Shown piece by piece: positions 1 to 64,000 of a DNA stretch of 64,000 nt. Source of the stretch: a virus (Duplodnaviria > Caudoviricetes); IMG/VR virus record IMGVR_UViG_3300028048_000055, positions 32,001 through 96,000 of that record; one strand, 5' to 3'. Under the pieces are notes generated by a model. That model worked only from the letters and a program-made list of their open reading frames with translations, was not told the DNA's origin and did no database searches. How positions within the stretch are numbered: the first letter of the stretch is position 1; every line of letters starts with the position of its first letter. The position numbers were made by a program, and so were the translations under genes.

Positions 1-5
1 AAAGA

Positions 6-395
6 TTGAAAGGTAATGTAAAAGTAATGACTAAGGCTTTTGAAAATTATCTGGAAAATCAAATCATTGCATTATTGCTGCAGGAACCATCAAATGATGT
101 ATGTTTTTTAAATGACAATTTTTCAAGATTTATTGATGATTTTCGCATGAGACATTCAGATTGCATAATTACAAAAAATAGCATCTGTAAAATGTTAAAT
201 AAATGCCATGAATTAAATAATGGCATGAAATGTTGGTATAATACGCCTAAAATTAATGATAAATGGTATTGGCATTTGGATGCGACTGATATAGATAATA
301 TTAATAATATTAAACTTATGGTTGCATTCAGGGATGTTAAACGCGCTGAAACATTAATTGATGGTCATAATATGATCTATAACTTTCAAGGATAA
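6..395 (+). CDS. hypothetical protein
   Basis: ORF in a tightly packed + strand run; true start may be slightly downstream. Confidence 0.6.
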   Translation: MKGNVKVMTKAFENYLENQIIALLLQEPSNDVCFLNDNFSRFIDDFRMRHSDCIITKNSICKMLNKCHELNNGMKCWYNTPKINDKWYWHLDATDIDNINNIKLMVAFRDVKRAETLIDGHNMIYNFQG

Positions 396-404
396 ATTTG
401 AATT

Positions 405-698
405 ATGTGTAAACGTCATTATTATATTGCTGTAAAAAATAAGTTTAATGCATGGGCTACAATTTATTGTGGAACCAACCTTCCTAAAATGTCAAAAGCT
501 TTCTGTAAATTAGAAAAACAGATGGAAGGCTACGGATTTAAATTTAAGCTTGATATTGATGAAAATTATGATTCAGATTGCGGTGCATTTAAAACTTATG
601 AGCAGGTTTTTGGTGAACCTTCACAAGTAGGACCTACATTAGCATTTGATAATGTACTTTGTGATATTAGAAAAGAATTTGGCGAAGAGGCAGATTGA
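405..698 (+). CDS. hypothetical protein
   Basis: ORF in + strand run. Confidence 0.65.
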   Translation: MCKRHYYIAVKNKFNAWATIYCGTNLPKMSKAFCKLEKQMEGYGFKFKLDIDENYDSDCGAFKTYEQVFGEPSQVGPTLAFDNVLCDIRKEFGEEAD

Positions 699-755
699 TG
701 AAAGATTATATTGTTTTTATTGGTGTTACCGTTATTGTTATAGCTATAGCTATTA

Positions 756-1259
756 TTGGAATTTAATATGCAAAAACTTTATTGCTTTAGTCGAAAAGAC
801 TTTAATACTTATATGGATATATGCGACTGGGATGATAATACTCTTCCTGATAGTGTCACAGTTATCTCTATTTGTTGTACAGAACCGGTTATTAAGAATT
901 ATCATTCCGAACATTATCAAGGAAAACATGATATACATCGTTTTTCGTCCAGAAACAACGTTCTGAACCTCGATTTCGATGACATAGATGAAGAAGTAAG
1001 GGAATGTTCCGGCGGGTTTACAGCAACCAATATAACGAAAGAACAAGCAGATAAAGCTGTAGCTTTTATTGAAGCTCATAAGGATTCTGATTTTTTTATT
1101 CATTGTAATGCTGGAAAATCCAGAAGCCAGGCATTTGTCAAGTATATTAAGGAACAATATCCTTATATTGAATGGGACACGAATCCAAAAAATCCGTGTC
1201 TTTATCCGAATGTCTATGTTTCTAACATGTTAAAAAGATCAGCACGAGAAATCTTATAA
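756..1259 (+). CDS. protein-tyrosine/dual-specificity phosphatase-like protein
   Basis: HCNAGKSRS matches the HCx5R catalytic motif; upstream LDFDD acid loop. Confidence 0.8.
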   Translation: MEFNMQKLYCFSRKDFNTYMDICDWDDNTLPDSVTVISICCTEPVIKNYHSEHYQGKHDIHRFSSRNNVLNLDFDDIDEEVRECSGGFTATNITKEQADKAVAFIEAHKDSDFFIHCNAGKSRSQAFVKYIKEQYPYIEWDTNPKNPCLYPNVYVSNMLKRSAREIL

Positions 1260-1274
1260 TTAATGGAGTAAAAT

Positions 1275-1736
1275 ATGCTTAATGAGTATAAAGAATGCTT
1301 TATAACAATTGGTAAATGGATTGGTAAATTCCTTTATGGTATTTTAATCCTTTTGCCTGCACTTGTATGGATTATACATTGTGTGATAATGAATATACAA
1401 GAACCACCAGTATTAGATGCAATCTGTATGGTTGTACTGAATATTGTATGGGCACTTATTCCGGTATGGTTTACTTGGGGTAAGCAATTTGGTACAAAAA
1501 AAGAATATTGTAAAGAATATTTCTCGTCATTTAGCCTCTGCATTATAGCAGTTGTTTTAATGGTTGGCTGTTTGTTTTATATTGTTCTGCCGGCATCATT
1601 GTATGTTATTTACCTATGTATAAATGGACCTGAACCACCACTACATTGGTATGATGTATTTATTATACCGATAACATTACTGTGGTTTCCGTTTGGAAAA
1701 TGGTCAATAGACAAGTTTTGGGCGTTATTAGATTAA
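1275..1736 (+). CDS. hypothetical membrane protein
   Basis: GGAG SD; about 4 hydrophobic segments. Confidence 0.7.
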   Translation: MLNEYKECFITIGKWIGKFLYGILILLPALVWIIHCVIMNIQEPPVLDAICMVVLNIVWALIPVWFTWGKQFGTKKEYCKEYFSSFSLCIIAVVLMVGCLFYIVLPASLYVIYLCINGPEPPLHWYDVFIIPITLLWFPFGKWSIDKFWALLD

Positions 1737-1788
1737 AATAAAGTAAGAAGGGTTAACAAAACCCTTCTTTTTTACTATATTATTTAAT

Positions 1789-2079
1789 ATGAGTAAAATT
1801 TTAAAGATATTTGGTATATTTAATATAAACACGATATGGAAATCTATATTCTGGATTATCTGGGATATTACATTTGCTTTATATGATTTCATCAATGCAA
1901 AAACATGGACAGTTTATTTGTTTGGTGTTACAATGTGTGTATTTTTAGTATTTCATATTATAATGTATTTAGATCTTAGAAACAAGCAACGGGAAAAAAT
2001 AAATAAATTAGTATCTGATTTTATGAGATGGTTTCCGGAAAATTATAAGAATATTGTAGAATCTAAGACAAATGAATGA
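1789..2079 (+). CDS. hypothetical membrane protein
   Basis: ATG just after a TTAACA/TATATT promoter; hydrophobic segments. Confidence 0.65.
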   Translation: MSKILKIFGIFNINTIWKSIFWIIWDITFALYDFINAKTWTVYLFGVTMCVFLVFHIIMYLDLRNKQREKINKLVSDFMRWFPENYKNIVESKTNE

Positions 2080-2662
2080 GTTTGTTGTATCAAAAGCTGA
2101 ATTAAGGCGTCATACGTTAGATATGCTTGAAACTAAGTTCAAGCTGTTTGAACCGTTTGATGTAAAAGCTGAACCGATTTATTCATGCTGTTTTGACGAT
2201 GATGGTGTTATAGCAAATCAAAAATATAGAATCGGCCATAAAAATATCATGTTTAATAGGGTTATACCTGCTGGAATGAAATTATTTACACTTAGTAATC
2301 CAAATGTTCCAGCTTATGAATGTAAACCTGACCAAGCAATAATTATTGAAAAGTCATTTGTTGATAATTCTGATTTTTTCTATAAAGACGATTTGCTTTT
2401 TACATATAAACTTGTTAAAATGACAGATTTTTGTAGGATGTATAATGAACATGAAAGTTCTAACCCTTTATTGATTAGAGAATACAATGAGTTAAACAAG
2501 TTTACAGATTGGTATTTTAAAACTTATTCATATTTTCCAGATTATAAAGTTTTAAGAAGGGCATATCGTTCTTATTTTGAGAATAGAAAAACTGCATTAT
2601 TTAATTATGATGATTTTATGCAATATTATACTTACTATACAAATAATAGATATTTAGTTTAA
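2072..2662 (+). CDS. hypothetical protein
   Basis: ORF overlapping the upstream stop. Confidence 0.7.
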   Translation: MNEFVVSKAELRRHTLDMLETKFKLFEPFDVKAEPIYSCCFDDDGVIANQKYRIGHKNIMFNRVIPAGMKLFTLSNPNVPAYECKPDQAIIIEKSFVDNSDFFYKDDLLFTYKLVKMTDFCRMYNEHESSNPLLIREYNELNKFTDWYFKTYSYFPDYKVLRRAYRSYFENRKTALFNYDDFMQYYTYYTNNRYLV

Positions 2663-2672
2663 GGAGAAATTA

Positions 2673-3038
2673 ATGTTTTGGGCAGCAGGTTATATTGCAA
2701 TTAGTTGCGTAATTTGTATATTTGTATTTTTAGGCATTTTATGGATTATAACATCAATTAATTCTACCGGTAAAATTGCAGATATTATCGGAGATAGTAG
2801 TATTATACTTTGTATTGTATCATTTATTACATGTGTTGTATTTTTATGTATCTATGATACAGATAAGGCTAAGGTAGAAAGATATCTTCATCAGGTTGAA
2901 ATTCGTGATGCCCTAGTAAATGTATGTCCAATTGAAAATAAGTCCGCACGGTGCGAATATGAGTGGTTAAACTATAGAAATGACAGTCTTAGAGCTTATA
3001 AAGTATATTCTGATGTTATAAAGAGGATGGAGAAGTAA
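2673..3038 (+). CDS. hypothetical membrane protein
   Basis: AGGAG SD; two N-terminal TM segments. Confidence 0.7.
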   Translation: MFWAAGYIAISCVICIFVFLGILWIITSINSTGKIADIIGDSSIILCIVSFITCVVFLCIYDTDKAKVERYLHQVEIRDALVNVCPIENKSARCEYEWLNYRNDSLRAYKVYSDVIKRMEK

Positions 3039-3235
3039 TGATTGACGGAACTGCATATTTCAGCGAATTAAGAATGAAAGAATATAAGAAGTTTCCATAT
3101 AGGCATTTATTTGAAAATGCAAATCGTAACTGTGGAAAAACAACATATTGGTTATGTAAATTTTTATGCTATATGTTAACTGACCCTGATTTTAAAAGAA
3201 AATATGATTATAGGACAAAGTTAATGTATGATTGA
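3038..3235 (+). CDS. hypothetical protein
   Basis: TAATG translational coupling. Confidence 0.55.
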   Translation: MIDGTAYFSELRMKEYKKFPYRHLFENANRNCGKTTYWLCKFLCYMLTDPDFKRKYDYRTKLMYD

Positions 3236-3432
3236 GGGGAAAGGTGTTATTTTGGTTTTTAATCTGCTGCTGGGTCATAATGACTACAGCCATGGTAATA
3301 GGATTATATAAAATTATTAAATTAAAGATGGATATTGTTGAATTATCCACCATTGTCTTACCAATAAGCATATTGTATATTGCCGCAACAATATGTTTCT
3401 ATAAAATTATATTAGAATAAGGAGTTATCTAT

Positions 3433-4314
3433 ATGTGGCCGTTTACTAGACAGAAAGCAATCACTGACCCGAATATACTTGGAAGGGCAAATTTTATTAC
3501 TGATGTAAATAACATTAGTTTTCAACTTGATTTGTTAGACGGATCTGGTCCAATTGATTATAAGTTCTGTGAAATTTTTTATATTACGAAAGATGGTTGC
3601 ATTGCTATAAAGCCTGATGCTAATATTCTTACCGCAGATCCATTTAATTTTACCTACGCTAGTTTGTCTGGGCTTAAAACATATGGTTCAAATACGACAG
3701 TATTAAAACTTTATACTAAAGAATTTCGTTCACTTCATTCAGATTGTAATAAGCTTAGTCATATTTACGGGATTACTTTGAATCCATGGTCTTCAGACCG
3801 TGTTTATCATAATTGTTATGATGATAAAAAAGAATATAGTAAATCATTTGATGCCATTAAGGCTGCAGTTGATAATCAAGTAGATTGTATTCAAAAATAT
3901 GTAAATAAGTTTAAACAAGATTTTAATTGCATTAATACAGATTTAATTACACTAAACTTTAAGGGTTTTGGCTATAATTCTATTGTTATTTCAATTAAAC
4001 CGTGTAATGTAAATAAGTATATTGAATATTTAAAGGCTGTTGGTATAACAGAACATATTGACGGTTATCGTAATTATATTATTGAAGAACTTGCAAATAA
4101 ATCATTATATAGTCGTGAAAAAAATGAAGTAGCAAAAAGAAATATTCAATATGATAAACCTATTGCAGAAATTGATTCATATAATAGTTGGCATAAAATT
4201 TATTTAGCACAGCGTGAACGCATTCGTAAAAATAAAGAAAATGAAGCTATTATTAATGAAATTGACGCAAAACGAGATGAGATTATTAAAGAAAAAAATC
4301 TTAAAGTAGTTTAA
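3433..4314 (+). CDS. hypothetical protein
   Basis: 293-aa ORF with GGAG SD. Confidence 0.75.
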   Translation: MWPFTRQKAITDPNILGRANFITDVNNISFQLDLLDGSGPIDYKFCEIFYITKDGCIAIKPDANILTADPFNFTYASLSGLKTYGSNTTVLKLYTKEFRSLHSDCNKLSHIYGITLNPWSSDRVYHNCYDDKKEYSKSFDAIKAAVDNQVDCIQKYVNKFKQDFNCINTDLITLNFKGFGYNSIVISIKPCNVNKYIEYLKAVGITEHIDGYRNYIIEELANKSLYSREKNEVAKRNIQYDKPIAEIDSYNSWHKIYLAQRERIRKNKENEAIINEIDAKRDEIIKEKNLKVV

Positions 4315-4315
4315 T

Positions 4316-4597
4316 ATGGAAAATTGTACTTGTCCAACATGTAGATTCGTAAAAGGCGAGATTTCTAAAGAAGCATATGCTTGGTATCTTAAGGGTTCTA
4401 TTGAGGCTGCTCATAGAATTCTTAAGACTTATAATGAAAAAGATACTAACATGTCTCCGATTTCATGGAAATCTGCAGCACAATATGAACTCGATAATGA
4501 TATTGTAACATTACAGCAATTAATTGAATCAAACTTTGAAAATCCAGATCCTGCATTAGTGCATCCGGAAGAATATTTAGCAAAGATAGAAAAATGA
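4316..4597 (+). CDS. hypothetical protein
   Basis: coupled ORF. Confidence 0.65.
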   Translation: MENCTCPTCRFVKGEISKEAYAWYLKGSIEAAHRILKTYNEKDTNMSPISWKSAAQYELDNDIVTLQQLIESNFENPDPALVHPEEYLAKIEK

Positions 4598-5499
4598 AAT
4601 ATTTAGTATTATCAGACGTTCATGCTGATTTTAATTTTGAACAGTTTCAACGAAAATTGGGTTTTCCCGTATTAAAAGATGATTGGGAAGATGATGAAGC
4701 TGAAAAAGCATTTCAAGAATGGTATGACGTTTATAAAATTCCATCAGCTGATGGTATAATTATTGCTGGCGATATATCTAATGATTATCGTTCATTTAAG
4801 CAATTTATAAATTTTATTTCTAAGAAATATAAAGAAGTTATACTTACACTTGGAAATCATGATTTAGTTATTAAGGGTGGAACTTGTTCTAAGTCAAATC
4901 AGGAATTTATTAATTCTGAAGGTAAAATCAAGAAGATGATTGAATATTGTTCTAAATTTGACAATGTTCATTTTCTTGAAGGTAATACTTATAAGGATTT
5001 TGCTGGTTGTATGGGCATGTGTGATTTTGAAGCAGATGCAAATCCATTATATAAGCACAATTTACCATTAATGTGGCGTAACAACTGGTTTGACGGTTGT
5101 TATTGGAATTATTTTAATCAGCAACCTGCTGTAATCTGGGATCATTATGAAAAAATGATGATGGATTTGGTTAAAAAACAGCCTAAGGTAATGATTACTC
5201 ATTTCTGCCCTATTGAATTAGGCATTTCTTGGGAATATAGGAATAATGTAATGAATCCTATGTTCTATTTTGTCGGAAAGAAATTTCTTGATGAAATGGC
5301 TGATGGTTCTATCTGGATTTGCGGACATATCCACACAAATGCCACTACAGTTTATACAAATGCTAAAGGAAATAAGATAACTATTATGGCTCGTCCAAAT
5401 GGCTATCCTGGCGAATCACCCAAAGATGGTTATACATGGACAAGCGGAACTTATCTTTCTCAGCATTATACATGGGACGATTATTTTATCGAGGTCTAA
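4594..5499 (+). CDS. calcineurin-like metallophosphoesterase
   Basis: SDVH, AGD, GNHD, THF and GHIH motifs. Confidence 0.9.
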   Translation: MKYLVLSDVHADFNFEQFQRKLGFPVLKDDWEDDEAEKAFQEWYDVYKIPSADGIIIAGDISNDYRSFKQFINFISKKYKEVILTLGNHDLVIKGGTCSKSNQEFINSEGKIKKMIEYCSKFDNVHFLEGNTYKDFAGCMGMCDFEADANPLYKHNLPLMWRNNWFDGCYWNYFNQQPAVIWDHYEKMMMDLVKKQPKVMITHFCPIELGISWEYRNNVMNPMFYFVGKKFLDEMADGSIWICGHIHTNATTVYTNAKGNKITIMARPNGYPGESPKDGYTWTSGTYLSQHYTWDDYFIEV

Positions 5500-6090
5500 A
5501 TGAATAAGGAATGTTTAAATTTACTTGGAAAAATGAATGGCTATGATCAAATCTTGTTTTTACGATTTGTGAAAGTTCTTGGCCAAACTGATCCTGAACA
5601 ATATAATATGGGTCTTGTTTATGGTGGTTTATCAAGTTGTAAGCGTTGGAAAGCAACTAGCGATTCAAATAATGAACTTAATGAGACTATCTGGAACAAG
5701 ATTAAAGAAATTGCAACAGTAAGAGAATTTAAGGCTTCAGATAATCCTAATTATGATGTTTTATTTGCTCATATTTGTGCAGAATGTAATAATATAGCAC
5801 TTAGTTCTCATAGAACTGCTGGTAATGTTTTTGTTTATAATAATCAGTTTGCACCACATCTTGAAAAGTTAGCACCATATTATAATGGTGAAATGAAAGT
5901 TCTTAATGGTGTTATTCCTTGTTATCCTTCTCATATAGATGGAGATAAACCTGAAGCTATTATTGCTTATGTTGGATATGGCAAGGGTGATTTTGGTAAT
6001 GGCTATATTGAACATGAAGATAATAAGTATGAATTTTATTGGGATGTTCCTGGCAATAATAATTACTATAGGTTGATTAGACTTGCGTAA
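5500..6090 (+). CDS. hypothetical protein (weak resemblance to part of a T4 gp23-like capsid protein)
   Basis: CNNIALSSHRTAGNVFV recalls the gp23 IARxTxRGAGNF segment; unverified. Confidence 0.45.
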   Translation: MNKECLNLLGKMNGYDQILFLRFVKVLGQTDPEQYNMGLVYGGLSSCKRWKATSDSNNELNETIWNKIKEIATVREFKASDNPNYDVLFAHICAECNNIALSSHRTAGNVFVYNNQFAPHLEKLAPYYNGEMKVLNGVIPCYPSHIDGDKPEAIIAYVGYGKGDFGNGYIEHEDNKYEFYWDVPGNNNYYRLIRLA

Positions 6091-6139
6091 TTAATCTATT
6101 GCCTTTCATATATAATAAGTATAAACGAACACGACGTTT

Positions 6140-7156
6140 ATGCTTATTTTATTTTCGTGCATAGGAAACTATCATATGGAAGGCAAATTAATGACGTTCG
6201 AAGAATTCGAACGAATGAGTTATTCTTTTAAGAAACAATTATCAAAACAAAAATTACGCTATGAAGCAATCTTAAAAGAAAAAGAAGAAGCAATAAGAAA
6301 TCTATTACAGCAAGTTCAAGGGCCTGGAATAGAACATCGATTAGACGGTTCCATAGTCTATAATCCAAATTCAGTTACAGAAGTTAAATATGGCGATGTA
6401 TCAAATTTCATGAAAATGAAATATGATTTAGGTTTTTTCGCCAGATATATTCTTAAAGAAGTCTATGATTTAGAATTAAGACAATATCAAAAAGGTTGGC
6501 TTGATTTATTTGTCAATAATCATAATTGTGCTATAAATGCATTTAGACAGTCTGGTAAATCTTTAATTTCTGATATCTATGCTGTTTGGTATATAATTTT
6601 TAATTCTAGTAAAATTGTTGCGATGGGTGCAATAAAAAATGATCTTTGTAAAGAGCATAAAAAAGAGCTTACAAAGATTTTAGAATTCCTTGAAAGTAAA
6701 CGTTATATTTCAATTATTAGAAATAATAAAAATGTAATTGAACTAGAAAATGGTTCACAAATTAGATTTGTATCTGGCGAAAATTTAAATACAGCTAGAG
6801 GATTTGGAATAAATCTTTTTATATTTGATGATTATGCATTCTGGAAATGTGGTGAAGAAGTTTTAAAAACAATTTTTCCAACAATGAATAGTGCTAATCC
6901 AAAAGATCATCAAATGATTTTTATTTCTACACCATTTGGGCTAAATCATTTTCATAAAGTCTATACTAATCCAGAAGTTACAAGTATAACTACCACCATA
7001 GAGGGAAGTTTTGAATATTGGTATAATAAAGTACAGCAATTAATTACAAATATTGGTCTAATGGCTGTTAGACAAGAATATTATTGTGAATTTATTGGTC
7101 CTGCTGATAAAGGTATCAAAATACAGTTAGGAAATCATGATTTTTTCTATAAGTAA
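6140..7156 (+). CDS. terminase large subunit-like ATPase (N-terminal domain only, T4 gp17-like)
   Basis: LRQYQ adenine motif, RQSGKS Walker A, FIFDDYAF Walker B, ISTP coupling motif, QEYYCEF; no nuclease domain. Confidence 0.8.
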   Translation: MLILFSCIGNYHMEGKLMTFEEFERMSYSFKKQLSKQKLRYEAILKEKEEAIRNLLQQVQGPGIEHRLDGSIVYNPNSVTEVKYGDVSNFMKMKYDLGFFARYILKEVYDLELRQYQKGWLDLFVNNHNCAINAFRQSGKSLISDIYAVWYIIFNSSKIVAMGAIKNDLCKEHKKELTKILEFLESKRYISIIRNNKNVIELENGSQIRFVSGENLNTARGFGINLFIFDDYAFWKCGEEVLKTIFPTMNSANPKDHQMIFISTPFGLNHFHKVYTNPEVTSITTTIEGSFEYWYNKVQQLITNIGLMAVRQEYYCEFIGPADKGIKIQLGNHDFFYK

Positions 7157-7218
7157 AAAATTCAAATAAAATATAAATCATTAAATATGATTTATATTTT
7201 TCTATATTTTAATATGAG

Positions 7219-7461
7219 GTGATAATTATGACCCCGGAAGAAGAAATAATTCAGAAAGAAGTTAAAAAAATTATGGATAGAACACCAAAACCGACTATTA
7301 GATTGAACTGTTGTAGTTTACCATTACTTGTTGGTATTGTAGGCGCAGTATGCACAAGTTGGTATTTTAACCATTCTGCACTATGGGCTATTTTCCATGG
7401 TTTCTTGAACTGGTTTTATCTGGCATATAAAACAATCTGGTATTTTGTAACACATTTTTAA
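7219..7461 (+). CDS. small membrane protein
   Basis: SWYFNHSALWAIFHG hydrophobic motif. Confidence 0.6.
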   Translation: MIIMTPEEEIIQKEVKKIMDRTPKPTIRLNCCSLPLLVGIVGAVCTSWYFNHSALWAIFHGFLNWFYLAYKTIWYFVTHF

Positions 7462-7462
7462 T

Positions 7463-7663
7463 ATGAAAAAGAACAAATGGAATTCTGTAAATGAAATCTT
7501 ACCCGATAACAACAGGAATGTACTTGTTGTATCTTGTGGTAGAGTATGTATTGGCGATTATGATGGAGTCATTAATCATCAATGGTGGGTTAATGATACT
7601 GAAGGTTATCATAAAACCATGTCTGTCTCACATTGGATGGAATTGCCAGAATTGCCGAAATAA
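7463..7663 (+). CDS. DUF551-like protein
   Basis: WNSVNEILP...VSHWMELPELP signature. Confidence 0.75.
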   Translation: MKKNKWNSVNEILPDNNRNVLVVSCGRVCIGDYDGVINHQWWVNDTEGYHKTMSVSHWMELPELPK

Positions 7664-7678
7664 AAAGAGGAAACTAAA

Positions 7679-7870
7679 ATGGGTTTAATTGAAATTTGGA
7701 CAATCGTCGCTATTATTCTGCATTTTGCAGGTGTAGGTGATTTTGCTACATGGCCGGTAATTGCAAGTCCGTTCTCATGGTCTTGTCTTTGCCTTGAAAT
7801 GTGGGTCTTTATTCTATACATAGCATTTTTTGTGTTTATAATTCTTGGCACAATGTTTGGTAAGAAGTAA
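7679..7870 (+). CDS. small membrane protein
   Basis: GAGG SD; two TM segments. Confidence 0.6.
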   Translation: MGLIEIWTIVAIILHFAGVGDFATWPVIASPFSWSCLCLEMWVFILYIAFFVFIILGTMFGKK

Positions 7871-8108
7871 ACTGGACAAATGTATTTAATTAAAGTAACC
7901 GTTTACAGAACGGTTATTTTTTGTTATATTTGATAGGTAATTATGGGTAAAAAGAAAGAAAAAGAACAAGTCGCTCCAGATTACACAGTTTATATCGAAG
8001 TCTGGGACACTGATAGAAAACCTCATCGATATAAAATTGATAAAGACGGTGAATTTACTATTCGTGGCGGTTCTACAACTGAAACAACTACTCAACAAGG
8101 AGTTTAAT

Positions 8109-8774
8109 ATGTGTACAAAGCTTAATCTTGATGAAAAGGTAGCAAAGTATAATTCAGATAATATTTTCTTCGTAAGTGATTTACATTTTAACCATACAAA
8201 GCTCTGTAATGGTTATGAAGTTCATTTTGACAGAACTCGTAAGTATGCAACTATCGAGGAAATGAATGCAGATATTATTAAACAGTGGAATGATACTGTT
8301 GGCGAAAACGATATTGTAATTTTCCTTGGCGATATGTTCATGGGAACTCCAGGTAGTAAGTTGCTTGAAAATTACAGGCATTATGTTAGCCAGCTTAAGT
8401 TCAAGAGAATGTATTTCCTTCGTGGAAATCATGATTATGATATCTTTAAGAGATTGAATAAGTTTCCGACTTGGGAAGATGAAAGAGTTCTTCGTTTCCC
8501 TGTTGATTATATAACTGCTACTTATAAGGGTAAGAATTATTTTATCCAGCATTATGCAATCGATAAGGATCCGATGTTTGGAATTGTTGATAGTCTTAAT
8601 AAGTGTGTTAATGAAGGCATGAATTTCGATTACATTGTCCATGGTCATACTCATTCTGACGTTAAACTTTCTGAAATTAAGGATGTTGATAATTATAAGA
8701 TTCAGAATAATGTCTGTTGGGATGCTTGGTATCGTCCAGTGAATATTAACGAACTTGTAGCAACTAGGGATTAA
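8109..8774 (+). CDS. metallophosphoesterase
   Basis: SDLHFNH, LGD, GNHD and HGHTH motifs; start at ATG after AAGGAG. Confidence 0.9.
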   Translation: MCTKLNLDEKVAKYNSDNIFFVSDLHFNHTKLCNGYEVHFDRTRKYATIEEMNADIIKQWNDTVGENDIVIFLGDMFMGTPGSKLLENYRHYVSQLKFKRMYFLRGNHDYDIFKRLNKFPTWEDERVLRFPVDYITATYKGKNYFIQHYAIDKDPMFGIVDSLNKCVNEGMNFDYIVHGHTHSDVKLSEIKDVDNYKIQNNVCWDAWYRPVNINELVATRD

Positions 8775-8775
8775 T

Positions 8776-9279
8776 ATGTCAAGGACAAATGGATTATATG
8801 TTGGTTCATTTGACCCGCTTACTGTTGGTCATATGGATATTATCAAAAGAGCTGCAAAGCTATTTGATTCACTTTATGTTGGTATTGCCACCAATTCTAC
8901 AAAGAATTATTTATTTACTGAACCTGAACGTTATAAAATGGTTCAAGAAGCAATAAGATATCAAGGAATAGGCAATGTCTCAATTATTAGCATTCCTGAT
9001 CAAATGACGACAGATGTAATGATTAACTATAATATTCAGACATTGGTTAGAGGAGTTCGTAATTCTAAAGACATGGAAGATGAATATATATTGAATCAAT
9101 ATTATACGAATCTTAAGTATGATATGGAAGAAATTATATTGTTTAGTAGATTTCCAGCTGTTAGTTCTACATTTGTAAAAGAATGTATTAAATACGATAA
9201 ATTTGAACGACTCGGTGAAAAATCGCTATTTGTACCAGCTAATGTGTCAAGTATGATTTTAGATAGATTTAAGAGATAG
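8776..9279 (+). CDS. coaD: phosphopantetheine adenylyltransferase
   Basis: YVGSFDPLTVGHMDII, LVRGVR and VSSTFVKE motifs. Confidence 0.85.
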   Translation: MSRTNGLYVGSFDPLTVGHMDIIKRAAKLFDSLYVGIATNSTKNYLFTEPERYKMVQEAIRYQGIGNVSIISIPDQMTTDVMINYNIQTLVRGVRNSKDMEDEYILNQYYTNLKYDMEEIILFSRFPAVSSTFVKECIKYDKFERLGEKSLFVPANVSSMILDRFKR

Positions 9280-9283
9280 TAAT

Positions 9284-9913
9284 ATGGCAAGAAAGAAAAG
9301 CGAAAATTGTTCAGATGTAATTCAGATTCTAGGCGGTGCTAATCATGATACCGTCCGTGAAGAAGATGATTTTTATGCCACTCCGACAATAGCTGTTCAA
9401 AAACTTATCGATTCTTTTGGTTCTGTATTGAAAATCGGTAATGCAACAATATTTGATCCGTGTGTAGGTAAAGGTCATATCTTAAAGCCGTTCAGGGATC
9501 AAAAATACAATGTTGATGGAACAGATTTAATATCAAGAACTGATTTATGGGATTCACATATTGAATATCAAGGCGGTCAGGATTTTTTGAGCAGAATAGA
9601 ACCTCTTCATGGTTGTAATATCGTAACAAATCCGCCATATAAGATTTGTCTTGATTTCGCTAAGAAAGGCATAGAACTTATTGACGATAATCGTTATATG
9701 TGTATGCTTCTTAAGATTCAGTTCCTTGAAACTAAGGCAAGATATGAATTCTTTAAAGAATATCCACCCAAGTATGTCTATGTATTCGTAAATCGAATCG
9801 GTTGTATTCCTGGTGGAGAAACTGACATCAATAAACCGTCTGCTATTTGCTATGCATGGTATATTTGGCAAAAAGGATATAATGGCGATCCGATGATTAA
9901 ATGGATTGTATAG
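9284..9913 (+). CDS. N6A/N4C DNA methyltransferase
   Basis: DFYATP, DPCVGKG (motif I) and TNPPY (motif IV). Confidence 0.8.
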   Translation: MARKKSENCSDVIQILGGANHDTVREEDDFYATPTIAVQKLIDSFGSVLKIGNATIFDPCVGKGHILKPFRDQKYNVDGTDLISRTDLWDSHIEYQGGQDFLSRIEPLHGCNIVTNPPYKICLDFAKKGIELIDDNRYMCMLLKIQFLETKARYEFFKEYPPKYVYVFVNRIGCIPGGETDINKPSAICYAWYIWQKGYNGDPMIKWIV

Positions 9914-9921
9914 GAGATAAA

Positions 9922-10269
9922 ATGAATTTCAGTTATATTAATGATGATTTTGAATTAGAAGCATCTTTTACAAGTAATGATGCATTAAATGCATTTAATA
10001 AAAAGATTGTAGAATTTGCATATTATAATGATAAAACTCATACTGATTTCCGTGGTAAGCCATATATTAAGTTTGAATATAGTAAAGGTAATGAATTAGT
10101 TCTCTGCGGTAAAGATACTGATCAGCTAATTGAAATTCTTAATATGTTCAATGATGTTATGATTAATTCTAGTGAACTTAATAAGTATAATATTGAAACA
10201 TATAAAGAATATGTACGGAAAGCTGCAAAAGAAGAAAAAGAAAACGGAATAAAAATTATTTCATGGTAA
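9922..10269 (+). CDS. hypothetical protein
   Basis: AGGAG SD before ATG 9922. Confidence 0.65.
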   Translation: MNFSYINDDFELEASFTSNDALNAFNKKIVEFAYYNDKTHTDFRGKPYIKFEYSKGNELVLCGKDTDQLIEILNMFNDVMINSSELNKYNIETYKEYVRKAAKEEKENGIKIISW

Positions 10270-10272
10270 GGG

Positions 10273-10301
10273 TTTACAAAACAAGAAATAATTACTATAT
10301 T
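10273..10301 (+). promoter_or_regulatory. sigma70-like phage promoter
   Basis: TTTACA-N17-TATATT. Confidence 0.7.
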
Positions 10302-10307
10302 ATATGA

Positions 10308-10438
10308 TGTTGATTGTGAATGTCTGATAGACGATCAATAAAATGAAGTAAGAACAGTTGTTAGTGGTTAACCTGCAAATTACCGGTAGGTCTGGTCTTA
10401 CATGAGGGTGACGAATCGGTATTCCTTCAAGACATTCT
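10308..10438 (+). ncRNA. unidentified structured RNA
   Basis: ORF-free segment after a promoter; GAATGTCT/AGACATTC closing stem. Confidence 0.35.
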
Positions 10439-10451
10439 TTAAAAATAGGGG

Positions 10452-10480
10452 TTTACAAAACAAGAAAAAATTTCTATATT
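10452..10480 (+). promoter_or_regulatory. promoter of tRNA block 1
   Basis: TTTACA-N17-TATATT. Confidence 0.75.
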
Positions 10481-10542
10481 AATCAACGTAAAAACGAAAA
10501 ATGAAAAAAAGTTTTTATATATAATATAAAATGAGGATGAAA

Positions 10543-10605
10543 ATGCAATTAGTAATAACAACAAACATGACACCAGTCAATAATCCAAAGGTAACTTTCG
10601 ATTAG
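10543..10605 (+). CDS. attenuator leader peptide 1 (MQLVITTNMTPVNNPKVTFD)
   Basis: GAGGA SD; T/N/V/P/M-rich; followed by a terminator and Asn/Thr/Met/Pro/Val tRNAs. Confidence 0.8.
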   Translation: MQLVITTNMTPVNNPKVTFD

Positions 10606-10631
10606 TTTGTTTCATTACTCGATTTCATTTG

Positions 10632-10666
10632 AATCCTGTATGAGACAAACTCAAACAGGATTTTTT
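10632..10666 (+). terminator. attenuator terminator 1
   Basis: AATCCTGT/ACAGGATT stem plus T tract; competing pairing 10604-10615 with 10640-10651. Confidence 0.8.
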
Positions 10667-10680
10667 AATTTTCCTTTTAT

Positions 10681-10994
10681 TGTTCCATAGCTCAGTTGGT
10701 AGAGCGACGGACTGTTTGAAATAGACACTTATATTGGAAACGATATATGAAAATCATCGCTAAGTCGGTGAAACCTGTAAAATGGCAACGCCGAGCAAGG
10801 ATTAGAAATAATCTATGTGTAGAGACTTTATACGATGAGCCTAAGTCAGTAATGATATGGCTAAGACAAAGTCCAGACTACAAACGAGTGTCCAATTTGC
10901 GCGGTGGGGGGCTTAACACCCATGCGGATGCTTGGTAACGAAAGTTATAGTAGTATGAATCCGTTGGTCCCTGGTTCGAGTCCAGGTGGAACAG
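10681..10994 (+). tRNA. tRNA-Asn(GTT), interrupted by a group I intron
   Basis: exons 10681-10716 and 10958-10994 rebuild the cloverleaf (ACGGA-CTGTTAA-TCCGT; TGTTCCA/TGGAACA). Confidence 0.9.
10717..10957 (+). mobile_element. group I intron (no ORF) in the tRNA-Asn anticodon loop
   Basis: P/Q/R/S-like core (TCGGTGAAAC, GGCAACGCCGAGCAAG, GTAGAGACT, AAGACAAAGTCC); U before the 5' splice site and terminal G. Confidence 0.85.
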
Positions 10995-11135
10995 CTAACA
11001 CTTAGACAGTAATTGTTCATTGTTACAACGTTATTGTTACGCACGATGAAATTCATGCAAGTTTGGAATCGACAATATTTTGTTAATTCTGGGTAAAGTT
11101 TCAATGAATAGCGGGTGATTATTATCTAAGTAGAT

Positions 11136-11208
11136 GCTGATGTAGCACAGCTGGTAGTGCAGCGGCTTTGTAATCCGCAGGTCGGGGGTTCGGATCCCTC
11201 CATCAGCG
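11136..11208 (+). tRNA. tRNA-Thr(TGT)
   Basis: cloverleaf, loop TTTGTAA. Confidence 0.9.
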
Positions 11209-11398
11209 CTAAAAATATTGTTAGGCGTTATTTAGAAGCTGCAGACTCTTTATAATGCTAAGCCGGGTGCAGCAACGGGATGTCAGCTGCGGGAAGAGCT
11301 GGTATAATCAGAGACCTCCAGTAACAATATAATTTTTACATTAGGTGGTAGTCCACTAGGAAGTTGGATCTCCTTTAAACCAACAAAAGAGAATTTAT

Positions 11399-11482
11399 CG
11401 CGGGATAGTCTAATGGTAAGATATTGGGCTCATAACCCAAGGACTGGTAAAGCTTGTCTCGGTTCGACTCCGAGTCCCGCTA
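11399..11482 (+). tRNA. tRNA-Met(CAT), initiator-like, long variable region
   Basis: unpaired 1:72, GGG/CCC anticodon stem, loop CTCATAA. Confidence 0.8.
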
Positions 11483-11521
11483 TAGTTTAGAGCAGTGGTT
11501 AGCTTATATTATAAATATTAT

Positions 11522-12280
11522 ATGGAATTAAAAATAAAACATATATGTAAATTTTGTAATATGGAGTTTACTACTGGGGCACAATTAGGAACACATATTT
11601 CTAAACAATGTCTTAAAAATCCAAATAGAGGAATACAAAAGAATTCTAAAATTTGGAAATGTTCAATTTGTGGTAATGATTTTCTTTCACGAAGAAGATT
11701 ACAACAGCATCGCAAAGATGAACATATTAACGAAATTAAAAGCAAATACTATGGGTATCATCCGATATTGAATATACCTTGTCAATTTTGCGGTTTAATT
11801 TGTAAAAGAGCTCGTGATTTAACAAGACATGAAAAATTTTGCAAAGAAAACCCAAATAAACAAATTTGGCAAGGACATAAAACTTCGGATGAAACTAAAA
11901 AGAAATTATCAGAAGCGGCTATTAAAAATCTTAGTGGTACACATTGTAATTGGTTAAATAAAAAGAAATCTTATGCTGAAGAATATTTTGAAACTATATT
12001 TACAAATGCTGAATCACAATATCAAGTTGGAAGATACGTATTAGATTTTGCATGGACTAAATCAAAAATTTATATTGAAGTTGATGGTGAACAGCATTAT
12101 ACTAAAGAAGGTATCGAACACGATAAGATTAGGACAGAATTTTTAATAGAAAATGGTTGGAGACTTTTAAAAAGAATTAGATGGTCTGAATTTCAAAAAC
12201 TTTCTAAAGCTGAACGTGAAAATGAAATTTATAGATTATTACAGACTATCAAAATTCAAGAAGAAACTAAAACGTTATGA
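11522..12280 (+). CDS. Zn-finger + NUMOD3-like + DUF559/Vsr-like putative homing endonuclease
   Basis: C2H2/CxxC repeats, HKTSDETKKKLS, LDFAW...IEVDGEQHY; TATAAATA-N4-ATG. Confidence 0.8.
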   Translation: MELKIKHICKFCNMEFTTGAQLGTHISKQCLKNPNRGIQKNSKIWKCSICGNDFLSRRRLQQHRKDEHINEIKSKYYGYHPILNIPCQFCGLICKRARDLTRHEKFCKENPNKQIWQGHKTSDETKKKLSEAAIKNLSGTHCNWLNKKKSYAEEYFETIFTNAESQYQVGRYVLDFAWTKSKIYIEVDGEQHYTKEGIEHDKIRTEFLIENGWRLLKRIRWSEFQKLSKAERENEIYRLLQTIKIQEETKTL

Positions 12281-12318
12281 TCGTAGTCGGTCGGTGGTGG
12301 AACCACCTAAAAAACTTG

Positions 12319-12392
12319 CGGAGTGTAGCTCAGCCTGGTAGAGCATCTGCTTTGGGAGCAGAGGGTCGTGAGTTCGAATCTCGCTACTCCGA
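12319..12392 (+). tRNA. tRNA-Pro(TGG)
   Basis: canonical cloverleaf. Confidence 0.92.
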
Positions 12393-12395
12393 TAA

Positions 12396-12458
12396 AAGAC
12401 ATAGGAAGTTCCTATTAATGAATATTTTTTAGGCAAATAAAATTATACTTCCCGTCTT
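12396..12458 (+). ncRNA. UCCUAU scaffold copy 1 (TAG anticodon-like stem-loop cargo)
   Basis: AAGAC-ATA-GGAAGT-TCCTAT...TAC-TTCC-C-GTCTT. Confidence 0.75.
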
Positions 12459-12460
12459 AA

Positions 12461-12535
12461 CTCTCCTTCGCCTAGCTGGTCATGGCACTTGCCTTACAAG
12501 CAAGCAAAACCTTGGTTCAAATCCAAGAGGGGAGA
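12461..12535 (+). tRNA. tRNA-Val(TAC)
   Basis: cloverleaf, loop CTTACAA. Confidence 0.85.
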
Positions 12536-12541
12536 TAAAAA

Positions 12542-12660
12542 TATAGCATAGGTAGTTCCTATTACTAAGCGTATAGCTCAACTGGTGGAGCAGTTACCGA
12601 AAGGTAAAAGGTTGTCGGTTCGAATCCGATTGTGCTTGCCATTCGATACTACCCGCTATA
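12542..12660 (+). ncRNA. UCCUAU scaffold copy 2 carrying an anticodon-less tRNA mimic (GAAA loop, CCA end)
   Basis: TATAGC-ATA-GGTAGT-TCCTAT...TAC-TACC-C-GCTATA enclosing tRNA-like 12567-12641. Confidence 0.8.
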
Positions 12661-12670
12661 AGGGTTTAAC

Positions 12671-12739
12671 GGCATAAGACGTTCCTATTTAGCTCATGTG
12701 AGCGTTTGATTGATATTCAAAAGGTTATTACGTCTCGCC
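12671..12739 (+). ncRNA. UCCUAU scaffold copy 3 (mini D-arm + GAT/Ile anticodon arm)
   Basis: GGC-ATA-AGACGT-TCCTAT...TAC-GTCT-C-GCC; TTTGA-TTGATAT-TCAAA. Confidence 0.8.
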
Positions 12740-12796
12740 AAACTTTTAACAAAAAGAGAACAAACAAAAACATAAATAAACAAAAGAGAAAATAAA

Positions 12797-12862
12797 ATGA
12801 CTTACGTTATGAACACAAATAATACCAACCCTAATAATAACCCTGAGGTTCTACAGGATTAG
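12797..12862 (+). CDS. attenuator leader peptide 2 (MTYVMNTNNTNPNNNPEVLQD)
   Basis: 7 Asn, 3 Thr, 2 Pro; precedes a terminator and Asn/Pro/Thr tRNAs. Confidence 0.85.
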   Translation: MTYVMNTNNTNPNNNPEVLQD

Positions 12863-12894
12863 TTTTGTTTCATAACTTGATGAATTTTTAAACT

Positions 12895-12934
12895 GGATCC
12901 TGTAAGATATTAGAACTTACAGGATTTCTTTTTT
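12895..12934 (+). terminator. attenuator terminator 2
   Basis: ATCCTGTAAG/CTTACAGGAT plus T tract; TACAGGATTAGTTT over the stop codon competes. Confidence 0.85.
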
Positions 12935-12936
12935 AT

Positions 12937-13021
12937 TCTAGTGTACCCGAGTTGGTAGCAGGGGGAGGACTGTTAATCCTTTGGCGAAAGCCCGTCGCAC
13001 GTCCGAGTCGTGCCACTAGAG
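12937..13021 (+). tRNA. tRNA-Asn(GTT) with long variable arm
   Basis: TCTAGTG/CACTAGA acceptor, loop CTGTTAA, GGC-GAAA-GCC extra arm. Confidence 0.8.
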
Positions 13022-13030
13022 CTAAATTAT

Positions 13031-13114
13031 TGGTAGGTACCCGAGTGGTAGCAGGGGGCGGCCTGTTAAGCCGTTGGCGAAAGCCCGTCGTTGGTTCGAA
13101 TCCAACGTGGACAG
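13031..13114 (+). tRNA. tRNA-Asn(GTT), poorly paired acceptor stem (possible pseudo-tRNA)
   Basis: D, anticodon and T arms intact; TGGTAGG/GTGGACA mismatched. Confidence 0.6.
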
Positions 13115-13123
13115 CTAAAATAT

Positions 13124-13203
13124 TGTCTTGTGGCGGAATTGGTAAACGCACTGCACTGTTAATGCAGCACTTCGGTTTGTAGGTTCGATGCCTACCAAGA
13201 CAG
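13124..13203 (+). tRNA. tRNA-Asn(GTT)
   Basis: TGTCTTG/CAAGACA acceptor, loop CTGTTAA. Confidence 0.8.
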
Positions 13204-13213
13204 TTAGATAAAA

Positions 13214-13286
13214 CAGAATGTAGCTCAGATGGCAGAGCGCACCGTTCGGGGCGGTGAGGCCGGAGGATCGTAACCTCTCATTCTGA
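13214..13286 (+). tRNA. tRNA-Pro(CGG)
   Basis: CACCG-TTCGGGG-CGGTG. Confidence 0.8.
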
Positions 13287-13294
13287 TAAAATAA

Positions 13295-13367
13295 CAGGGT
13301 GTAGGCTAGTTGGTTAGTCGCATGGCCTGGGACCATGTTCACGCAAGTTCGAATCTTGCCACCCTGA
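13295..13367 (+). tRNA. tRNA-Pro(TGG) with C33
   Basis: CATGG-CCTGGGA-CCATG. Confidence 0.75.
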
Positions 13368-13403
13368 TACAACCGAGCACTCTGACTGTATTATAAATAT
13401 AAT

Positions 13404-14039
13404 ATGAATGAATATATATGTAAATTTTGCGGTAAGATTTGTAAAAACATAAATTCTTTAAAAAATCATGAAAGATTATGTAAATTAAATCCTAATAGAC
13501 AAATATCGCCATTTGTAAAATATAATGCAGAGCATGAAACAAGTTGGAATAAAGGGCTTACAAAAGAAAATGATGAAAGAGTTAAGCAAATGGCTGAAAC
13601 TATGAGTCAAAAAATAAGAGCAGGCCTAATACATAACTATGATCATCAAAAAGTATGGACAGAAGAACGTAGAAAAGCACAATCTGAAAGGAAAAAGAAA
13701 TTTTATGAAGAACACCCAGAAAAGCATCCTAATAGCTTAGTAGCTGGTGCACTTAATAAAATGACATATCCTGAAAAATTAGTTACTGAATATTTAAAAG
13801 AACATAATATAACAGCAGAACATAATTGGTATTTTAAAACAGAAAAATTTACAAGATATATAGATTTTTATATAGATGAATTAAAATTATTTATTGAAGT
13901 TGATGGAGAATATTGGCACAAAGATAAACAAAAAGATATTGATAAAGATAATGATGCATTAATGTATGGTTATAAAACATTAAGGTTAAAACCAAAAACA
14001 GTTATAACACAATTAAATGAATTTTTTAATATGGCATAG
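13404..14039 (+). CDS. Zn-finger + DUF559/Vsr-like putative homing endonuclease
   Basis: YICKFCGK...HERLC, WNKGLTKE, IDFY...IEVDGEYWH. Confidence 0.8.
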   Translation: MNEYICKFCGKICKNINSLKNHERLCKLNPNRQISPFVKYNAEHETSWNKGLTKENDERVKQMAETMSQKIRAGLIHNYDHQKVWTEERRKAQSERKKKFYEEHPEKHPNSLVAGALNKMTYPEKLVTEYLKEHNITAEHNWYFKTEKFTRYIDFYIDELKLFIEVDGEYWHKDKQKDIDKDNDALMYGYKTLRLKPKTVITQLNEFFNMA

Positions 14040-14098
14040 GAAGTTCCTATTAGCTCAATGAGCATTTGATTGTTAATCAAAAGGTTTTACTTCCCGCC
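14033..14098 (+). ncRNA. UCCUAU scaffold copy 4 (mini D-arm + GTT/Asn anticodon arm)
   Basis: GGC-ATA-GGAAGT-TCCTAT...TAC-TTCC-C-GCC; TTTGA-TTGTTAA-TCAAA. Confidence 0.8.
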
Positions 14099-14109
14099 TA
14101 AATTTTTTA

Positions 14110-14180
14110 GCTTCTATAATTCAATGGTAAAATGCCGGTTTAGTAGTCCGGATTTCTTGGTTCGAGTCCAGGTGGAAGCG
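14110..14180 (+). tRNA. tRNA-Thr(AGT)
   Basis: GCTTCTA/TGGAAGC acceptor; loop TTAGTAG. Confidence 0.7.
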
Positions 14181-14222
14181 TAAAAATCTAAACTTCTGCT
14201 CTACCGAATTTATAAATATAAT

Positions 14223-14882
14223 ATGGAAGAAAATTATATTTGTAAATTTTGTGGGAAACAATGTAAAAATGCTAATTCTTTACGAAATCACGAAAGATTT
14301 TGTAAAGAAAACCCTGAACACCAAGAATCTCCATGGATAAAATTTAATCATGAACGAGGCGCTTGGAATAAAGGATTAACTAAAGATACGGATGAACGTA
14401 TTAAAAAACGTAGCGAAACATTTTCAAAACGCTATAAAGGCACTGAAGAAGGGAAACGAATTTTTAGTCATCCGCAATCTGAAGAACATAAACAAAAAAT
14501 GCGTAAAATTGCAACAGAAAGACATTGGGGCGGTTGGCATACCTCAAAATCTATTGAATTTAATGGTATAAATTTAGATTCTAGTTATGAAGTTGAAGTA
14601 GCAAATCAACTTAATGAAAATAAAATAAAATGGGAAAGACCTACTTATTTTCTATGGGAAGATACTAATGGAGTAAAACATCGTTATTATCCTGATTTTT
14701 ATCTTCCAGAATATAATGTATATCTTGACCCAAAAAATGATTATTTAATAAATAATAAATCTAAAAAATTTGGTATTACTGATGTTGAAAAAATAATGAA
14801 AGTTGAACAACAAAATGGAATACGTATAATTATTTTAGATAAAGATAATTTAACATGGGAAAACATTAAAGAAAAGATTTAA
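14223..14882 (+). CDS. Zn-finger + PD-(D/E)xK putative homing endonuclease
   Basis: same N-terminal Zn finger as 13404; DSSYE...YYPDFYL...DPK. Confidence 0.75.
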   Translation: MEENYICKFCGKQCKNANSLRNHERFCKENPEHQESPWIKFNHERGAWNKGLTKDTDERIKKRSETFSKRYKGTEEGKRIFSHPQSEEHKQKMRKIATERHWGGWHTSKSIEFNGINLDSSYEVEVANQLNENKIKWERPTYFLWEDTNGVKHRYYPDFYLPEYNVYLDPKNDYLINNKSKKFGITDVEKIMKVEQQNGIRIIILDKDNLTWENIKEKI

Positions 14883-14886
14883 GTTA

Positions 14887-14914
14887 GTCGGGAGTTCGAA
14901 TCTCTCACCAGGCG
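14887..14914 (+). pseudogene. orphan 3' half of a tRNA
   Basis: GGGAG-TTCGAAT-CTCTC T arm plus ACCAGGCG; no 5' half nearby. Confidence 0.55.
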
Positions 14915-14981
14915 TATCAATGAGAAAGGGTTGACATTTGTCGACCTTTTTTCTATATTAAAAGAAAAAGGAAATATAATA

Positions 14982-15902
14982 ATGTTTAAGAAAATTATCG
15001 ATAAAATTGAACAAGCAACCATCAATTATACGATTAAGCATAGGAAGCCATTTACTTATTACTTGAATAGACCTGACGGAAAACGTTGTAAAACCCGTCA
15101 TACATCCTTTAATGCACAGTCAAAGTATTTCTATGACGATAAAGGTCGTGAAATTGCATGGATATATTCTAATAACGGGAAAATAACTAGTTGTACTACT
15201 TACGAATATAAAAATAACGAGAGTAATGAACAAAGTAAGCGTTGGAAGCGTGAATTTAAAATTGTTGATAATAAGCGTGTTTTAATCGAAGATTCGTTAG
15301 TTGTTTACAATGATGATGGTACATATACTGTTACAGAAAACGGTATTACGACAACAAAACATATTATTAAGCCTACGGTTATTAAAGATAATAATGGCAA
15401 TATTATTGAAGAAAAATCATTTGACCCTGATGAAAATGAAGATTTTCATGCTGTAATGTCATATGACGAACAAAATAGATTAATTCGTAAAGTAACAACA
15501 TATACAGTCAATAATGTGATTAAAAACAAATATATTGATGAAAATGCATATGATGCTGAAGGCCATATTATAAAACATACATGGTATATGAATACTGATT
15601 ATGGTACTGATGAAAGTACTACTATTGACTATAATGTATATGACAAGAAAAATCGTTTAGTTAAATGCTGTTCACATACATCTTATAATAGAGCTTGTTT
15701 GGGTAAGCATAAGTATATAGATACTACATATTATAAGTATGATGAAAAAAATAATGCTGAAATAACTTTACATGAATATACTAATTGGTTATCTAAGTGT
15801 TATGATAAAACTGTAACATTGCCAAATGGTTATACTGTTGAATCCCATTGGGATCTTCCGGTTTGGCCTGATAAGTTGCGTCGATTCTTTGGAGCATATT
15901 AA
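14982..15902 (+). CDS. YD/RHS-like repeat protein
   Basis: repeated Y-D-x-x-G/N-R motifs. Confidence 0.6.
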   Translation: MFKKIIDKIEQATINYTIKHRKPFTYYLNRPDGKRCKTRHTSFNAQSKYFYDDKGREIAWIYSNNGKITSCTTYEYKNNESNEQSKRWKREFKIVDNKRVLIEDSLVVYNDDGTYTVTENGITTTKHIIKPTVIKDNNGNIIEEKSFDPDENEDFHAVMSYDEQNRLIRKVTTYTVNNVIKNKYIDENAYDAEGHIIKHTWYMNTDYGTDESTTIDYNVYDKKNRLVKCCSHTSYNRACLGKHKYIDTTYYKYDEKNNAEITLHEYTNWLSKCYDKTVTLPNGYTVESHWDLPVWPDKLRRFFGAY

Positions 15903-15904
15903 TC

Positions 15905-16507
15905 ATGACAGAATTACTGATTATCGCAAGTGTAATTACGGTTACAGTAATTCTTAGTTATTATTTCGGTATTCAGCTTTTATATAAGTATAGAAAAGGA
16001 ATAACGAAGATTCTTGGACTTATTACATTTATTTCTGTTATCGGATATGGAATGTATAAAGATTATCAAGACGAAAAAATTCTTGAAAATGTACTTACTG
16101 AAGTAACAACTGAAATTAATAGCACAGATAGAAGTATGTTAACTGATGATGGTTTTCATGAATTTGTGGAACATTTTGTTATGAAGAAAAACGACGTAAA
16201 TTTTAAAGTCGTTCCACAAATTGATACAGCAATTTTGAAAATCAATAAAGTCTACCAGAATGTACTTAATGACCCTGATTATAAGATTCTTATAACGAGC
16301 GCAAATGATTCGAAGTCACATTCGAAAAATTCTGCACATTATCGTGGTGAAGCAGTAGATATTCGTATCAAGAATATTGATCGACATTCGAAGAATGAAA
16401 TTATATCTACAGTTAAAGAAATTCTTGGAGATAGATTTTTCATATTGCATGAAGATCGAGGAAAACCCAATGAACATTTACATATTCAATTAAAAAATAA
16501 GGGTTGA
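15905..16507 (+). CDS. membrane-anchored peptidase M15-like Zn peptidase
   Basis: two N-terminal TM segments; SAHYRGEAVDIR and HLHIQ motifs. Confidence 0.75.
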   Translation: MTELLIIASVITVTVILSYYFGIQLLYKYRKGITKILGLITFISVIGYGMYKDYQDEKILENVLTEVTTEINSTDRSMLTDDGFHEFVEHFVMKKNDVNFKVVPQIDTAILKINKVYQNVLNDPDYKILITSANDSKSHSKNSAHYRGEAVDIRIKNIDRHSKNEIISTVKEILGDRFFILHEDRGKPNEHLHIQLKNKG

Positions 16508-16532
16508 CAAAGAGAATATAATTTACTATATT
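16504..16532 (+). promoter_or_regulatory. promoter of the scaffold/tRNA-mimic unit
   Basis: TTGACA-N17-TATATT. Confidence 0.75.
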
Positions 16533-16539
16533 TAACATC

Positions 16540-16608
16540 GTTAAAGCAAAGAATGTTCCTATTAATATCAAATTATTTTTAGCAGATGACAATACATTCC
16601 GCTTTAAC
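16540..16608 (+). ncRNA. UCCUAU scaffold copy 5
   Basis: GTTAAAGC-AAA-GAATGT-TCCTAT...TAC-ATTC-C-GCTTTAAC. Confidence 0.75.
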
Positions 16609-16612
16609 AATT

Positions 16613-16734
16613 CGACGAGTAGCTCAATTGGTAGAGCACATGTTTTTTATACCAACCGCTACTTGGCAAACTTGGTTCCTATTAATTATGGAATAGGTCC
16701 ATGGGGGTTGTAGGTTCGAGTCCTACCTTCCCGG
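16613..16734 (+). ncRNA. tRNA-like RNA with a circularly permuted UCCUAU scaffold (copy 6) in place of the anticodon loop
   Basis: D arm and T arm flank TACCAAC-C-GCTA-CT-TGGC-AAA-CTTGGT-TCCTAT. Confidence 0.65.
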
Positions 16735-16748
16735 TTATAAAAAATTTA

Positions 16749-16910
16749 TCGCTGAATGCTCTATCGTCTAGTGGTTTAGGACAGCCGGGGGTTAAACCGG
16801 TGAACAGTGGGTTCGAATCCCCTTAGAGGTAACTAAATATTGATTGCAGTCAATATATTCTTCAGCGAGAGGTATACTGATTGACGCCTGCAAACGTTGT
16901 GATGTATACC
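16749..16910 (+). ncRNA. tRNA-like module enclosed in a longer structured RNA
   Basis: TCGCTGAA/TTCAGCGA stem encloses a tRNA-like fold with an 8-nt loop; extra hairpins. Confidence 0.5.
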
Positions 16911-16941
16911 GGCGCTATTAAAAATATTTTAAAAAGAGGGG

Positions 16942-16970
16942 TTGACAAACCAAAAACTTTTTACTATATT
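16942..16970 (+). promoter_or_regulatory. promoter of tRNA block 3
   Basis: TTGACA-N17-TATATT. Confidence 0.75.
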
Positions 16971-17032
16971 TTAATCAAACAAAAAACAAAAACAGGAAAA
17001 AAATTTTTATATATAATATAAAAGGTAACAAA

Positions 17033-17140
17033 ATGAACAAGAACTTTAACATTGAATTCATCGCGATTGCAGCAGAACGTATTGCAGAATTTGCAGAACG
17101 TGTTTTTGCGATTGACAATTCAGTGCACAGGTTCAAGTAA
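17033..17140 (+). CDS. attenuator leader peptide 3 (MNKNFNIEFIAIAAERIAEFAERVFAIDNSVHRFK)
   Basis: 6 Ala, 5 Ile, 5 Phe, 4 Glu; precedes Glu/Ala/Phe/Val/Ile tRNAs. Confidence 0.85.
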   Translation: MNKNFNIEFIAIAAERIAEFAERVFAIDNSVHRFK

Positions 17141-17170
17141 ACGAAATTACTTAAGGTATGAAGAATTTAC

Positions 17171-17205
17171 GGTTCCTGTGTATAACACAGGGACCTTAAT
17201 TTTTT
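17171..17205 (+). terminator. attenuator terminator 3
   Basis: GGTTCCTGTG/CACAGGGACC plus T-rich tract; GTGCACAGG (17123-17131) competes. Confidence 0.85.
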
Positions 17206-17215
17206 ATATAACTTT

Positions 17216-17289
17216 GGGACTTTAGAATACGTTAGCTAGTTCACCGCCCTTTCACGGCGGAGAATCGGGGGCAGCACCCGGAAGTCCTA
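17216..17289 (+). tRNA. tRNA-Glu(TTC)
   Basis: loop CTTTCAC; atypical T loop (GGCAGCA). Confidence 0.75.
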
Positions 17290-17297
17290 CTAATTTT

Positions 17298-17368
17298 GGG
17301 CTTATGATGTAATGGTAGCATAATAGCTTTGCAAGCTATTTGTTAGGTTTCGAATACCTATAGGTCCA
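17298..17368 (+). tRNA. tRNA-Ala(TGC)
   Basis: G3:U70, loop TTTGCAA. Confidence 0.8.
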
Positions 17369-17377
17369 CTATATTAT

Positions 17378-17451
17378 GCCGCTCAATCCGAATCCAGTGA
17401 TCGGACGGGACTGAAAATCCCAGAAGCTCAGGGCAGCACTGAGGGGCGGCA
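17378..17451 (+). tRNA. tRNA-Phe(GAA)
   Basis: loop CTGAAAA; atypical D and T loops. Confidence 0.7.
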
Positions 17452-17463
17452 CGAAAACATTAT

Positions 17464-17537
17464 GGGCCAGTAGCCTAGTAGGAAAGGCACCGCACCTGCA
17501 ATGCGGAGTTCATGGGTTCGATCCCCATCTGTGTCCA
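17464..17537 (+). tRNA. tRNA-Ala(TGC) with C33
   Basis: G3:U70; CCGCA-CCTGCAA-TGCGG. Confidence 0.8.
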
Positions 17538-17547
17538 CTAAATTTTT

Positions 17548-17620
17548 GGGCTCGCATGTACCCTGGAGGCGAGCTGGCCTTGCAAGCCGGCTGAGATGGG
17601 TTCGACACCCACCGGGTCCA
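17548..17620 (+). tRNA. tRNA-Ala(TGC)
   Basis: G3:U70; loop CTTGCAA; degenerate D arm. Confidence 0.75.
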
Positions 17621-17677
17621 TGAAAATAAATTTACATTAAGGAGTTAAAATGGGAACTGATATGTAAAAATAAATAT

Positions 17678-17750
17678 GGGCTTATGGTGTAATTGGTAAC
17701 ATGTCGGCTTTGCAAGCCGAAGAGTCCGGAATCGTCCTCCGGTAGGTCCA
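17678..17750 (+). tRNA. tRNA-Ala(TGC)
   Basis: G3:U70; loop TTTGCAA. Confidence 0.78.
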
Positions 17751-17755
17751 CTAAT

Positions 17756-17830
17756 GGGGGCAAAGGTTACTTTTCGCAACTTTTGCACAAAGAGTTCCTA
17801 ACTATATTGGTTCAATTCCAATAGCCTCCA
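17756..17830 (+). ncRNA. Ala-acceptor tRNA-like RNA resembling a tmRNA tRNA-like domain
   Basis: GGGGGC/GCCTCC-A with G3:U70 and a T arm; no D stem or canonical anticodon arm. Confidence 0.5.
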
Positions 17831-17840
17831 CTAAATTTAT

Positions 17841-17915
17841 GGGGCTGTAGCTCAGTTTTGGTGGAGCGGAAGACTGAAGATCTTCGCGTCGCAGGTTCGA
17901 TTCCTGCCGGGGGCA
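17841..17915 (+). tRNA. tRNA-Phe(GAA), mismatched acceptor stem
   Basis: GAAGA-CTGAAGA-TCTTC; GGGGCTG/CGGGGGC poorly paired. Confidence 0.6.
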
Positions 17916-17922
17916 CTAATAT

Positions 17923-17997
17923 GGTTCTATCGTCTACGGAAGGCTAGGATGTAACCCTCTCAAGGTTATGAATTTGGTTCGACCCCAAATGGAACTA
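17923..17997 (+). tRNA. tRNA-Glu(CTC)
   Basis: TAACC-CTCTCAA-GGTTA. Confidence 0.82.
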
Positions 17998-18007
17998 TTA
18001 AAAATAT

Positions 18008-18081
18008 GGGACTTTAGAATATGCTGGTTAGTTCGCTGCCCTTTCAAGGCGGAAAGTCCGGATCATCGCCGGAAAGTCCTA
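18008..18081 (+). tRNA. tRNA-Glu(TTC)
   Basis: paralog of 17216; loop CTTTCAA. Confidence 0.75.
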
Positions 18082-18090
18082 CTAAAATAT

Positions 18091-18164
18091 ATCCGATTAA
18101 CTCAGTGGTTCAGAGTGACGCTTTGACTAAGCGTAAGTCATAGGTTCGAATCCTTTATTGGGTA
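18091..18164 (+). tRNA. tRNA-Val(GAC)
   Basis: ACGCT-TTGACTA-AGCGT. Confidence 0.75.
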
Positions 18165-18168
18165 CTAT

Positions 18169-18245
18169 CCATAGGCATAACGATTGGTTTTCCGTTTGCC
18201 ACTCTGATAAGGTGGAGACTGTAGGTTCAAATCCTACCCTATGGA
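18169..18245 (+). tRNA. tRNA-Ile(GAT)
   Basis: CCATAGG/CCTATGG acceptor; loop CTGATAA. Confidence 0.72.
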
Positions 18246-18254
18246 CTAAAATAT

Positions 18255-18331
18255 CGGCAACTATCTCCTCGCTCTGATAAGGCGTTGAAAGAGTAATTGG
18301 TTACATGTAGGTTCAATTCCTATGTTGCCGA
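18255..18331 (+). tRNA. rearranged tRNA-Ile(GAT)-like RNA lacking a D arm at the normal position
   Basis: CGGCAAC/GTTGCCG acceptor, CTGATAA loop, T arm; a D-like hairpin follows the anticodon arm. Confidence 0.55.
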
Positions 18332-18352
18332 CTAAATTAAATTTTAATATTT

Positions 18353-18388
18353 AAAAGGATTGACATTAGTCAATCCTTTTTCTATATT
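18353..18388 (+). terminator. fused terminator and promoter
   Basis: AAAAGGATTGAC/GTCAATCCTTTT hairpin contains TTGACA; TATATT 17 nt later. Confidence 0.7.
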
Positions 18389-18395
18389 ATAGTAT

Positions 18396-19247
18396 ATGGG
18401 AAGAATTTTTAATAAAATGTATATTGTGTCTGGTGCGGTTAAACCTACTGATATATTGGACTATTATCGTTTTCAAACAAAGAAGATGTTAGATGATATT
18501 CCTTATGGTTATACTCATCAGTTATTTGATGAAGCCATTGAAGTTGATTCTACTGGAAAGCATATTGAATATGATAAATTCCACTGTGATAATTATTGGA
18601 CCACATCAGATGAAACACAGCTTAAAGATTTAAATTGTCATCGAGTTGCAAAGATTAACGGTGTTTGGATGACACTTGATATTGATCCGTTTGAAGACGA
18701 TGTAGTTGATTACCTTGAAGGAAATGGCTATTATCAGAAACTTGGTGAATATGGTTCAGGCTGGTTTGATAAAAATCATAGACCAGAATTTAAACAAGCA
18801 ATTTTTACGAGAATTCATCAGTCATTAAAATTAGAATGGGATTTTAAACATAATTGTTATGCTGGTATTGTTCCAAATATGAAAAAAGATGAACTTACAA
18901 TTTACGCTGGTGATCGCCCTTACAATTATAAAAAACAAATTGGTAATATTAAGGTTGACGGTAAAAAAGTAATTGTAAAAGTTAATGACGACATTTATGA
19001 ATTTGAAAAAGAAACTGATCAAGGCTTTATTGATTTCGTAAAACTTTGTCTTGATGCAAAAAATAAAGTTGTCTTTGGTCGTGAAACGGGTGAAACTGAA
19101 TGGGATAAGTCAGAATGGTCAGACCGTAGGATTATGACAGAAGCACGAATGAAAGCAAGGAATGTAACTCTCGATGAATTAACTAAAGATGAGATTACAT
19201 GGAAGCAAGAAGATTTTAACAAACTTTTTAATGCATATAATGAATGA
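18396..19247 (+). CDS. hypothetical protein (apparently leaderless)
   Basis: 283-aa ORF; ATG 7 nt after the -10 box. Confidence 0.75.
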   Translation: MGRIFNKMYIVSGAVKPTDILDYYRFQTKKMLDDIPYGYTHQLFDEAIEVDSTGKHIEYDKFHCDNYWTTSDETQLKDLNCHRVAKINGVWMTLDIDPFEDDVVDYLEGNGYYQKLGEYGSGWFDKNHRPEFKQAIFTRIHQSLKLEWDFKHNCYAGIVPNMKKDELTIYAGDRPYNYKKQIGNIKVDGKKVIVKVNDDIYEFEKETDQGFIDFVKLCLDAKNKVVFGRETGETEWDKSEWSDRRIMTEARMKARNVTLDELTKDEITWKQEDFNKLFNAYNE

Positions 19248-19353
19248 GTTATTTCTTGGTGAAATAGACGCCACAGTTTAAGTAAAAGAGATTAAGTAAT
19301 AAAAATAAGGATTGACTAATGTCAATCCTTATTTAAATTTTTATAATAATTTA

Positions 19354-19848
19354 TTAATTTCCTTCTATAGAATTACAAAAGCTATTAACGAAATTTGTTG
19401 CATAATCTTTTACTTTTGCTTCAAATTCTTGACTATCTGTATCTGTTAATAACTCACCGTCTTCATCATATTCTAACAGATCGTCGATTAAACCAGCACC
19501 ATTAAGTTCAAAATTATCTATATTTGCAAGGCGTAATAATGTTACGCGCTCACGTGGACTAAGGGTTTCTTTATTTAATGCTTTTTGCATTATTCGTATA
19601 TCAGCATCCCTATCTAAATAACACAACCCACCATATGTTATATCATCAGGACCATAATTAATAAAACCTATTACTTGTTTAATTAATTCATTTCTGTCTG
19701 ATGTTACCGCCTTGACATATGCCCATTCTGGTCTTTCATGTGCACGATCGCCAGATATTTCATAAAACATATATGTTGGACTATTATTTTCTTTAATCAG
19801 CTTATAGCCAGCAGATTTAAGAGTTTTTATAGCTTCATTTAAATTCAT
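19354..19848 (-). CDS. hypothetical late protein
   Basis: TATAAATA and AGGAG upstream on the minus strand; N-terminal MNLNEAIKTLKSAGY motif. Confidence 0.75.
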   Translation of the reverse strand: MNLNEAIKTLKSAGYKLIKENNSPTYMFYEISGDRAHERPEWAYVKAVTSDRNELIKQVIGFINYGPDDITYGGLCYLDRDADIRIMQKALNKETLSPRERVTLLRLANIDNFELNGAGLIDDLLEYDEDGELLTDTDSQEFEAKVKDYATNFVNSFCNSIEGN

Positions 19849-19901
19849 TTGATGTTCTCCTTAAATTATATATTATTTATAAAAAAAATTATTTTAGGGG
19901 G

Positions 19902-19930
19902 TTTACAAGAGTTAAATAATTTACTATATT
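19902..19930 (+). promoter_or_regulatory. promoter of tRNA block 4
   Basis: TTTACA-N17-TATATT. Confidence 0.75.
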
Positions 19931-19951
19931 TAACAACGTAAATAAAACAAG

Positions 19952-20071
19952 AATAGCAAAAGCGGTTCCTATAACCAGAGGAATAGCTTAGTTGGTTAGA
20001 GCAACGCAGCAATGCGGAGGCCGTCGGTTCGAGTCCGATTTCCCCTACCATCAAGTTTACTGCTCGCTATT
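19952..20071 (+). ncRNA. UCCUAU scaffold copy 7 carrying an anticodon-less tRNA mimic (GCAA loop, ACCA end)
   Basis: AATAGC-AAA-AGCGGT-TCCTAT...TAC-TGCT-C-GCTATT enclosing tRNA-like 19977-20050. Confidence 0.8.
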
Positions 20072-20121
20072 TTTACAAAAACAGGAAAAAATTTTTTATA
20101 TATAATATAAAGGTTAAGAAA

Positions 20122-20223
20122 ATGACAAAGTTTGTAGTTGATATGCATGATGTTGATACTCGCCGCGATGGACGAGGTTTCGGCAAGCATGATAAGGATC
20201 GCTACAGACACAGGGTCATTTGA
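20122..20223 (+). CDS. attenuator leader peptide 4 (MTKFVVDMHDVDTRRDGRGFGKHDKDRYRHRVI)
   Basis: 6 Asp, 6 Arg, 3 Gly, 3 His, 3 Lys; precedes Asp/Arg/Gly/Lys/His tRNAs. Confidence 0.85.
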   Translation: MTKFVVDMHDVDTRRDGRGFGKHDKDRYRHRVI

Positions 20224-20247
20224 TATTAACTATATAAAGAGTTTATA

Positions 20248-20283
20248 AAGATGATTCCTGTGTAAAAACGGGAATCATTTTTT
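20248..20283 (+). terminator. attenuator terminator 4
   Basis: ATGATTCCTGT/ACGGGAATCAT plus T tract; ACACAGGGTCATTT (20208-20221) competes. Confidence 0.85.
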
Positions 20284-20287
20284 ATTT

Positions 20288-20358
20288 GGTCTCATCGTTT
20301 AATGGATGGACACTAGCTTGTCACGCTAGAAGTACGGGATCGTGACCCGTTGAGACCG
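20288..20358 (+). tRNA. tRNA-Asp(GTC)
   Basis: CTAGC-TTGTCAC-GCTAG. Confidence 0.8.
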
Positions 20359-20365
20359 CTAATAA

Positions 20366-20430
20366 AATAGCATAAGAAGTTCCTATTGAAAAATACAGAC
20401 TGCAAATCCGTTAATATACTTCTCGCTATT
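20366..20430 (+). ncRNA. UCCUAU scaffold copy 8 (GCA/Cys anticodon arm)
   Basis: AATAGC-ATA-AGAAGT-TCCTAT...TAC-TTCT-C-GCTATT; ACAGA-CTGCAAA-TCCGT. Confidence 0.8.
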
Positions 20431-20435
20431 AATTT

Positions 20436-20509
20436 GGTACCTTAGTTCAGTTGGTTAGAATGCCAGCCTGTCACGCTGGAGGTCACGAGATCGAAGCTCG
20501 TAGGTATCG
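20436..20509 (+). tRNA. tRNA-Asp(GTC)
   Basis: CCAGC-CTGTCAC-GCTGG. Confidence 0.85.
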
Positions 20510-20566
20510 TTAAGTCTGTTAAATTATTTTTGACAGGTTCGAAGAATAAAGAATTATATATAATAT

Positions 20567-21331
20567 ATGAATTACAGAAACATATATTATAAGATAATTG
20601 AGAAAGCAAAAAACGAGGATAAAAATGGACACAGACAGTTAGGTTATTTTGAAAAACATCATATATTACCTAAGTCATTAGGCGGTAGTAATGATAAAAA
20701 TAATTTAGTTAAACTTACAGCACGTGAACATTTTATTTGTCATTGGCTACTTGTTAAAATGTATGATAAAGGAACTGATGAAAGAAATAAAATGCTATGT
20801 GCTCTTTGGCGAATGCGTTCAAATCCATTACAAAATCATATACGGTATACTAATGCTAGAACATATGAAAATTTAAGAATAGAATATTCAAAAATTATAA
20901 GTAATCAAATGCATATTATACAAATGGGTAAAAACAATTCACAATTTGGAACTAAATGGTATACAAATAGAAATACAGGAGAAAGTAAAAAATTTAAAGA
21001 AAAACCAAAAGAAGAATATTGGATTGAAGGTAGAAATTTGTTTCATGGCGAAAGCAGTGTATTAAAAATAAAATTAATAACATTACGACATACTGAAACT
21101 AAAGTGCCGCAAAAAAATTATTTAAAATCAGTTGATGATGCACATAAATTATGGGATGAGTTTCATTCTGGAACTTATGAAAAATTAGATGACTTTGCTA
21201 AAATACACAATAAAACTAGAAGTGCAATATTTGTAAAATTTAAAAGATATATACCAGCATTTAATACAGATAAAAAACGTAGTTGCAGAAGTTATAAATC
21301 AAATAATATATTAATTGGAAAATATGAATAA
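20567..21331 (+). CDS. HNH homing endonuclease (MobE-like)
   Basis: EKHHILPKSLGGSN...NLVKLTAREHFICHWLL. Confidence 0.85.
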   Translation: MNYRNIYYKIIEKAKNEDKNGHRQLGYFEKHHILPKSLGGSNDKNNLVKLTAREHFICHWLLVKMYDKGTDERNKMLCALWRMRSNPLQNHIRYTNARTYENLRIEYSKIISNQMHIIQMGKNNSQFGTKWYTNRNTGESKKFKEKPKEEYWIEGRNLFHGESSVLKIKLITLRHTETKVPQKNYLKSVDDAHKLWDEFHSGTYEKLDDFAKIHNKTRSAIFVKFKRYIPAFNTDKKRSCRSYKSNNILIGKYE

Positions 21332-21344
21332 TAGTTTTGAATAT

Positions 21345-21419
21345 AGTCTCGTAGGCTAAGTGGATTTAAACCAGAAGACTACGAATCTTCAATTTCCAGT
21401 TCGAATCTGGACGAGACTA
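21345..21419 (+). tRNA. tRNA-Arg(ACG)
   Basis: GAAGA-CTACGAA-TCTTC. Confidence 0.82.
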
Positions 21420-21567
21420 CTAGAGTTGTCAGCTTAACAACTTTAAATAAATGAGTTCCTGGAGTTTGTAGGTAGCTTCTGCACAAAATCAAAAACCTTC
21501 ATTATGCGGTGGGAGTTTTGCTGGCTTCTCGTGTCCGACACCGGGCAGATAAAAAACCAGTATTTAT

Positions 21568-21641
21568 GCGGTAGTAGCTCAACTGGTAGAGCACCGGATT
21601 GCCATTTCGGAGGTTTGTGGGTTCGAGACCCATCTACCGCT
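21568..21641 (+). tRNA. tRNA-Gly(GCC)
   Basis: GCGGTAG/CTACCGC-U73; loop TTGCCAT. Confidence 0.88.
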
Positions 21642-21650
21642 CTAAAATTT

Positions 21651-21722
21651 GGATCTGTAACTCAGAGGAAGAGTACCTGCCTCTTAAGCAGGGAGTCGTG
21701 ATATCGTAATTCACCAGGTCCA
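21651..21722 (+). tRNA. tRNA-Lys(CTT)
   Basis: CCTGC-CTCTTAA-GCAGG; atypical T loop. Confidence 0.78.
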
Positions 21723-21737
21723 TTAAAAAATTTCATC

Positions 21738-21808
21738 CCATGTGTAGTGTAACGGTAGCACGCAAGTTTGTGGCACTTGAAGATTGGATTCGACTTCCAA
21801 CCTATGGA
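21738..21808 (+). tRNA. tRNA-His(GTG), no encoded G-1
   Basis: CAAGT-TTGTGGC-ACTTG; C at -1, A73. Confidence 0.75.
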
Positions 21809-21812
21809 TAAT

Positions 21813-21884
21813 GCGGTTATGGTGTAACTGGCAACATAATAGTCTTCCAAACTGTAGTTTCGGGATCGTACCCCGATAGCCGCT
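21813..21884 (+). tRNA. tRNA-Gly(TCC)
   Basis: GCGGTTA/TAGCCGC-U73; loop CTTCCAA. Confidence 0.82.
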
Positions 21885-21887
21885 CTA

Positions 21888-22607
21888 ATGAATTACTTAG
21901 AATTAAATGATAAAGGTAAGCTCGGAAGTGATGAGCAAAAATTGGCCGACTATTTTGGAGTCGGTCATTATACTACATTTTATAAAAAGCATTTTTTACA
22001 AAATAAAATAAAACTCACTAAGGATGATTTTATTGCAGGCGTAATTCCAGTAATGTTTTGCGCTATGAAAAAACTTAACATTGATTATAAGCATGATGAT
22101 TATCCTGAACAGCTACAAAAATATCTTCATCGTAGAATTTGGGAATCGACTCTTGGTCGTATAAAAACTAGTGTCTTTAATGATTATCTATTTGGACCTG
22201 TTTTTATTAAACCAAAAGATAAATTAAAAAAGTTTACTGGTTTTGTTTTAAATTCAAGAGATGATTGGCTTCTTACTGAAGGCGCAGGCGATAGCACGAA
22301 AATTATCTGTTCAAAACCGGTAAAATGGGTTACAGAATATCGTATTCCTGTAATTAATGGCGTCGCAAGAGATTATTGTCATTATTTTGGAAATCCAGGT
22401 ATATTTGTAGATAAGGCTGTAATTCAAAATATGATAGGTGATTGGAAAGATTCTCCAAAAGCATATTGCTTGGATGTTGGAGTCTTAGATACTGGAGAAA
22501 CTGCATTAATAGAAGTTAATGATGCATTTAGCTGCGGTAGTTACTCAATGAGTGCTGAAACCTATGGTGATTTACTGACAACAAGATGGAATGAGTTAAA
22601 AGGTTGA
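21888..22607 (+). CDS. ATP-grasp domain protein (DUF4343/R2K-like)
   Basis: VFIKP...KKFTG, EYR, LDVG...LIEVND motifs. Confidence 0.8.
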   Translation: MNYLELNDKGKLGSDEQKLADYFGVGHYTTFYKKHFLQNKIKLTKDDFIAGVIPVMFCAMKKLNIDYKHDDYPEQLQKYLHRRIWESTLGRIKTSVFNDYLFGPVFIKPKDKLKKFTGFVLNSRDDWLLTEGAGDSTKIICSKPVKWVTEYRIPVINGVARDYCHYFGNPGIFVDKAVIQNMIGDWKDSPKAYCLDVGVLDTGETALIEVNDAFSCGSYSMSAETYGDLLTTRWNELKG

Positions 22608-22638
22608 CGAAAGTCAACCTTTTTTCTATATTTAAATT

Positions 22639-22953
22639 ATGTTCAAAAAGTTGGTTAAAAAAATATTAAAAGAAAACCTACCAGTAATTGAATTTGTCGA
22701 TTATACTGGTGAATATCCATGTCTTTGTTCAGGGACATTGACTATTAAAGTTAACGGCAAAGAATATGAAATCGACCATTTGCGTTCCGGTGGACATGTT
22801 TGGTTTGATGATGATTGGGGTGATCATGTCGAGACAGGGCCGTGGCGCATTGACGAAGACGATATACCAGAAGAAATTCGGCAGTATAAGGACGAAATAG
22901 AGGATGTTGTCAATAAACACGTGCCGCATGGCTGTTGTGGTGGTTGTGTTTAA
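22639..22953 (+). CDS. hypothetical protein (GCCGGC C-terminus)
   Basis: YTGEYPCLCSG...HGCCGGCV. Confidence 0.7.
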   Translation: MFKKLVKKILKENLPVIEFVDYTGEYPCLCSGTLTIKVNGKEYEIDHLRSGGHVWFDDDWGDHVETGPWRIDEDDIPEEIRQYKDEIEDVVNKHVPHGCCGGCV

Positions 22954-23017
22954 TAGGATAAAGGTTGACGAAAGTCAATCTTTTTTCTATATTATAATAT
23001 GGAATAAAGGATTAATA

Positions 23018-23398
23018 ATGGATATTCTTAAATGTATGGGTTTATTAGCTGCATCGATTATGGTTTTCATAATTGCTGGAGGCGGAGCTGATTTACATAA
23101 GGATAGATCTACTTATGTCGAAAAGACTTATGAAAAGTCAGAACTCATTAATGCTGGTAAAGTGTTAGTGGAAATGCATACAATTATCGATGACGGTATT
23201 ACAAGACGAGTTTTAAAGTCTCAGATTCTTGTTGATTCTATTCAAGAAAGAGATGTAGAATATCTTAATTCTGCTATAAAAAATATGACCTATAATAATA
23301 TTGTTGCCAGACAGCATGAAATTGACAATAAGACGGGTAGTTATAGGGATAATATTATCATAAATCCGACTTTGGAAATGACTCCAGTAAATTATTAA
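23018..23398 (+). CDS. hypothetical exported protein
   Basis: AAGGA SD; N-terminal hydrophobic segment. Confidence 0.6.
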   Translation: MDILKCMGLLAASIMVFIIAGGGADLHKDRSTYVEKTYEKSELINAGKVLVEMHTIIDDGITRRVLKSQILVDSIQERDVEYLNSAIKNMTYNNIVARQHEIDNKTGSYRDNIIINPTLEMTPVNY

Positions 23399-23408
23399 GA
23401 GATTTAAT

Positions 23409-23852
23409 ATGAGAAGACTATTTATTATTAGAAAAGATTTACATCTTACAGGCGGTAAACTAGCCGCCATGATAGGACATTGTGCAGAATGTTATTGGAT
23501 GAACTTAATTAAATCTGCCAATCGACCGTTTAATGACGGTCCAGGTACATTAGTATCTTTTGTCATCGACGATGATGTTATGCAAAATTATATTCAAGGT
23601 ATTTTCACTAAGACCATTTGTGAAGCAAAGAACCTTAATCATTTGATGAAGGTTGTTGATATTGCTAAAAAACTTGGTCTTGTTGAAGGTACTGATTACG
23701 GTTTTATCGATGATGTATGTAAGACAGAACTTACTCCAGAATTTACCGATGAAAATGGTGTTGACCGTTGTCGTGTAGGAATCTGGTTTAAACCGTTGTC
23801 GGATGAAATCAGTCATAAGCTTAGTAAGAAATATCAATTATACAAGGGTTGA
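23409..23852 (+). CDS. peptidyl-tRNA hydrolase, Pth2 family
   Basis: IIRKDLHLTGGKLAAMIGH, IDDVCKTE and VGIWFKP motifs. Confidence 0.8.
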   Translation: MRRLFIIRKDLHLTGGKLAAMIGHCAECYWMNLIKSANRPFNDGPGTLVSFVIDDDVMQNYIQGIFTKTICEAKNLNHLMKVVDIAKKLGLVEGTDYGFIDDVCKTELTPEFTDENGVDRCRVGIWFKPLSDEISHKLSKKYQLYKG

Positions 23853-24328
23853 TTATGAAAAATGAAAGAGTATTTACTAACGGTAATGAAGTATCTAAAG
23901 CATCAATGGTTCTTTTTGACATTAATGCCCATGTAAAAGAAATTGCAAAAAAATATAAAAATTATGCAATGACTGCATTTAATGAGTTTAAAGAAGTCAT
24001 GTATATTGCTAAAACTGATAAACGGTTTAAAGTTACTAAAGGCTTAAAACTAAAGCAGTCTTTTATTGACAAGACAAAGCAGACGCTTGTATTTCATTTT
24101 CAGGATGTAGTTGATAAAGTTAATTGCGAACTTGTCATGCAACCTTATTGTCGGGATTCTGATAGTCCTGAAGCAGAACTTGATTATGGTTATCATCTTT
24201 ATCTTGAAATGGAAAAAAATAAAGAAACAACTACCTTAAGTGATCCAGCACGAGACTTTGAAGAACGATATGAAAAATATAAAAATGAATTATTGGATTC
24301 TTTAAAATACAAGAACAAAAAATCCTAA
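23849..24328 (+). CDS. hypothetical protein
   Basis: coupled ORF. Confidence 0.65.
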   Translation: MIMKNERVFTNGNEVSKASMVLFDINAHVKEIAKKYKNYAMTAFNEFKEVMYIAKTDKRFKVTKGLKLKQSFIDKTKQTLVFHFQDVVDKVNCELVMQPYCRDSDSPEAELDYGYHLYLEMEKNKETTTLSDPARDFEERYEKYKNELLDSLKYKNKKS

Positions 24329-24364
24329 AAAATTAAATTACGAAATATAGGAATTATATTCACG

Positions 24365-24946
24365 ATGTTATACGATGATTTTAAAAAGGTTCTAGATCAG
24401 CAAGGAATCGGTATAGTTGCAGATGGAATAGGAAATGCTGCTATCTATTATATTGTCAAGGCCGGCGATGGCCGTAAGGATATACATATTGATCTTGGTG
24501 GCTATTGCGATATGGAACCGTTCAAGTGGTCTGTTGATTCTGAATGGAATGTAGCGAAAAATACGAAAAACTATCATGGTCAACCGTGGGATATCATTTC
24601 CGTGAAATCTGAATATGTCGATAGCGAATTTGGTGGTGGTTATTATGATATAGATACAAAAACCTATCTTGCAGACGAAGAATATCTGAAGCAAATCATC
24701 GCGGCAAAAGACAAACTATTGTCTATATTACCGGAATTGACGGAAATGAGCAAAGCTGTTTTCGATGATGCAATGAAAGATGTCTTTAGCTTAAGTATCG
24801 AGAAAAACTACATATCAAAGAAATGGGTTGGGCATCTTACTTATAAAGGCATAAGAAAACATACAAAAAGTTGTACTAGTTTCTTCGAAGCCAAAGAAGA
24901 GCTCGATAAGCTCTATACTGAGGCTTATGCTATGGACCATTCCTAA
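24365..24946 (+). CDS. hypothetical protein
   Basis: 193-aa ORF. Confidence 0.65.
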   Translation: MLYDDFKKVLDQQGIGIVADGIGNAAIYYIVKAGDGRKDIHIDLGGYCDMEPFKWSVDSEWNVAKNTKNYHGQPWDIISVKSEYVDSEFGGGYYDIDTKTYLADEEYLKQIIAAKDKLLSILPELTEMSKAVFDDAMKDVFSLSIEKNYISKKWVGHLTYKGIRKHTKSCTSFFEAKEELDKLYTEAYAMDHS

Positions 24947-25041
24947 GTATCAATTAAATAAACCAATATTACTAGTCCAGAATATACAAAATTACGTAAT
25001 TCACCAGAATTCAAGAAATTGATTCATAATGAGGAATAAAT

Positions 25042-25272
25042 ATGGCCAATCCAAAAGAAAAATATTTTAATATTGATACTGATGAAGTTGTATGTCCATA
25101 TTGTGGTGCTGAAGTAATGGATTCATGGGAATTACCTGATTGTGATGATATTGAATGCTGGGAATGTGGAAAGAAATTTCATTATGAAAGAGAAGTAACT
25201 GTAACTTACTGGTCACATAGAATTAAAGACGATGGTAAAGTAGATTATAAAGATGAATTAATTGAACAATAA
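25042..25272 (+). CDS. small Zn-ribbon protein
   Basis: CPYC...CWEC. Confidence 0.7.
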   Translation: MANPKEKYFNIDTDEVVCPYCGAEVMDSWELPDCDDIECWECGKKFHYEREVTVTYWSHRIKDDGKVDYKDELIEQ

Positions 25273-25285
25273 TTTATTTTTAGGG

Positions 25286-25314
25286 TTTACAAACAGAAAA
25301 TAATTTACTATATT
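25286..25314 (+). promoter_or_regulatory. promoter of tRNA block 5
   Basis: TTTACA-N17-TATATT. Confidence 0.75.
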
Positions 25315-25376
25315 TAACAACGTAAAATAACAAAAAAGAAGAAAAAAATTTTATATATAATATAAAGGTTTAAAAA

Positions 25377-25463
25377 ATGAAGACTCTTAGTTTAACACTT
25401 GTCCTACTCAGTAGCCTGCTCCTCAGCTGGTTATTGCGTCGTAATATAGTGGGAACTAAGTAG
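25377..25463 (+). CDS. attenuator leader peptide 5 (MKTLSLTLVLLSSLLLSWLLRRNIVGTK)
   Basis: 10 Leu using all six codons, 4 Ser (all AGY), 1 Trp; precedes Trp/Leu/Ser(GCT) tRNAs. Confidence 0.85.
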   Translation: MKTLSLTLVLLSSLLLSWLLRRNIVGTK

Positions 25464-25491
25464 TTCGGTTTTTTAATCGTATGAATTTATA

Positions 25492-25524
25492 AAGGTTCCC
25501 ATAAGTTGGGGACCTTAATTTTTT
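25492..25524 (+). terminator. attenuator terminator 5
   Basis: AAGGTTCCCA/TGGGGACCTT plus T tract; GTGGGAACT (25449-25457) competes. Confidence 0.85.
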
Positions 25525-25528
25525 ATAT

Positions 25529-25600
25529 AGCTCTATGAGGTAACGGTAGCCTACGAGACTCCAAATCTGCGAAATCCCTGTTCGAATCGGGGTAGGGCTG
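25529..25600 (+). tRNA. tRNA-Trp(CCA)
   Basis: loop CTCCAAA; G73. Confidence 0.78.
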
Positions 25601-25604
25601 TAAA

Positions 25605-25694
25605 CGGTCTGTGATTGGAATTGGTATACAGCATCGGCTTAAACCCGGTGGCCGAGATAAATACGGATTGGGGGTTCGAGTCCCTTCAGGCCGA
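25605..25694 (+). tRNA. tRNA-Leu(TAA)
   Basis: loop CTTAAAC; long variable arm. Confidence 0.82.
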
Positions 25695-25704
25695 TAAAAT
25701 ATAA

Positions 25705-25786
25705 CGGTATGTGATGGAATGTATACATGCGGGCTTGAGAGGTCCGTGCCCAAAAGGGATTGGGAGTGCGAATCTCCCCGTACCGA
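25705..25786 (+). tRNA. tRNA-Leu(GAG)
   Basis: loop TTGAGAG; long variable arm. Confidence 0.8.
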
Positions 25787-25794
25787 TAACATAA

Positions 25795-25878
25795 CGTCAG
25801 GTGGAGTAATTGGTAGCCTCGCAAGAACGAGAGTCTTGTGGTAGAAATACCGTGAGGGTTCGAGTCCCTCTCTGACGA
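25795..25878 (+). tRNA. tRNA-Leu(GAG) with A32/C33
   Basis: CAAGA-ACGAGAG-TCTTG. Confidence 0.75.
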
Positions 25879-25887
25879 TAAATTAAT

Positions 25888-25972
25888 GGAAGCGTAGGCT
25901 AATAGGTAAGCCAGCACTTTGCTAAAGTGCCGTGGAGAAATCTGCTTGAAGGTTCGAGCCCTTCCGCTTCCG
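25888..25972 (+). tRNA. tRNA-Ser(GCT)
   Basis: GCACT-TTGCTAA-AGTGC; G73; long variable arm. Confidence 0.87.
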
Positions 25973-25980
25973 CTACATAT

Positions 25981-26092
25981 TGCTTGGTGGTGAAAATCGT
26001 GTGGCCTAGGCGCATCGTAGGTAAACACGCCCCGCATAGTAGGGGTGTCTACTTAGCTGGTAGACTTGTTGGTTCGAGTCCAACCTAAGCAG
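25981..26092 (+). tRNA. atypical tRNA (Leu-like) with D-loop insertion and 8-nt anticodon loop
   Basis: acceptor, T arm and variable arm present; GCCCC-GCATAGTA-GGGGT. Confidence 0.55.
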
Positions 26093-26100
26093 TTAAATAT

Positions 26101-26174
26101 CCACTGGTGATGGAACTGGCATACATATCGGATTCAAAACCCGAGTTTTGAGGGTTCGACTCCCTCCTGGTGGA
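26101..26174 (+). tRNA. tRNA-Leu(CAA) with short variable loop
   Basis: loop TTCAAAA. Confidence 0.75.
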
Positions 26175-26180
26175 CTAAAT

Positions 26181-26265
26181 GGCCGAGTGATGGAACTGGC
26201 GAGACAACGGTGCCTTAGAAGCATCGGTCCGAAAGGGCGTGTGGGTTCGAATCCCACCTTGGCCA
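26181..26265 (+). tRNA. tRNA-Leu(TAG)
   Basis: GGTGC-CTTAGAA-GCATC; long variable arm. Confidence 0.87.
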
Positions 26266-26267
26266 CT

Positions 26268-26489
26268 ATGACTAACTTTGAAATGTGAAAGGAATCGCTC
26301 ACTGCAGAAGAGTGGGCAAATAAATTTGTAGAACTGGATTATTGTCCAAAATGTCCAGCCTATAGTTTTTGTAGAGATTGTGATATATTGAATCCAACAA
26401 AGTTAGATGGAACAGTCAATACAGAAGAATGTAATAATACTTGTAGAAAGAGATTTCTTACTTGGGCAAATAAAGATGCACAATGTTAA
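26268..26489 (+). pseudogene. small Cys-rich gene with an in-frame TGA at codon 7
   Basis: MTNFEM*KESLTAEEW...CPKCP...C reads through to TAA 26487. Confidence 0.5.
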
Positions 26490-26799
26490 ACATGCATATG
26501 TATATTGTAATGATAAGCTTGCGGGTCATTTGTTAAGAAACCGCAAGCATTATGTTTTTATATACGATAAAGATTATGTTGGTCCATCTATTGCCATAAA
26601 TTTTCCTAAATCAACTAGATACTATTCTAGTCCGTATTTATTTCCGTATTTTTATGGATTGTTGCCAGAAGGTGAAAATAAAGAATTCTATTGCAAAATA
26701 TTTCACCTTAATCCAGATGATAATTTTGAAATCCTGACAAATTTAGCATGGCATGAAACAATTGGTCCTGTTACTGTAAGACCTTTCAAAAACGGTTGA
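26476..26799 (+). CDS. stand-alone HipA N-terminal domain protein (HipS-like)
   Basis: AYVY...AGHL...YVFIYD...LFPYFYGLLPEG...IGPVTV. Confidence 0.8.
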   Translation: MHNVKHAYVYCNDKLAGHLLRNRKHYVFIYDKDYVGPSIAINFPKSTRYYSSPYLFPYFYGLLPEGENKEFYCKIFHLNPDDNFEILTNLAWHETIGPVTVRPFKNG

Positions 26800-26845
26800 C
26801 AAAACATTAATAGTTTTCTATATTAAAATAAAAAAGAGAACCTTA

Positions 26846-27250
26846 ATGTATACATGTAATCCAGATAGAGTTTTTCGTGGACCACGTGAAGCACAAGAAC
26901 ATGATATGGTAGTTGACTTTACTCATGAAGTTGCTAAAAAACTTGAAAAACTTAAATTACCTACATTTGGTAATAATGAAAAATTATTTTCATATATCGA
27001 ACGTGAAAACAGAGATAAGTTATATTTGTCATTTAAATGTGATTATAGAAAAGAATCCATTTTCGTAGAAATTCCTTCAGTTGATTTTGGTATATCTTTA
27101 CACGTAAAAGATTTAAAAAAGATTAAAACTAAACTTAAACCTGATGGTTATCTTATAAAAGCTATTAATGAAGGTGAAGATTTAATAAGGCAAATTCGTA
27201 GTACAATAAAGTCGAAAATTCATACAGCAATTACATTGGATGAAGTATAA
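26846..27250 (+). CDS. hypothetical protein, tandem paralog 1
   Basis: RVFRGPREA...KKLEK...DGYLIKAI. Confidence 0.7.
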   Translation: MYTCNPDRVFRGPREAQEHDMVVDFTHEVAKKLEKLKLPTFGNNEKLFSYIERENRDKLYLSFKCDYRKESIFVEIPSVDFGISLHVKDLKKIKTKLKPDGYLIKAINEGEDLIRQIRSTIKSKIHTAITLDEV

Positions 27251-27702
27251 TGCATGAAATTATAGATGATAGACAATGGCGTGGACCGACTGATGCTGTA
27301 ACATTTAAGAGAACTTGTGAAAATAATCATAGTTTAGCACAAAAACTTGAAAAACAAGGTATTAAGACTAGTGGTATAAATGATGAACTTTATGCTTGTT
27401 TAAAAATTAATAAGCATCCATTATTAATACAACCTAGTTGGCGTTATATTGATTGTTGGGGTTCGCATCCTAGTGGTAAAGATCCATATGATGTTAATAT
27501 TATGATTCCTGCGGTAGGAGTAACAATTCCTGTTAAACTTGCTAAAATTAAAAAGACATTTGAATCTAAAACTTATCTTGTAAAAGCATTGACCGAATAT
27601 AGTGCGGCATTAGCTGCTGCAAAAAGTAAAAAAGCAAAAAAATCTGTAGACTTGGCATATACAAGTATAATTGAATCAGCTCAAGCATTTGATGAGGCAT
27701 AA
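27250..27702 (+). CDS. hypothetical protein, tandem paralog 2
   Basis: RQWRGPTDA...KLEKQGI...DPYDVNI. Confidence 0.75.
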   Translation: MHEIIDDRQWRGPTDAVTFKRTCENNHSLAQKLEKQGIKTSGINDELYACLKINKHPLLIQPSWRYIDCWGSHPSGKDPYDVNIMIPAVGVTIPVKLAKIKKTFESKTYLVKALTEYSAALAAAKSKKAKKSVDLAYTSIIESAQAFDEA

Positions 27703-27704
27703 TT

Positions 27705-28130
27705 ATGCATATAATTGAAAGAGATAGTACATGGCGTGGTCCAAGCGAAGCTGTGGCATTCAATAGAGAGTGTAATGATAAGCATGATCTTGCTGTAAAA
27801 CTTGAAAAACAAGGTATTATAACTGAAGGTGTAAATACTACACTTTATGGTTATATTAACTTAGGAGAAAGATTTTTACGAATAATTCCTTCTTGGCGTT
27901 ATGATGGCTATTGGAGAACTAAAGATGGTAAATCAGATCCATATGATGTCAATATTGAAATTCCATCATTTGATGTAACTATTCCGGCTAAGCTTGATAA
28001 TATTAAGAAAGTATTTAGTTCTGACGGATATCTTATGAAAGCTATTAAAGAATATGAAGCATCTTTGCATACTGCAAAGCTTGTATTCGCAAATACTATT
28101 AAAGCAGCACAAGCATTGGATGAAGTATAA
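27705..28130 (+). CDS. hypothetical protein, tandem paralog 3
   Basis: STWRGPSEA...KLEKQGI...DPYDVNI. Confidence 0.75.
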   Translation: MHIIERDSTWRGPSEAVAFNRECNDKHDLAVKLEKQGIITEGVNTTLYGYINLGERFLRIIPSWRYDGYWRTKDGKSDPYDVNIEIPSFDVTIPAKLDNIKKVFSSDGYLMKAIKEYEASLHTAKLVFANTIKAAQALDEV

Positions 28131-28262
28131 ATGGAAACTTATATTTTATTTGGAATTCCTGCAGTAATTTTTGGTTACATGTTTTTTGGAACCATTGGAA
28201 GTATTCTTAAAACCCGAAAAGAAATTTTAAGATTAAGACATGAAAAAAATTATTTTTATGGG

Positions 28263-28291
28263 TTTACAAACAGAAAATAAATTACTATATT
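28263..28291 (+). promoter_or_regulatory. promoter of tRNA block 6
   Basis: TTTACA-N17-TATATT; near-identical to 25286. Confidence 0.75.
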
Positions 28292-28357
28292 TAACAACGT
28301 AAAATAACGAAAAACAAGAAAAAACTTTTATATATAATAATAAAGGATAAAAGCAAA

Positions 28358-28447
28358 ATGAACTATCAGTTATATACATCATGCACTTCTTCATGCAGAC
28401 AGCAGTCTTCATGTTATTGCATGTATTCCATTAAAACTGATGGGTGA
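28358..28447 (+). CDS. attenuator leader peptide 6 (MNYQLYTSCTSSCRQQSSCYCMYSIKTDG)
   Basis: 6 Ser (all TCN), 4 Tyr, 4 Cys, 3 Gln (all CAG); precedes Tyr/Cys/Met/Ser/Gln tRNAs. Confidence 0.85.
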   Translation: MNYQLYTSCTSSCRQQSSCYCMYSIKTDG

Positions 28448-28477
28448 CATCATTAAAGTTTGTATATAAACTTTTAT

Positions 28478-28508
28478 GGCGTCACGAAAAGTGACGCTTT
28501 TATTTTTT
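28478..28508 (+). terminator. attenuator terminator 6
   Basis: GGCGTCAC/GTGACGCT plus T tract; GTGACATCAT over the stop codon competes. Confidence 0.85.
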
Positions 28509-28516
28509 ATTAATTT

Positions 28517-28601
28517 GGCAGTTTCGGATAGCGGCAATTCCTGGAGGCTGTAACCCTCCCGCCTTAACGGGCTTCCGTAGGTTCGAGTCCTACAGCTGTC
28601 A
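28517..28601 (+). tRNA. tRNA-Tyr(GTA)
   Basis: GGAGG-CTGTAAC-CCTCC. Confidence 0.85.
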
Positions 28602-28621
28602 CTAAAAATTTATGAATTTAT

Positions 28622-28708
28622 GCTAGTTTGGCAGAGTGGCGAATGCGCGTGACTGTAGATCACGTCTCTAACGAGTTAACATCAGGGGTTCGACTCCCTT
28701 AGCTAGCA
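28622..28708 (+). tRNA. tRNA-Tyr(GTA)
   Basis: CGTGA-CTGTAGA-TCACG. Confidence 0.85.
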
Positions 28709-28725
28709 CTAAAATATAGGTAAAA

Positions 28726-29262
28726 ATGTCAATAAGTTTAATTGAAAAATATGGAGAAGATTATATACGTAATGTTTTTAAAACTGCCAAAACAGTTGAT
28801 GAAGCATGTGAAAAATTACAAACAATAACAAAATATTTAAATTATTATGCAAAAGAATTAAATTGTATTGATGATTATAATAGAATAAAAATTAATTCTA
28901 GTCAAATTGTTAAAGAACGTTTAAAAGATTATCCAGATGCATACATAATGAAAAATGTTAATGGTGTAGTTACACGTACTATAAATGATGATGCATGGCT
29001 TAAATTAATTTTTGAAAATAAAATTAGTAGTAAAAAACAAACAATATTACGTATTCTTATTAAAGCAGGATATAAAGAAAATAAATGTGAATGTTGCGGT
29101 ATTAATGAATGGAATAAAAAACCAATAACTTTACAATTACATCACAAAAATGGAAATCCACGTGATAATTGTTTAGAAAATTTAGAAATATTATGTCCAA
29201 ATTGTCATTCACAAACTAATAATTATGGAAGTAAAAATGCGGCATTACATATAAAAGATTAA
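28726..29262 (+). CDS. HNH endonuclease
   Basis: CECCG...LQLHHKNGNPRDN...LCPNCHSQT. Confidence 0.85.
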   Translation: MSISLIEKYGEDYIRNVFKTAKTVDEACEKLQTITKYLNYYAKELNCIDDYNRIKINSSQIVKERLKDYPDAYIMKNVNGVVTRTINDDAWLKLIFENKISSKKQTILRILIKAGYKENKCECCGINEWNKKPITLQLHHKNGNPRDNCLENLEILCPNCHSQTNNYGSKNAALHIKD

Positions 29263-29529
29263 AACACAAACGAGTAGAACCCGTGTTGCATCATTCTTGA
29301 TTTCATGCTAACGGGCTAACCCAGATGGGGAAAACTCTGGGACGAGGAATCTGCTCTTGCGAATTAGATGAATAACAGAATGATGGTCGCAAGAGTGTAG
29401 TATTGGCTCTACTAAAATATGCCACGTGAGGCCACTTGAAATAAGAGTGAGCGGAGAGAAATTCTGGATTAACCACCTGCTGTGCTCCTTAATCAGTCCT
29501 TGCAATTAGGACGCCTGTAAGTTTGTGTT
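29263..29529 (+). ncRNA. unidentified ~265-nt structured RNA
   Basis: AACACAAAC/GTTTGTGTT closing stem, several helices and a crossing pairing. Confidence 0.6.
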
Positions 29530-29535
29530 AATTGT

Positions 29536-29608
29536 GCTGATATAGCCAAGTCTGGTAAGGCTGATGGTTGCAACCCATCGATCGGGAGTTCGAATCTCTC
29601 TATCAGCT
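29536..29608 (+). tRNA. tRNA-Cys(GCA)
   Basis: GATGG-TTGCAAC-CCATC; U73. Confidence 0.87.
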
Positions 29609-29613
29609 CTACA

Positions 29614-29708
29614 TGTAGCATAGGATGTTCCTATTAATGGAAGATAGGCCATCAGGCCTTGATTCGGTTCAAATCCGAAAGCCGAAAGGCAAATTACATC
29701 CCGCTATA
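29614..29708 (+). ncRNA. UCCUAU scaffold copy 9 (T-arm mimic plus two hairpins)
   Basis: TGTAGC-ATA-GGATGT-TCCTAT...TAC-ATCC-C-GCTATA; TTCGG-TTCAAAT-CCGAA. Confidence 0.8.
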
Positions 29709-29719
29709 AGAAATTAAAA

Positions 29720-29792
29720 AATGGCATAAGAAGTTCCTATTTCGCCCGTTAGGGCATCCGACTTGAAATCAGACTAATTACTTCTCGCTATT
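29720..29792 (+). ncRNA. UCCUAU scaffold copy 10 (mini D-arm + TGA/Ser anticodon arm)
   Basis: TGGC-ATA-AGAAGT-TCCTAT...TAC-TTCT-C-GCTA; TCCGA-CTTGAAA-TCAGA. Confidence 0.8.
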
Positions 29793-29796
29793 TAAC

Positions 29797-29868
29797 GGCA
29801 GTATAACACAATGGTTAGTGTAGCGGAATCATAATCCGTTAATATTGGTTCGAATCCAGTTATTGCTA
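29797..29868 (+). tRNA. tRNA-Met(CAT) (elongator, or Ile2)
   Basis: GCGGA-ATCATAA-TCCGT. Confidence 0.8.
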
Positions 29869-29884
29869 TAATAAAAAATTAATT

Positions 29885-30718
29885 ATGAAGTTAAAATACA
29901 TATGTCAATATTGTAATAAAGAATTAACTAGGCCATGTGCATTAGCTATACATCAACGTGTTTGTAAATTAAATCCAAATAGACAACCGTTAATAAATAA
30001 TGGTAATTTAAATATAGCTAAATATCATAAACCTAAGGCTCCATATGGAACATGGAAATGTAAGTGGTGTAATAATGACATTATTTTTGATACTAGAAAA
30101 CAATTAAAAGAACATTTAAAAGAAAAACATCCAGAAAAACGTAATGCATGGAATAAAGGCTTAACAAAAGAAACTGATGAACGTGTTAAACAATTTGGTC
30201 AAACATATTCTAAGCGAATAAAAAATAAAGAAATATCTGCACTTTTTGCAGGCAAAAAACATACAGATGAATGGCGAAAAAATCATTCAGAATTACAAAA
30301 AGAAAGATATAAAGGAATATCGATATATGCAACCGTAAGGGAAAAACGAAAATCTTATCCTGAACAATATTTTGATAAAATATTTAGTGATGCAGAAAAA
30401 CAATATCATGTAGATAGTTATTTTTTAGATTATGCATGGCCATATATTAAATTATATATTGAAGTTGATGGTGAACAACATTATACTGAATCTGGTTTAC
30501 TTCATGATAAAGAAAGAGCAGAAATATTAAGTAAATTAGGTTGGAATTGTATTACGCGTATTAGATGGAAAAATTATATAAAATTAACAACTAATGAAAA
30601 AGAAAATTTTATAAATAATTTATTAAATAAAATTAATATTTTTAAAAATGAAACTATAGGAAGCAAAACAGACTGCCGGCTCCTATATACGGTGTACAAC
30701 GTCGAAGATAAGGTCTAG
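29885..30718 (+). CDS. Zn-finger + DUF559/Vsr-like putative homing endonuclease
   Basis: paralog of 11522: KSYPEQYF...LDYAW...IEVDGEQHY. Confidence 0.8.
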   Translation: MKLKYICQYCNKELTRPCALAIHQRVCKLNPNRQPLINNGNLNIAKYHKPKAPYGTWKCKWCNNDIIFDTRKQLKEHLKEKHPEKRNAWNKGLTKETDERVKQFGQTYSKRIKNKEISALFAGKKHTDEWRKNHSELQKERYKGISIYATVREKRKSYPEQYFDKIFSDAEKQYHVDSYFLDYAWPYIKLYIEVDGEQHYTESGLLHDKERAEILSKLGWNCITRIRWKNYIKLTTNEKENFINNLLNKINIFKNETIGSKTDCRLLYTVYNVEDKV

Positions 30719-30784
30719 GGTTTGTAAGTTTCAGTATTGGAGAAACTTATACGGCAAGGTTCACCGGGAACAATGAACCATTTT

Positions 30785-30870
30785 TGAGGATTAACCCTAA
30801 TTGGTAAGGGCACGGTTTGGAATACCGTCGTGGGTTTACTCACTTGAAAGTTCGAGTCTTTCATCCTCAG
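30785..30870 (+). tRNA. tRNA-Ser(GGA)
   Basis: ACGGT-TTGGAAT-ACCGT. Confidence 0.82.
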
Positions 30871-30972
30871 CTACGTATGGTGTTAGCGTTAAAACGGCAT
30901 AGGTATACATATGCACGGCACTGCACAGATGAACTATGCGTATTACTGTGCAAAATAAAAAATACGCTGTCT

Positions 30973-31056
30973 GGAAGAGCATCAGATTGGCGACTCAAGC
31001 TGTCCTGAAAACAGTAGTTCCGCAAGGGCTTGTGGGTTCAAATCCCTCCTCTTCCT
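30973..31056 (+). tRNA. tRNA-Ser(TGA) with C33
   Basis: GCTGT-CCTGAAA-ACAGT. Confidence 0.75.
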
Positions 31057-31061
31057 CTAAT

Positions 31062-31142
31062 GGAAGATTAGACTAACTGGTAAGTCAGCAATTTCGAACG
31101 TTGCCGCCGAAAGGCTTGGGTGTTCGAGTCACTCATCTTCCG
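31062..31142 (+). tRNA. tRNA-Ser(CGA)
   Basis: GCAAT-TTCGAAC-GTTGC. Confidence 0.82.
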
Positions 31143-31152
31143 TTATATTTTC

Positions 31153-31228
31153 TGTCCGTTAGCCAAGTCTGTTCTAAGGCAGGGGTCTCTGAAGCCTCCA
31201 TTCGGTGGTTAAAATCCATCACGGACAA
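31153..31228 (+). tRNA. tRNA-Gln(CTG)
   Basis: U1-A72; GGGGT-CTCTGAA-GCCTC. Confidence 0.82.
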
Positions 31229-31246
31229 TATTTTCAAATCTTTTTT

Positions 31247-31277
31247 ATAACGGTCATCATTGACCGTTATTTTTTTA
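31247..31277 (+). terminator. terminator ending tRNA block 6
   Basis: ATAACGGTCA/TGACCGTTAT plus T tract. Confidence 0.8.
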
Positions 31278-31313
31278 TATTTGTTTTTATAAAAACAAAA
31301 ATAGGAAACAAAT

Positions 31314-32201
31314 ATGAGTCATTTTACCACATACGTTTTTACAAAAACTAACGATCAAGAAGAACTGGATAGATTAATGCTTCCATATCATGAATATGAA
31401 TGCACAGGCATTACTGACTATTGTATTCATCAGGATATTACAGCAGAATGTCAAAAAGATTTTGATGATACTGATGAAGAAGATTATAATAGACTTGACC
31501 CGACTGCAATCGAACAGTTCCTTGAAGATGATCGTGGAATTACTAATTATTATGAAGAAGAACCTAGAAAAAAGCCATTGAATTCTTATGCTGTTATTAA
31601 GGACGGTAAGTTAATCGCCGCATATGACTTTACTAATCCTAATCATAAGTGGGATTATTATGTTCCATATTCTTGGCAAAAGTCTGAATATGTCGATGTT
31701 GATGATGACGATGAATCAAAGGCAATTCTTAAGTCTAAATTTGATATTGCAAAATATTTGAAGCGTGCTGAAAATAAAGCTAGAGATAAATTTAATCTTG
31801 TAAAGCCTCATATTAAAGAAGGTTATATTACATGGAAGCAAGCTCGCGAGCAGAATGCTGACAATATTGATAAGGCCCGTGAAATTTATAATGGTCAAGC
31901 ATCGCAGGTAAGTTTAAAAAATGCAATAGATAGTCGTACATATTTTGATTTGACTTTTAACTGCAATACGGTTGACGATATTGCCATAATGAATGAAGAA
32001 GATTATGTCAAGCATGTATTAAGAACTGCGGCACCATTCTGGGCTATGGTTAATCCGGAAGGTGAATGGATTGAAGCTGGTCATATGGGCTGGTGGGCTG
32101 TTACTTGGGATGAAGATGAAGATTTCAGCAAGACTTGGCAAGAAGCATGGAAAAAGATTCCTGATGATTGCTATATTTGGGTTTGCGATTGCCATACTTA
32201 A
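31314..32201 (+). CDS. hypothetical phage protein
   Basis: MSHF...NPNHKWDYY...GHMGWW...DCH. Confidence 0.8.
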   Translation: MSHFTTYVFTKTNDQEELDRLMLPYHEYECTGITDYCIHQDITAECQKDFDDTDEEDYNRLDPTAIEQFLEDDRGITNYYEEEPRKKPLNSYAVIKDGKLIAAYDFTNPNHKWDYYVPYSWQKSEYVDVDDDDESKAILKSKFDIAKYLKRAENKARDKFNLVKPHIKEGYITWKQAREQNADNIDKAREIYNGQASQVSLKNAIDSRTYFDLTFNCNTVDDIAIMNEEDYVKHVLRTAAPFWAMVNPEGEWIEAGHMGWWAVTWDEDEDFSKTWQEAWKKIPDDCYIWVCDCHT

Positions 32202-32216
32202 TAAAGGAATAGAATA

Positions 32217-32447
32217 ATGAAGAAAATTGTATTTGCATGTTGTTTACTCGCATCATTTGTTTTTGCAAAGGATCTTAAGATTGATGTTTGCAGAGGCGAT
32301 AATTGTTATACTTATTTAATTTCTGATGCAAAGGATTATCGTTATATCCATGACGCAACTGGTAGAAAGTATCTTCGTATTTTTAAGTATAATAATAAGA
32401 TTCTGGATATCTTTGTTGACGGTATGACTGTAAAGGTTGGTAAGTAA
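32217..32447 (+). CDS. small exported protein
   Basis: signal peptide MKKIVFACCLLASFVFA. Confidence 0.7.
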   Translation: MKKIVFACCLLASFVFAKDLKIDVCRGDNCYTYLISDAKDYRYIHDATGRKYLRIFKYNNKILDIFVDGMTVKVGK

Positions 32448-32806
32448 TGTATTATAATGACCTTGAAGATGAATGTTCTGACATTAGACATCTCATTAAG
32501 CGTAATATGCGAGATGATGAAGATCGTAAAAAGGATATTATTATATTCACCGAAGACGAATGTAAAGAAATTTTAAGAATGATTGAAAAAGTCGAAGATG
32601 AATATACTGATATGGCTAATGAGTTAGATTGTAAAGAAAGTGAGATCAGTGACTTGGAAGACGAAATTGATAGTTTGAAATATCATGAAGATGTTCCTGA
32701 AGAACTTGCAAGATTACTTGACCACAGTGACTTTGATGTTGGTACGGTTCAAATTCTTGAAGAATCAATATCAAATATTTTAAAAGCTAGAGGCTATAAT
32801 GTTTAA
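32447..32806 (+). CDS. acidic coiled-coil hypothetical protein
   Basis: coupled ORF. Confidence 0.7.
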   Translation: MYYNDLEDECSDIRHLIKRNMRDDEDRKKDIIIFTEDECKEILRMIEKVEDEYTDMANELDCKESEISDLEDEIDSLKYHEDVPEELARLLDHSDFDVGTVQILEESISNILKARGYNV

Positions 32807-32866
32807 AGAACATTTGTAAAGACTAAAGGGTTTACAAACCCTTTATTTTTTTATATATTTGACTTT

Positions 32867-33088
32867 ATGGGAAAAGAAGAAGTAAAATTAAAAGAATATT
32901 CATTTGAAATCCAATCAACTGATGATACAAGTGAAACTGTAGGTATTGTTGGTGAAGAATATTCTAGCGTTTATAGTGATGAAAAGTTTTATCGTAAAGA
33001 AGATGTTGATGCTTTACTTGCAGAAAAGGATAAAGAAATTAAGCAGCTAGAATATTTGTTACATATTTCTACAAAGCAGGTACGTTAG
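32867..33088 (+). CDS. hypothetical protein
   Basis: ORF after a promoter. Confidence 0.6.
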   Translation: MGKEEVKLKEYSFEIQSTDDTSETVGIVGEEYSSVYSDEKFYRKEDVDALLAEKDKEIKQLEYLLHISTKQVR

Positions 33089-33089
33089 T

Positions 33090-33497
33090 ATGAAACCGAT
33101 TTTTATTAGTGGAAGTTCAAAAATTCATGAATTGAATGCTGAAATGAAAGATGCATTGAATAATGTAATTAAACGTAATATTCCAGTGCTTGTTGGCGAT
33201 TGTTTCGGCGTTGATTCTCTTGTCCAACGATATTTAAATGAGCAGAATTATACAAATGTAACTGTTTATTGTTCTGGTTCATATCCTCGTTGTTATAACA
33301 ATAAGTTTCAGTTAAAACATTGTGTAGATGAAACAATGTCTAAGTCTGGTCGAGACTTTTATGAAATAAAGGATATTCAAATGACTGAAGATTGTGCTGG
33401 AGCACTTATGTTCTGGGACGGAAAAAGTATTGGAACAAAAAACAATATCGAACGTTGTAGGGCGCTTAATAAAAATTATAAAATAATCAAGGCATAA
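33090..33497 (+). CDS. SLOG-superfamily-like protein
   Basis: FISGS...VGDCFGVD...WDGKSIGT. Confidence 0.65.
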   Translation: MKPIFISGSSKIHELNAEMKDALNNVIKRNIPVLVGDCFGVDSLVQRYLNEQNYTNVTVYCSGSYPRCYNNKFQLKHCVDETMSKSGRDFYEIKDIQMTEDCAGALMFWDGKSIGTKNNIERCRALNKNYKIIKA

Positions 33498-33499
33498 TT

Positions 33500-34318
33500 A
33501 TGGGAAGTATCAAAGAAGAAAATATTAAGATTTTTAATCATACACAAGAAATTATTAAAAAAGATAAGACTTTATTAGCATCTATTGAAAATTCAATTAA
33601 GAATTCTGAATTTTTTCCAGCAAATATGACAGTTGATATTTATTGTGATAATAAAATTCCAGCAAATATCAAGGTTACAAAGAATAGTTCTTTCAATGCA
33701 GCGAGAAATTATACTGGTAAAGTAGCAGTTCTTAATTTTGCATCTGCCACTAATCCTGGTGGCGGTGTAACAAAGGGTTCTAATGCTCAGGAAGAATGTC
33801 TTTGTCGTTGTTCTACTCTTTATAATGTTTTGTCTGATAAAAAGTTTGATGAACTTTTTTATTCGCCTAATAAAAACTACGGTAATGCACTTCATACTGA
33901 TGATTTGATTTATACTCCTGATATTCAAATTATCAAGTCTGATAATTATAATATGTTATATCGACCATTTTCTGTTGATGTAATTACTTGTGCTGCACCT
34001 AATCTTCGTGAAACTCCTGCCAATGCATATAATCATGAACGTGGCGAACATCCGAATATTACAGATGACGAATTAAGACAACTTCATCTTCGTAGAGCAC
34101 TTCATATTCTTGAAATGGCAGCAGCTAAGGGTGATAAAACTATTATTCTTGGTGCATTTGGTTGTGGTGCATTTAAGAATCCACCGGAAATTGTTGCAAC
34201 TGCCTATAAGCAAGCGATTGAAGGTATGAAATATCTATTTAAGAATATTGAATTTGCTGTCTATTGTGGAAAAGATTCTGTAAATTATGATGTATTTAAG
34301 AAAATAATTGAAGGATAA
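33500..34318 (+). CDS. microbial-type PARG / TIGR02452 macrodomain ADP-ribose glycohydrolase
   Basis: LNFASATNPGGG...AQEECLCRCS and LGAFGCGAF motifs. Confidence 0.88.
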   Translation: MGSIKEENIKIFNHTQEIIKKDKTLLASIENSIKNSEFFPANMTVDIYCDNKIPANIKVTKNSSFNAARNYTGKVAVLNFASATNPGGGVTKGSNAQEECLCRCSTLYNVLSDKKFDELFYSPNKNYGNALHTDDLIYTPDIQIIKSDNYNMLYRPFSVDVITCAAPNLRETPANAYNHERGEHPNITDDELRQLHLRRALHILEMAAAKGDKTIILGAFGCGAFKNPPEIVATAYKQAIEGMKYLFKNIEFAVYCGKDSVNYDVFKKIIEG

Positions 34319-34883
34319 TAACGAATTTATTATGAGCCAAGACATAAATAATTACGTAATTAATGCTATACTTAATACAAAGGAAAATTCTCCTGATTAT
34401 TTTATAGCATGTCTTAAACAGCGTCTCGCTGACGGACAAGGAAGTACGACTGATTTTAAAACAGTTGAAGAGCTTGAGAAAGCACTTCTTGCCGCTGATT
34501 GGGAAAAGTTTGAACACCCAAATATAGCAGAAAATTGTTTAGGTTTTATTACCAAGTCTTTCGGTGGTCATATGGGTATGATTCCACTTGAATATTTATC
34601 TAATCAGTTAATTTGTCGACTTGATGATATTAAAGGAACTGGAAAGCTTTCATTGACTTGTTATGCTGATAGTGATAGATATCCAGTTGACTATAATGTC
34701 TTGATTATTGGCGATGACGGATTTGGCCCATGTATGTTTACGTTCCATCCTGGTGAACCACTGAAACCGTCTACTTTATCGTCTGATGGTAATAATGAAT
34801 TCGGATTGAAAGAGGGCGATACTATAAATGTAGCGCAAGCTAAAAAATTCGGGTTCAAATATGTAAAACTTCTCACAATTTAG
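34308..34883 (+). CDS. hypothetical protein
   Basis: ORF with FTFHPGEP motif. Confidence 0.7.
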   Translation: MKDNNEFIMSQDINNYVINAILNTKENSPDYFIACLKQRLADGQGSTTDFKTVEELEKALLAADWEKFEHPNIAENCLGFITKSFGGHMGMIPLEYLSNQLICRLDDIKGTGKLSLTCYADSDRYPVDYNVLIIGDDGFGPCMFTFHPGEPLKPSTLSSDGNNEFGLKEGDTINVAQAKKFGFKYVKLLTI

Positions 34884-34939
34884 GGATTTACAAAAGTAAA
34901 ATCATTTACTATATTTAATTTCACAAAATGAATAAAAAC

Positions 34940-34989
34940 GCATAGAGAGTTCCTATGAAATGGTTCTAGGAAAACTGAATACTCTCCGC
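34940..34989 (+). promoter_or_regulatory. UCCUAU scaffold copy 11 in the 5' UTR of the 650-aa gene
   Basis: GC-ATA-GAGAGT-TCCTAT...TAC-TCTC-C-GC between promoter 34887-34915 and the AAAGGA SD. Confidence 0.75.
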
Positions 34990-35006
34990 TAAAAAGGAAA
35001 CAAAAA

Positions 35007-36959
35007 ATGTCTAAGAACTTTAATGTAAAGCTCATCACCATGTTTAACGTCGCTCCGGTTGTTGAAAAGTCAGAACAGCTGTCTTTCGAGGAAGTCAACC
35101 AGGAAGCATCTAAGTATGGATATATTATCCATCCTGATTGTTGTTCTAAAATCGTGCTTGATTGGATTAAGCAGGAAGCGAAGACTAATTATAACGCTAC
35201 CTTCTACAAGCAGTGGTCTGATATTACATCTAAGACCCGTTTTGAGCTTTTGATTGACCAGATCCGTCATTATGCTACTACTTATGGTACTGATTATACT
35301 GCTGGTCAGGGTTATGTTCCGAATGATACTCCGAATGTAGAAATTCCGTTTGAAAAGTTTAAGGTTATTATGCCGGCAACTATCAAGGAAATCTATGACC
35401 GTGCTGTTGGTATGTTTACCAGTGGTATCGCACTCAATGAAGATACTGTCAATATTTTGACTGACTTCGTTTCCTATCATATCAAGCATTCTAAGTTTGA
35501 ATTCGATGTTGATAAGGTTAAGAATAAGGAAGTTCAGGTCAAGCTTTGTGATGAATTTGGTTTGACTCCGAAGGATCCGTTTGCACTTTTGCGTTACCTT
35601 GTTTACAAGGCAACTGGTAAGCTCATGCTTATTAAGGACCGTAATACTATCAAGGCTTTAAAGGAAAACCATGATAAGTATACTCTTACTAACCTTACTC
35701 AGGAACAGAAGATTGCTCTTGCATCTATCTTCTACCGTTTCAAGCCGTTGTTCCTCGCTATGAAGTCTACTTCTGGTGCTTCTAAGTCTATGACTACTGA
35801 AGCTTTCCGTAAGGCTGCAAAGTCAATCGGTGTTAATGTTGCTAAGTCTGCAACTAATGCAAGTGTTGTCAACGAAATTCGTCGTTTGGCAAAGACTTAT
35901 CATAAGCCGTTTAAGTCTGGTCTTTGGGAAACTGTTCTTTGCGAAAAGAAGGATCTCGAACAGGTAAAGGCTCATCTTGGTGATATTACCAACTTCAAGA
36001 AGATTACTCTTATGCAGGGCATCATGGCTAAGCTCCAGAAGTGCAATGGTAAGATGTATGTTATCCGTAATGGTAAGATGTGGGTTGATGCCGATTACAA
36101 GCCGAAGAGCGATAACACTTCTTATTTGATGTTTCTTTATAACATTCTTGAACAGTCTATCGTTGATTCTATCAAGGGTAAGGCTGGTTACGTTGTTGTT
36201 CCGAAGAATGTTATTTTCGCAGTTCCGACTTCTGAAAAGAACTTTATCGGTAACTATCCATTTGGTACTTCCGTAGAACTTAGCAACACTAACAATGTTG
36301 TTGGTATCTACTGGCGTAATGAATGGAAGACTCGTGACTTTGACCTTCACATGTATGATCTTGCTGGTAATAGCTATGGTTGGAACTCCAGCTATACTAA
36401 CGGTAAGAACACTGTCATCTATTCTGGTGATATGACTAATGCTGAACCGGAAGCTACTGAGATGTTCTACTTCTCTAAGGAAATCGGTTCTGGTAAGATC
36501 AGTGTTAACCAGTTTAATGGTGAAACTAAGTCTCAGTTCAAGCTCTTCGTAGCAACTGAAGATGTTCGTAATAAGCTTAAGGGTGTTGATACTTACCGTC
36601 GTCAGAATGGTTGTGTCATGTGTGACCCGAACAATGTTAAGGCTGAATTCATGATTCCGGTCGATAATGAACGTCAGAAGGAATGTGCATTGATTACCGA
36701 TAACAAGGTATATCTCATGGACCTCACCTCTGGTAATGGTCGTGTTCCGGACCGTAAGTATACCAAGGTTTACCTTGAACAGCTCGAAATCAAGTGCCGT
36801 TCGTTCATTAGCTTGAACGATATCCTTGATAAGGCTGGATTTACTTTGGTCAATGAATTGCCGGAAGTTGCAGAAAATGAAGCTAAGCCGGAAGTAGTGC
36901 TTGATTTGACTAATCCGTCTAAGGATTCTCTTATCAGCCTCTTCAGTGAAGCAAAGTAA
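35007..36959 (+). CDS. 650-aa protein with TerD-like C-terminal domain; candidate RNA-binding partner of the scaffold RNAs
   Basis: GIYW...DFDLH...IYSGDMT...ATE TerD-like motif; strongly biased codon usage. Confidence 0.6.
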   Translation: MSKNFNVKLITMFNVAPVVEKSEQLSFEEVNQEASKYGYIIHPDCCSKIVLDWIKQEAKTNYNATFYKQWSDITSKTRFELLIDQIRHYATTYGTDYTAGQGYVPNDTPNVEIPFEKFKVIMPATIKEIYDRAVGMFTSGIALNEDTVNILTDFVSYHIKHSKFEFDVDKVKNKEVQVKLCDEFGLTPKDPFALLRYLVYKATGKLMLIKDRNTIKALKENHDKYTLTNLTQEQKIALASIFYRFKPLFLAMKSTSGASKSMTTEAFRKAAKSIGVNVAKSATNASVVNEIRRLAKTYHKPFKSGLWETVLCEKKDLEQVKAHLGDITNFKKITLMQGIMAKLQKCNGKMYVIRNGKMWVDADYKPKSDNTSYLMFLYNILEQSIVDSIKGKAGYVVVPKNVIFAVPTSEKNFIGNYPFGTSVELSNTNNVVGIYWRNEWKTRDFDLHMYDLAGNSYGWNSSYTNGKNTVIYSGDMTNAEPEATEMFYFSKEIGSGKISVNQFNGETKSQFKLFVATEDVRNKLKGVDTYRRQNGCVMCDPNNVKAEFMIPVDNERQKECALITDNKVYLMDLTSGNGRVPDRKYTKVYLEQLEIKCRSFISLNDILDKAGFTLVNELPEVAENEAKPEVVLDLTNPSKDSLISLFSEAK

Positions 36960-37262
36960 ACAGAAACTTAAGGGGAATAGTAAAATATTCCCCTTTTATA
37001 ATAAAAAGGAATAAAAATGAAATCTTTACTAACTCTTATTTTACTGCTTATTGTCATTTTCTTCTTGTTTAAGGCATTTGTAGTAGTTGTAGTTCCTGCG
37101 GCCACATTTGTTGGTCTTATTATACTTGCTTTTGTGCTTCTTCGACTTTTGCTGTAAAAAAGCGAAAATGAAAATTCAAAAATCATATATACTATATAAC
37201 ATTTGACAATACGCATGGCTTTTGACCATGCGTATATTTATTTTTAAAATAGTGAGGTATAT

Positions 37263-37634
37263 ATGAGAAATGTTGTTCAAGTAGTAAGATTTTACTTGAT
37301 TTGCAAGACTACTGGTATGAGATCAATAGATAGCTTGCTTGATAATCCTAATTATAATCCACTTCTAAAGAAATGTGTTGATGATATTAAGCGTTATCCA
37401 GATGCAAGCATCCAGGACTGTAAGTATTACAGAGCACAGCTTGATAAGGGCACATTTAAGTTCGATTCTGGAACCTGGGCCATGGATATTCGAGAAGAAG
37501 ACCTTCCTAAAGGCACAACTACTGAATATTTGGATTTAAAGAATGCATTTCAAGCCATTATTGACTGGATTAAGGCAAATCGAGATACATTTACAAAAAG
37601 ACTCCAAATGGAAGAAGAATTACGATATGCTTAA
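37263..37634 (+). CDS. hypothetical protein
   Basis: GAGGT SD. Confidence 0.7.
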   Translation: MRNVVQVVRFYLICKTTGMRSIDSLLDNPNYNPLLKKCVDDIKRYPDASIQDCKYYRAQLDKGTFKFDSGTWAMDIREEDLPKGTTTEYLDLKNAFQAIIDWIKANRDTFTKRLQMEEELRYA

Positions 37635-37698
37635 TATAAAACCTGGTTAATGGCCAGGTTTTTGTTATAAATAATATAAAAGTTTGAGGTTTTTAAAT

Positions 37699-40077
37699 AT
37701 GGAACAGAATTTTAATCAATATTTGAATGAAATGAAGGAAAAGAACCTTTATTCAACAGATATTAAATCTGATTTTTTGAATGAAGCTGATCATTGGTGG
37801 CAGACAAGACTTGACCCATTTAAAACAGATAAGAAATCCAGACCTTGTATTTCAATCGCAATCAGTTTTACTGCTGATAAGTTTATTGATAATGTCGCAG
37901 AACAGATTAAGGACATTTCTGGTGATGAATCTGAAAGTCAGAAGAAAATTACTGATAAAATCAGTGAATATATTTTAAAAATTAATAAGGCATTTAAAGA
38001 AACTTCTGGACATCTTTTTGTCAGAGGTCTTGATAATGGAACATTAAAATATTACTTCAAGATGTATTCTAAGACTGACCCTGAGGGTAATGCCAATGAT
38101 TTTAAGAGCCGTATTGATAAAGACCTTGAATTGTCTTTCGTAAAAAACAATATGACTGTCAAGGATGATACATATACCAAGATTGAACTTATTAATCTTA
38201 AAGATAAGCCAAATGAACTGAATCCTGGTAAAAATGAAAGCGATGATAAAGTTAAAGATCGTTTGAATAATTCTGTATTTGTAAAGAATATTGTTGAAAA
38301 GATTTCTGGAACAATCAAGTCCAGAATTGAAAAGGCAAATAATTTAGCTAAAAATGGTGAACTTAAACAAGTTTATTGTGTTCCATTTAAAATTTCCGAT
38401 ACACTTATTAACTCTGCAAAGGAAAACGCTAAAACAGAAGACCAATTCTGGTTAGATTTAATTACTGAAATTAATGACAATCTTATAAATGCTTTAGAAA
38501 ATATCGGAGATGCTATTAATTCTTATATTGGTATTGTCCCTATTAAGGCATATGGTTTTAACATTTACTTCACTGATAGAGATGCTGCTGAACAGTTTGC
38601 CGAACAGTTCAATCAAGAAGGTGATACAAAGATTTCTGAAAGAAAGAGATATGAAAAGAAGATTGCAAATTATGTTCAAGTCTTACAAGATTCTCCGGAA
38701 ACTGTTAATGGTAAAACACTAGAACCTCGTGAAGTTGGTTCTCTTGGTCCACAGCTTTATTTCCAGAGTACTTTATTTGCTCGTGAAAAAATTGCACCTG
38801 CTATAAAGGATAAATTTGATAATGCTGCATTAATTCAGGTAAATCGTTATACATTTGAAATTACCAAGGAAGTTATTAATACCATTATGCAAGGTAAAGA
38901 TGCTACTGGTAATGTTCAATTAGATCCTGTTCATGTATATGCTTATATCTATCAGAACTTAGTTAGATACTGTGAAGAATCTGATGAATTTATTGGTGCT
39001 GGTTCTACTACTGATGCACAAATTGAATTATACTTCTCAACAAATGCTTCTATTGAATATGTTAAGAATTTAGTTTCTCAACATTTGAGAATAGATAAAG
39101 ATAATAGCATTAAAGTTAAACAAGTTGCATTGACTAGAACTGAAATCGAAAAAGCTAAAGAAATCATGAAGAATGCAAATACTGCAGCTGAAAATTTTGA
39201 ATCTTTTGTCAGTGAACTTAAGAATAACAGTGAACATAATAAACTTGAGTTAGATGCATTAGAGCTTACATTATCTGATAAGACTAAAGAAGTTCTTGTT
39301 CAAGCTAAAAATTTTGGAAGAACTACTAGTTTCAATGGCGCTGTACAAACTATCATTAAGTCTATTGAGAATAAATTTAAATCTGTTAATGGTTATGTCG
39401 GTTTTATTTTTGATGATGAATATAAGGTTACAGTTTACTTCGAAAATGAAAATGGCGTAAACTATACTAAAGAACATTATAAGAGCGATGGCGAATTTAG
39501 TATTGGTGAATCCAAAACCGTTACTGTAAGTAATACTGAATTAGATAGAATTAAAGATTTACACTTAAGCGATGGCTTATATAAGTCTATTGATAAGACT
39601 ATTGCCAATAATAAAGCAGCAGAAGAAACTAAAGAATATAAGTATTCTATTTCTTATAATTTAGTTAATAAAGATTTAAAAATTAGTGAATTTGTAGAAG
39701 TATATAAGAAAATACCTAATACTATTAATGAATCTTTCCATTCTACATTATTTGCTTACTTGATGAATAAAGTTAATCTTAATGAAGCTGAATCTAATTT
39801 TGATAAAGCTAAGAAAATATTAGGTAAACCAGAAAATCAAGATAAAACAATAAGCGATTTCTTTGCAGAAGTTACATTAGTTTTACGTACTAAAATAGCT
39901 AGCTTATGTTCTGTAGCTAAAGAAAATTATGGTGAAAAAATGTTTAATTATAAGTCACTTAATAATGATGAACAATTTATGACTATCACTTGTGTCGGTA
40001 AAATAAAAGACACAATTGAAACTAAATTATTAAAACCATTAAATGATACAAATTTAGTTAAATGTAAAAAGCTTTAG
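37699..40077 (+). CDS. large hypothetical late protein
   Basis: TATAAATA upstream; GAGG SD. Confidence 0.75.
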   Translation: MEQNFNQYLNEMKEKNLYSTDIKSDFLNEADHWWQTRLDPFKTDKKSRPCISIAISFTADKFIDNVAEQIKDISGDESESQKKITDKISEYILKINKAFKETSGHLFVRGLDNGTLKYYFKMYSKTDPEGNANDFKSRIDKDLELSFVKNNMTVKDDTYTKIELINLKDKPNELNPGKNESDDKVKDRLNNSVFVKNIVEKISGTIKSRIEKANNLAKNGELKQVYCVPFKISDTLINSAKENAKTEDQFWLDLITEINDNLINALENIGDAINSYIGIVPIKAYGFNIYFTDRDAAEQFAEQFNQEGDTKISERKRYEKKIANYVQVLQDSPETVNGKTLEPREVGSLGPQLYFQSTLFAREKIAPAIKDKFDNAALIQVNRYTFEITKEVINTIMQGKDATGNVQLDPVHVYAYIYQNLVRYCEESDEFIGAGSTTDAQIELYFSTNASIEYVKNLVSQHLRIDKDNSIKVKQVALTRTEIEKAKEIMKNANTAAENFESFVSELKNNSEHNKLELDALELTLSDKTKEVLVQAKNFGRTTSFNGAVQTIIKSIENKFKSVNGYVGFIFDDEYKVTVYFENENGVNYTKEHYKSDGEFSIGESKTVTVSNTELDRIKDLHLSDGLYKSIDKTIANNKAAEETKEYKYSISYNLVNKDLKISEFVEVYKKIPNTINESFHSTLFAYLMNKVNLNEAESNFDKAKKILGKPENQDKTISDFFAEVTLVLRTKIASLCSVAKENYGEKMFNYKSLNNDEQFMTITCVGKIKDTIETKLLKPLNDTNLVKCKKL

Positions 40078-40137
40078 TATTAAATATTAGTTAATAAAAC
40101 CGGATATCACTATCCGGTTTTTCTTTATAAATAAGAT

Positions 40138-40710
40138 ATGAGTGGAATTACACAACATATTAATGACTTTAGTAATAACAAGTTTGTGGTCCGATTCTCA
40201 AATATTGTCAATATGACAAATTTTGAATTGGATAGTCACATCCTAGATAACTATGTAAAAAATGTCAGCGTCCCTGATCTTTCTATTCCTATGTTGGATA
40301 GTAGATATAAGCATGAACGACAGTTACATCCGAATCCAGTTGGCGCTCGTGAATTACAGACTATGAATATCGAGTTCATTCTTGATGAACATATGTGTAA
40401 TTACTATCTTTTCTATTCATGGATTTACTGGATGCGTTTTGGTGAACCTTGCGGAAAGACTAGCCTTAAAGGTGAAGAGCTTCTTCGTATGGACTGTGTT
40501 GACGCAATCGAATTAGTTTCTTTAAATAATAATAACAAGATTATTTCAAAGATGAAATTCAAACATGCGATTCCTACAACATTGTCTAACTTAAGCCTTC
40601 AATATGGTTCCGCAGACCAAGTAACATTTGTAGTTACATTCGAATATGAACTTATTGACTTGATGCTTGAAAATACAGAAGATATTACTGGTAAAACTGG
40701 TATTCAATAA
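40138..40710 (+). CDS. T4 gp3/gp19-like tail protein
   Basis: NVSVPDLS...EFILDE..NY...W...VTFEY pattern; late promoter. Confidence 0.6.
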   Translation: MSGITQHINDFSNNKFVVRFSNIVNMTNFELDSHILDNYVKNVSVPDLSIPMLDSRYKHERQLHPNPVGARELQTMNIEFILDEHMCNYYLFYSWIYWMRFGEPCGKTSLKGEELLRMDCVDAIELVSLNNNNKIISKMKFKHAIPTTLSNLSLQYGSADQVTFVVTFEYELIDLMLENTEDITGKTGIQ

Positions 40711-40719
40711 GAGGTTAAA

Positions 40720-41307
40720 ATGTATTCTGAAGAATGTCTAAATTATATAAATGAATCTCTTATTGTCGATAAGATTAAAGCTAAGATTAATGATTTAAAA
40801 AATCGAAAAGCTAAATGTAAAAATAAAGCTGAACTTAATAAGGTTCAAAATACTGTTAAAGCATTAGGCAGTAAAGTTAAAAATTCTACTTTAAGTTCTA
40901 ATGTAAAAAAAGCATTGCTTATAAGTATTTTTGGTCTTTTAACAACGGCTAGCCATGCTAATACATTTGCAGAACTCCAATCTCAATATAATTTAAAACC
41001 GACTACTATTGAATATGAAGGTAGTGGTGCATTTGATGAGCCTTTTGAAGAAGATATTATTGAAGATGCAAAATATCTAGCTGTTGCTACAAAGGGTGCA
41101 AATATAAAAGGTATTGAATTAGAAAATACTGATGTCGATGACCCAGACGAAGATGTTACCAGAGTTTATAACTTTACAAATGGTATATCTATTACAGTTA
41201 ATGTTCATGACGCAATATTTGTTTATGATAATGGTATTTTAATCAGACAATATGAAGCACATAATCCAGCAATGGATGCTTTATTAGATGTCGCAAGAAA
41301 TTTTTAG
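40720..41307 (+). CDS. hypothetical protein
   Basis: GAGG SD. Confidence 0.7.
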   Translation: MYSEECLNYINESLIVDKIKAKINDLKNRKAKCKNKAELNKVQNTVKALGSKVKNSTLSSNVKKALLISIFGLLTTASHANTFAELQSQYNLKPTTIEYEGSGAFDEPFEEDIIEDAKYLAVATKGANIKGIELENTDVDDPDEDVTRVYNFTNGISITVNVHDAIFVYDNGILIRQYEAHNPAMDALLDVARNF

Positions 41308-41375
41308 AATAATTCTATTATAATATTAAAAATGGTTTACAAATAACCATTTTTCTTTATATTATAAATATATAA

Positions 41376-41870
41376 ATGTTTGAAGATTCTTTAAGACAAC
41401 AAATTGATTTTTTTGAATGTGAACCGACTAACGAAGTAGTTAACGGTTTTTTCTACATATTAGAATATAAAGCTACACATGAAGTTTCTATAAAAGAAGG
41501 TTATGATAGAAACCCTGTTATATATTGTTTTATGCCTGATGAACGCAATATAAACTGTTTCTGGGGTATAAATTTCCATTGCTTTAATCAACCAGAGCAA
41601 CACCTGATTTTTACAAAGATGTTAAAATATTATAATATTATGGAACATAATAATAAAAGAGTAGTCTTATCTGGAGAACAGCTTAATAGAATCTATACCA
41701 ATATTGGTATTGGTCTTAGATGCTATAGTCGTAAAAATGTTAGAGCAGCATATAAGATACACAATTATTATATTCCAAAGTATTTAAATTTCGAACCTGA
41801 CTTCTATATAAAGAATAAGGAATTGATTAACATTGACTTTAAGCTTGCACCTGGTAATAAAGGATTTTAA
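41376..41870 (+). CDS. T4 gp2-like DNA end protector
   Basis: YDRNPVI...FWGINFH...RCY motif order. Confidence 0.55.
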   Translation: MFEDSLRQQIDFFECEPTNEVVNGFFYILEYKATHEVSIKEGYDRNPVIYCFMPDERNINCFWGINFHCFNQPEQHLIFTKMLKYYNIMEHNNKRVVLSGEQLNRIYTNIGIGLRCYSRKNVRAAYKIHNYYIPKYLNFEPDFYIKNKELINIDFKLAPGNKGF

Positions 41871-42160
41871 TGAACTATAGCAAAATTTATGATATGATTA
41901 TATATAGAGCACAAACAAGAGATAATAATGCATTATTGGAGGTTGAACGACACCATATACTTCCAAGATCAGAAGGTGGTTCTTCTAAAAAGACCAATCT
42001 TGTCGAGCTCACTTTAAAAGAACATTTTATAGCACACATGTTACTCATTAAAATGGGTAAGTGTTTGCGATATTGCTATAGACATTTAAATTCTAGTCGT
42101 GAATACGTAATCGAAAAACGAAAAGAACGTAAAAAGAAAGGCTTGTATTACGAAGAATAG
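41870..42160 (+). CDS. short HNH protein (MobE-like N-terminal domain)
   Basis: ERHHILPRSEGGS...NLVELTLKEHFIAHMLL. Confidence 0.75.
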   Translation: MNYSKIYDMIIYRAQTRDNNALLEVERHHILPRSEGGSSKKTNLVELTLKEHFIAHMLLIKMGKCLRYCYRHLNSSREYVIEKRKERKKKGLYYEE

Positions 42161-42177
42161 AATGTTATAAATAATGT

Positions 42178-44532
42178 ATGATATTACAAGAAGTTTCTAG
42201 CTCAGTTATAAAGAATACTTATAAGGTATTTACAAAGTTATTATTTAATAATGACGCCTCCAAAGGCGAACAGGTTATGACCAGAAATGGTGAACCTGTT
42301 CTTGTTATGGGTGGTGCACAACAGACTGTTAATCAGTTCTGTGAACGTATGTTGGCGGATGCTTTATTTCATAATAATGCAGATAGGCGTTTCGAACCTG
42401 GAGCTGCTAGAATAGCTATTTCTGAATGCAAATGGAATCCACTTCTTGAACAAAACCCTGATTTAGATGCAACAAAATTAGGAATACTTAAAGATATTCT
42501 TAATTATATAACAGAACATCATAATGATCGTGCTATTATTTCAAATGATTTAAATGGTAAAACATATCAAGAATTATACAATAATTTTGGAACTGCAGTA
42601 AAACAAGCTAATGATGCAAAAAATGCAGAATTAGATAATATAAAATTTAAAAAGTCTGATCATGAATATAAAATAATTAGAATTGATACTTTTGAAGAAG
42701 CTAAAAAATATAATGCTTATACTAATCCAAATTCAAGATGGTGTCTTACATATTCTATAGAAAATTATAATTCCTATCTAAATTATGGCAAAAATACAAT
42801 GTATTTTTGTTTACGAGATGATATTAATACCGTAGAATATAAAGTCGGTGAAAATTGTCCGTTAGATGACTATGGCAAATCAATGCTTTGTGTTATAGTC
42901 AATCCAAGCGGTGAGCTTAGTACTTTTACTACACGTTGGAATCATAAAGATGCAAATGGTAAAGCAGTAGCCGCAGATAAAGGTGTTGGCGATAAAAAGA
43001 CAATCAGTGAACTTATTGGCGCAAATTTTAATAAAGTATTTATTCCTGACGAAGAAAAAGTTAAACATGCATTAGAAGTAGTTAAGCGTTATCATTTAGA
43101 TAATATAGATGATTTAAATGAAGATGATTCTTTATTTGTTAATGAAATAAATAGAAATTTAGAAAATCTTAATGATGAATTAGTAGATGAATATAATCCT
43201 GATTCTGATGAAACTGACCCAGATGATATGAGTTGGGCAGATATATTAGACTATATTAATTGGGATCTTACTAGAGCATTTGGCGGAGATGTTGCTGGTT
43301 TCCTAGACGCAGAAAAATGTTCAGCACATGAAAATGTTTTATTAATATGCACTTCTAATAATTACTTTAAATTGATGCACCCAATAATAGGTCACAATCG
43401 TACAATGGAATCTATTACAAATTGGTGTGATGATATTAAACCAATTCGTACTAATAGAAAAAATGGAATATTTGCAGTAAAAGAACATAATGAAACTTAT
43501 TATAAATTAATTACTGTAGATTTAGAATATGGTGAGTTAAAAAAATTACAATTAGATTTTGAAAATAAAATTTTATTTGCACATGTTCCTAATGACCTAG
43601 CTAATAGTAATGAAATTTTTATAACACTCCCAGGTAATAAATTAGGTCTTATTACATTTTCACGCGATTATAAAACAGTATCTTTAAAAGCAAAAGATAT
43701 AGATTTACCTGAATCTTATATTGTTAATAACAATTATGCAGATTTAATTTGTGGTGAACATAAAAATGATAATTTATTATTTAAAATAAAAAATAATGCT
43801 AGTGGAAAATTTAATTTAATATATCAAAAGCATGGATTTAAATTAGAACTTGCTCCTGAAGATGAATTTGAAATAGTTGATAATGATTATGAGCTTAATC
43901 GCTATGTTGAAGAAAATAATATAGATGATATAACAACAATGAATATTCCATTAATTGTTTATGCTAATGATAAACGATATTTGATTGACTTGAAAACATT
44001 TAAATCTCTTTTTGATAAAAAGGGAAACGTTGATTACACCCAAGATGTTAGATTATTCTTCCGTGCTACAGATGAGGAAAAATTCAGTAGTTTTCGTGAT
44101 GAATTAAATAAACATAATCTTGAAATGTATTATTTTAATAAAGATGGTTCTATAGATATTGGTAAAATTGATAATATATATTGTAGTTTATACATGTATT
44201 GCAGTATGGGAGATGAATCAAAATATAAAGGTAAAACAATAATGTTTGGATATACTGATCCCGAATGTACAAAAATTGCAATATTTGATTTTGAAGGCAA
44301 TATGTTATATAAAAGTGAAGAACCAATAGAATATCTTAAAAATATGAAAACAGAAAATAAAAGACATGTTAAATTAACGATTACTTCTTATGGTGATTTA
44401 AAGTTATCTTGTTTTTATGAACGTTCTTCTTATGTTTTACCTAATGATGTTCTACGAGAAATATCTAAAAATATAGCATCTGCAAAAAATGAATCTATCA
44501 TATTAAAATATGCAGCTTATTTATTAGATTAA
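42178..44532 (+). CDS. large late protein, paralog of 50301
   Basis: WCLT...YFC...YGKSMLCVIVN...TRWNH; C-terminal AAYLL. Confidence 0.75.
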   Translation: MILQEVSSSVIKNTYKVFTKLLFNNDASKGEQVMTRNGEPVLVMGGAQQTVNQFCERMLADALFHNNADRRFEPGAARIAISECKWNPLLEQNPDLDATKLGILKDILNYITEHHNDRAIISNDLNGKTYQELYNNFGTAVKQANDAKNAELDNIKFKKSDHEYKIIRIDTFEEAKKYNAYTNPNSRWCLTYSIENYNSYLNYGKNTMYFCLRDDINTVEYKVGENCPLDDYGKSMLCVIVNPSGELSTFTTRWNHKDANGKAVAADKGVGDKKTISELIGANFNKVFIPDEEKVKHALEVVKRYHLDNIDDLNEDDSLFVNEINRNLENLNDELVDEYNPDSDETDPDDMSWADILDYINWDLTRAFGGDVAGFLDAEKCSAHENVLLICTSNNYFKLMHPIIGHNRTMESITNWCDDIKPIRTNRKNGIFAVKEHNETYYKLITVDLEYGELKKLQLDFENKILFAHVPNDLANSNEIFITLPGNKLGLITFSRDYKTVSLKAKDIDLPESYIVNNNYADLICGEHKNDNLLFKIKNNASGKFNLIYQKHGFKLELAPEDEFEIVDNDYELNRYVEENNIDDITTMNIPLIVYANDKRYLIDLKTFKSLFDKKGNVDYTQDVRLFFRATDEEKFSSFRDELNKHNLEMYYFNKDGSIDIGKIDNIYCSLYMYCSMGDESKYKGKTIMFGYTDPECTKIAIFDFEGNMLYKSEEPIEYLKNMKTENKRHVKLTITSYGDLKLSCFYERSSYVLPNDVLREISKNIASAKNESIILKYAAYLLD

Positions 44533-44608
44533 AAAAATTAAATAAATTTTACAAAGTATCGCTTTTGCGATACTTTTTCTATATTTAATGTAAAAATAAG
44601 GAAACATA

Positions 44609-45445
44609 ATGAAGGTTCTAATTTTTGACATATCAAATTTAATGATGAGATGCCTTTTTGCACAGAAAGTAGATCCTGCAGAAAAAAGATTTGATTTATT
44701 CAAACTTACTTTTCTTGGTTCATTTACAAAGGCATTAAAACAACATAAACCAGATAGAGTTATCTGGGTTGAAGATTCTGAAAGCTGGCGAAAAGAAATA
44801 AATCCAGATTATAAGGCAAACCGTGCAGCAAAACGCGAACAGTCTACTGTTAATTTCGATGTATTCTTCCCGGTTGCAACAGAATTTTTCGAAAGCTTAC
44901 ATAAAGCATTTAGAAATATTCCATTTATCCGTGTGCCCAACGCCGAGGCTGACGATTGTATAGCCACGATCGTGAAACATAAGCCGGAATGGAATATTAT
45001 TAACATTTCATCTGATAAAGACTTTTATCAGTTGTTCAAATATCCCAACTATGCCCAATATGACGCTGTTAAGCATGAATTTGTAGAATGCTTGAATCCA
45101 GAACAGGCTTTATTAGTAAAGATTCTTACTGGTGATAAATCTGATAATATTCCTGGTGTTCAGAGAGGTGTAGGTCCAGTAAAAGCATTGAAGATTATCA
45201 ATGAAGATTTGGATAAATGGATAGATGAACAAGGACTGAGAGAAAAGTATGAGCTTAATACAAAATTAATCTCATTTAATTGTATACCTAAGGAAATCGA
45301 ACTCGCAATCTTGAAAGAACTTGATTCTTTTGAGTATCAAGAATTCGATGCTAAAGCATACTTTAAATTTGTTCAGATGAATGGACTTGTAGAACTTATG
45401 GACAATATGTCTGAATTTACTAATTTAATTAAAGGACTCAAATAA
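44609..45445 (+). CDS. rnh: T4-like RNase H / 5'-3' exonuclease
   Basis: YKANR, EADD, SSDKDF and GDKSDNIPGV motifs. Confidence 0.9.
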   Translation: MKVLIFDISNLMMRCLFAQKVDPAEKRFDLFKLTFLGSFTKALKQHKPDRVIWVEDSESWRKEINPDYKANRAAKREQSTVNFDVFFPVATEFFESLHKAFRNIPFIRVPNAEADDCIATIVKHKPEWNIINISSDKDFYQLFKYPNYAQYDAVKHEFVECLNPEQALLVKILTGDKSDNIPGVQRGVGPVKALKIINEDLDKWIDEQGLREKYELNTKLISFNCIPKEIELAILKELDSFEYQEFDAKAYFKFVQMNGLVELMDNMSEFTNLIKGLK

Positions 45446-46059
45446 TGTACACAAAAGAAATATACGAGATTGACGATATTATTAAACTATTTAAAAGCAA
45501 ACTCGATATTGATGAATTGAAAGATAGACTAACAAAAAATCCATTAAACGAAGGCAAAGGTGCATCAAAAACAGGTGAATCGGAGGAACGACAATATATA
45601 AGCACTGTTCCAGAGCTTAATTTTGTCCATGCAAATGATATTATTAGTAATGACCCAAATGTGCATCTTGCATCATATAATCAGTATGAAGGCGATATAA
45701 TTTATTGTGAAGATAAAGAATCACTTACGGATATGGCAACATTGAAGGAAGCAAATACGATTAATTTCGATATTAAGATTTCATCAAGAGCGCCACTAGT
45801 AGAAGAGAATTCACCATATCCTAAATGGTTCGTAGGATGTATAACAAAAGATTCACTTAAAGGATTCGGTGCACCAAATCATTTCTATCTTTCGTTCTCA
45901 AAAAATTGTGATACTTGTGTAATCGGTGATTCATATTTAATTAAAAGAGATATTCAGCATAGTCAACTTCATTATAAATACACAAAGTCAAACGAAGCAT
46001 TTATAACGTTTAACCAGATGACAGAAGGCGTGCACTGGAAATATCTGTATAAGAGGTAA
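45445..46059 (+). CDS. hypothetical protein
   Basis: coupled ORF. Confidence 0.65.
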   Translation: MYTKEIYEIDDIIKLFKSKLDIDELKDRLTKNPLNEGKGASKTGESEERQYISTVPELNFVHANDIISNDPNVHLASYNQYEGDIIYCEDKESLTDMATLKEANTINFDIKISSRAPLVEENSPYPKWFVGCITKDSLKGFGAPNHFYLSFSKNCDTCVIGDSYLIKRDIQHSQLHYKYTKSNEAFITFNQMTEGVHWKYLYKR

Positions 46060-46568
46060 TGATGAGTAATATAAACTATAGTATGATTGTAGCAGTTTCC
46101 GATAACAATGTTATAGGAAAAAATGGTCAACTTCCATGGCATCTTAAAACTGATTTGCAAAGATTTAAAAAATTAACAGAAAATCATGTTATAATCATGG
46201 GTCGTAAGTGCTTCAATTCTATTGGTAGACCTTTACCTAATAGAACAAATATTGTCGTTTCTTCTAATCAAGATTTAGTCATACCTGGATGTGTAGTCAA
46301 ACCTTCTTTACAGTTTGCCGCAGATTATGCGAATTCCAAAAATGACCTTACACCATTTATTATCGGTGGCGGAACTTTATATAGGCAGGCTATAAATCTT
46401 GTTAATTATCTATACCTTACCAAAGTCCATACGACAATCGAGGACGGAGATACTTTCTTCCCTGATATCAATATGGATCAATGGGAAATATTGTCCCAGG
46501 AAGAGTTTAAAGCAGATAAAGACAATGATTTCGATACTACATATATGGTTTTAAAAAGAAAGCGCTAA
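46059..46568 (+). CDS. folA: dihydrofolate reductase
   Basis: IGKNGQLPWHLKTDL, MGRK, RPLPNR, IIGGG and GDTFFP motifs. Confidence 0.95.
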   Translation: MMSNINYSMIVAVSDNNVIGKNGQLPWHLKTDLQRFKKLTENHVIIMGRKCFNSIGRPLPNRTNIVVSSNQDLVIPGCVVKPSLQFAADYANSKNDLTPFIIGGGTLYRQAINLVNYLYLTKVHTTIEDGDTFFPDINMDQWEILSQEEFKADKDNDFDTTYMVLKRKR

Positions 46569-46587
46569 TTTCTATTATAAATAATGT

Positions 46588-46923
46588 ATGATAGTAAATT
46601 TTAAAGAAGTCGATAAGAAAATTGAAAAAATCTTAAACATATTGGTCTCCAAAGGATTCTCGTATGAGATTTTTTCGGAAAAGAGATTTAATATAATAGA
46701 TAACAATGTAAATTTCGCTGAAAAGAGAAATATCGGAGTTATTACTCAGTTCAATGATGGTAAGATTTCAGTTAGAATCTATGGCCATAAGAATCGTCAT
46801 AAGCTGAAAGATATTATGAAAGTCAATGAAGTAGTAATTAAACCGTCTGAAGGTGTATCTGATGCCTCTTCTAAGACAACAAAGTTAGTTAATCATTACA
46901 TTAAATCCGTAAAATCATTATAA
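46588..46923 (+). CDS. hypothetical late protein
   Basis: TATAAATA-N4-ATG. Confidence 0.7.
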   Translation: MIVNFKEVDKKIEKILNILVSKGFSYEIFSEKRFNIIDNNVNFAEKRNIGVITQFNDGKISVRIYGHKNRHKLKDIMKVNEVVIKPSEGVSDASSKTTKLVNHYIKSVKSL

Positions 46924-46954
46924 ATAATATAAAGAAATTAGGAGATTAATTACT

Positions 46955-47341
46955 ATGGACTTTAAACAGCAATTTAAAGAATATTATGAAAAGAAGCTTC
47001 AGGAAGACTTAGCTGTCGCCCAGCAGTCAGCTGCAGAACAGAGTTATCAGACTCAGGCGATGAATAGTTCTCTTGATTCTGTCGTATTGAAATATGTCGG
47101 CAATGGCGACATTAAGGAAGGACTTAAGCAGCTTGCAACAGACCTCGGTACAGCAATTTATAATTATGTTATTTCCGACAAGTATGTTCAGGATGAGCTC
47201 TTCAATGCCCCGGATGACAAGGCTAAGTATGTTAACTTAATGACTCAGAAGATTCAGCAAGGTGCTTGTACAACTCTCGTTGACCTCTTGCGTCATATGG
47301 CCGTTGATATCTCTAACGCCAAGAATACTATTACTAAGTAA
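46955..47341 (+). CDS. hypothetical late protein
   Basis: TATAAATA and AGGAG SD. Confidence 0.75.
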   Translation: MDFKQQFKEYYEKKLQEDLAVAQQSAAEQSYQTQAMNSSLDSVVLKYVGNGDIKEGLKQLATDLGTAIYNYVISDKYVQDELFNAPDDKAKYVNLMTQKIQQGACTTLVDLLRHMAVDISNAKNTITK

Positions 47342-47709
47342 TATTCAAAATAACTTTATAAATAAACGGTGTAAAAACCGTTTATTTTTTCTATATTTGT
47401 GAACAGTGTTTTATAAACAGATGGTGAATCTTTTAAATATTTGCAATTATACAAAACTGTCGCCACTTTTTTATATGAAAAATATAAAATCTAACGAGGT
47501 GACAGGTGATTTTGTATTTGTAGATTTATTAAGGCACAAAATTGATGTTCTATCTATAAAGGATAAATTTTTATGGTTTAAATGTAAACCAAAACTTATC
47601 AAGAAAGAACAACAATTTCTTACACTTTCTGAATTTAAAAGACTCCTGGTTCATAATAAAAAAGTAGAAGAAGAATTTATAGATAAATATATAGACTGGG
47701 AGAATAGAA

Positions 47710-47931
47710 ATGAATCCTTATGAACAATACATGTATAATGGTTCTTTGATAGAAAGTGTAAAAGATACTTTATTAAAATATGGCTATGTTTATGATGAAC
47801 ATCATGGCTGGTATAATGAGAATGAAAAATTCCTATCAGAAGATCAAAAGCGAATTGCTAGAATCGGAATCGAAAAGATGAAGAAAGCAGTCGAAGAAAA
47901 TAATAAGCTTATTAAAGAATTGAAACTTTAA
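47710..47931 (+). CDS. hypothetical protein
   Basis: GGGAG SD. Confidence 0.6.
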   Translation: MNPYEQYMYNGSLIESVKDTLLKYGYVYDEHHGWYNENEKFLSEDQKRIARIGIEKMKKAVEENNKLIKELKL

Positions 47932-47963
47932 ATTAAAAACCCCAGATTATTCTGGGGTATTTT

Positions 47964-48431
47964 TTATGCATTTTTAATTTCAGCTTTCATAAGTCGTTTC
48001 TTGTTATTATCAAGGTCATCAGAACCCCAATGGTCTTTTCCACCGCCAAATATTTCAAGACACTTATCAGCTATTCCAGCCTTAAATCTACTTATACCGC
48101 TACATCTCCAGATGCCTCGAATAAAATCGTCAGCTTCTTCCCTTGAAAATATTCCAAGACCTTTTAATGTATAAAGACAGTCATGAACAATGGCTCCACA
48201 ATTATACTTCATGTTCTTAGAATCCCATTTAGGAAGGAACCAAGTAAAAGCAGACGGAATAGAAGCACCGTCAGTTCTGAAACCTCTATACAAAGATAAA
48301 ACAAGTTTATAAGTCTTGTCCTTTTTTATATATGTAACTATTATATTTGCAGGATTCATGAATGTATAAATTCCATTTTCCTTGCTTGTCATTATTTGTG
48401 AGTAGTTGATACTCTTTACTGTAATCGCCAT
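47964..48431 (-). CDS. DUF1353 family protein
   Basis: GFRTDGASIP...AIVHDCLY...SREEAD. Confidence 0.85.
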   Translation of the reverse strand: MAITVKSINYSQIMTSKENGIYTFMNPANIIVTYIKKDKTYKLVLSLYRGFRTDGASIPSAFTWFLPKWDSKNMKYNCGAIVHDCLYTLKGLGIFSREEADDFIRGIWRCSGISRFKAGIADKCLEIFGGGKDHWGSDDLDNNKKRLMKAEIKNA

Positions 48432-48478
48432 ATTATACCTCCTTTGTGGCCCTCTATATTATTTATTATAAATAAGAT

Positions 48479-49033
48479 ATGTTGAGTTTTACAGAATATA
48501 AGCAGCAATATAGTAGATATTTGAACCTTGTGGTCAAGTATTTACAAACTTACTTGTTGATAACATATCTTGGTAATTATGATATTCTACATGATAAGAA
48601 TGGCCGAAAGAATCCGAAATATCATCAGGCTACAAAGTTCCTTGACTATATGTTCTATGATGCATATAAGGATAGAACTATGGAAAACTTACTTAGCCGA
48701 GAAGGCACAGCAGTAAGGGAAGATGTTCCAGATGAATATCCGTATTATCATTTCTATGACCCAACACATCTTGATCAGATATTCCTTAGTGAGACACTTA
48801 TAAAGAACACATGGTTGCGTTTTAGACAGTTTATAGACCACGATTACTTTAGGGTAATAGAAACTTGTATGTCAGAATATAAGAGTCCAGAAACGTGTTA
48901 TATGGAGATTCTAGGACTATTATGTAGTTCAATCAATTTACCTATGCAAGATGAGTCTAAACCACCTGAAGGGGACGGATTAGATGTAGCTGATGAATAT
49001 AACGAAGAAATTCCTCCTGACGGTAATAAATAA
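48479..49033 (+). CDS. hypothetical late protein
   Basis: TATAAATA-N4-ATG. Confidence 0.7.
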   Translation: MLSFTEYKQQYSRYLNLVVKYLQTYLLITYLGNYDILHDKNGRKNPKYHQATKFLDYMFYDAYKDRTMENLLSREGTAVREDVPDEYPYYHFYDPTHLDQIFLSETLIKNTWLRFRQFIDHDYFRVIETCMSEYKSPETCYMEILGLLCSSINLPMQDESKPPEGDGLDVADEYNEEIPPDGNK

Positions 49034-49051
49034 TATAAAGTAGGAGAATTT

Positions 49052-49366
49052 ATGACAATTAACGAAGCAAAACGAATTCTTAAAGAAAATGGCTACCTTG
49101 TAGAAGATACAAACAAAACAGAGATTGACTGTAGTAATTGGCACTGGGTAAAGTCAATGTCTAGTTATAACAATAATTACTATTACGATACTTTGAGTGA
49201 TGTTGAATTTTATCTTGAAGAATGCGATGAAGATTATGGAGATTATCTTTATTACGCCTGCGATAAATCAGGAAAGAAGCTAAAATACCTAGGATATACA
49301 AATCGTGAAGGTAGTGTTGAAAACTGTGAAGGTAAACTTGTATTAGACCCAAGTATGCCTACATAA
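49052..49366 (+). CDS. hypothetical protein with MxxxEAKxIL..NGY N-terminus
   Basis: AGGAG SD; shared N-terminal motif. Confidence 0.7.
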   Translation: MTINEAKRILKENGYLVEDTNKTEIDCSNWHWVKSMSSYNNNYYYDTLSDVEFYLEECDEDYGDYLYYACDKSGKKLKYLGYTNREGSVENCEGKLVLDPSMPT

Positions 49367-49531
49367 ATAAAGTAGTTTATTATTAGTGAGTGAATTTATG
49401 AAAGAAGAAAAACATTTTTGTGGCACTACTTGTGCGAATCCCGAAGTTAATGGTAATAAGGCAGATGCGGCTTGGAAACAAGTACCGATGTATAAACCTA
49501 GTTTATGGACTAGATTTATTTGGTGGTTAAT

Positions 49532-49831
49532 ATGAAGTTAGAAGAAGCTAAACAAATCCTTAATGATAATGGCTATCAGATTAATGAAATGATTGGTCCA
49601 TTTATGTTACAGGATTATACAGCTACATTTACAAATTCCGATTCTGGCGAAACTGTAGAAAAGAAAGTTAAAGCCTTTAATTTAGTTAACGCTGCTGAAC
49701 TTGCAAATAAGTATAGGCTCAAAGATGAAGATTTATCTTGTCATTATTCATTAACTAAGGTTGAATTAATCCCTGGCACATATAGATCAATGACTAATGA
49801 TGATCTTGAAGGTGATCCGGTAGGCGATTAA
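49532..49831 (+). CDS. hypothetical protein with MxxxEAKxIL..NGY N-terminus
   Basis: shared N-terminal motif. Confidence 0.7.
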   Translation: MKLEEAKQILNDNGYQINEMIGPFMLQDYTATFTNSDSGETVEKKVKAFNLVNAAELANKYRLKDEDLSCHYSLTKVELIPGTYRSMTNDDLEGDPVGD

Positions 49832-49909
49832 TCCTAGTATAAAAAATTCAAATATAAAACGTTAATTAATTTTAACGTTTTATTTTTTATTATATTTGTT
49901 TTTACATTT

Positions 49910-50260
49910 TTGAAGTCTATTTCCTCGGAGCGAAGACCAACTCAATGGAATTGTCGGTAGAGGGATAGCCGTTTCGCATGGAAATAGTCATGCGGGTTAA
50001 AAACTATGCAGTTTTTAATAACGAATCGGCAAATTGTCAAATTGACATGTCACGGTTAACGAAAATCTATTATCGAAGTATAATTATAGCAGAATTATAC
50101 ACTTAGCCGCCCTTGGTAGTATTAGGATGTAGCTGGAATACAGGAGGACCGATCCATAAGCCTAATATATAAATCCCGATGGTCGAAGACGATAGTCGTC
50201 TTCTAGCCTATCTTCCTGGATAGGCTCAAAGTCTCTGACGATAATTTTGACGTATGAGTA
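49910..50260 (+). ncRNA. unidentified ~350-nt structured non-coding region
   Basis: no long ORF, GC above background, many short inverted repeats. Confidence 0.45.
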
Positions 50261-50300
50261 TAAGAAGATATAAATATATAAAATAATTTAAAAGGATTTT

Positions 50301-53294
50301 ATGAACTCAATTCTTGATATTGCTGCACAATTCTTAAGTGAAAATACAAATCCCATAATGGAATCTTTCCATGATGAAAGTGTAGACCAAGCTAAGAAAT
50401 ACATAGAAAATAATTATGACGAATTATATAAGTTTAAGGGTTTTCAAAAGTTTGCACCGATAAAACCCAGTAATTTAAAAGAATTTGCCAATACTAAAGT
50501 TAGAGATATTCAAAGATTGATTATCAGTCCTTTTATCTATGCTCCGAGAAACGAGCTTAAATGGATGAATTCATATGTCTTAGGTCTTACAAGAATTATG
50601 TATAAGGACCTTTTATATGATAAACCGAAATTTAAAAAGAATTTACTTCAAGATTTAAAAAAGATATATTTAACTGCAGTATATGCTAGACAAGACGGTA
50701 TCGCTAATGGTGATAAGTCATTAATGATGGATAAGAACATGAATAATCTTTCATTCAATGAACTGAAAACAAAATTCATGCCATTATTTAATCATTATTA
50801 TGATATCTATAAAAAGAATAAACAAGAATATATTAATATCCATACACGTAATGCTACAACAAATACAAATCTTGTAGCAAATACAGCAATAAAATATGAT
50901 GGTGCAGGTAACGAATTAAACGATACTGAATATGAGGAACCGTATCATGAAAATTCTTTCAAGATAGGAAAATATAATGCATGTTTAATTCCTAACCATA
51001 AAGCTGCAGCTACATGGAACCGCTTTACTAATAAGACAAGTGATTCTAACGGGTGTAACTGGTGTATCACAATACCGTCTACAGATGATCACTGGGAAAG
51101 CTATGAATGCGGTAAAACTAGAACAGTCTATTTCTGTTGGACAGATAATTTCCTTAATTTAAACATAAAAGATTTTAATGACGGTTCTGCCCCGTATAAT
51201 GAATGGGGTAAGAGTCTCATGTGTGTAATGGTTAATGATTCAGATGACATTAATAAATTCGTTTGTCAAGTAACATCTCGATATAACCATTGTAATGGTA
51301 AAGGTGAAAACGCATCATCTTCTTTAGGTTTCGGTGATTATTTCTGTGGTGATCCAGATAGTGAAGGTCTTGCTGCAAATCTCGCACAGATATTAGGCTG
51401 TTCTGCAGAAGATATTCAGGAAAAGTTTTTATTTGACGGGGATATGGATGCGTCCAGTGAAAAAGGAGAACAGATATATGAAGATATAGCAGAAAGAATA
51501 AATTATTATTTAGAGAGACATAATTTTAATAATTTAGAAGTCGATACGATATTACCTGATAATTATGTATTAGCTACTTATTCCGATAAGGATTATACAG
51601 TAAATGTATTATTAAAAAATAATACATTAGTACCTAATTTCATATATACTTATATTTATCCGATTTATATAGGCAAGACTATAGATGATTGTATTTTTGA
51701 AGTAATAGATGCAACTGCTGAATATAGTGATCGTACTAAAAATATAGCATATGGTCCAAATGCAGATACTTATTTTGATCATGACATGGCAGAGATAATT
51801 CCAATTTATAAATTAAATAGAAGTTATTCGTCAGAGTATAATGATGAAAAATATAAAACAAAACATAGAATCGTCGCTTTAGCACCATATCATAATCATG
51901 AATATAATTTGTTTGATCTGGATAAAAAAGAATTCATGTTAAATGATGAATTCTTTATTCAGTCAGTATTTGAAAAAGATGGTCAGTTAAATTTAGCAAT
52001 AACAACCGGTGAAAATAGTGCTGAAAGAAATATCAGCAATGTATGTGTTTATAATATTGACACAAAGAAAACATATTATATAAAGAATGAATATTTAACT
52101 GATTTACAAGCAAGACTTGGTGATAACTATTTAAGATTTAATAATGCATATATGTATGCAAATGAAAGTAATGTTATATTATTTGACTTACTTAATATGA
52201 AACCTATAGAAGGTAATTATACTTATGTTCTTGAATCTCGTATTGCTTTTAAAGATTATTTAATTACACTAGATGAAAGTGCTAAAAATTTTGATTATAC
52301 TATATTTTATAAAGGTAACGTAATAGATACATTCCCAGCAAGAACACATATATATTGTCCAAAGGATAATACAAGAAGTACAGATGTATTCATAATTAAT
52401 TATAATAATGATTCCGAAAGCAGAATCTATTATAAAGGTAAATTAATTTATGCAAGCAATAGTGAAACCGATAATATTAAGACTTCTAGAGGCCCATTTG
52501 TAATCGGAAATGTATTATATGTCCGGCTTAAAGAAGAAAAAAATATAACAAATGATTATTCAGCACAAGCATTTAAGCTTATCGATATTAATACACAAAA
52601 AGTAATTACAGAAGATATTTGCATGGATGGAGAATATGCATTAGAAACAGCTGTTCGAAAAGATATACCTGTACTTGCTTTTAAAGTTAATCCAAAAACA
52701 AATGCTATCGAGTATGTCGTTATAGATAATAATGGAAAAATTAATAATTTAAATAACGAAGAAGATGAATTTATTGATTATAATATATTAAAGAGTGGAG
52801 ATAGCACTGTAATTGCATCGGATTCAGAAATTCGTATTAATGATGGCGATGCTAATATTACGATGCAATATATTAAATTCTATTCAAATGCAAAGATAAA
52901 ATTATATAATCCGGATGGTTCTATTTTCTATAAGCCGAATGATGATGACTTCCAGGGATTAAATTATGTATCATTAGCCCCATTAGGTTATGGATTCTGG
53001 CTGTTAACAAGAAAGATAAAATATTCTCGTATAGGATTACTTGAAATACACGATATAATCGATAAAAATGGTAAGCTTATTATCGGTAATACAGACAGTT
53101 CCCCGGTCAGCATTAATATTATTGATAATTTTAACGAAAATGAAGACCTATTAATAACAGCAACAAAATATGCCAAGGATATTGATTCTCGTGACTATAG
53201 TATTTCTAAAAACGGCGAACTTAAAAAATTGCCATACGGTTGGCAAAGCGCAAATGAAAACTATATTCAGAATCTTGCCGCATATTTATTATAG
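50301..53294 (+). CDS. large late protein, paralog of 42178
   Basis: WCIT...YFC...WGKSLMCVMVN...SRYNH; C-terminal AAYLL. Confidence 0.75.
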   Translation: MNSILDIAAQFLSENTNPIMESFHDESVDQAKKYIENNYDELYKFKGFQKFAPIKPSNLKEFANTKVRDIQRLIISPFIYAPRNELKWMNSYVLGLTRIMYKDLLYDKPKFKKNLLQDLKKIYLTAVYARQDGIANGDKSLMMDKNMNNLSFNELKTKFMPLFNHYYDIYKKNKQEYINIHTRNATTNTNLVANTAIKYDGAGNELNDTEYEEPYHENSFKIGKYNACLIPNHKAAATWNRFTNKTSDSNGCNWCITIPSTDDHWESYECGKTRTVYFCWTDNFLNLNIKDFNDGSAPYNEWGKSLMCVMVNDSDDINKFVCQVTSRYNHCNGKGENASSSLGFGDYFCGDPDSEGLAANLAQILGCSAEDIQEKFLFDGDMDASSEKGEQIYEDIAERINYYLERHNFNNLEVDTILPDNYVLATYSDKDYTVNVLLKNNTLVPNFIYTYIYPIYIGKTIDDCIFEVIDATAEYSDRTKNIAYGPNADTYFDHDMAEIIPIYKLNRSYSSEYNDEKYKTKHRIVALAPYHNHEYNLFDLDKKEFMLNDEFFIQSVFEKDGQLNLAITTGENSAERNISNVCVYNIDTKKTYYIKNEYLTDLQARLGDNYLRFNNAYMYANESNVILFDLLNMKPIEGNYTYVLESRIAFKDYLITLDESAKNFDYTIFYKGNVIDTFPARTHIYCPKDNTRSTDVFIINYNNDSESRIYYKGKLIYASNSETDNIKTSRGPFVIGNVLYVRLKEEKNITNDYSAQAFKLIDINTQKVITEDICMDGEYALETAVRKDIPVLAFKVNPKTNAIEYVVIDNNGKINNLNNEEDEFIDYNILKSGDSTVIASDSEIRINDGDANITMQYIKFYSNAKIKLYNPDGSIFYKPNDDDFQGLNYVSLAPLGYGFWLLTRKIKYSRIGLLEIHDIIDKNGKLIIGNTDSSPVSINIIDNFNENEDLLITATKYAKDIDSRDYSISKNGELKKLPYGWQSANENYIQNLAAYLL

Positions 53295-53350
53295 GGGTTT
53301 ACATTAATCTTTAAATTTACTATATTTAATTATCAAAATAGGTGAAAGTT

Positions 53351-53689
53351 ATGTTTAAAAAATTCTTTAAAAAGATTTTTACAAAAGCTACAGCTAAATT
53401 TAGTGGACGATGTAAGCTTATTGATGCTGAACTTGATACATATTTCTATTATCTTGCAGCAGAAAATATATCGTTAGACGAACTAGATGACTTTTTAGGG
53501 AATTACTTTGATTATGATTTTTATGGAGGTGGTATAGTTATATGGCCAGATCCATATAATAAAGTTTATATTCACAAACCTTATTTCTTCCCGTTTAATA
53601 CATATATTGTTAAATACATATATGAAAATGAAATAATACTAAAATGTTATTCCGTTTCTGAATTTAAAAAAATATACCGGATTGTTTAA
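53351..53689 (+). CDS. hypothetical protein
   Basis: ORF after a TTTACA/TATATT promoter. Confidence 0.6.
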   Translation: MFKKFFKKIFTKATAKFSGRCKLIDAELDTYFYYLAAENISLDELDDFLGNYFDYDFYGGGIVIWPDPYNKVYIHKPYFFPFNTYIVKYIYENEIILKCYSVSEFKKIYRIV

Positions 53690-53934
53690 TCCGGTTTTTT
53701 ATTTTATAATTTTATATTCATTTGTTTTTTATTTAAATTATTTAAAAAATTATTACCGTATTTATTTTTAACATAATTTAAATATTTATCACAATTTAAA
53801 ATTATTTTAATATTATGTTTTTTCATACATTTATATTTTGCTGAGTCTATTCTGCAACATGCTATATTATTTATAAAAAGTTAGACCAGTCCTGCAAGAC
53901 TGGTCAAGTGTAACTGAGGTAACACCTGTCCTTT

Positions 53935-55080
53935 TTATGATTTAGGTCTTACACAAATCATAAAACCTAAAAATCCTAATAAATATAATCCTGCTAAAAT
54001 TAAATATAATGTATTGTCGGTAAATGTATTAGCTAAAATCACTGAAGTAATTCCAGCTAAACCCCAACCAGAAAGAGTCATAGAATGAACTGTTGATAAA
54101 CAACTACTTCCAAATTCTTTAGCTAATAATGAAGGCAATACAGAAAAATTACCACCATAAGAAAATTCACAACATAATATACCGATAACCAAAAGAATAG
54201 GATTTTGTGTATAGCAAAGGAATGCACCAAGTATTCCAAGGCTTGCAACCCAGTGATACGCAGCCTTTCGACCAATATAGTCAGAAGCAGTGCTCATTCC
54301 AAATCTACCGCCGACATTAGCAATAGCAGTCGCAGCCATCAATGTAGCAATCGCAGTATAACCAGCATTAAGGAATAATCCTTTTTCTTGTGAAATCAAT
54401 GCAAGACCACATGTGATATTAATAAAGAACATAAACCATACAGAAATATATTCCTTGGTCAAGAATTTATCTTTTACCAATACCTTATAAGGTATAGCTG
54501 TATATTTAGTAGAAATATAATTTGGATTAGGTTTATAAAGCCATGAACATAATGACATTATAACCAAGAATATTCCAGACAGAATCAAGAATACGTTTGG
54601 TAATGTAAAGTTATTCAATAAGTATTCAATAACTGGAGCAAATACGAATTTACCAGTTCCGAAACCAGTAATAGCCAAACCAGAACAAAGACCAGCATGA
54701 TCCTGGAAGTTTGCCACTAGTTGTTTAATAGGCGCAGTGTAACCTATACCAGTTCCTGTTCCCATGAATATACATGCTATATAATATAATGGTAATATAG
54801 CAAGACTGGTAGCAGCAAATAATGCTAGCATACCGATAGAGAAAAGGACGGTAGAAACAACAGCCATCTTTTTAGGATTCATTTCTACCATTCTACCGAA
54901 TACGGCTGCACCCATTCCAAGGAAGAATATTATAAGCATAAAGCCTATATCGCCTTGGAATTTAGAAATGTCGAATAATTGTTGAATATTTGCCGAATAT
55001 TGTGAAAAATTATATACTGTTCCAAGAGACATCGGCAAAAGAATCCCTGGAAGCAGTATTTGAGTGAATCTATTTGTCAT
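53935..55080 (-). CDS. MFS transporter, oxalate:formate antiporter (OFA) family
   Basis: about 12 TM segments; GLAITGFG, NVGGRF...SDYIGR and YGGNFS motifs. Confidence 0.85.
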   Translation of the reverse strand: MTNRFTQILLPGILLPMSLGTVYNFSQYSANIQQLFDISKFQGDIGFMLIIFFLGMGAAVFGRMVEMNPKKMAVVSTVLFSIGMLALFAATSLAILPLYYIACIFMGTGTGIGYTAPIKQLVANFQDHAGLCSGLAITGFGTGKFVFAPVIEYLLNNFTLPNVFLILSGIFLVIMSLCSWLYKPNPNYISTKYTAIPYKVLVKDKFLTKEYISVWFMFFINITCGLALISQEKGLFLNAGYTAIATLMAATAIANVGGRFGMSTASDYIGRKAAYHWVASLGILGAFLCYTQNPILLVIGILCCEFSYGGNFSVLPSLLAKEFGSSCLSTVHSMTLSGWGLAGITSVILANTFTDNTLYLILAGLYLLGFLGFMICVRPKS

Positions 55081-55239
55081 ACAGTCTATTTATGTTATAA
55101 ATAATTAAAAAGGACTGATATGAAAAATAATAATTATTTCAACGATGACATAACCGACAAGGTATTGGATATTGTCGTAGCAGTTCTTCTGTTAGGCAGT
55201 ATTGCGGGTATAATATTCTTATTTTGTAGGGTTTAATAT

Positions 55240-56142
55240 ATGTTGATAGATCAAATTCGTCATATTATGCAAGAAGACGGGTTAGAAATGACCATTGATG
55301 ATGCTTTATTAAAATTGGCAGAATCTGGATATCTTGTATATGATAAAAATCAGAATCTTTTAAATGAAGGTATTTTAAAGAAAGCATTAGGAGTAGGAGC
55401 TCTTGCAGCTGGTTTAGCATTTGGTAATAGTGGTGTTCAGCAGAAACAAGTTCAAGATGATTCCTTTGGTAAAGGTTCTACCGTTCATGTCCAGCTAAGA
55501 AAAGATTTACCGTCTGATAAATATGGCGTCCCAACCAGTTATAAGGTTAAGGATAAGTCAGTTGTTAAAGGAATGAGTCTTAGAGAAGAAATCGAGTTGA
55601 CTAAGAAGAAAATTCTTGCTACGCCTGATTCGATGTTAAAGAAAGAAGGAAAAGATGATATAGATAGGATAGCAAAGTATATTACAAATACAGCTAATGC
55701 CTATAATGTCGATGTTGATATCTTATTGGCTATTGCAGGAGCAGAATCCAATTATAAACATGGTGGCACTGTAAGTAATAAAGGTGCAAGAGGATTAATG
55801 CAGTTAACAAAAGTTGCTGCTAAAGACACTCATGTAAGATTAAAAGGTAATTCTGAAGAAACGTTTAATTTTGACGATATGTGGGATCTTAAAAAGAATA
55901 TAGATGCTGCAGGTCGAATGATTGCTAACCTTTCACAGAAGCATAAGAATGTTATTGAAATGATGCTTGCTGCTTATAACGGTGGTCAGAAACAAGCTAC
56001 AGCATGGAGAGCATATAAAGCTAATTCAAAATATGACAAAGATGGTAATATTGCTCCAAAGCTTACAAAAGAAAGTCGACAATATGTTGAAAAATGTATG
56101 CGACTATATAAAATATATAAGAAAATTCAAAATAATGCATAG
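55240..56142 (+). CDS. lytic transglycosylase (SLT domain)
   Basis: AES...SNKGARGLMQL...LAAYNGG. Confidence 0.88.
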   Translation: MLIDQIRHIMQEDGLEMTIDDALLKLAESGYLVYDKNQNLLNEGILKKALGVGALAAGLAFGNSGVQQKQVQDDSFGKGSTVHVQLRKDLPSDKYGVPTSYKVKDKSVVKGMSLREEIELTKKKILATPDSMLKKEGKDDIDRIAKYITNTANAYNVDVDILLAIAGAESNYKHGGTVSNKGARGLMQLTKVAAKDTHVRLKGNSEETFNFDDMWDLKKNIDAAGRMIANLSQKHKNVIEMMLAAYNGGQKQATAWRAYKANSKYDKDGNIAPKLTKESRQYVEKCMRLYKIYKKIQNNA

Positions 56143-56202
56143 TTGATACGGGTTTACAAAACCCGTTTTCTTTTCTATATTGTATATGTTATAGAGGATA
56201 TT

Positions 56203-56580
56203 ATGTCGAATTTACAAGAAGAAAATACAATTCTCGTCGGAAGACTTGATGCATTGTCTAAAGACCATACAAGGGTATGTGATGAAAATGTCGAACTTAA
56301 GAATCAGATTAAGGCTCTTAAGTCTGAAATCGCAACCAATACAAAGACTTCGCCAAATATGGTTTTTGTAAAGCGAGAATTTATTGACTTGATTATGCAT
56401 CAAGCACTTACATGGGCTAAACAATTTAATATTAAAATTGATAGTTATAAGACAGAAGGCTCTAAGACAACTTTAGTTCTTGATAGTGGAGAATATCAGA
56501 ATCCAGATTTATTTAATGACATGGTAACTATTCTTCAATCTGAAATTACAAAGGAAATTGATAAACAGGAAGCTAAGTAA
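56203..56580 (+). CDS. hypothetical coiled-coil protein
   Basis: GAGGA SD. Confidence 0.65.
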   Translation: MSNLQEENTILVGRLDALSKDHTRVCDENVELKNQIKALKSEIATNTKTSPNMVFVKREFIDLIMHQALTWAKQFNIKIDSYKTEGSKTTLVLDSGEYQNPDLFNDMVTILQSEITKEIDKQEAK

Positions 56581-56870
56581 TGAACTTAACAGATTTTGCA
56601 ATATGGCGTTTTCGTAATGCAGAAGGCGTTATGGATTATGTAGAATCATGGAACGCTACTGAATGTCGTTTAAATGTAAACGGAAAACATATTAAAATTA
56701 CATATGATATCGAGCATGAAATAGCTACGATTTCTAATCTTGATAATGAGTTTATGTTCGATACAAAAGTATCATTTAAGGATTTTGTTTCTACTTTGAC
56801 TAGCCTTGGCTATTACAAAGAAAGAACAGTTAATCGTCATTCTTTAAGTTATAAGGACAGAAGAGACTAA
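56580..56870 (+). CDS. hypothetical protein
   Basis: TAATG coupling. Confidence 0.65.
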   Translation: MNLTDFAIWRFRNAEGVMDYVESWNATECRLNVNGKHIKITYDIEHEIATISNLDNEFMFDTKVSFKDFVSTLTSLGYYKERTVNRHSLSYKDRRD

Positions 56871-57181
56871 TGAGTAGTTATAAAGTAGAACGATATCATG
56901 ATATTAAGAATGTATTTAACAATATAACAAGTATTGCTGATCCTGCTTTCTGTAATTATGTTGAACTAAAAGAAAATACTGATGCACTTGCATTAAATTT
57001 TATTGTCAAGAGCCCAATGGTTGAAGGCAAGATTGATTATTATTATCAATTTGGTGATTCGCAAGTACATAGGTTTCTTAATGATCAAGATGAACGGGTT
57101 ATGACAATTAATCCGGAAAAACTTCATAATCATGTTATGATGGATATTAATGATTTTGTGAGAGGAAAGGCTATAGCATGA
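56870..57181 (+). CDS. hypothetical protein
   Basis: TAATG coupling. Confidence 0.65.
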   Translation: MSSYKVERYHDIKNVFNNITSIADPAFCNYVELKENTDALALNFIVKSPMVEGKIDYYYQFGDSQVHRFLNDQDERVMTINPEKLHNHVMMDINDFVRGKAIA

Positions 57182-57390
57182 TTGCGGGTGATGAAATTAA
57201 ATATACAACAGAACGACTTAAGTTGATCGTAAATAACAGTGATTCCGAAGTCGAAAGATTTATTGCTGTTCAAGCTATTAATTCTTTAGCACAATTACAA
57301 GCTGGAATAGCTAATTTGGAAAATCATCCAAAGCTTGAAGACATGGCTTCAGAATTTTTTAAAGATGAGGTGAATAATGACAATACTTGA
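57178..57390 (+). CDS. hypothetical protein
   Basis: ATGA coupling. Confidence 0.6.
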   Translation: MIAGDEIKYTTERLKLIVNNSDSEVERFIAVQAINSLAQLQAGIANLENHPKLEDMASEFFKDEVNNDNT

Positions 57391-57637
57391 GTTGTTTAGA
57401 AAGGTGTTTGGTTGTTTTAGTGATGATGATACATATATTGAAATAACCGATGACGATCATGTACTTAAAATCGATAATCTTACTGATGCATATAATAATA
57501 AAGAAAAATCAGAAGTTATCGGTAATATTGTTTCCGCAGTAATTGATGAAAAAGAAAAGTCATTTGTTTCTTATACAGAAGAAGCAATGGATGAAGTTAC
57601 TAACGGAAAGTTCAAGTTTAAGAAGTATAGAAAATAA
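57377..57637 (+). CDS. hypothetical protein
   Basis: GAGGTG SD. Confidence 0.6.
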   Translation: MTILELFRKVFGCFSDDDTYIEITDDDHVLKIDNLTDAYNNKEKSEVIGNIVSAVIDEKEKSFVSYTEEAMDEVTNGKFKFKKYRK

Positions 57638-57693
57638 CAAAAAACTCAGATACCTCGACATAAATACAACAAGATTTTCTAAGGAGAGTTTTT

Positions 57694-57918
57694 ATGGCGA
57701 AGTATTACACAGAACGTTGCGAATTTGATGACGATGTTGATGCTGATGAAATCTATGAATCAATTATTTCAGATATCGAAAGTAATCGAGATGAAAGAGT
57801 TAATTGGCGTCAAGCGAAATCAGTTCTAAAGTATATTAAGGAATCTATTGATGAAGGAGTAAATTCTGATGATATCTATGAAGCTGCTATGCATCAATTA
57901 GATGAATTAGAACTTTAA
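57694..57918 (+). CDS. small acidic protein
   Basis: AAGGAG SD; very D/E-rich. Confidence 0.65.
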   Translation: MAKYYTERCEFDDDVDADEIYESIISDIESNRDERVNWRQAKSVLKYIKESIDEGVNSDDIYEAAMHQLDELEL

Positions 57919-58120
57919 TCTATGGAATTTTTATCAGAAAGTGTTAAATATGGCATTATTCTTAGTTTTATAGAACTTATCATATTAATAATTTCAGCAT
58001 TCTTTTATAATAACGAAACGGACGATCTCATGGAACGAGCTTGTTCGTTTTTAAAATTTATATTAGCTTTTATAGTTTTAAATATAACATTTATTGGAAT
58101 TTTAAATTATAGGTGACAAA

Positions 58121-58891
58121 ATGGACGAAAACAAGACAAGAAATATAGAATTTACCGCAGTCGTTTGTAGTTATAAGGCGAATCGTGCATTTAAGTTGTG
58201 TCTACATCAGTTAGCTAGATATGGATTCAATAAGGATTCATTAATTATTTCTGAAAATAGCCCTACTTATTATACAAGTAATAGGGCTTTGCTTGATAAG
58301 TATAATATTAAGTATATTCAGAATCCGGATGCAAATCTAACTGATGCACTTAATGCTATATTGCCGACCATAAAGACAAAGTATGCTTTGATTATCGATA
58401 CTGATACATTCTGTGTCATTGACCCGATTAAGGTATTCGAAAATGTAAAGAAGCATAAGTTGCAGCTTTTTGGTAATATTACTAATACTCGTGGCGGTTT
58501 TAAGACTCATAAGAGAGTAGAACCTTGTTATTGCTTTATCGATGTAGAATTTATGAACAAAAATAAGATTCTCTTTAATGATATGGCAAGAATCAATGCT
58601 ACAAATTCATTATCAATGGTTGACAGAAACCATTTCATGGATAACAAGAATCTTAATGCAGTTTATTATGACGCTGGTTCTACTATGTTCGAAGATGTTC
58701 AGAAAGCTGGTGGTGTAGTAGGTGATATTGGCGAATTCTTGCCTTATATTCATATCGGTACAGTTAGCTGGCAAGAACTGTTGAATAATAAGGAACTGAT
58801 TGCCAAAAATGATAATTGGATTGACTTGCTTTATGGTAAGCTCCAGTTCGACGAACAATATTTAAGATTGCTTGGTGAAAAGAAGTCATAA
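58121..58891 (+). CDS. glycosyltransferase (GT-A/GT2-like)
   Basis: AVVCSY...ISENS...LIIDTDTF (DxD). Confidence 0.7.
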   Translation: MDENKTRNIEFTAVVCSYKANRAFKLCLHQLARYGFNKDSLIISENSPTYYTSNRALLDKYNIKYIQNPDANLTDALNAILPTIKTKYALIIDTDTFCVIDPIKVFENVKKHKLQLFGNITNTRGGFKTHKRVEPCYCFIDVEFMNKNKILFNDMARINATNSLSMVDRNHFMDNKNLNAVYYDAGSTMFEDVQKAGGVVGDIGEFLPYIHIGTVSWQELLNNKELIAKNDNWIDLLYGKLQFDEQYLRLLGEKKS

Positions 58892-58898
58892 ATAATAC

Positions 58899-59678
58899 AT
58901 GGAATGGTCACTTGTTGATTTAAAAAACCTAGTAGCAGAATATAATAAAACATATTTCAATGATGAAATAGAAAAGCCTATAGTAATTAAATGGGACTAT
59001 AGTTCTTTCAAGAATGTTGAGTGTACATATGCTACTATGCAATATAAGAACAAGACCCATATTCTAAGGGTTAATCCTATTCTACATGATTGTTCCCCAG
59101 AATTAATGAAAAATACATTGGTCCATGAACTTATACATGCATGGCAAGATGAATGGGAAGATCAGTCAGCAAAGGATTATGATCCTCATAAAGGCAAGTT
59201 TATTGAATGGTGTCAATATTTAAATAGTAATTTTAATTTTAAGTTTCCAATAGATGAACTTGCTTCCAAAAAAGAAGGTAAATCCTTAAAAAGAACTATC
59301 TACAGTTTGTATTACGTCTATAAGGATTTTCAAGCCAAAGACGGAAATACCCATACTGTAGGTCTTTTTATAAAAGTTATATCTGCGGCAGATATTGGTA
59401 GATTAAAAGCACATGGCCTTAAAGTAAAACATTATTTACATCCTAAGGGTTCATCAGAATGTGAACGTTCAGAATATATTGGTAAGCCAATTAGAACGTT
59501 TATTGATAAAGAAGGCTATACCCATCCTGTTACTGTTCCATTAGCACCAGTTTTAAAGATGTCAGGCGAATCCGCACAAAAATTCTTACATGATATCCAA
59601 TCTTTAACTAATAAGAATTATATGCCAAGCACTTGGTGGGATTTTGAATTTAATTTCGAAGACGGAATTGAAAAATAG
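58899..59678 (+). CDS. SprT-like metalloprotease
   Basis: YNKTYF...TLVHELIH...H.GKF. Confidence 0.8.
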   Translation: MEWSLVDLKNLVAEYNKTYFNDEIEKPIVIKWDYSSFKNVECTYATMQYKNKTHILRVNPILHDCSPELMKNTLVHELIHAWQDEWEDQSAKDYDPHKGKFIEWCQYLNSNFNFKFPIDELASKKEGKSLKRTIYSLYYVYKDFQAKDGNTHTVGLFIKVISAADIGRLKAHGLKVKHYLHPKGSSECERSEYIGKPIRTFIDKEGYTHPVTVPLAPVLKMSGESAQKFLHDIQSLTNKNYMPSTWWDFEFNFEDGIEK

Positions 59679-59757
59679 TTAAAACTTTAAAAAAGGGGTT
59701 TACAATCCCTTTTTATTTGTTATATTATATTAAGTTTAACTTTTAAGGAGAAACACA

Positions 59758-61542
59758 ATGACAAAACTAAAATCATTAATCTTGTGCTTGTTAATGTGTG
59801 TATCAATGGCTTTTGCAGGTCTTGCAGACAATGCTTCAAAGTTCGTTGGTAATATCACTACTAATGGACAAATTCGTTCTGACTTTGGTCAGTATTGGAA
59901 TCAGATTACAGCAGAAAATGAATGTAAGTGGGCTTCAATTGAAGGCACTCGTGGGCGTTATAACTTCACCGGCTGTAAGAACGCTTACAACTGGGCAAAG
60001 CAGAATAATAGCTACTTTAAGTTCCATGCATTGCTTTGGGGTTCACAATATCCGAACTGGCTTGAAGGATTGAGCGTTGATGACACGAAGACAGCTATTA
60101 TGAACTGGTTTGATGCAGTCAAGAAGGAATTCCCAGACATTGACATGATTGACGTTGTTAATGAAGCTATCCGAACTGGCAATAATCAGTACCATTCCAA
60201 CTACCCGAAGACAAAGATCATTGAAGCAATGGGCGGAGATAATGGCAACTATACATTCATTGTCAATGCGTTTAAGGAAGCAAGAAAGAGATGGCCAAAT
60301 GCAGTCTTGATTTATAATGACTATAATACAGTTCAGTGGCAGAAGAATGAAGGTATTGATTTAATTAATAAGATTAAGCAGGGTGGTGCTCCGGTTGACG
60401 CATATGGTCTTCAGGCTCATGACATGCAAGTTGGCGGTGGTGGAAACAACGGAACTGGTGCTAATGGTTCTTGTTTGCCTCTAAGTCAGTTGAAGTCAGC
60501 GATTGAAGAAATTTGGACTAAGACACAGACACCAATGTTCATTTCAGAGTATGACATTGCGACAACTGATGACAATGACCAGAAGAATTGCTATTCTCAG
60601 CAGATTTCTTACTTCATGGAAAATGAACATATTGCTGGTATTACTATTTGGGGTTATATCTATGGTTCTACTTGGACAAGCGGTGGTAACTCTGGCATTA
60701 TCAGAAATGGTCAAGATAGACCTGCAATGACTTGGCTTAAGGAATATTTGCCTTCTCATCCAGGTAACAATACAACAGGATTGCTTGGAAGTATAGCAGT
60801 TGAGCCTGAACCACAGAAACCGTTTAAGGGTAAGGCATTTGATTTGACCTCTCCTATTGAAGCAGAAGATTTCGATATTCCTGGTAAGGGTAGAAATGAA
60901 GACGGAACAAATAATAATTCCTATTCTGCAAGTGGTTCTTGCGATGATACTTGGAATACAACATATCGTGAAGGAACAACTGTTAGTATTGGCGAAAAGA
61001 ATGGTGGTTTAGTTATTGGTTGTAATCCTACTGGAAACTATTATGAATATACAATTAAGGTTCCAGAAGCTGGTAATTATATCGTATATGTTACTGTAGC
61101 TGCAGATGGTGAAGGCGCAGTTGTCTTCAAGAATGGTGATAAGGTAATTTCTGATACTATTAATTATTCTGGTGATTCTTGGACTAAGTTTGAAACAGCT
61201 AAGGGTCATGTAACATTTGATGCTCCTGGCGAACAGATTTTAACACTTGAAATCGCTAAGGGTTATATCGATGTCGATAAGTTCGAATTTATGGTAACAG
61301 ATTGTGCTCCAGGTGATGTAACTTGCGGTGGTCCGTCTATTGACTGTGATGCACATCCTGATGCTCCAGGTTGTGATATTGTAAGCTTTATGCCGATTAG
61401 ACAAGAACCTGTATTGCAGCATTTTAAGATTTTTGACCTTAATGGTAATTATCTTGGATTGGTAAGCGGCTATAGTAAGACTGGTGCAGCAAATGTAGTT
61501 GCAAATAAGTTACATACTCGTGTAATTTTGATTAAAAAGTAA
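59758..61542 (+). CDS. secreted GH10 endo-1,4-beta-xylanase with CBM6-like module
   Basis: signal peptide; QITAENECKW, FHALLW, DVVNE, YNDYN, GLQAH and ISEYD; IEAEDFD CBM. Confidence 0.9.
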   Translation: MTKLKSLILCLLMCVSMAFAGLADNASKFVGNITTNGQIRSDFGQYWNQITAENECKWASIEGTRGRYNFTGCKNAYNWAKQNNSYFKFHALLWGSQYPNWLEGLSVDDTKTAIMNWFDAVKKEFPDIDMIDVVNEAIRTGNNQYHSNYPKTKIIEAMGGDNGNYTFIVNAFKEARKRWPNAVLIYNDYNTVQWQKNEGIDLINKIKQGGAPVDAYGLQAHDMQVGGGGNNGTGANGSCLPLSQLKSAIEEIWTKTQTPMFISEYDIATTDDNDQKNCYSQQISYFMENEHIAGITIWGYIYGSTWTSGGNSGIIRNGQDRPAMTWLKEYLPSHPGNNTTGLLGSIAVEPEPQKPFKGKAFDLTSPIEAEDFDIPGKGRNEDGTNNNSYSASGSCDDTWNTTYREGTTVSIGEKNGGLVIGCNPTGNYYEYTIKVPEAGNYIVYVTVAADGEGAVVFKNGDKVISDTINYSGDSWTKFETAKGHVTFDAPGEQILTLEIAKGYIDVDKFEFMVTDCAPGDVTCGGPSIDCDAHPDAPGCDIVSFMPIRQEPVLQHFKIFDLNGNYLGLVSGYSKTGAANVVANKLHTRVILIKK

Positions 61543-61870
61543 TTATAGATTATATAAAAAATAAAAAGGCGGATTTTTTAATCCGTCTTTTTTATTAATC
61601 ATTTTTATATCCAATAATTATTTATAAGTCAAATATATTTACAAATTAAACATTTTTTACTATATTTTATTAAAAAGGATTGTTATATATGTTTGGATTT
61701 TTGAAAAAGATTTTTCCGGGTATGCCTGATATAGAAGAATGTGTACCACATCTTGTTAAACAGTCGGAAAAATATGATATCAAGAATATTCCATCAAAGG
61801 AAGAAATTGAAAAGTTTGTCGAATGCTTAGAACAAGATTCTAAGACAGGAGAAGTAGAAGAGGAATAAAA

Positions 61871-62143
61871 ATGAAAAAGTTAGCTATTATTTTAGTACTT
61901 ATGGCAAGTTTTGTATTTGCCGATGTCAAGTCTGATTTCACTTATGAAGTTGAAAATCGCGGTTGTCAACTTACAACTTGGATTGAAAACGATTTCGAGA
62001 GTGGAGTCGAATGGAAGTATTATGCAAAGTTTACTTGCACCGGTAAAGTAAAGCTTCCAGCAAAGATTTATGAACTTCAGTTCCTTGATGTTTCATATAA
62101 TCTTAAGGGCGAGCAAGTATTTACTTATGGAGTTGAAAAGTGA
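61871..62143 (+). CDS. small exported protein
   Basis: signal peptide MKKLAIILVLMASFVFA. Confidence 0.7.
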   Translation: MKKLAIILVLMASFVFADVKSDFTYEVENRGCQLTTWIENDFESGVEWKYYAKFTCTGKVKLPAKIYELQFLDVSYNLKGEQVFTYGVEK

Positions 62144-62464
62144 GTTTAAATAAATGTCTTAAATTTTTTGTCGCTGGTGCTTTAGGTGCTTTAACTGGTG
62201 TACTAGGAATGCCTCTTTGGACTGCATTCTTAGTTGGTATTATGGTTGGTATTTTATGGCCGGAAGGTTAATAGGAAAGCAAGATCCAGAAACTTGTGAG
62301 TTCTGTCATTTTGAAGGTTCAGAAGGTCCTAATATCGATTATGATGGTCTTGCCACTGACAGGTTTCATTTATATAATGCTGCACCTGGAAGATGGTTTA
62401 TAGAATGTTATGCTGACCAGAGTTCTAGGATTTTTTGCTGTCCTATGTGCGGGAGAGATTTACC

Positions 62465-62734
62465 ATGATACTTTATTATCTTGAAAATAAAGCGAAAACA
62501 AAATATGATAAGTATTATCGTAATGGTGCCGATTGTGGTGGCGAGCATTATGATGGAACACCTGATTTAATTTATGCACGTTTCTTTCTTGACGAAGAAA
62601 CTGCGAAGAAGCATATTAAGCGTGCTAATAACTAGTGGACTAAATATGACTTTGAAGTAAAGTCTATTGAGTTTGAAGATTTAATTAAACAAGAGAAGAA
62701 ATTAAAAACATTTTTTATAGATATTGAGGGCTAA
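62465..62734 (+). pseudogene. small gene with an in-frame TAG
   Basis: frame continues past TAG 62633 to TAA 62732, abutting the thg1 start. Confidence 0.4.
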
Positions 62735-62735
62735 A

Positions 62736-63542
62736 ATGATTGATAAAATGGGTGATAGACTTAAGTATTTAGAGGGTATAGAAGCAGGACGTGTTTTAAT
62801 TCCCCATTTGCCTATCTGTGTCCGTGTTGACGGTCGAGCCTTCCATACATTCACCCGAGGAATGAAACGACCATATGACATAGATATGAGCAATTCTATG
62901 ATAGAAACAATGAAGTATTTGGTCGAGAAGACAAATGCATGTATTGGTTATGTCCAATCAGATGAAATTTCATTGATTCTTTCTGATACTAAAGACCCTA
63001 TGTTTGGCGGTCGTGTTCAGAAACTTACTTCTGTTATTGCTTCTATGGCTACAGCTAAGTTTAATCAGGAAATTCATAAGTATTATCCTAATAAGCCACT
63101 TGCAGAATTCGATTGCCGTGTTTGGGTAGTTCCTAATAGAACTGAAGCAGCTAATACTATTCTTTGGAGAGAATATGATGCTATAAAGAACAGTATCTCT
63201 ATGGCAGCACGTGCATATTATTCTGATAAGCAATGCCTTGGTAAGAACAGTGACCAAAAGAAAGAAATGCTTAAGGAAAAAGATGTTGATTGGGATGCTT
63301 ATCCTGGATTCTTCAAGAGAGGAACTTATGCTCGTAGGATTACTACTCAACGTAAGTTGACCGTTGAAGAGATTAGTAAACTTCCGGAGCGTCATAATGC
63401 TAGACAGAATCCTGACTTGCTTGTAACTAGGTCAGAAATTAAGGTTATTGATAATATGCCTTATTTTGAATATATTACAAACAGAGAAGCATTTATTTTT
63501 GACAATGCGGAACCAGAATTACCGGAATTTATTTTGGAATAA
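62736..63542 (+). CDS. thg1: tRNA(His) guanylyltransferase / Thg1-like protein
   Basis: VRVDGRAFHTFT, YVQSDEISL, FGGRVQKL, FDCR and KRG motifs. Confidence 0.92.
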   Translation: MIDKMGDRLKYLEGIEAGRVLIPHLPICVRVDGRAFHTFTRGMKRPYDIDMSNSMIETMKYLVEKTNACIGYVQSDEISLILSDTKDPMFGGRVQKLTSVIASMATAKFNQEIHKYYPNKPLAEFDCRVWVVPNRTEAANTILWREYDAIKNSISMAARAYYSDKQCLGKNSDQKKEMLKEKDVDWDAYPGFFKRGTYARRITTQRKLTVEEISKLPERHNARQNPDLLVTRSEIKVIDNMPYFEYITNREAFIFDNAEPELPEFILE

Positions 63543-63546
63543 TATA

Positions 63547-63852
63547 ATGAATAATATGATACCATCTGAAGCATTAGCTGATGTCTTTGATTTTGTTGCT
63601 TTATTTGCTAGACATGAGTTTTTTACAAAAGAACTTTATAAGCAAGTAGAGTGTGACGTAGATACAAGAGATAAAGCAGAAGTATTTATTGCATTTTTAT
63701 GTAATATGCTTTATGCTAGAGGAATTTATGTTACACCGTGTGGCAGTGCATGGTTCCATGTTTGGGACGACAGTAAAATGTGTGAAACTTATCGTGAAAT
63801 GTGGATGCCTGTTTATCAAGCATATACTGATTGGCAACTTAAACAGAGGTAG
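63547..63852 (+). CDS. hypothetical protein
   Basis: ORF downstream of thg1. Confidence 0.6.
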   Translation: MNNMIPSEALADVFDFVALFARHEFFTKELYKQVECDVDTRDKAEVFIAFLCNMLYARGIYVTPCGSAWFHVWDDSKMCETYREMWMPVYQAYTDWQLKQR

Positions 63853-64000
63853 TAATGGAATTGCTAGAAGTTATTGGGGATTTTGTAGTTAGCTTTTTTG
63901 AAGCATTTTTCTTATTTACAGACCCTGATATTAAGGATAAAAAGAAAAATATTAAAAATGTCAGTAATGAAAAGGAGTCTGAATAATGGTTAGAATTAAA

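Follow-up and report, generated by a model that had tools for sequence, protein, structure and literature searches.

Results

A tRNA block preceded by a leader ORF and an intrinsic terminator

The stretch of DNA analysed here (the window, 64,000 nt) corresponds to bases 32001–96000 of a 165-kb IMG/VR virus record, for which CheckV gives a completeness of 40%, and has a G+C content of ~30%. By ARAGORN and Rfam, the window contains at least 38 tRNA genes on the + strand between 10.6 and 31.3 kb, with homing-endonuclease-like ORFs interspersed among them. We call the source a huge phage because related complete records with terminal repeats measure 411–424 kb. The long ORFs of the phage end in TAA (29), TAG (10) or TGA (4), and since all three stops are in use the standard code fits. 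A megablast search of GenBank phages with positions 10200–14200 returned only tRNA-Pro fragments. A TerL-like ORF, used as a single-protein query against viral contigs, found no relatives, and compared directly with the related complete genomes it showed only 31–36% identity.

Within this array, a short leader ORF (12797–12862) and an intrinsic terminator (12895–12934), both on the + strand, stand directly before a block of tRNA genes on the same strand. We refer to this element as attenuator 2 (att2) and to the genes behind it as block 2. The first genes 3' of the terminator are three tRNA-Asn(GUU) genes (12937–13022, ~13031–13116 and 13123–13204). These are followed by tRNA-Pro(CGG) and tRNA-Pro(UGG) (13214–13367; ARAGORN and Rfam) and by tRNA-Thr(AGU) (14110–14180; ARAGORN), with a homing-endonuclease-like ORF (13404–14039) between the Pro genes and Thr. 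ARAGORN called the Asn genes at 12937 and 13123, Pro(CGG) at 13214, Pro(TGG) at 13295 and Thr(AGT) at 14110, and the tRNA-Asn at ~13031–13116 rests on a partial Rfam tRNA match with a CTGTTAA anticodon loop. Together, these calls confirm the three Asn, two Pro and Thr(AGT) genes that an earlier reading, made from the sequence only, had placed downstream of att2.

Unusually for tRNA-Asn, all three tRNA-Asn(GUU) genes (12937–13204; 82–86 nt) carry long variable arms. Two of them have a D-arm motif that is present in 15 viral contigs, in ten of these within an unrelated context. In ten other viral contigs with a class-II tRNA-Asn, no such leader was seen in the 330 nt upstream, indicating that the class-II tRNA-Asn travels independently of the attenuator, and this type of tRNA looks mobile among phages. 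Three endonuclease-like ORFs (11495–12280, 13404–14039 and 14223–14882) lie between the tRNA genes of blocks 1 and 2, and their presence varies among relatives. The first two match endonuclease or homing-endonuclease families in PHROG, and the third has a zinc-finger-like N-terminus in common with the ORF at 13404–14039.

The leader is rich in Asn, Thr and Pro codons

The leader ORF begins with an ATG at 12797 and comprises 21 codons and a TAG stop (translation MTYVMNTNNTNPNNNPEVLQD). Its translation bears out the seven Asn, three Thr and two Pro residues previously reported for it. The Asn codons start at 12812, 12818, 12821, 12827, 12833, 12836 and 12839 and thus sit among codons 6–15. Judged against the phage's own amino-acid usage, Asn, Thr and Pro account for 12 of the 20 leader codons versus 16.6% expected (P = 1.5e-5), and the seven Asn by themselves have P = 7e-4. 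When the leader was compared with all ATG-ORFs of 15–40 codons in the six frames of the window (435 ORFs), it ranked first both by its fraction of Asn (0.35, with the next at 0.26) and by its combined fraction of Asn, Thr and Pro (0.60, with the next at 0.40). The core of the leader contains no Lys, no His and only one Gln. A weak SD-like sequence, AAGAGA, is found at 12784–12789, 7 nt 5' of the ATG; the SD duplex of −2.9 kcal/mol, compared to a median of −3.7 kcal/mol for the long ORFs of the phage, is weak and within the phage's range.

The window contains six such leader ORFs, which we re-derived and scored each against each tRNA block. The true leader-to-block assignment was the best of the 720 permutations. 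At the level of single codons the match is looser. The Pro codons of the att2 leader are CCT, with no CCG, and the Pro tRNAs of the block are CGG and UGG. AAC makes up three of the seven Asn codons versus 14% in the phage's genes, and the ACT codon of the leader fits tRNA-Thr(AGU).

The stop codon lies in a strand that competes with the terminator

The terminator consists of a 12-bp stem with a 9-nt loop (5' arm 12895–12906, loop 12907–12915, 3' arm 12916–12927; local energy −14 kcal/mol), followed by TTTCTTTTTT, a U tract that ends at 12934. Only 3 nt separate this end from the first tRNA-Asn at 12937, leaving no room for a promoter. A generic terminator pattern scan returned mostly chance terminators, and a simple terminator scan, which allows loops of 3–8 nt only, missed the att2 terminator because of its 9-nt loop.

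The alternative structure, the antiterminator, is formed by two strands, both encoded on the + strand. Its 5' strand (12853–12865; ACAGGATTAGTTT, RNA ACAGGAUUAGUUU) contains the TAG stop at 12860–12862, and its 3' strand (12890–12903; AAACTGGATCCTGT, RNA AAACUGGAUCCUGU) has nine bases in common with the terminator 5' arm. The two strands form 13 pairs with one bulged G. This agrees with the previous proposal that a segment spanning the stop pairs with the terminator 5' arm, and the pairing is stronger than expected by chance: the duplex between the upstream RNA of att2 and the terminator 5' arm plus loop, the portion of the terminator that is transcribed ahead of its 3' arm, has an energy of −19.8 kcal/mol, and none of 1000 dinucleotide shuffles gave one as strong. 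In the orthologue of G002, one of the related complete genomes, pairing to the terminator 5' arm alone exceeded all 1000 shuffles. In this genome the antiterminator 5' strand can be extended to 12842–12866; the outer extension (AGGUUCU with AGAACUU) is not kept in relatives and was dropped from the conserved switch. A small hairpin followed by a U stretch (UUCAU-AACUUG-AUGAA, then UUUUU; 12869–12889, + strand) folds between the two antiterminator strands, and att2-type relatives keep its stem and vary its loop. We infer that it is possibly a polymerase pause site.

The position of a ribosome on the leader determined which structure was predicted when the RNA was folded under constraint. With a ribosome footprint at the att2 stop, none of the 13 antiterminator pairs and 11 of the 12 terminator pairs formed. 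With the ribosome at Asn codons 8–11, all 13 antiterminator pairs were present and no terminator pair of the 12 remained. The outcome was ambiguous for a ribosome at Asn codons 13–15, where the antiterminator forms first and the full transcript favours the terminator. In the free RNA, with no ribosome, the minimum-energy fold is the antiterminator, and a 1:2-like pairing (12806–12818 with 12868–12879) appeared in the centroid fold only, not in the minimum-energy fold. Because read-through is predicted in the absence of a ribosome, there would be no trp-like default termination, and the design would need efficient translation of the leader.

The layout is conserved among related phages

Pattern scans of IMG/VR viral contigs detected an att2-like element in at least eight of them, and 13 metagenome contigs also carry it; a search of viral contigs with a back-translated leader motif from another genome (NTNNTNPTNP) gave no match. 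Three of the viral contigs that bear the element are complete at 411–424 kb, namely G001, G002 and the record behind locus L207 (class D). The leaders of these relatives fall into four classes: the att1 type (MQ[LS][VI][VI]TTN[MVI]TPVNNPKVTFD), the att2 type (MT[YF][VT]MNTN(N)TNPNNNPEVLQD), the G002 type (M(IM)LFMNTTTNPTNNNPEVLQD) and the class D type (MTFTMNTNTVNPNNPEVLQD). Wherever the sequence 3' of a copy can be read, it contains a tRNA-Asn(GUU), followed by Pro and Thr where the contig continues. The tRNA-Asn is within ~80 nt of the attenuator in most copies (24 of 25 copies at 18 loci, the 25th lying ~100 nt from its contig end), and in two genome types one extra tRNA-like stretch comes first.

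Within the leader classes, changes are mostly synonymous at the third position (AAC/AAT, ACC/ACG/ACT, GTT/GTG/GTA, GAA/GAG and TTC/TTT). The single leader indel, of 3 nt and in frame, takes out one complete Asn codon. Replacements that distinguish the classes mostly exchange Asn, Thr and Pro for one another (N to T, T to N, N to P and P to T), such that the composition is kept and the order is not. The six codons from the last Asn codon to the stop are kept in all classes, including att1.

Across the 12–13 distinct att2-type sequences, the terminator is paired in 97% and the antiterminator in 95% of cells. Of the alignment columns, 80% vary in the loop, 38% in the spacer and 8–17% in the arms, and no column varies in the antiterminator 5' strand, which is invariant in 13 sequences. 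We found no compensatory base-pair changes in either helix in these 12–13 sequences, only one-sided, wobble-compatible ones. Invariance of the stems is expected because the terminator 5' arm pairs with two partners, one of which also encodes LQD-stop. Covariation is thus uninformative here, and the support for the helices is conservation only.

Attenuator 2 lies behind att1, and no consensus promoter is found close to it

A second attenuator, att1 (10452–10666, + strand), is located upstream of att2 and comprises a promoter (10452–10480), a leader (10543–10605) and a terminator (10631–10663). The sequence-only reading had noted no such promoter before att2, and indeed, the 160 nt that precede att2 contain no TT[TG]ACA-N16-18-TATATT promoter. 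Among the five remaining leaders of the window, four do have a consensus promoter within 160 nt, and for leader 4 the nearest is at 19902, ~220 nt upstream. Upstream of att2, att1 supplies the only consensus promoter. This holds in five of the six contigs that carry both attenuators, the remaining one having an extra promoter inside block 1, and this supports the earlier suggestion that att2, without a promoter of its own, stands in series with att1.

Alignment of att1 (10543–10666) with att2 revealed blocks that both have in common in the same order, GATTAG-TTT(T)GTTTCAT-AC, ATCCTGTA and ACAGGATTT. This supports the duplication that had been suggested from their similarity and also refines it, as two other genome types possess an orthologue of att2 that bears a promoter, and att1 is a diverged paralogue. 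Those two types, the G002 type and class D, carry att2-type leaders with their own promoter and AT box. Att2 is therefore the form with the wide distribution, and its lack of a promoter is confined to this lineage. From this comparison, att2 is a nested orthologue that lost its promoter, and att1, its paralogue, is a diverged copy; Val, Ile and Met codons were gained in the att1 leader, and the att1 block includes tRNAs for Val and Met. In the class D record (L207 3060–3140, IMGVR_UViG_3300023371_000061, 411 kb), an Asn-Pro-Thr-Met-Val block lies directly 3' of a consensus promoter with no leader and no terminator. L207 3060–3140 is a natural unattenuated variant of block 1, and attenuation is thus dispensable for such blocks.

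The 5' UTR of the att2 leader (12734–12796, + strand) is homologous to the UTRs of the other leaders and is without their promoter; its TTATATATAATATAAA box has decayed. The exact TTATATATAATATAAA box occurs in the 165-kb record only in four leader 5' UTRs (10515, 17007, 20096 and 25351), with three one-mismatch copies elsewhere. It could be a translation enhancer or a second promoter, and its role is unresolved. Upstream of this UTR is a structured spacer (12661–12733, + strand; GGC-AUA-AGACGU-UCCUAU ... U-ACGUCU-C-GCC), which ends ~64 nt before the leader. Its inner stem differs in relatives with complementarity kept in the alignment, and we infer that the spacer may set or protect the 5' end of a leader RNA that has no promoter of its own. 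A motif, CATARGNNGTTCCTATT, is present in seven copies, all on the + strand in tRNA arrays (12400, 12547, 12673, 14035, 20371, 29619 and 29725), against 0.02 expected; the copy at 12673 opens the stem structure of the spacer.

Several other features were noted between the two attenuators. An extended −10-type promoter-like site (11280–11308; ATGTCA-N17-TATAAT with a preceding TG) lies between the tRNA-Thr and tRNA-Met of block 1 and, if active, would bypass att1 and not att2. The tRNA-Asn(GUU) behind att1 (10681–11003) has its anticodon loop split by a ~245-nt insert, which weakly matches the Rfam group I intron family (RF00028, 27.7 bits, below the gathering score of 50). Of the near-identical relatives, L233 and L023 have this tRNA-Asn without the insert and L014 has it with the insert. 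Finally, a tRNA-like gene at 12567–12641 could not be assigned by ARAGORN; it has a GAAA loop on its anticodon arm and an encoded 3' CCA.

Discussion

Att2 has the defining features of an attenuator that can be computed: an apparently translated, codon-matched short ORF, a terminator, a mutually exclusive antiterminator that carries the stop, and a layout that is conserved in every relative found. We therefore favour, with a probability of roughly 60%, the interpretation that att2 is a ribosome-mediated (leader-peptide) attenuator for the demand-controlled synthesis of three Asn, two Pro and one Thr tRNA. The anatomy, statistics and conservation of att2 are observed, and the regulation, including leader translation, ribosome stalling, regulated termination and action in series with att1, is inferred from them.

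In the model that we propose, RNA polymerase would arrive from upstream, here most likely from the att1 promoter, and transcribe the 21-codon leader, which a ribosome would translate as the RNA emerges. When Asn-, Thr- and Pro-tRNAs are plentiful, the ribosome would reach the TAG and cover ACAGGAUUAGUUU, the 12-bp terminator would form, and transcription would end 3 nt before the first tRNA-Asn. If instead the ribosome is slow at the seven Asn codons, or at the Thr or Pro codons, ACAGGAUUAGUUU would be left free to pair with the terminator 5' arm ahead of 3' arm synthesis, and polymerase would enter the tRNA genes. The predicted outcome is negative feedback, in which tRNAs are made when their own codons are decoded slowly.

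A broader interpretation, which we put forward tentatively and with somewhat less than even confidence, is that att2 is the second tier of a demand-sensing network in which the phage gates each tRNA block by a leader written in that block's codons. Block 2 would then be subject to two serial codon tests, first att1 (T/N/P/V/M) and then att2 (N/T/P). If this were true, the phage would gauge the decoding capacity of the host in real time and replace exactly the tRNAs that are missing, for example when host anticodon nucleases deplete them.

The alternative that fares best, though we think it unlikely, is that codons are not sensed and that the hairpin, as a constitutive, partly leaky terminator or through a role in processing or stability, merely sets the dose of block 2, with the ORF kept for another reason such as a small peptide or an unstructured A/C-rich RNA. 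The absence of covariation in the helices leaves room for this, as do the tendency of A/C-rich stretches to encode N, T, P, K, Q and H and the related genome that runs the sister block without a leader. However the leader core contains 12 N/T/P codons with no K or H and one Q, and its amino-acid replacements stay within N/T/P, while the six leaders match their own blocks in the best of 720 assignments and, in all att2-type classes, the strand competing with the terminator includes the stop.

We consider it improbable that att2 serves mainly in temporal control, as an independent unit with a phage-specific middle or late promoter around CATAAATA (12773–12780) and with the leader and hairpin acting mainly as an insulator against read-through from block 1. 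Such a promoter would account for the lack of a sigma-70-like one, and CATAAATAAA is kept in the att2 copies. But positions 12773–12780 align with the AT box of the other leaders, which is found almost only in leader UTRs, 3' of promoters, and thus is not a general promoter motif of the genome. Furthermore, no late-promoter consensus is known for this phage, and the codon content of the leader would be left unexplained.

More doubtful still is a sensor other than the ribosome, either uncharged tRNA, as in a T-box, or an RNA-binding protein with the conserved GAUUAGUUU(U)GUUUCAU as its site. The 16–17-nt block that is identical in att1 and att2 even though their antiterminator partners differ could be taken to point to such a ligand, but in att1 this conserved block is itself an antiterminator strand. 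In addition, Rfam returned no T-box or other family at E ≤ 1, the element 3' of the stop is only ~70 nt long, and the UGGN bulge, a potential partner for the 3' end of a tRNA, is found in this window only and is UGAA in relatives. It is hardly credible that the ORF and the pairing coincide by chance in an AT-rich spacer: the ORF is short and the genome has 30% G+C, but the composition, pairing and small-ORF statistics and the conservation in more than 20 contigs all speak against it. No rival explains the codon content, the stop position and the system-wide matching together.

To our knowledge, the genes known to be under leader-peptide attenuation are those of amino-acid biosynthesis operons and of a synthetase operon, and not tRNA genes. 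Full-text literature searches turned up nothing on tRNA genes, whether of phages or of bacteria, under the control of a leader peptide, and nothing on phage tRNA arrays governed by an attenuator. If our interpretation of att2 as a ribosome-mediated attenuator is correct, it would sense the speed of the ribosome on given codons and put out the very tRNAs by which those codons are read. No feedback loop could be shorter, and phages could tune their translation capacity codon by codon. Such control would shed light on how huge phages handle their dozens of tRNA genes, would provide a natural set of codon-specific translation-speed sensors, and bears on the arms race over tRNA-cleaving host defences. 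The natural variants, att2 with and without its own promoter and the sister block with and without a leader, allow comparison.

Leader-peptide transcription attenuators control enterobacterial amino-acid operons (trpL, hisL, pheL and leuL, and the multivalent thrL and ilvL) and pheST (pheM). Like these, att2 has a short ORF dense in regulatory codons, the translation of which is inferred, a mutually exclusive antiterminator and terminator, with the intrinsic terminator just before the regulated genes, and a proposed sensor that is the position of the ribosome; and like thrL, which reads Thr and Ile, it would read several amino acids (Asn, Thr and Pro). It differs from them in that the regulated genes are tRNAs and not enzymes or a synthetase, such that the output would act directly on the quantity that is sensed, and in that it is found in a phage. 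Moreover, att2 shows no more than three evident segments and has its stop within the antiterminator 5' strand, and the predicted default without translation is read-through and not termination. Unlike the enterobacterial attenuators, att2 is also promoter-less and lies inside a tRNA array behind a paralogous attenuator.

T-box RNAs need no ORF and are 200–300 nt long; their specifier loop and conserved T-box bulge bind the uncharged tRNA directly. The logic inferred for att2 resembles theirs, in that the choice between terminator and antiterminator, made upstream of translation-related genes, depends on the state of a tRNA. We nonetheless rejected a T-box reading of att2: none of the T-box features is present, a search of 9000–33000 against Rfam at E ≤ 1 gave no T-box and no leader family matching att2, the element is too short, and the UGG of its bulge is not conserved. 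The setting of att2 is a familiar one, in that tRNA arrays interspersed with homing-endonuclease genes are also borne by T4, T5 and huge phages, as in the tRNA cluster of T4 with its homing-endonuclease gene segB (PMC2330249).

What the first reader, a model, noticed from the sequence alone, without database searches (positions are those of the whole stretch)
16613..16734. Inside-out copy: circularly permuted scaffold inserted into a tRNA anticodon arm
The scaffold's 3' strand (TACCAAC-C-GCTA) comes before its 5' strand (TGGC-AAA-CTTGGT-TCCTAT), and the whole is flanked by a tRNA 5' half (D arm, CATG) and 3' half (CATG, T arm). Conservation of the motif under permutation supports function as a folded RNA structure rather than a DNA repeat.
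Basis: partly seen in the sequence, partly recalled or inferred. Interest (0 to 1): 0.72.

Follow-up and report, generated by a model that had tools for sequence, protein, structure and literature searches.

The report
tRNA-shaped RNA carrying a protein-docking hairpin
This stretch encodes a small RNA shaped like a tRNA whose anticodon loop is replaced by a conserved hairpin, and the same design recurs in many phages and bacteria beside one uncharacterised protein gene, so it is probably part of an undescribed RNA-protein particle and not a working tRNA.

Summary
At 16613-16734 a tRNA body (acceptor, D and T arms; Rfam tRNA 37 bits) carries, where the anticodon loop should be, the window's repeated "handle" motif in reversed strand order: UA-P2'-C-GC-loop-GC-AAA-P2-UUCCUAU. 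This pattern occurs twice in the window and in none of 100 shuffles.

It is not a one-off. I found 25 distinct copies in phage contigs and 53 in bacterial chromosomes, mostly Chryseobacterium. Their stems covary strongly (0 of 500 shuffles reach the observed values).

It is not a tRNA with an intron. The linker in front of the handle is variable and gives no anticodon loop, and the anticodon stem is only 3-5 bp.

The RNA is a circular permutant of normal-order handle RNAs that carry a rearranged tRNA with a sealed acceptor end.

The handle travels with one protein family, ORF 35007-36959 here (helical repeats plus a TerD-like domain; no Ro60 signature found). In bacteria, 50 of 55 such RNAs lie 115-512 nt upstream of that gene, against 0 of 65 chance pattern matches.

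The window's own copy is the least well formed: two acceptor-stem mismatches and a much more stable competing fold.

Function is inferred only: a Y-RNA-like particle that displays a tRNA mimic. This scan noted the handle/TerD-partner family before, on other DNA.

The parts
16504..16532 (+). Promoter-like site (TTGACA, 17 nt, TATATT). It would start transcription at about 16540.
   Evidence: 11 of 12 consensus matches. The next such site is at 16942-16970.
16540..16608 (+). Plain handle RNA in normal order: P1 GUUAAAGC/GCUUUAAC, AAA/C internal loop, P2 GAAUG/CAUUC, UUCCUAU, short cargo. It ends 4 nt before the tRNA-like RNA.
   Evidence: A normal-order handle lies directly upstream of the tRNA-like RNA in 18 of 25 phage copies.
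16613..16734 (+). The whole tRNA-shaped RNA with the permuted handle in place of the anticodon loop (called T3 in this report).
   Evidence: Rfam tRNA 37 bits. Own covariance model R1 gives 88.6 bits; ordinary tRNAs of the window score below 50.
16613..16642 (+). tRNA 5' half: acceptor 5' strand CGACGAG, U8 A9, D arm, A26, anticodon-stem 5' strand CAUG.
   Evidence: U8, A14 and G18G19 are invariant in the family.
16643..16649 (+). A/U-rich 5' linker UUUUUUA. It looks like a Lys(UUU) anticodon loop, but the linker is variable in relatives.
   Evidence: linkers of 3 to 10 nt with no U33/R37 pattern.
16650..16676 (+). Permuted handle hairpin: UA, P2' CCAAC, bulged C, P1 GC, loop UACUUG, P1 GC, AAA bulge, P2 CUUGG, closing U.
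16676..16682 (+). Invariant UUCCUAU tract.
   Evidence: Invariant in alignments A2, A3 and A5 and in normal-order copies.
16683..16699 (+). 3' linker. CCUAUU (16678-16683) can pair with AAUAGG (16692-16697).
   Evidence: A comparable UCCUA/UAGGA pairing is possible in about two thirds of relatives; this was judged by eye, not tested statistically.
16700..16734 (+). tRNA 3' half: anticodon-stem 3' strand CAUG, variable region, T arm, acceptor 3' strand CUUCCCG, discriminator G. No CCA is encoded.
   Evidence: The 15:48 pair is A:U here.
17756..17830 (+). Second permuted handle of the window (hairpin 17768-17800), set in an acceptor/T-arm minihelix with G3:U70.
   Evidence: Near-identical in relative L070.
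34939..34990 (+). Normal-order handle in the 5' leader of the partner gene.
   Evidence: The same position is occupied in many homologous loci.
35007..36959 (+). Candidate partner protein of 650 aa: helical-repeat N-terminal part plus a TerD-like beta-sandwich.
   Evidence: for the protein. for the link to the RNA.

Best explanation
16613-16734 encodes a non-decoding, tRNA-shaped small RNA. The arm that would hold the anticodon ends in a conserved bulged hairpin, the "handle". The handle is the likely docking site for the phage's helical-repeat/TerD-like protein (ORF 35007-36959).

The gene is a circular permutant of the ordinary handle RNAs. In those, the RNA ends lie in helix P1 and the cargo sits at the far end. 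Here P1 is closed by a loop and the RNA ends lie in the tRNA acceptor stem.

The RNA is probably transcribed from the promoter-like site at 16504, together with a plain handle RNA directly upstream. Because its ends are tRNA ends, the tRNA-processing enzymes probably cut it out; that cut would also free the upstream handle RNA.

The resulting particle would display a tRNA look-alike on the protein, much as YrlA does on Ro60.

Shown here: the fold (by covariation), the absence of an anticodon loop, the permutation relationship, and the gene linkage to the protein. Inferred: physical binding, processing, and any cellular role. This particular copy may be partly decayed.
For: Structure:
- RNAalifold on 15 MAFFT-aligned copies predicts the acceptor, D and T stems plus the permuted hairpin.
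- In 25 distinct phage copies 96.8% of cells are paired, against 78% in shuffles; 18 of 25 pairs have changes on both sides; 0 of 500 shuffles reach the observed values.
- An independent set of 53 bacterial copies gives 97.5% paired and again 0 of 500 shuffles.

tRNA shape:
- U8, A14, G18G19 and the T loop are kept.
- The tertiary 15:48 pair covaries: G:C in 13 copies, A:U in 11, one exception.

Not a decoder:
- The 5' linker is variable and the anticodon stem is 3-5 bp.

Permutation:
- Normal-order handle RNAs with T arm, sealed acceptor hairpin and D arm as cargo lie upstream of the partner gene in other phages.
- Rotated in silico, they align end to end with this RNA.

Link to the protein:
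- Handles lie directly upstream of homologues, on the same strand only.
- 8 of 10 viral records with this RNA encode the protein, including 4 of 4 records that are at least 90% complete.
- In bacteria 50 of 55 such RNAs have the gene 115-512 nt downstream, against 0 of 65 chance matches to the same pattern.

Local context:
- Promoter-like site at 16504-16532.
- A plain handle directly upstream in 18 of 25 phage copies.
- The 3' trailer resembles that of the array's ordinary tRNAs, and no CCA is encoded.
Against: - No expression, processing or binding data exist.
- The window's copy has two acceptor-stem mismatches that no other phage copy has.
- A competing fold of this copy is 10.9 kcal/mol more stable than the consensus fold, so this copy may misfold or be decaying.
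- The partner's fold gave only a TerD-like match and generic helical-repeat matches; nothing shows that it binds RNA.
- Alignments A3 and A5 were fitted to the model and therefore lean towards its structure.
- In this phage the RNA lies 18 kb from the protein gene.
Confidence: 0.7

Rival explanations
1. This is a real tRNA-Lys(UUU) gene interrupted at position 37/38 by a 50-nt intron. The intron would be cut out and the halves joined, for example by the phage's RtcB ligase.
For: - CAUG-UUUUUUA reads as stem, U33, UUU, A37.
- No other tRNA-Lys(UUU) is present in the 165-kb contig.
- An RtcB gene lies in the same contig.
Against: - Positional orthologues and other relatives carry unrelated linkers (for example AAAUU, UAU, UUAAGAUU) that cannot give an anticodon loop.
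- Several relatives have only a 3-bp anticodon stem.
- The same RNA exists with a sealed acceptor end.
- No group I intron model matches, and 50 nt is far too short for one.
- ARAGORN in intron mode does not call it.
- The phage mostly carries tRNAs for G/C-ending codons: Lys CUU, Gln CUG.
Confidence: 0.04
2. The family is real, but this copy is a decaying, non-functional remnant.
For: - It has the only acceptor-stem mismatches among 25 phage copies.
- It has the lowest model score among its close relatives, 88.6 bits against 96-108 bits for its four positional orthologues.
- A competing fold is 10.9 kcal/mol more stable, which is unique to this copy.
Against: - All invariant handle nucleotides are intact, as are the D and T arms, the 15:48 pair and the promoter.
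- The P2 pair next to the bulge is unpaired in 27 of 53 bacterial copies, so the C.C there is normal.
- tRNA folds are often missed by energy minimisation.
Confidence: 0.15
3. The tRNA-like body is only punctuation. It recruits RNase P and RNase Z so that the neighbouring plain handle RNA is released, and it has no role of its own.
For: - A plain handle RNA ends 3-10 nt upstream in 18 of 25 phage copies.
- tRNA-like punctuation is an established way of cutting transcripts; this point rests on general knowledge (mitochondrial transcripts, MALAT1/mascRNA).
Against: - The body carries its own complete, covarying handle. Punctuation would not need one.
- In bacteria it is the RNA placed directly before the partner gene.
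- Arrays of handle RNAs exist without any tRNA between them.
Confidence: 0.08
4. This is a chance resemblance or a DNA-level repeat (recombination or protein-binding site on DNA).
For: The conserved words are short, and the window is AT-rich.
Against: - 0 of 100 shuffles give the pattern even once.
- Compensatory changes keep the pairing while the sequence changes.
- There are no copies on the opposite strand in 76 loci.
Confidence: 0.01

Closest known systems
YrlA-type Y RNAs with Ro60/Rsr (Rfam RF02553; Chen et al. 2014, PMC4201824)
   Same: - A small RNA made of a protein-binding stem plus a tRNA-like module that lacks an anticodon.
- The 15:48 pair covaries in the same way (PMC4201824).
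- The RNA genes lie beside the protein gene, often several per locus.
- The normal-order relatives with a sealed acceptor end have the YrlA topology.
   Different: - No Rfam Y RNA model matches.
- The conserved motif is UUCCUA with an AWA/C internal loop, not GGUCCGA or GNCGAAN0-1G (PMC4201824).
- The partner has no TROVE signature and no Ro60 match in the fold searches; it has a TerD-like domain.
- The RNA studied here has its ends in the acceptor stem, the reverse of YrlA.
Circularly permuted RNA genes: two-piece (permuted) tmRNA, Rfam RF04321
   Same: - The same folded RNA is encoded in rotated gene order.
- A tRNA-like part is involved.
- One such gene lies near a copy of this RNA in L015.
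   Different: - tmRNA has a tag reading frame and acts on ribosomes.
- Permuted tmRNA is cut into two pieces.
- No similarity of sequence or model to the RNA studied here.
Intron-containing and permuted tRNA genes (archaeal and eukaryal bulge-helix-bulge introns; Cyanidioschyzon permuted tRNAs)
   Same: Extra RNA sits in the anticodon arm of a cloverleaf, and an RtcB-type ligase is encoded in the genome.
   Different: No anticodon loop can be restored, and the insert is a conserved structured module that also exists outside tRNA bodies.
tRNA-like punctuation and processing elements (mascRNA of MALAT1; mitochondrial tRNA punctuation)
   Same: A tRNA-shaped element abuts another non-coding RNA, so RNase P cleavage would define the neighbour's 3' end.
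   Different: Here the tRNA-like element carries its own conserved protein-docking hairpin.

Membership tests
tRNA (Rfam RF00005) | Cloverleaf with acceptor, D and T arms and the elbow tertiary signature (U8, A14, G18G19, T loop, 15:48 pair) | tested here: met
   37 bits against a gathering score of 29. Stems covary. The 15:48 pair covaries. This copy has two acceptor mismatches.
tRNA (Rfam RF00005) | 5-bp anticodon stem closed by a 7-nt loop with U33, an anticodon and R37 | tested here: not met
   The loop is replaced by linker, handle hairpin and linker (50 nt here). Linkers are variable and stems are 3-5 bp in relatives.
Intron-bearing tRNA gene | Removing the insert leaves a canonical anticodon loop, and this holds across orthologues | tested here: not met
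   Only the window's copy happens to read U-UUU-A.
Intron-bearing tRNA gene | Group I intron (the bacterial and phage type) in the anticodon loop | tested here: not met
   No Rfam intron model matches at E up to 1 in 16500-16900. The insert is 50 nt.
Intron-bearing tRNA gene | Bulge-helix-bulge motif at both exon-intron junctions | not tested
   No formal search was run. The junctions are A/U-rich single strands as read by eye.
Y RNA / YrlA (RF02553 and relatives) | Match to the family's covariance model, and the Ro60-binding motif | tested here: not met
   cmscan at E up to 1 over 16500-16900 gives only tRNA matches. The motif differs from the one given in PMC4201824.
Y RNA / YrlA (RF02553 and relatives) | Partner protein with a TROVE domain (Ro60/Rsr) | tested here: not met
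   No Pfam family matches ORF 35007. No PDB sequence match at E up to 1. No TROVE match in the 165-kb contig, which is only about 40% of a genome.
Ro60 fold for the partner protein | HEAT-repeat ring plus vWA domain | tested here: inconclusive
   Ro60 is absent from the Foldseek and VIA lists for the whole model and for the N-terminal model. The helical part gives only weak, generic HEAT/ARM-like matches.
TerD domain (C-terminal part of the partner) | TerD beta-sandwich fold | tested here: met
   VIA Z 8.5, rmsd 3.3 over 130 residues to 2qz7. Foldseek E 4e-4 to 3ibz. Pfam TerD itself was not matched at E up to 0.01.
Handle RNA with helical/TerD partner (not in Rfam 15; no paper found; noted before by this scan) | P1 ending in GC, AWA bulge opposite a single C, 4-5 bp covarying P2 closed by A-U, invariant UCCUA | tested here: met
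   All of these are present at 16650-16682 in reversed strand order.
Handle RNA with helical/TerD partner (not in Rfam 15; no paper found; noted before by this scan) | Occurs together with the partner gene | tested here: met
   The same window holds ORF 35007 with a handle in its leader.

The most novel reading that the evidence does not exclude
The open-ended form is a chargeable tRNA mimic tethered to the helical/TerD protein. Its free acceptor end would receive CCA and, in some lineages, an amino acid. Supporting hints: G3:U70, the alanine identity pair, is present in 20 of 53 bacterial copies, and the window's second permuted copy is a minihelix with G3:U70. If so, a widespread and undescribed particle of phages and bacteria would hold an aminoacylated tRNA look-alike away from the ribosome, either as a substrate or as a decoy for enzymes or toxins that act on tRNA ends.
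Probability: 0.12. Interest if true: 0.88.

Novelty: new variant of a known kind. Interest (0 to 1): 0.68.

Why it matters
- Annotation: gene finders can mistake these RNAs for odd or intron-bearing tRNAs (Rfam's tRNA model matches them), or miss them altogether (ARAGORN missed this one).
- Structure: the permutation is an unusually clean natural experiment. The same fold is encoded with its ends in two different helices, which shows that the folded RNA, not the gene order, is under selection. It also fixes which end of the handle faces the cargo.
- Scope: the link to one uncharacterised protein family (more than 1,500 homologues) holds in giant rumen phages, in phages of about 47-59 kb, and in the chromosomes of dozens of cultured Chryseobacterium species. 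This points to a widespread RNA-protein system that is absent from Rfam and Pfam and that can now be tested in culturable bacteria.
- Biology: it adds a candidate second tRNA-mimic particle beside Ro60/Y RNA, in phages that invest heavily in tRNA supply.

Tried and rejected
- Exact or near-exact copies of the two handle strands elsewhere in the window: none. The family is recognisable only by structure plus the short UUCCUA word.
- Folding the insert alone: not more stable than shuffled sequence, z = -0.28. Folding the whole RNA by energy alone gives a non-cloverleaf fold.
- Rfam: only the tRNA model matches.
- The first, loose pattern scan of viral contigs returned mostly chance matches and had to be filtered by P2 pairing.
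- Partner protein: nothing in Pfam or PHROGs; nothing in PDB by sequence; the ESM Atlas gave only unnamed viral clusters and a weak TerD lead; the N-terminal domain modelled alone gave no convincing fold match. Ro60 did not appear in any of these lists.
- No TROVE match in the contig.
- Literature searches for this motif, for phage tRNA mimics and for structured RNAs of huge phages found nothing relevant. The 2026 preprint on three bacterial tRNA-mimic families concerns other RNAs: skipping-rope, DUF2693-FD and salivarius-1.
- The Lys(UUU)-with-intron reading was considered and rejected.

Full report
**What is there.** The window is part of a 165-kb contig of an uncultured phage (about 40% complete). 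It carries 38 or more tRNA genes. Rfam's tRNA model matches 16613-16734 at 37 bits, with a 50-nt insert where the anticodon loop should be. Read directly, the stretch consists of:
- a tRNA 5' half, ending in the stem strand CAUG;
- the linker UUUUUUA;
- UA-CCAAC-C-GC, the loop UACUUG, then GC-AAA-CUUGG-UUCCUAU;
- a small hairpin;
- CAUG and a tRNA 3' half.

The middle part is the window's repeated motif with its 3' strand placed before its 5' strand. In normal order the motif is P1 ending in GC, an AWA bulge, a 5-bp P2, UUCCUAU, cargo, UA, P2', a bulged C, and P1'. It occurs at about 12409, 12556, 12682, 14044, 16556, 19966, 20380, 29628, 29734 and 34950, with compensatory P2 changes. The permuted pattern matches twice in the window (16650 and 17768) and never in 100 shuffles.

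**It recurs and covaries.** A pattern scan of viral contigs, filtered for P2 pairing, gave many loci with the same layout: tRNA 5' half, permuted handle, tRNA 3' half. Rfam's tRNA model calls them as tRNAs of 110-118 nt.
- RNAalifold on a MAFFT alignment of 15 copies predicts the acceptor, D and T stems and the permuted hairpin, including an A-U pair that closes P2.
- A covariance model built from that alignment scores the window's copy at 88.6 bits and the ordinary tRNAs below 50 bits.
- The model finds 29 copies (25 distinct) in the viral loci held.
- On these copies 96.8% of cells are paired, against 78% after shuffling. Eighteen of 25 pairs have changes on both sides. No shuffle out of 500, and no slid register, comes close.
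- Positional orthologues exist in four related contigs: L070 9978-10092, L097 8506-8622, L040 8852-8962 and L044 529-640.

**Bacteria have it too.** The stricter pattern also hit bacterial genomes. Most of the titled records are Chryseobacterium species. Others are Tenacibaculum, Epilithonimonas, Soonwooa, and assemblies labelled Desulfobulbaceae, Gammaproteobacteria and cyanobacteria. These copies were not used to build the model. They score 73-104 bits and give 97.5% paired cells, 14 pairs with changes on both sides, and 0 of 500 shuffles reaching the observed values. In this set the P2 pair next to the bulge is unpaired in 27 of 53 copies. The C.C at that position in the window's copy is therefore normal for the family.

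**It is tRNA-shaped but not a tRNA.** U8, A14, G18G19 and the T loop are kept, and the tertiary 15:48 pair covaries: G:C in 13 copies, A:U in 11, one exception. The region between the anticodon stem and the handle is different. It is a variable A/U-rich linker of 3 to 10 nt with no U33/R37 pattern. The stem itself is 3 to 5 bp, and the first base pair and the discriminator vary freely.
- The reading of UUUUUUA as a Lys(UUU) loop is a coincidence of this copy.
- No intron model matches, and ARAGORN in intron mode does not call the gene.
- The contig encodes RtcB and has no other tRNA-Lys(UUU).
- I therefore keep splicing as a rival, at low odds.

**The permutation relationship.** In other phages, arrays of up to eight normal-order handle RNAs lie directly upstream of homologues of ORF 35007. 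Some of these carry as cargo a T arm, then a closed acceptor hairpin, then a D arm: a rearranged tRNA joined to the handle through its anticodon stem. I cut five of these in the acceptor loop, joined their P1 ends, and aligned them with the RNAs of the present kind. They align collinearly from end to end. The RNA at 16613 is thus the same folded object with its 5' and 3' ends moved from P1 to the acceptor stem.

A third layout also exists in this window, at 12567-12641 and 19977-20047. There a normal-order tRNA body is joined to the handle through its acceptor end. It has a GNRA tetraloop (GAAA, GCAA) where the anticodon loop should be, and an encoded NCCA that the ordinary tRNAs lack. All three layouts lack an anticodon.

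**The partner protein.** ORF 35007-36959 has a handle in its leader.
- It has more than 1,500 homologues.
- It has no Pfam, PHROG or PDB sequence match.
- Its model (pLDDT 80) has a C-terminal TerD-like beta-sandwich (Foldseek E 4e-4; VIA Z 8.5) and a helical-repeat N-terminal part with only weak, generic matches.
- Ro60 appeared in none of the fold-search lists, and the contig has no TROVE match.

The link between RNA and protein is strong:
- Strict handles lie upstream, on the same strand, in about 34 of 76 homologous viral loci, and none lie on the other strand.
- Eight of ten viral records that hold this RNA encode the protein, including four of four that are at least 90% complete.
- In bacteria 50 of 55 such RNAs have the gene on the same strand, starting 115-512 nt downstream. 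None of the 65 chance matches to the same pattern does. Three of the five exceptions sit at the edge of the fetched DNA.

**Local context.** A promoter-like site at 16504-16532 would start transcription at the plain handle RNA (16540-16608). That RNA ends 4 nt before the tRNA-like RNA. The same pairing of a plain handle with the tRNA-like RNA is seen in 18 of 25 phage copies. No CCA is encoded, and the 3' trailer resembles that of the neighbouring ordinary tRNAs. Excision by RNase P and a 3' endonuclease is therefore a reasonable inference; it was not shown.

**This copy is the weakest of its kind.** Its A3.C70 and C4.C69 are the only acceptor mismatches in the phage set; the orthologues read CGGCGAG/CUCGCCG. 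Its consensus fold lies 10.9 kcal/mol above a competing fold, in which the 5' half pairs with the handle's 3' strand and loop. The gap is 0-5 kcal/mol for all the other copies. It may be decaying. All invariant handle and elbow nucleotides are nevertheless intact.

**Comparison with what is known.** The closest system is Ro60 with YrlA: a protein-binding stem plus a tRNA-like module, encoded beside the protein (PMC4201824). Membership fails on the RNA model, on the motif and on the protein, so this RNA works like a Y RNA at most by analogy. Rfam 15 holds no model for the handle, and I found no paper describing it. Earlier notes of this scan describe the same handle/TerD-partner family on other genomes and in this one. 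Those notes gave me the word "handle" and the Y RNA lead, which I then tested.

New here, as far as I could see:
- the demonstration that the inside-out copy is a circular permutant of the sealed-acceptor form;
- its recurrence in 25 phage and 53 bacterial copies;
- its fixed place just upstream of the partner gene in bacterial chromosomes.

**Verdict.** This is a real, conserved, structured RNA. It is a tRNA mimic on a docking hairpin, not an interrupted tRNA. Its function is still unknown.

Noticed in passing
window 16757-16831: A further tRNA-like element in the same transcription unit. It scores 25 bits on Rfam's tRNA model (below the gathering score of 29) and has an 8-nt loop GGGUUAAA. 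Hairpins follow at about 16837-16856 and 16871-16910. The stretch 16747-16920 does not align with relative L097.
   Followed up: partly
window 17756-17830: The second permuted handle sits in an acceptor/T-arm minihelix with G3:U70 and discriminator A. The element is nearly identical in L070, and a similar one is in L040.
   Followed up: partly
window 12567-12641 and 19977-20047: tRNA bodies enclosed by normal-order handles. They have GNRA tetraloops (GAAA, GCAA) in place of the anticodon loop and an encoded NCCA before the handle's 3' strand. The array's ordinary tRNAs encode no CCA.
   Followed up: partly
alignment A5 (bacterial loci L211-L326), pair 3:70: G3:U70, the alanine identity pair, occurs in 20 of 53 bacterial copies of the tRNA-like RNA. 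These may all belong to one lineage (Chryseobacterium); this was not checked. It would allow charging by AlaRS without an anticodon.
   Followed up: no
window 16616-16665: In this copy only, the acceptor/D-arm 5' half (GAGUAGC ... UUGGUA) is complementary to the handle's 3' strand and loop (UACCAA ... GCUACUU). This gives a fold 10.9 kcal/mol more stable than the consensus fold. It could be chance, decay or a switch.
   Followed up: partly
G000:C1:17116-18177 (outside the window, upstream): RtcB RNA ligase gene in the phage contig (147 bits).
   Followed up: no
window 50072-50181: cow-rumen-2 RNA (Rfam RF02947, 88 bits), just upstream of the 997-aa ORF at 50301-53294.
   Followed up: no
window 11495-12280, 13404-14039, 29885-30718, 20567-21331: Free-standing endonuclease-like genes inside the tRNA array: C2H2 zinc fingers plus DUF559 (three genes), and one with an HNH domain. 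Handle copies lie within about 150 nt of three of them: 12409, 14044 and 29734.
   Followed up: no
window 21888-22607: ATP-grasp protein of the R2K clade (PF18299, E 3e-37) directly after a tRNA block.
   Followed up: no
window, 3' flanks of the 38 ARAGORN tRNAs: Almost every ordinary tRNA is followed by UA directly after the discriminator (UAAAA, UAG, UAU). This may be a shared 3'-processing signal.
   Followed up: no
L015 4386-4638: A circularly permuted tmRNA gene (RF04321, 80 bits) lies 2 kb from that phage's copy of the tRNA-like handle RNA.
   Followed up: no
L165 2819-2932: A weaker match to the model (59.9 bits) lies directly upstream of a distant (31% identity) homologue of the partner gene. 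It suggests divergent handle variants that the strict pattern misses.
   Followed up: no

Follow-up and report, generated by a model that had tools for sequence, protein, structure and literature searches.

A putative leader-peptide transcription attenuator upstream of a tRNA gene block in an uncultured giant phage

Leader-peptide attenuation is the textbook bacterial link between amino-acid synthesis and tRNA charging, represented in enterobacteria by the trp, his, leu and phe leaders and by multivalent leaders such as those of ilvGMEDA (Ile, Leu and Val) and thr (Thr and Ile). In E. coli, the pheM leader attenuator of pheST controls phenylalanyl-tRNA synthetase and senses one amino acid. The T-box riboswitch binds tRNA directly, with neither a ribosome nor an ORF. 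The trn operon of Anabaena sp. PCC 7120 is a long tRNA array that is silent until induced under translational stress, and is controlled by TrcR, a repressor of the ribbon-helix-helix class whose binding sites are repeats over the promoter (PMC8421152, PMC10272220). The words attenuator, leader and terminator are absent from the 2021 paper of that pair. A full-text literature search for leader peptides or attenuation together with tRNA genes, arrays or operons and phage found nothing relevant, and a Phe-rich leader before the E. coli tRNA-Phe genes was considered and rejected for K-12 pheV, where the promoter abuts the tRNA and there is neither a leader ORF nor an attenuator. To our knowledge, leader-peptide attenuation of tRNA genes is undescribed, the regulation of tRNA genes being known mainly at promoters.

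Here we describe a cassette upstream of a tRNA block in an uncultured giant phage, whose host is likewise uncultured. Judged from sequence and comparison, the cassette is probably a leader-peptide attenuator of transcription, operated by the ribosome, that controls entry into a phage tRNA operon. Like the enterobacterial leaders, it has a promoter-proximal short ORF, regulatory codons, alternative 1:2, 2:3 and 3:4 pairings, an intrinsic terminator and a stop codon that adjoins region 2, and several amino acids would be sensed in one leader. Unlike them, it has tRNA genes as its output rather than biosynthetic enzymes, it addresses five amino acids through 20 of 23 codons, it is phage-borne and one of six cassettes, and it has no sequence or Rfam-model similarity to them. 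With pheM it would share the control of a component of the translation apparatus by decoding of the cognate codons, the output being tRNAs for five amino acids here and a synthetase protein there. With the T-box it would share the sensing of tRNA status, the choice between terminator and antiterminator, and a position upstream of translation-related genes, but not the direct binding of tRNA. The Anabaena array likewise consists of supernumerary tRNA genes that are silent until translation is impaired, whereas its control by TrcR is not specific to codons or amino acids. We regard the cassette as probably a case of a known mechanism, leader-peptide attenuation, directed at tRNA genes in a multivalent, phage-borne form.

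The window, by which we mean the whole stretch of 64,000 nucleotides that was analysed, covers bases 32001-96000 of a 165-kb IMG/VR record estimated to be 40% complete; the DNA is 32% G+C, and relatives with terminal repeats are 415-424 kb long. More than 40 tRNA-type genes lie between about 10.5 and 31.2 kb of the window, all on the plus strand, with endonuclease-like ORFs between them. Megablast of window positions 15000-20000 against GenBank phages gave zero matches at the DNA level, and no relatives were found with the neighboring 283-aa protein (18396-19244) as query. Relatives were instead reached with DNA pattern scans, which located orthologous cassettes in 11 viral and 15 metagenome contigs. 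The orthologous leaders from three such scans fall into only three peptide types, and the diversity among relatives is thus limited.

Several unusual tRNA-type genes lie elsewhere in the window. Two of them (16612-16735 and 16757-16831) have their own promoter (16504-16532) and no leader cassette; one of the pair is a Lys(TTT) tRNA whose anticodon arm is enlarged by an insertion of 48 nt, and the other is assigned by ARAGORN a four-base anticodon, GTTA, in an 8-nt loop, and could read quadruplets or stop codons. Two further tRNA-shaped RNAs (12567-12641 and 19977-20047) are given a two-base anticodon or no call by ARAGORN, and that at 19977-20047 sits between a promoter and cassette 4.

The cassette begins with a sigma-70-type promoter at 16938-16970 (TTGACA, 17 nt, TATATT; an 11/12 match to the consensus) that is preceded by a conserved G-run. 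In the 165-kb record the motif GGTTKACR-N15-19-TATAWT occurs 28 times on the plus strand and never on the minus strand, which marks it as a real promoter class. Downstream, the 5' UTR contains an A/U-rich element some 45 nt long (16985-17032) with a Shine-Dalgarno-like AAGG at its end (about 17022-17025), 7 nt ahead of the leader ATG, so that a short ORF with a ribosome-binding site lies close to the promoter. Such a Shine-Dalgarno-like 4-mer precedes 52% of the long ORFs of the phage, against a background of 10%. The 5' UTR element is near-invariant in cassettes 1, 3, 4, 5 and 6 of the window (16985-17025 here, with further copies at 10485-10535, 20075-20115, 25330-25370 and 28305-28350) and in the orthologues, and within this genome it is restricted to these cassettes. 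Whether cassettes or phages are compared, it is better conserved than the leader ORFs, and it could enhance translation, mark a processing site or bind a protein.

The leader ORF (17033-17140, plus strand) has 35 sense codons followed by TAA. The sequence-only reading had counted 20 of the 35 codons as Ala, Ile, Phe or Glu, and the recount gives the same figure (Ala 6, Ile 5, Phe 5, Glu 4), which the two Val codons raise to 22/35. These five amino acids account for 22 of 34 leader residues against a background of 0.306 in the long ORFs of the genome (binomial P = 4e-5), and at the codon level 21 of 34 leader codons are read by anticodons of the downstream block under standard wobble, against a background of 24% (P = 3e-6). 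The enrichment is densest in codons 5-27 (17045-17113), where 20 of 23 codons specify Ala, Glu, Phe, Ile or Val and are matched by anticodons present in the block (binomial P = 3e-10 against a background of 0.24). Within this stretch, two conserved CGT (Arg) codons count against a full match, Arg being served by another block. Among 382 short ORFs of 28-42 codons (ATG-started, six frames of the 165-kb record), only this leader reaches its fraction of the five amino acids, and the remaining five frames of the same DNA hold just 4 to 12 of them in about 35 codons, so the match is frame-specific. All six Ala codons are GCA or GCG, which fits the anticodon TGC, while GCT makes up 39% of the Ala codons of the genome; ATA is absent from the leader ORF. 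The leader is thus enriched in codons for the amino acids of the genes behind it, and a chance origin of its composition is excluded.

Folding of the leader RNA gives a minimum free energy of -59.2 kcal/mol (z = -6.7 against shuffles). The main fold is a long hairpin across the ORF in which region 1 (17041-17072, the 5' strand) pairs with region 2 (17106-17134), so that the 1:2 pairing overlaps the coding region and sequesters region 2. Past the stop codon is an intrinsic terminator (17171-17205) with an 11-bp stem (17171-17181 with 17185-17195, six G-C pairs), a 3-nt loop and a T-run to 17205. It is the best-scoring terminator-like site of the region in a terminator scan that found 20 such hairpins where 9.9 were expected, and it stands ahead of the tRNA genes. 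The sequence-only reading had also paired 17123-17131 with the 5' arm of the terminator, and this pairing was recovered: GTGCACAGG (17123-17131, within region 2) forms nine pairs, two of them G-U, with CCTGTGTAT (17175-17183, region 3, part of the terminator 5' arm), an antiterminator helix that is mutually exclusive with the terminator. When region 4 is left out of the fold, region 2 pairs with region 3. The 2:3 duplex has an energy of -14.3 kcal/mol, compared with -7.4 +/- 2.0 kcal/mol for dinucleotide shuffles of the 45-nt upstream segment, and a duplex as good arose in 7 of 2000 shuffles and in 11 of 3000 random genomic 45-mers. The segment 17100-17184 folded alone is unremarkable (z = -1.3).

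The placing of a ribosome on the leader was modelled with an assumed footprint of 30 nt, a model that is informative for the geometry only and not for read-through. With the A-site at codons 2-27 the 2:3 helix is free to form (P 0.63-0.99), and from codon 28 to the stop it is abolished; on this assumed footprint size, a ribosome terminating at the stop codon masks region 2 and a stalled one does not. The enriched stretch ends at this very boundary, between codons 27 and 28. The full terminator wins at equilibrium for every ribosome position (P(3:4) 0.87-0.98), and the switch would therefore have to be kinetic. In the trp leader, the complete terminator is also dominant at equilibrium.

The genes behind the terminator (17215-18331, plus strand) are 14 tRNA-type genes, and up to 18331 the block holds tRNA-type genes only, with no biosynthesis or synthetase genes. 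ARAGORN calls four Ala(TGC) tRNAs, Glu(CTC), Glu(TTC) and Val(GAC), and the Rfam tRNA model adds a Phe tRNA at 17844-17915 and an Ile tRNA at 18169-18245, whose anticodons (GAA and GAT, respectively) were read off the folds. Four more RNAs, all on the plus strand, are recognized by a cloverleaf-like fold or by a match to called tRNAs of the relatives: three that resemble Glu(TTC) (17215-17291), Phe(GAA) (17377-17452) and Ala (17756-17830) tRNAs, and one further Ile(GAT) (18254-18331). Standard tRNA finders miss all four, and the evidence for them is weaker. No anticodon types beyond Glu, Ala, Phe, Val and Ile were found in the block. The inventory given earlier from the letters alone (Glu x3, Ala x4 plus one Ala-like RNA, Phe x2, Val and Ile x2) was therefore right, with the caveat that four or five of its members are non-canonical and may not decode.

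The RNAs at 17215-17291, 17377-17452 and 17756-17830 keep the acceptor stem and an anticodon-like arm (for Glu, Phe and Ala, respectively) and have unusual T or D arms; all three fail standard tRNA models, and two have the T-loop GCAGCAC. The Ala-like RNA has a G3:U70 pair and gives a weak hit to the tmRNA model. Between two of the Ala tRNA genes (17640-17668) is AAGGAG, a strong Shine-Dalgarno sequence, followed by a 5-codon mini-ORF (Met-Gly-Thr-Asp-Met-stop). At L012:7729-7801 (minus strand), and at the same position in L047-L051, the orthologous block contains a tRNA with a 6- or 8-base anticodon loop that ARAGORN reports as '?(ga)', Ser or Phe, and that has no counterpart in the window's block.

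The first tRNA-type gene begins about 10 nt past the T-run, a space into which a sigma-70 promoter cannot fit, and an internal promoter of this type between the terminator and the first tRNA was ruled out on that ground; a promoter of a phage-specific type may lie inside the T-run. Behind the block, a hairpin with a T-run and the next TTGACA/TATATT promoter occupy 18353-18388 (plus strand; terminator-like 18353-18380, promoter 18360-18388). The hairpin probably marks the end of the tRNA transcription unit, and the first ORF after the block begins at 18396. Palindromic hairpins with the -35 hexamer in the stem, then a T-run and a -10 box, occur at 18353-18388, 19303-19334, 22598-22632 and 22960-22993; these intergenic elements look like combined terminator and promoter modules.

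Five further cassettes of the same build are found in the window, and the six tRNA sets jointly cover all 20 amino acids. The architecture and the 5' UTR element are common to the siblings, and the present cassette is distinguished by the largest block and by its set of Ala, Glu, Phe, Ile and Val. When each of the six leaders is scored for the amino-acid set of each block, the diagonal of the matrix runs from 0.56 to 0.68; this leader reaches 0.65 with the block behind it and no more than 0.21 with the others, and of 720 permutations the true assignment of leaders to blocks is the best. For five of the six, the segment upstream is more complementary to the terminator arm of its own cassette than to any other.

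Among related phages, leader composition changes along with the tRNA content of the block. Type 1, the type of the window, includes a near-identical variant with Ile 4 and Val 3. Type 2 (G002, G003, L010, L054 and L063) has Ile 4 and Val 4 with one GTA codon, and its blocks contain Val(GAC), Val(TAC) and Ile(GAT); the window type has two leader Val codons. Type 3 (the G001 type, seven contigs) has Ala 10, Phe 6, Glu 5, Val 2 and Ile 1; Phe, Glu, Phe, Ala and Ala stand in place of the window's five Ile codons, and the blocks contain Glu, Ala and Phe tRNAs only; BLAST with Val and Ile tRNAs from the window and from G002 gave no match in them. The sole Ile(GAT) in the 52 kb of G001 that were examined is in block 6, whose leader has four Ile codons compared with one in the window. 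In G002, the Gln and Cys tRNAs are in block 5 and not in block 6, and the leader of block 5 is richer by two Gln (CAG) and two Cys codons while that of block 6 has lost its Cys codons. These relocations of tRNAs with accompanying changes in the leaders indicate that leader composition follows tRNA content.

The correspondence has exceptions. In G004 (L012 = L053), a leader with Ile and Val codons is kept, yet the block ends after the Ala-like RNA without Val or Ile tRNAs. The Val-Val-Ile-Ile end of the block has been lost in this relative, and the loss looks recent from the sequences, since L055, with an identical leader peptide, still has tRNAs for Val and Ile. As a natural mismatch, G004 could reveal the pace at which leaders are re-matched. 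For Ala, a strict match at the codon level was tried across the relatives and fails: G001 and G003 have GCC/GCT codons without an Ala(GGC) tRNA, and G004 has an Ala(GGC) tRNA without GCC/GCT codons in its leader.

No orthologue interrupts the leader ORF or shifts its frame. Between types 1 and 3, indels within the ORF are 3, 3 and 6 nt long, as against 1-4 nt in the spacer past the stop. Close variants differ by about seven synonymous changes and five replacements (Phe/Ile, Ile/Val, Ile/Phe, Ile/Val and Glu/Val), and each of the five exchanges one member of the Ala, Glu, Phe, Ile and Val set for another, where about 27% would be expected from single-base neighbors (chance about 0.0015). Judged by these differences, the evolution of the leader ORF is of the coding type, and the leader is conserved in composition and not in sequence, as would be expected of a regulatory leader.

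Across nine distinct orthologous sequences, every cell (100%) preserves the 2:3 pairs and the terminator pairs. Neither the 2:3 nor the 3:4 helix showed a double-compensatory change in these nine sequences, where the changes are one-sided and wobble-compatible; they are compatible with both structures without proving either. Types 1 and 3 diverge strongly in sequence yet fold into the same ORF-spanning hairpin, which forms in all orthologues. The pairing of region 1 is worth -17 to -21 kcal/mol with region 2 of its own type and only about -10 kcal/mol with that of the other type, which points to co-evolution of regions 1 and 2.

The attenuator proposed in the sequence-only reading is thus supported computationally: each element that such a device needs at the sequence level is in place, and the leader set tracks the tRNA set in the window and in the relatives. 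The parts and their geometry, the frame-specific codon match, the co-variation and the coding-type evolution come from the sequence and its comparison, and from them we infer that the leader is translated, that the 2:3 helix wins kinetically during a stall, and that read-through then rises. Host RNA polymerase would start at 16938-16970, and a ribosome would load on the 35-codon leader. With quick decoding of codons 5-27, the ribosome would reach the stop at 17138 and cover region 2 (17123-17131), the terminator hairpin (17171-17195) would form, and transcription would end at the T-run before the tRNA genes. Were charged Ala, Ile, Phe, Glu or Val tRNA scarce, decoding would be slow and the ribosome would stall upstream, holding region 1 open; region 2 would then pair with region 3 (17175-17183), the terminator would be blocked and polymerase would enter the tRNA block. 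The tRNAs made would be those for the same amino acids, and decoding would be restored; with the output identical to the sensed molecule, the circuit would act as negative feedback on decoding capacity. Should the leader go untranslated, regions 1 and 2 would pair and transcription would terminate. The natural signal would be a loss or shortage of host tRNAs during infection, or a host tRNA pool ill-suited to the A/T-rich codon usage of the phage.

Other explanations of the cassette assign the decision, or the ORF, a different role. The ORF could be translated as a micro-protein, or could control the processing or stability of the tRNA precursor and not termination, and its coding-type evolution would suit either, as would the position of the leader a few nucleotides from tRNA 5' ends that need RNase P cleavage. 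We consider this unlikely, given that composition is conserved and not sequence, that five Ile codons are swapped where Ile tRNAs are absent, and that the terminator, the overlapping antiterminator and the position of the stop codon are left without a role. Slightly less likely again is a protein factor, such as a phage or host antiterminator or repressor, that decides termination by binding the A/U-rich 5' UTR element (about 16985-17025), with the ORF secondary. That element is the most conserved part of the cassette and is left unexplained by the ribosome model, and the stress-induced tRNA array of Anabaena is under a protein repressor (PMC8421152, PMC10272220), but a site shared by the cassettes fails to explain why each leader uses the codons of its own block, why leaders shift when tRNAs relocate, and why indels in the ORF keep the frame.

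It is very unlikely that the terminator is constitutive or leaky, serving as an insulator behind a strong promoter, and that the likeness between the ORF and the tRNA set is accidental. DNA of this G+C content yields many short ORFs, and terminator-like hairpins are common in the region at about twice the expected number (20 vs 9.9); against this stand the P values of 4e-5 to 3e-10, the single ORF in 382, the frame specificity, the best of 720 permutations and the co-variation of leader and tRNAs in the relatives. We give still less weight to a T-box-like riboswitch in which uncharged tRNA would pair with the leader RNA directly, a prospect we hold to be extremely remote. The T-box is established as sensing tRNA through the same choice of terminator or antiterminator, but the leader lacks the length for a Stem I platform, each of the five tRNAs would require a specifier codon of its own, and the signal here is a reading frame and not a single codon. 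Rfam searches at gathering thresholds gave no T-box, no Thr, His, Leu, Trp or Phe leader and no other cis-regulatory hit, and within 16500-18400 no match to the T-box (RF00230), to a leader family or to any other cis-regulatory family appeared at E up to 1.

With leader-peptide attenuation as the preferred reading of this cassette, the balance tips modestly toward a further proposal, that the six cassettes form a six-channel controller of tRNA supply for the 20 amino acids, in which each block is transcribed only on demand and selection re-matches leaders and blocks after any move of tRNA genes. Each channel would gauge the speed of ribosomes on the codons served by its own tRNA block. If so, the phage could make up for host tRNAs that are absent, that do not suit its A/T-rich codon usage or that host anticodon nucleases destroy.

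If the attenuator is real, the virus would gauge decoding speed codon by codon and supply exactly the tRNAs that are short. This would explain how very large phages can afford at least 40 tRNA genes and why these are sorted into blocks, and it would provide compact, amino-acid-specific translation sensors that, having a sigma-70-type promoter, could be tested in ordinary reporters. It would also give a handle on the purpose of phage tRNAs, as compensation for codon usage or as an escape from host defences that cleave tRNAs.

Follow-up and report, generated by a model that had tools for sequence, protein, structure and literature searches.

Why do a short open reading frame (ORF) and a terminator stand directly in front of a block of phage tRNA genes, and why do most codons of the ORF specify the amino acids that these tRNAs carry? 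The purpose of phage tRNA genes has been debated for fifty years, the main proposals being that they provide codon compensation, replace host tRNAs that have been degraded or allow the phage to escape anticodon nucleases; to our knowledge, the regulation of these genes has hardly been addressed. The locus analysed here, A4, belongs to an uncultured huge phage, which is represented by a 165-kb IMG/VR virus record (~40% complete, 32% G+C). The window, the whole stretch of 64,000 nucleotides that was analysed, covers bases 32001-96000 of this record. Judged from its sequence, A4 is probably a ribosome-mediated attenuator, which would couple transcription of the tRNA block to the decoding speed of the codons of the block. 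Direct observations are the ORF with its codon content, two helices that exclude each other and their locations, the conservation of the unit and the co-variation among sister units.

A4 is embedded in a long tRNA array. Between 10.5 and 31.3 kb of the window, 38 tRNA genes were called by ARAGORN and several extra ones by Rfam, all on the + strand. Homing-endonuclease-like genes are interspersed through the array; six free-standing endonuclease-like ORFs (zinc-finger/HNH; 11495-12280, 13404-14039, 14223-14882, 20567-21331, 28726-29262 and 29885-30718) lie between tRNA genes, and they appear to be mobile within arrays because their insertion positions vary between relatives. The relatives, which were found via a neighbouring gene and a conserved motif, have phage genomes of 411-424 kb, two of them with terminal repeats. 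A blastn search of GenBank phages identified no close relative; only tRNA and homing-endonuclease pieces were matched, for example in Lak phages.

Several unusual elements were observed in the same array. With relaxed settings, ARAGORN called tRNA-like genes at 16757-16831 and 26002-26093 with the four-base anticodons GTTA and ATAG, respectively, which correspond to eight-base anticodon loops; these are possible frameshift-type or non-decoding tRNAs. Two further loci are possible interrupted tRNA genes. At 10681-10995, one tRNA 5' half lies directly 3' of the terminator of leader A1, and ARAGORN joins it across 241 nt, a call that is perhaps unreliable; at 16613-16734, the Rfam tRNA match extends over 122 nt, with an insert of ~50 nt that contains a TTCCTAT motif. 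One hairpin repeat around TTGAC/GTCAA was found at 18353-18380, 19303-19334, 22598-22623 and 22960-22983; these hairpins overlap promoter-like sequences (TTGAC(A/G), 17 nt, TATATT), forming intergenic terminator-and-promoter junctions.

The tRNA genes downstream of A4, as identified by ARAGORN and Rfam, are exactly those that the earlier note had listed. They are followed by one protein-coding gene and interrupted by another.

20288-20359 and 20435-20510, + strand: two tRNA-Asp(GTC) genes
20567-21331, + strand: gene inserted between the tRNAs, resembling HNH homing endonucleases (HNH E = 6e-4, short of the curated cut-off)
21345-21420, + strand: tRNA-Arg(ACG)
21568-21642, + strand: tRNA-Gly(GCC)
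21650-21723, + strand: tRNA-Lys(CTT)
21738-21808, + strand: tRNA-His(GTG)
21813-21885, + strand: tRNA-Gly(TCC)
21888-22607: ATP-grasp gene of the R2K clade (Pfam PF18299, E = 3e-37), starting 3 nt after the last tRNA of the block

The HNH gene has its own TTGACA promoter (20530-20557), together with one copy of the 12-mer TTATATATAATA. As this promoter precedes the five distal tRNAs, they may partly escape the attenuator. In the relatives G003, G005 and G002 the HNH gene is missing from the A4 block, and the whole block lies directly behind the terminator. The ATP-grasp gene may share the attenuated transcript in this phage, because no terminator precedes it; a terminator is located at its 3' side (22598-22623), and in relatives the gene follows other tRNAs.

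Upstream of the block, the following elements were assigned.

19902-19930, + strand: sigma-70-like promoter (TTTACA, 17 nt, TATATT; 10/12 match)
19977-20050, + strand: tRNA-like gene (Rfam tRNA, 47.8 bits; relaxed ARAGORN; CCA encoded)
20075-20121, + strand: A/T-rich 5' UTR module, with TTATATATAATA at 20096-20107 and a Shine-Dalgarno-like AAAGG at 20109-20113
20122-20223, + strand: leader ORF A4, 33 sense codons plus TGA, with its ATG at 20122
20140-20202, + strand: regulatory codon run, codons 7-27, of which 17 of 21 belong to the set of the block

The leader ORF reads MTKFVVDMHDVDTRRDGRGFGKHDKDRYRHRVI, followed by TGA. Like its sister leaders, it matched no Pfam or PHROG family. The earlier note described A4 as a leader rich in Asp, Arg, Gly, His and Lys codons, and the codon count bears this out: 21 of the 33 codons belong to this set (Asp 6, Arg 6, Gly 3, His 3, Lys 3), the Gly codons are GGA, GGT and GGC, and AAG is used for Lys three times out of three. 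When the start codon is left aside, 21 of 32 codons specify amino acids of the block (binomial P = 5e-6, background 0.268); the other 11 are four Val, two Thr and two Phe codons and one each for Met, Tyr and Ile. Counted by codon, the seven downstream tRNAs can read 19 of the 32 under wobble rules (P = 1e-6, background 0.199). The record's long ORFs supplied both backgrounds (27% and 20%). When every ATG ORF of 20-60 codons in the whole 165-kb record was scored, counting both strands (953 ORFs), A4 alone came out on top by either measure.

Codon choice within the set was also inspected. CGC, which is decoded by Arg(ACG), makes up three of the six Arg codons in A4, compared to 4% of Arg codons genome-wide (P = 1e-3). 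The all-AAG usage for Lys is weak on its own (P = 0.08), because AAG accounts for 43% of the Lys codons of the genome; it is informative only beside an AAA-type leader in the relative G001, which is described below.

The AAAGG motif sits 9-13 bases 5' of the A4 ATG, a position that matches the G-rich AAGG signal found at -11 to -7 of the long ORFs of this phage. The promoter module of A4 also precedes leaders A1, A3, A5 and A6, and the promoter region upstream of A4 is 86% identical to that of G002. The 5' UTR module is identical across 8 orthologues, and its copies before A3 and A5 show 88-92% identity. TTATATATAATA occurs six times in 165 kb; besides the copy at 20096-20107, it is present at 10515, 17007, 20554, 25351 and 28328. 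Five of the copies precede leaders and one lies directly before the HNH ATG (20567). The A/T-rich module may act as an additional promoter, enhance translation or bind a protein.

The tRNA-like gene at 19977-20050 is probably co-transcribed with the leader. Its acceptor, D and T arms are normal, and the anticodon loop is replaced by a GNRA tetraloop (GCAA), so the product should be unable to decode. One second gene of the same kind, also with encoded CCA and normal arms but with a GAAA tetraloop, is located at 12567-12641, and each of the two genes is enclosed in a TCCTAT-containing hairpin scaffold. The gene at 19977-20050 is kept in G001, G003 and G005; it is absent in G002, where the promoter abuts the leader UTR. 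It is context for A4, and the attenuator does not need it.

The RNA between the leader and the first tRNA was then divided into four regions according to its pairing.

20120-20142, + strand: region 1, which pairs with region 2 in untranslated RNA and covers the start codon (minimum-free-energy folds)
20207-20222, + strand: region 2, the antiterminator strand, spanning the final five codons and the greater part of the stop codon
20247-20263, + strand: region 3, the terminator 5' arm, common to antiterminator and terminator
20268-20287, + strand: region 4, the terminator 3' arm (20268-20282) and the T run (to 20287)

Regions 3 and 4 form an intrinsic terminator (20247-20282) of 15 pairs followed by the T run, with a folding energy of -18.8 kcal/mol. 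The earlier note held that a strand reaching the stop codon pairs with this terminator; in our folds, 20207-20222 indeed pairs with its 5' arm (20249-20263) through 14 pairs with one bulge, at -17.0 kcal/mol. Region 2 is the best duplex partner of the 5' arm, and only 0.3% of shuffles were as good. The 2:3 fold alone has an energy of -19.5 kcal/mol, and the hairpin of the untranslated leader -34.6 kcal/mol. Since the energies of the 2:3 and 3:4 folds are close, the outcome would hinge on kinetics. The spacing is tight: 23 nt separate the stop codon from the terminator, and 5 nt separate the terminator stem (20282) from the first tRNA, which leaves no room for a separate promoter. Because it lies directly 3' of the T run, the first tRNA-Asp (20288) should be made only by read-through.

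We simulated the switch by folding the transcript as it is before the 3' arm exists, the ribosome being represented by 30 masked nt around its A site. When this site was placed at any of codons 7-24, all 14 region 3 bases pair with region 2, and 14 of the 18 codons in this stretch belong to the set of the block. With the A site at codon 26 or beyond, or at the stop codon, no region 3 base pairs with region 2. At five in-set codons (26, 27, 29, 30 and 31) a stalled ribosome would cover region 2 itself. The modelled geometry of the A4 switch is that of a classical trp-type attenuator. The helix of regions 1 and 2 was also considered as a conserved pause hairpin and rejected: its 3' partner (20198-20206) varies in orthologues without compensation, so this helix is the least certain part of the model.

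From these features, we infer translation of the A4 ORF, termination and read-through, as well as the natural signal, and propose the following course of events. Transcription from the promoter at 19902-19930, and possibly also from the A/T-rich module before the ORF, would yield a short mRNA that is translated at once. With fast decoding of the Asp, Arg(CGN), Gly, Lys(AAG) and His codons, the ribosome would reach the last codons or the stop codon and cover 20207-20222; the terminator at 20247-20282 would then fold, and RNA polymerase would halt 5 nt before tRNA-Asp. If any codon of the set is decoded slowly, the ribosome would wait within codons 7-24. Such a slow-down might be caused by scarce, uncharged or cleaved host tRNAs, or by high demand from the phage's own genes. 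The free 20207-20222 strand would pair with the emerging 5' arm and block the terminator, and read-through would produce Asp, Asp, (HNH), Arg, Gly, Lys, His and Gly. The newly made tRNAs would relieve the stall, giving negative feedback and supply on demand.

A4 is one of six such units in the window. The five sister leader ORFs occur in the same context.

10531, 12797, 17033, 25377 and 28358: starts of five further leader ORFs, four of them with an A4-type promoter and UTR module

In all five sister units the terminator lies 25-32 nt past the stop codon, and one tRNA follows within ~20 nt of the terminator, except for the 17033 unit, whose first called tRNA is ~100 nt beyond it. In five of the six units, the strongest upstream partner of the terminator 5' arm overlaps or abuts the leader stop codon, even though the arm sequences differ. 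The leaders match the amino acids of their own blocks at 12/23, 12/20, 12/34, 21/32, 15/27 and 18/28 codons, A4 being the fourth. Of the 720 possible pairings of leaders with blocks, the true one scored highest; it matches 90 of 164 codons, whereas the mean is 33.

Leader A3 (17033) provided a prediction. It contains five Phe and five Ile codons, and ARAGORN found neither tRNA in the A3 block. Rfam identified two extra tRNAs in this block, with the anticodon loops CUGAAGA (Phe, GAA; 17844-17915) and CUGAUAA (Ile, GAU; 18169-18245). When these are counted, the A3 match rises from 12 to 22 of 34. The Phe- and Ile-rich leader thus predicted both tRNAs that default ARAGORN had missed, and the prediction held.

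Orthologues of the A4 leader were searched for in IMG/VR with a codon-degenerate pattern for the peptide core; they were found in 14 contigs, which represent about eight distinct versions. The frame is open for 33 codons in every version, and the stop codon is TGA, TAG or TAA at one fixed site. An alignment of eight versions has 5, 4 and 11 variable columns at the first, second and third codon positions, respectively. Most replacements of in-set residues lead to another residue of the set (Asp to Lys or Gly, Arg to Lys, His to Lys or Arg), and one Tyr to His replacement enters it. Taking all versions together, Lys AAG codons occupy six positions, and a single contig has one AAA. The synonymous sites of codons 13-27 are almost invariant. 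An overlapping ORF in the +1 frame (20138-20248), which has a TTG start and no Shine-Dalgarno site, was considered as the coding frame and rejected, as the substitution pattern fits the 20122 frame.

Regions 2 and 3 show no variation among the 8 A4 orthologues, and the region 3 core GATTCCTGTG is invariant; covariation support for the 2:3 pairing therefore comes from the sister units only. It is provided by the A5-type units, in which one C-to-T change in the terminator 5' arm is compensated by two G-to-A changes, one in the 3' arm and one in region 2. Such a three-way change is expected from one strand that alternates between two pairing partners. In the A4 orthologues, the terminator loop and 3' arm vary with pairing retained (G-U to A-U); the spacer 3' of the stop codon and the terminator loop are the most variable parts.

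The tRNA content of the block is constant for most members: Asp, Asp, one or two Lys(CTT), Gly(GCC), Gly(TCC) and His(GTG) are found in the orthologues. Arg(ACG) is the exception. It is present in the window and in contigs L025, L028 and L030, and absent from the A4 block of G002, G003/G005, L027, L078 and L079, where the leader nevertheless retains 5-6 Arg codons. A homologue search for Arg(ACG) in five relatives did not find it in G002, G003 and G005; ARAGORN gave no Arg(ACG) in ~80-120 kb around the arrays of these three, and in G002 and G003 the search for any Arg tRNA out to ~60 kb from the array was negative. Arg codons kept without an Arg tRNA imply either that the match between leader and block is not strict or that the loss is recent. 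Patchy tRNA loss is the simplest account of these absences, which nevertheless show that close tracking between a leader and its block is not obligatory.

In other blocks, leader codons were found to change together with the tRNAs. In G003/G005, the Cys and Gln tRNAs are located in the Trp/Leu/Ser block and not in the Tyr block; the Trp/Leu leader there has two Cys and two Gln(CAG) codons, compared to none in its window counterpart, and the Tyr-block leader has no Cys codon, compared to four in the window. In G002, the Tyr block carries Ile(GAT), and its leader has four Ile codons versus one in the window. G001 contains a seventh leader and terminator unit that is absent from the window.

L076:17188-17265 (G001, ~127.2 kb): seventh leader and terminator unit, before Gln(CTG), Lys(TTT), Arg(TCT) and Gln(TTG)

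This leader uses Lys AAA three times, Gln four times, and Arg AGG and AGA. The choice of the Lys codon hence follows the anticodon, AAG with Lys(CTT) in A4-type leaders and AAA with Lys(TTT) in G001 (Fisher P = 0.018).

Taken together, these observations support the attenuator reading of the earlier note. The unit combines, in conserved form, every hallmark of such an attenuator that can be read from sequence: one leader ORF and its ribosome-binding site, matched codons, a terminator too close to the first tRNA for a promoter to fit between them, and an antiterminator strand on the stop codon; by sequence comparison and folding, the five paralogous units and the orthologues behave as the model predicts.

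How specific the sensing would be is the point at issue in one rival reading. A4 could be a general sensor of translation state, opened by any slowing of the ribosome, such as that caused by amino-acid starvation, ribosome damage or host shut-off, with a codon match that is loose and partly historical. The Arg codons that persist in relatives without an Arg tRNA in the block fit this idea, as do the one third of A4 codons outside the set; however, leaders match their own blocks far better than other blocks, and their codons shift when tRNAs change block. The shared promoter and UTR module, through which the units may fire together, is also in line with a general sensor, whereas codon choice that tracks the anticodon (AAG or AAA, CGN or AGR) points to individual tRNAs. 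Weighing both sides, we consider a sensor without tRNA specificity unlikely.

According to another explanation, A4 is a gene for one small charged peptide, followed by a constitutively leaky terminator or an RNA-processing hairpin, and resembles an attenuator only by coincidence. Good conservation of the peptide fits this view, and the near-invariant synonymous sites in codons 13-27 could reflect any constraint. Six unrelated peptides, however, occupy the same position and each mirrors its own tRNA block, replacements track tRNA content rather than peptide chemistry, and the leaders belong to no Pfam or PHROG family. Together with the first rank of the A4 ORF among 953 short ORFs and a stop codon that, in all but one of the six units, falls on the partner strand of the terminator arm, this makes such a peptide gene highly improbable.

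We likewise give very little credence to a translation-independent RNA switch, in which a bound protein or an uncharged tRNA (T-box-like) would set the helices and the ORF would remain unread: alternative helices do exist, a conserved A/T-rich module precedes the ORF and a tRNA-like RNA lies just upstream of the leader, but substitutions follow a coding frame that ends at one fixed site in TGA, TAG or TAA, the Shine-Dalgarno spacing resembles that of the phage's own genes, the amino-acid logic would be meaningless without translation, and no T-box or other Rfam cis-regulator was matched at E <= 1. In this cmscan search of 10000-32000, only tRNAs and chance sRNA matches were obtained, and neither the T-box leader model nor any Rfam leader family (His, Thr, Trp, Leu, Phe and others) was among them.

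The attenuator that we favour resembles several known systems. Among the enterobacterial leaders, which include trpL, hisL, pheL and leuL, multivalent ones are found as well: ilvGMEDA senses Leu, Val and Ile, and thr senses Thr and Ile. Like them, A4 has one short leader ORF rich in regulatory codons, four regions that form mutually exclusive antiterminator and terminator helices, and a stop codon positioned so that a finishing ribosome would mask region 2. The ilv and thr leaders, in which one leader senses several amino acids, are closest in mechanism. Different from the enterobacterial attenuators, A4 samples five amino acids and its targets are tRNAs rather than biosynthetic enzymes, so that the product would act directly on the decoding step that is sensed. 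A4 also belongs to a phage-borne bank of six to seven units with a shared promoter and UTR module, and it has no sequence or Rfam match to the enterobacterial leaders.

In E. coli, the pheST attenuator with its pheM leader controls phenylalanyl-tRNA synthetase. This system is closest in purpose, since it places one component of the translation apparatus under leader-peptide control by the decoding of matching codons; its target is a synthetase, it senses one amino acid and it is chromosomal, whereas A4 would control the tRNA genes themselves. T-box riboswitches of Gram-positive bacteria bind uncharged tRNA directly and do not need translation. Like a T-box, A4 would read the state of tRNAs and choose between terminator and antiterminator ahead of translation-related genes; unlike it, the A4 frame evolves as coding sequence, and the array in the window contains no T-box match.

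The natural signal of A4 may be housekeeping feedback, codon demand or host tRNA cleavage. We tentatively raise a further possibility, which we hold to be less likely than the attenuator itself: that the six units (seven in G001) are a codon-resolved alarm for host tRNA damage and form an inducible counter-defence regulon, as opposed to plain housekeeping feedback. When a defence nuclease cuts given tRNAs, only the unit with those codons would open, and the phage would then make the replacements that it needs, such as Lys, Arg, Asp or His tRNA. The earlier note had pointed to tRNA-Lys as a known target of PrrC and PARIS, and for PARIS the cleavage is published: AriB cleaves host tRNA-Lys, and T5's own tRNA-Lys rescues the phage (PMC11464382). 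An anticodon-loop escape hypothesis for phage tRNAs has also been put forward (PMC10264068). Both lines of work offer a motive for a phage to supply Lys and other tRNAs of its own once those of the host fail, and the A4 block does contain a tRNA-Lys; cleavage by PARIS and rescue by T5 thus make a damage-sensing role of A4 plausible. The link to PrrC and PARIS is nevertheless background and not evidence for A4.

Both of these papers (PMC11464382, PMC10264068) treat the tRNAs and not their regulation, and mention no leader or attenuator. Our full-text literature searches found no paper on leader-peptide control of tRNA genes, and such control goes unmentioned in recent papers on phage tRNAs and PARIS. 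Attenuator control of phage tRNA genes is thus apparently unpublished.

If the attenuator reading is true, leader-peptide attenuation as known from textbooks would extend from amino-acid operons to RNA genes of the translation apparatus, and the attenuator units would offer compact, modular sensors of single-tRNA availability. For the phage, it would mean that decoding speed is gauged codon by codon and that only shortages are topped up. The natural inducer of each unit would then reveal the purpose of its tRNAs, and the debate on phage tRNA genes would become an experiment.
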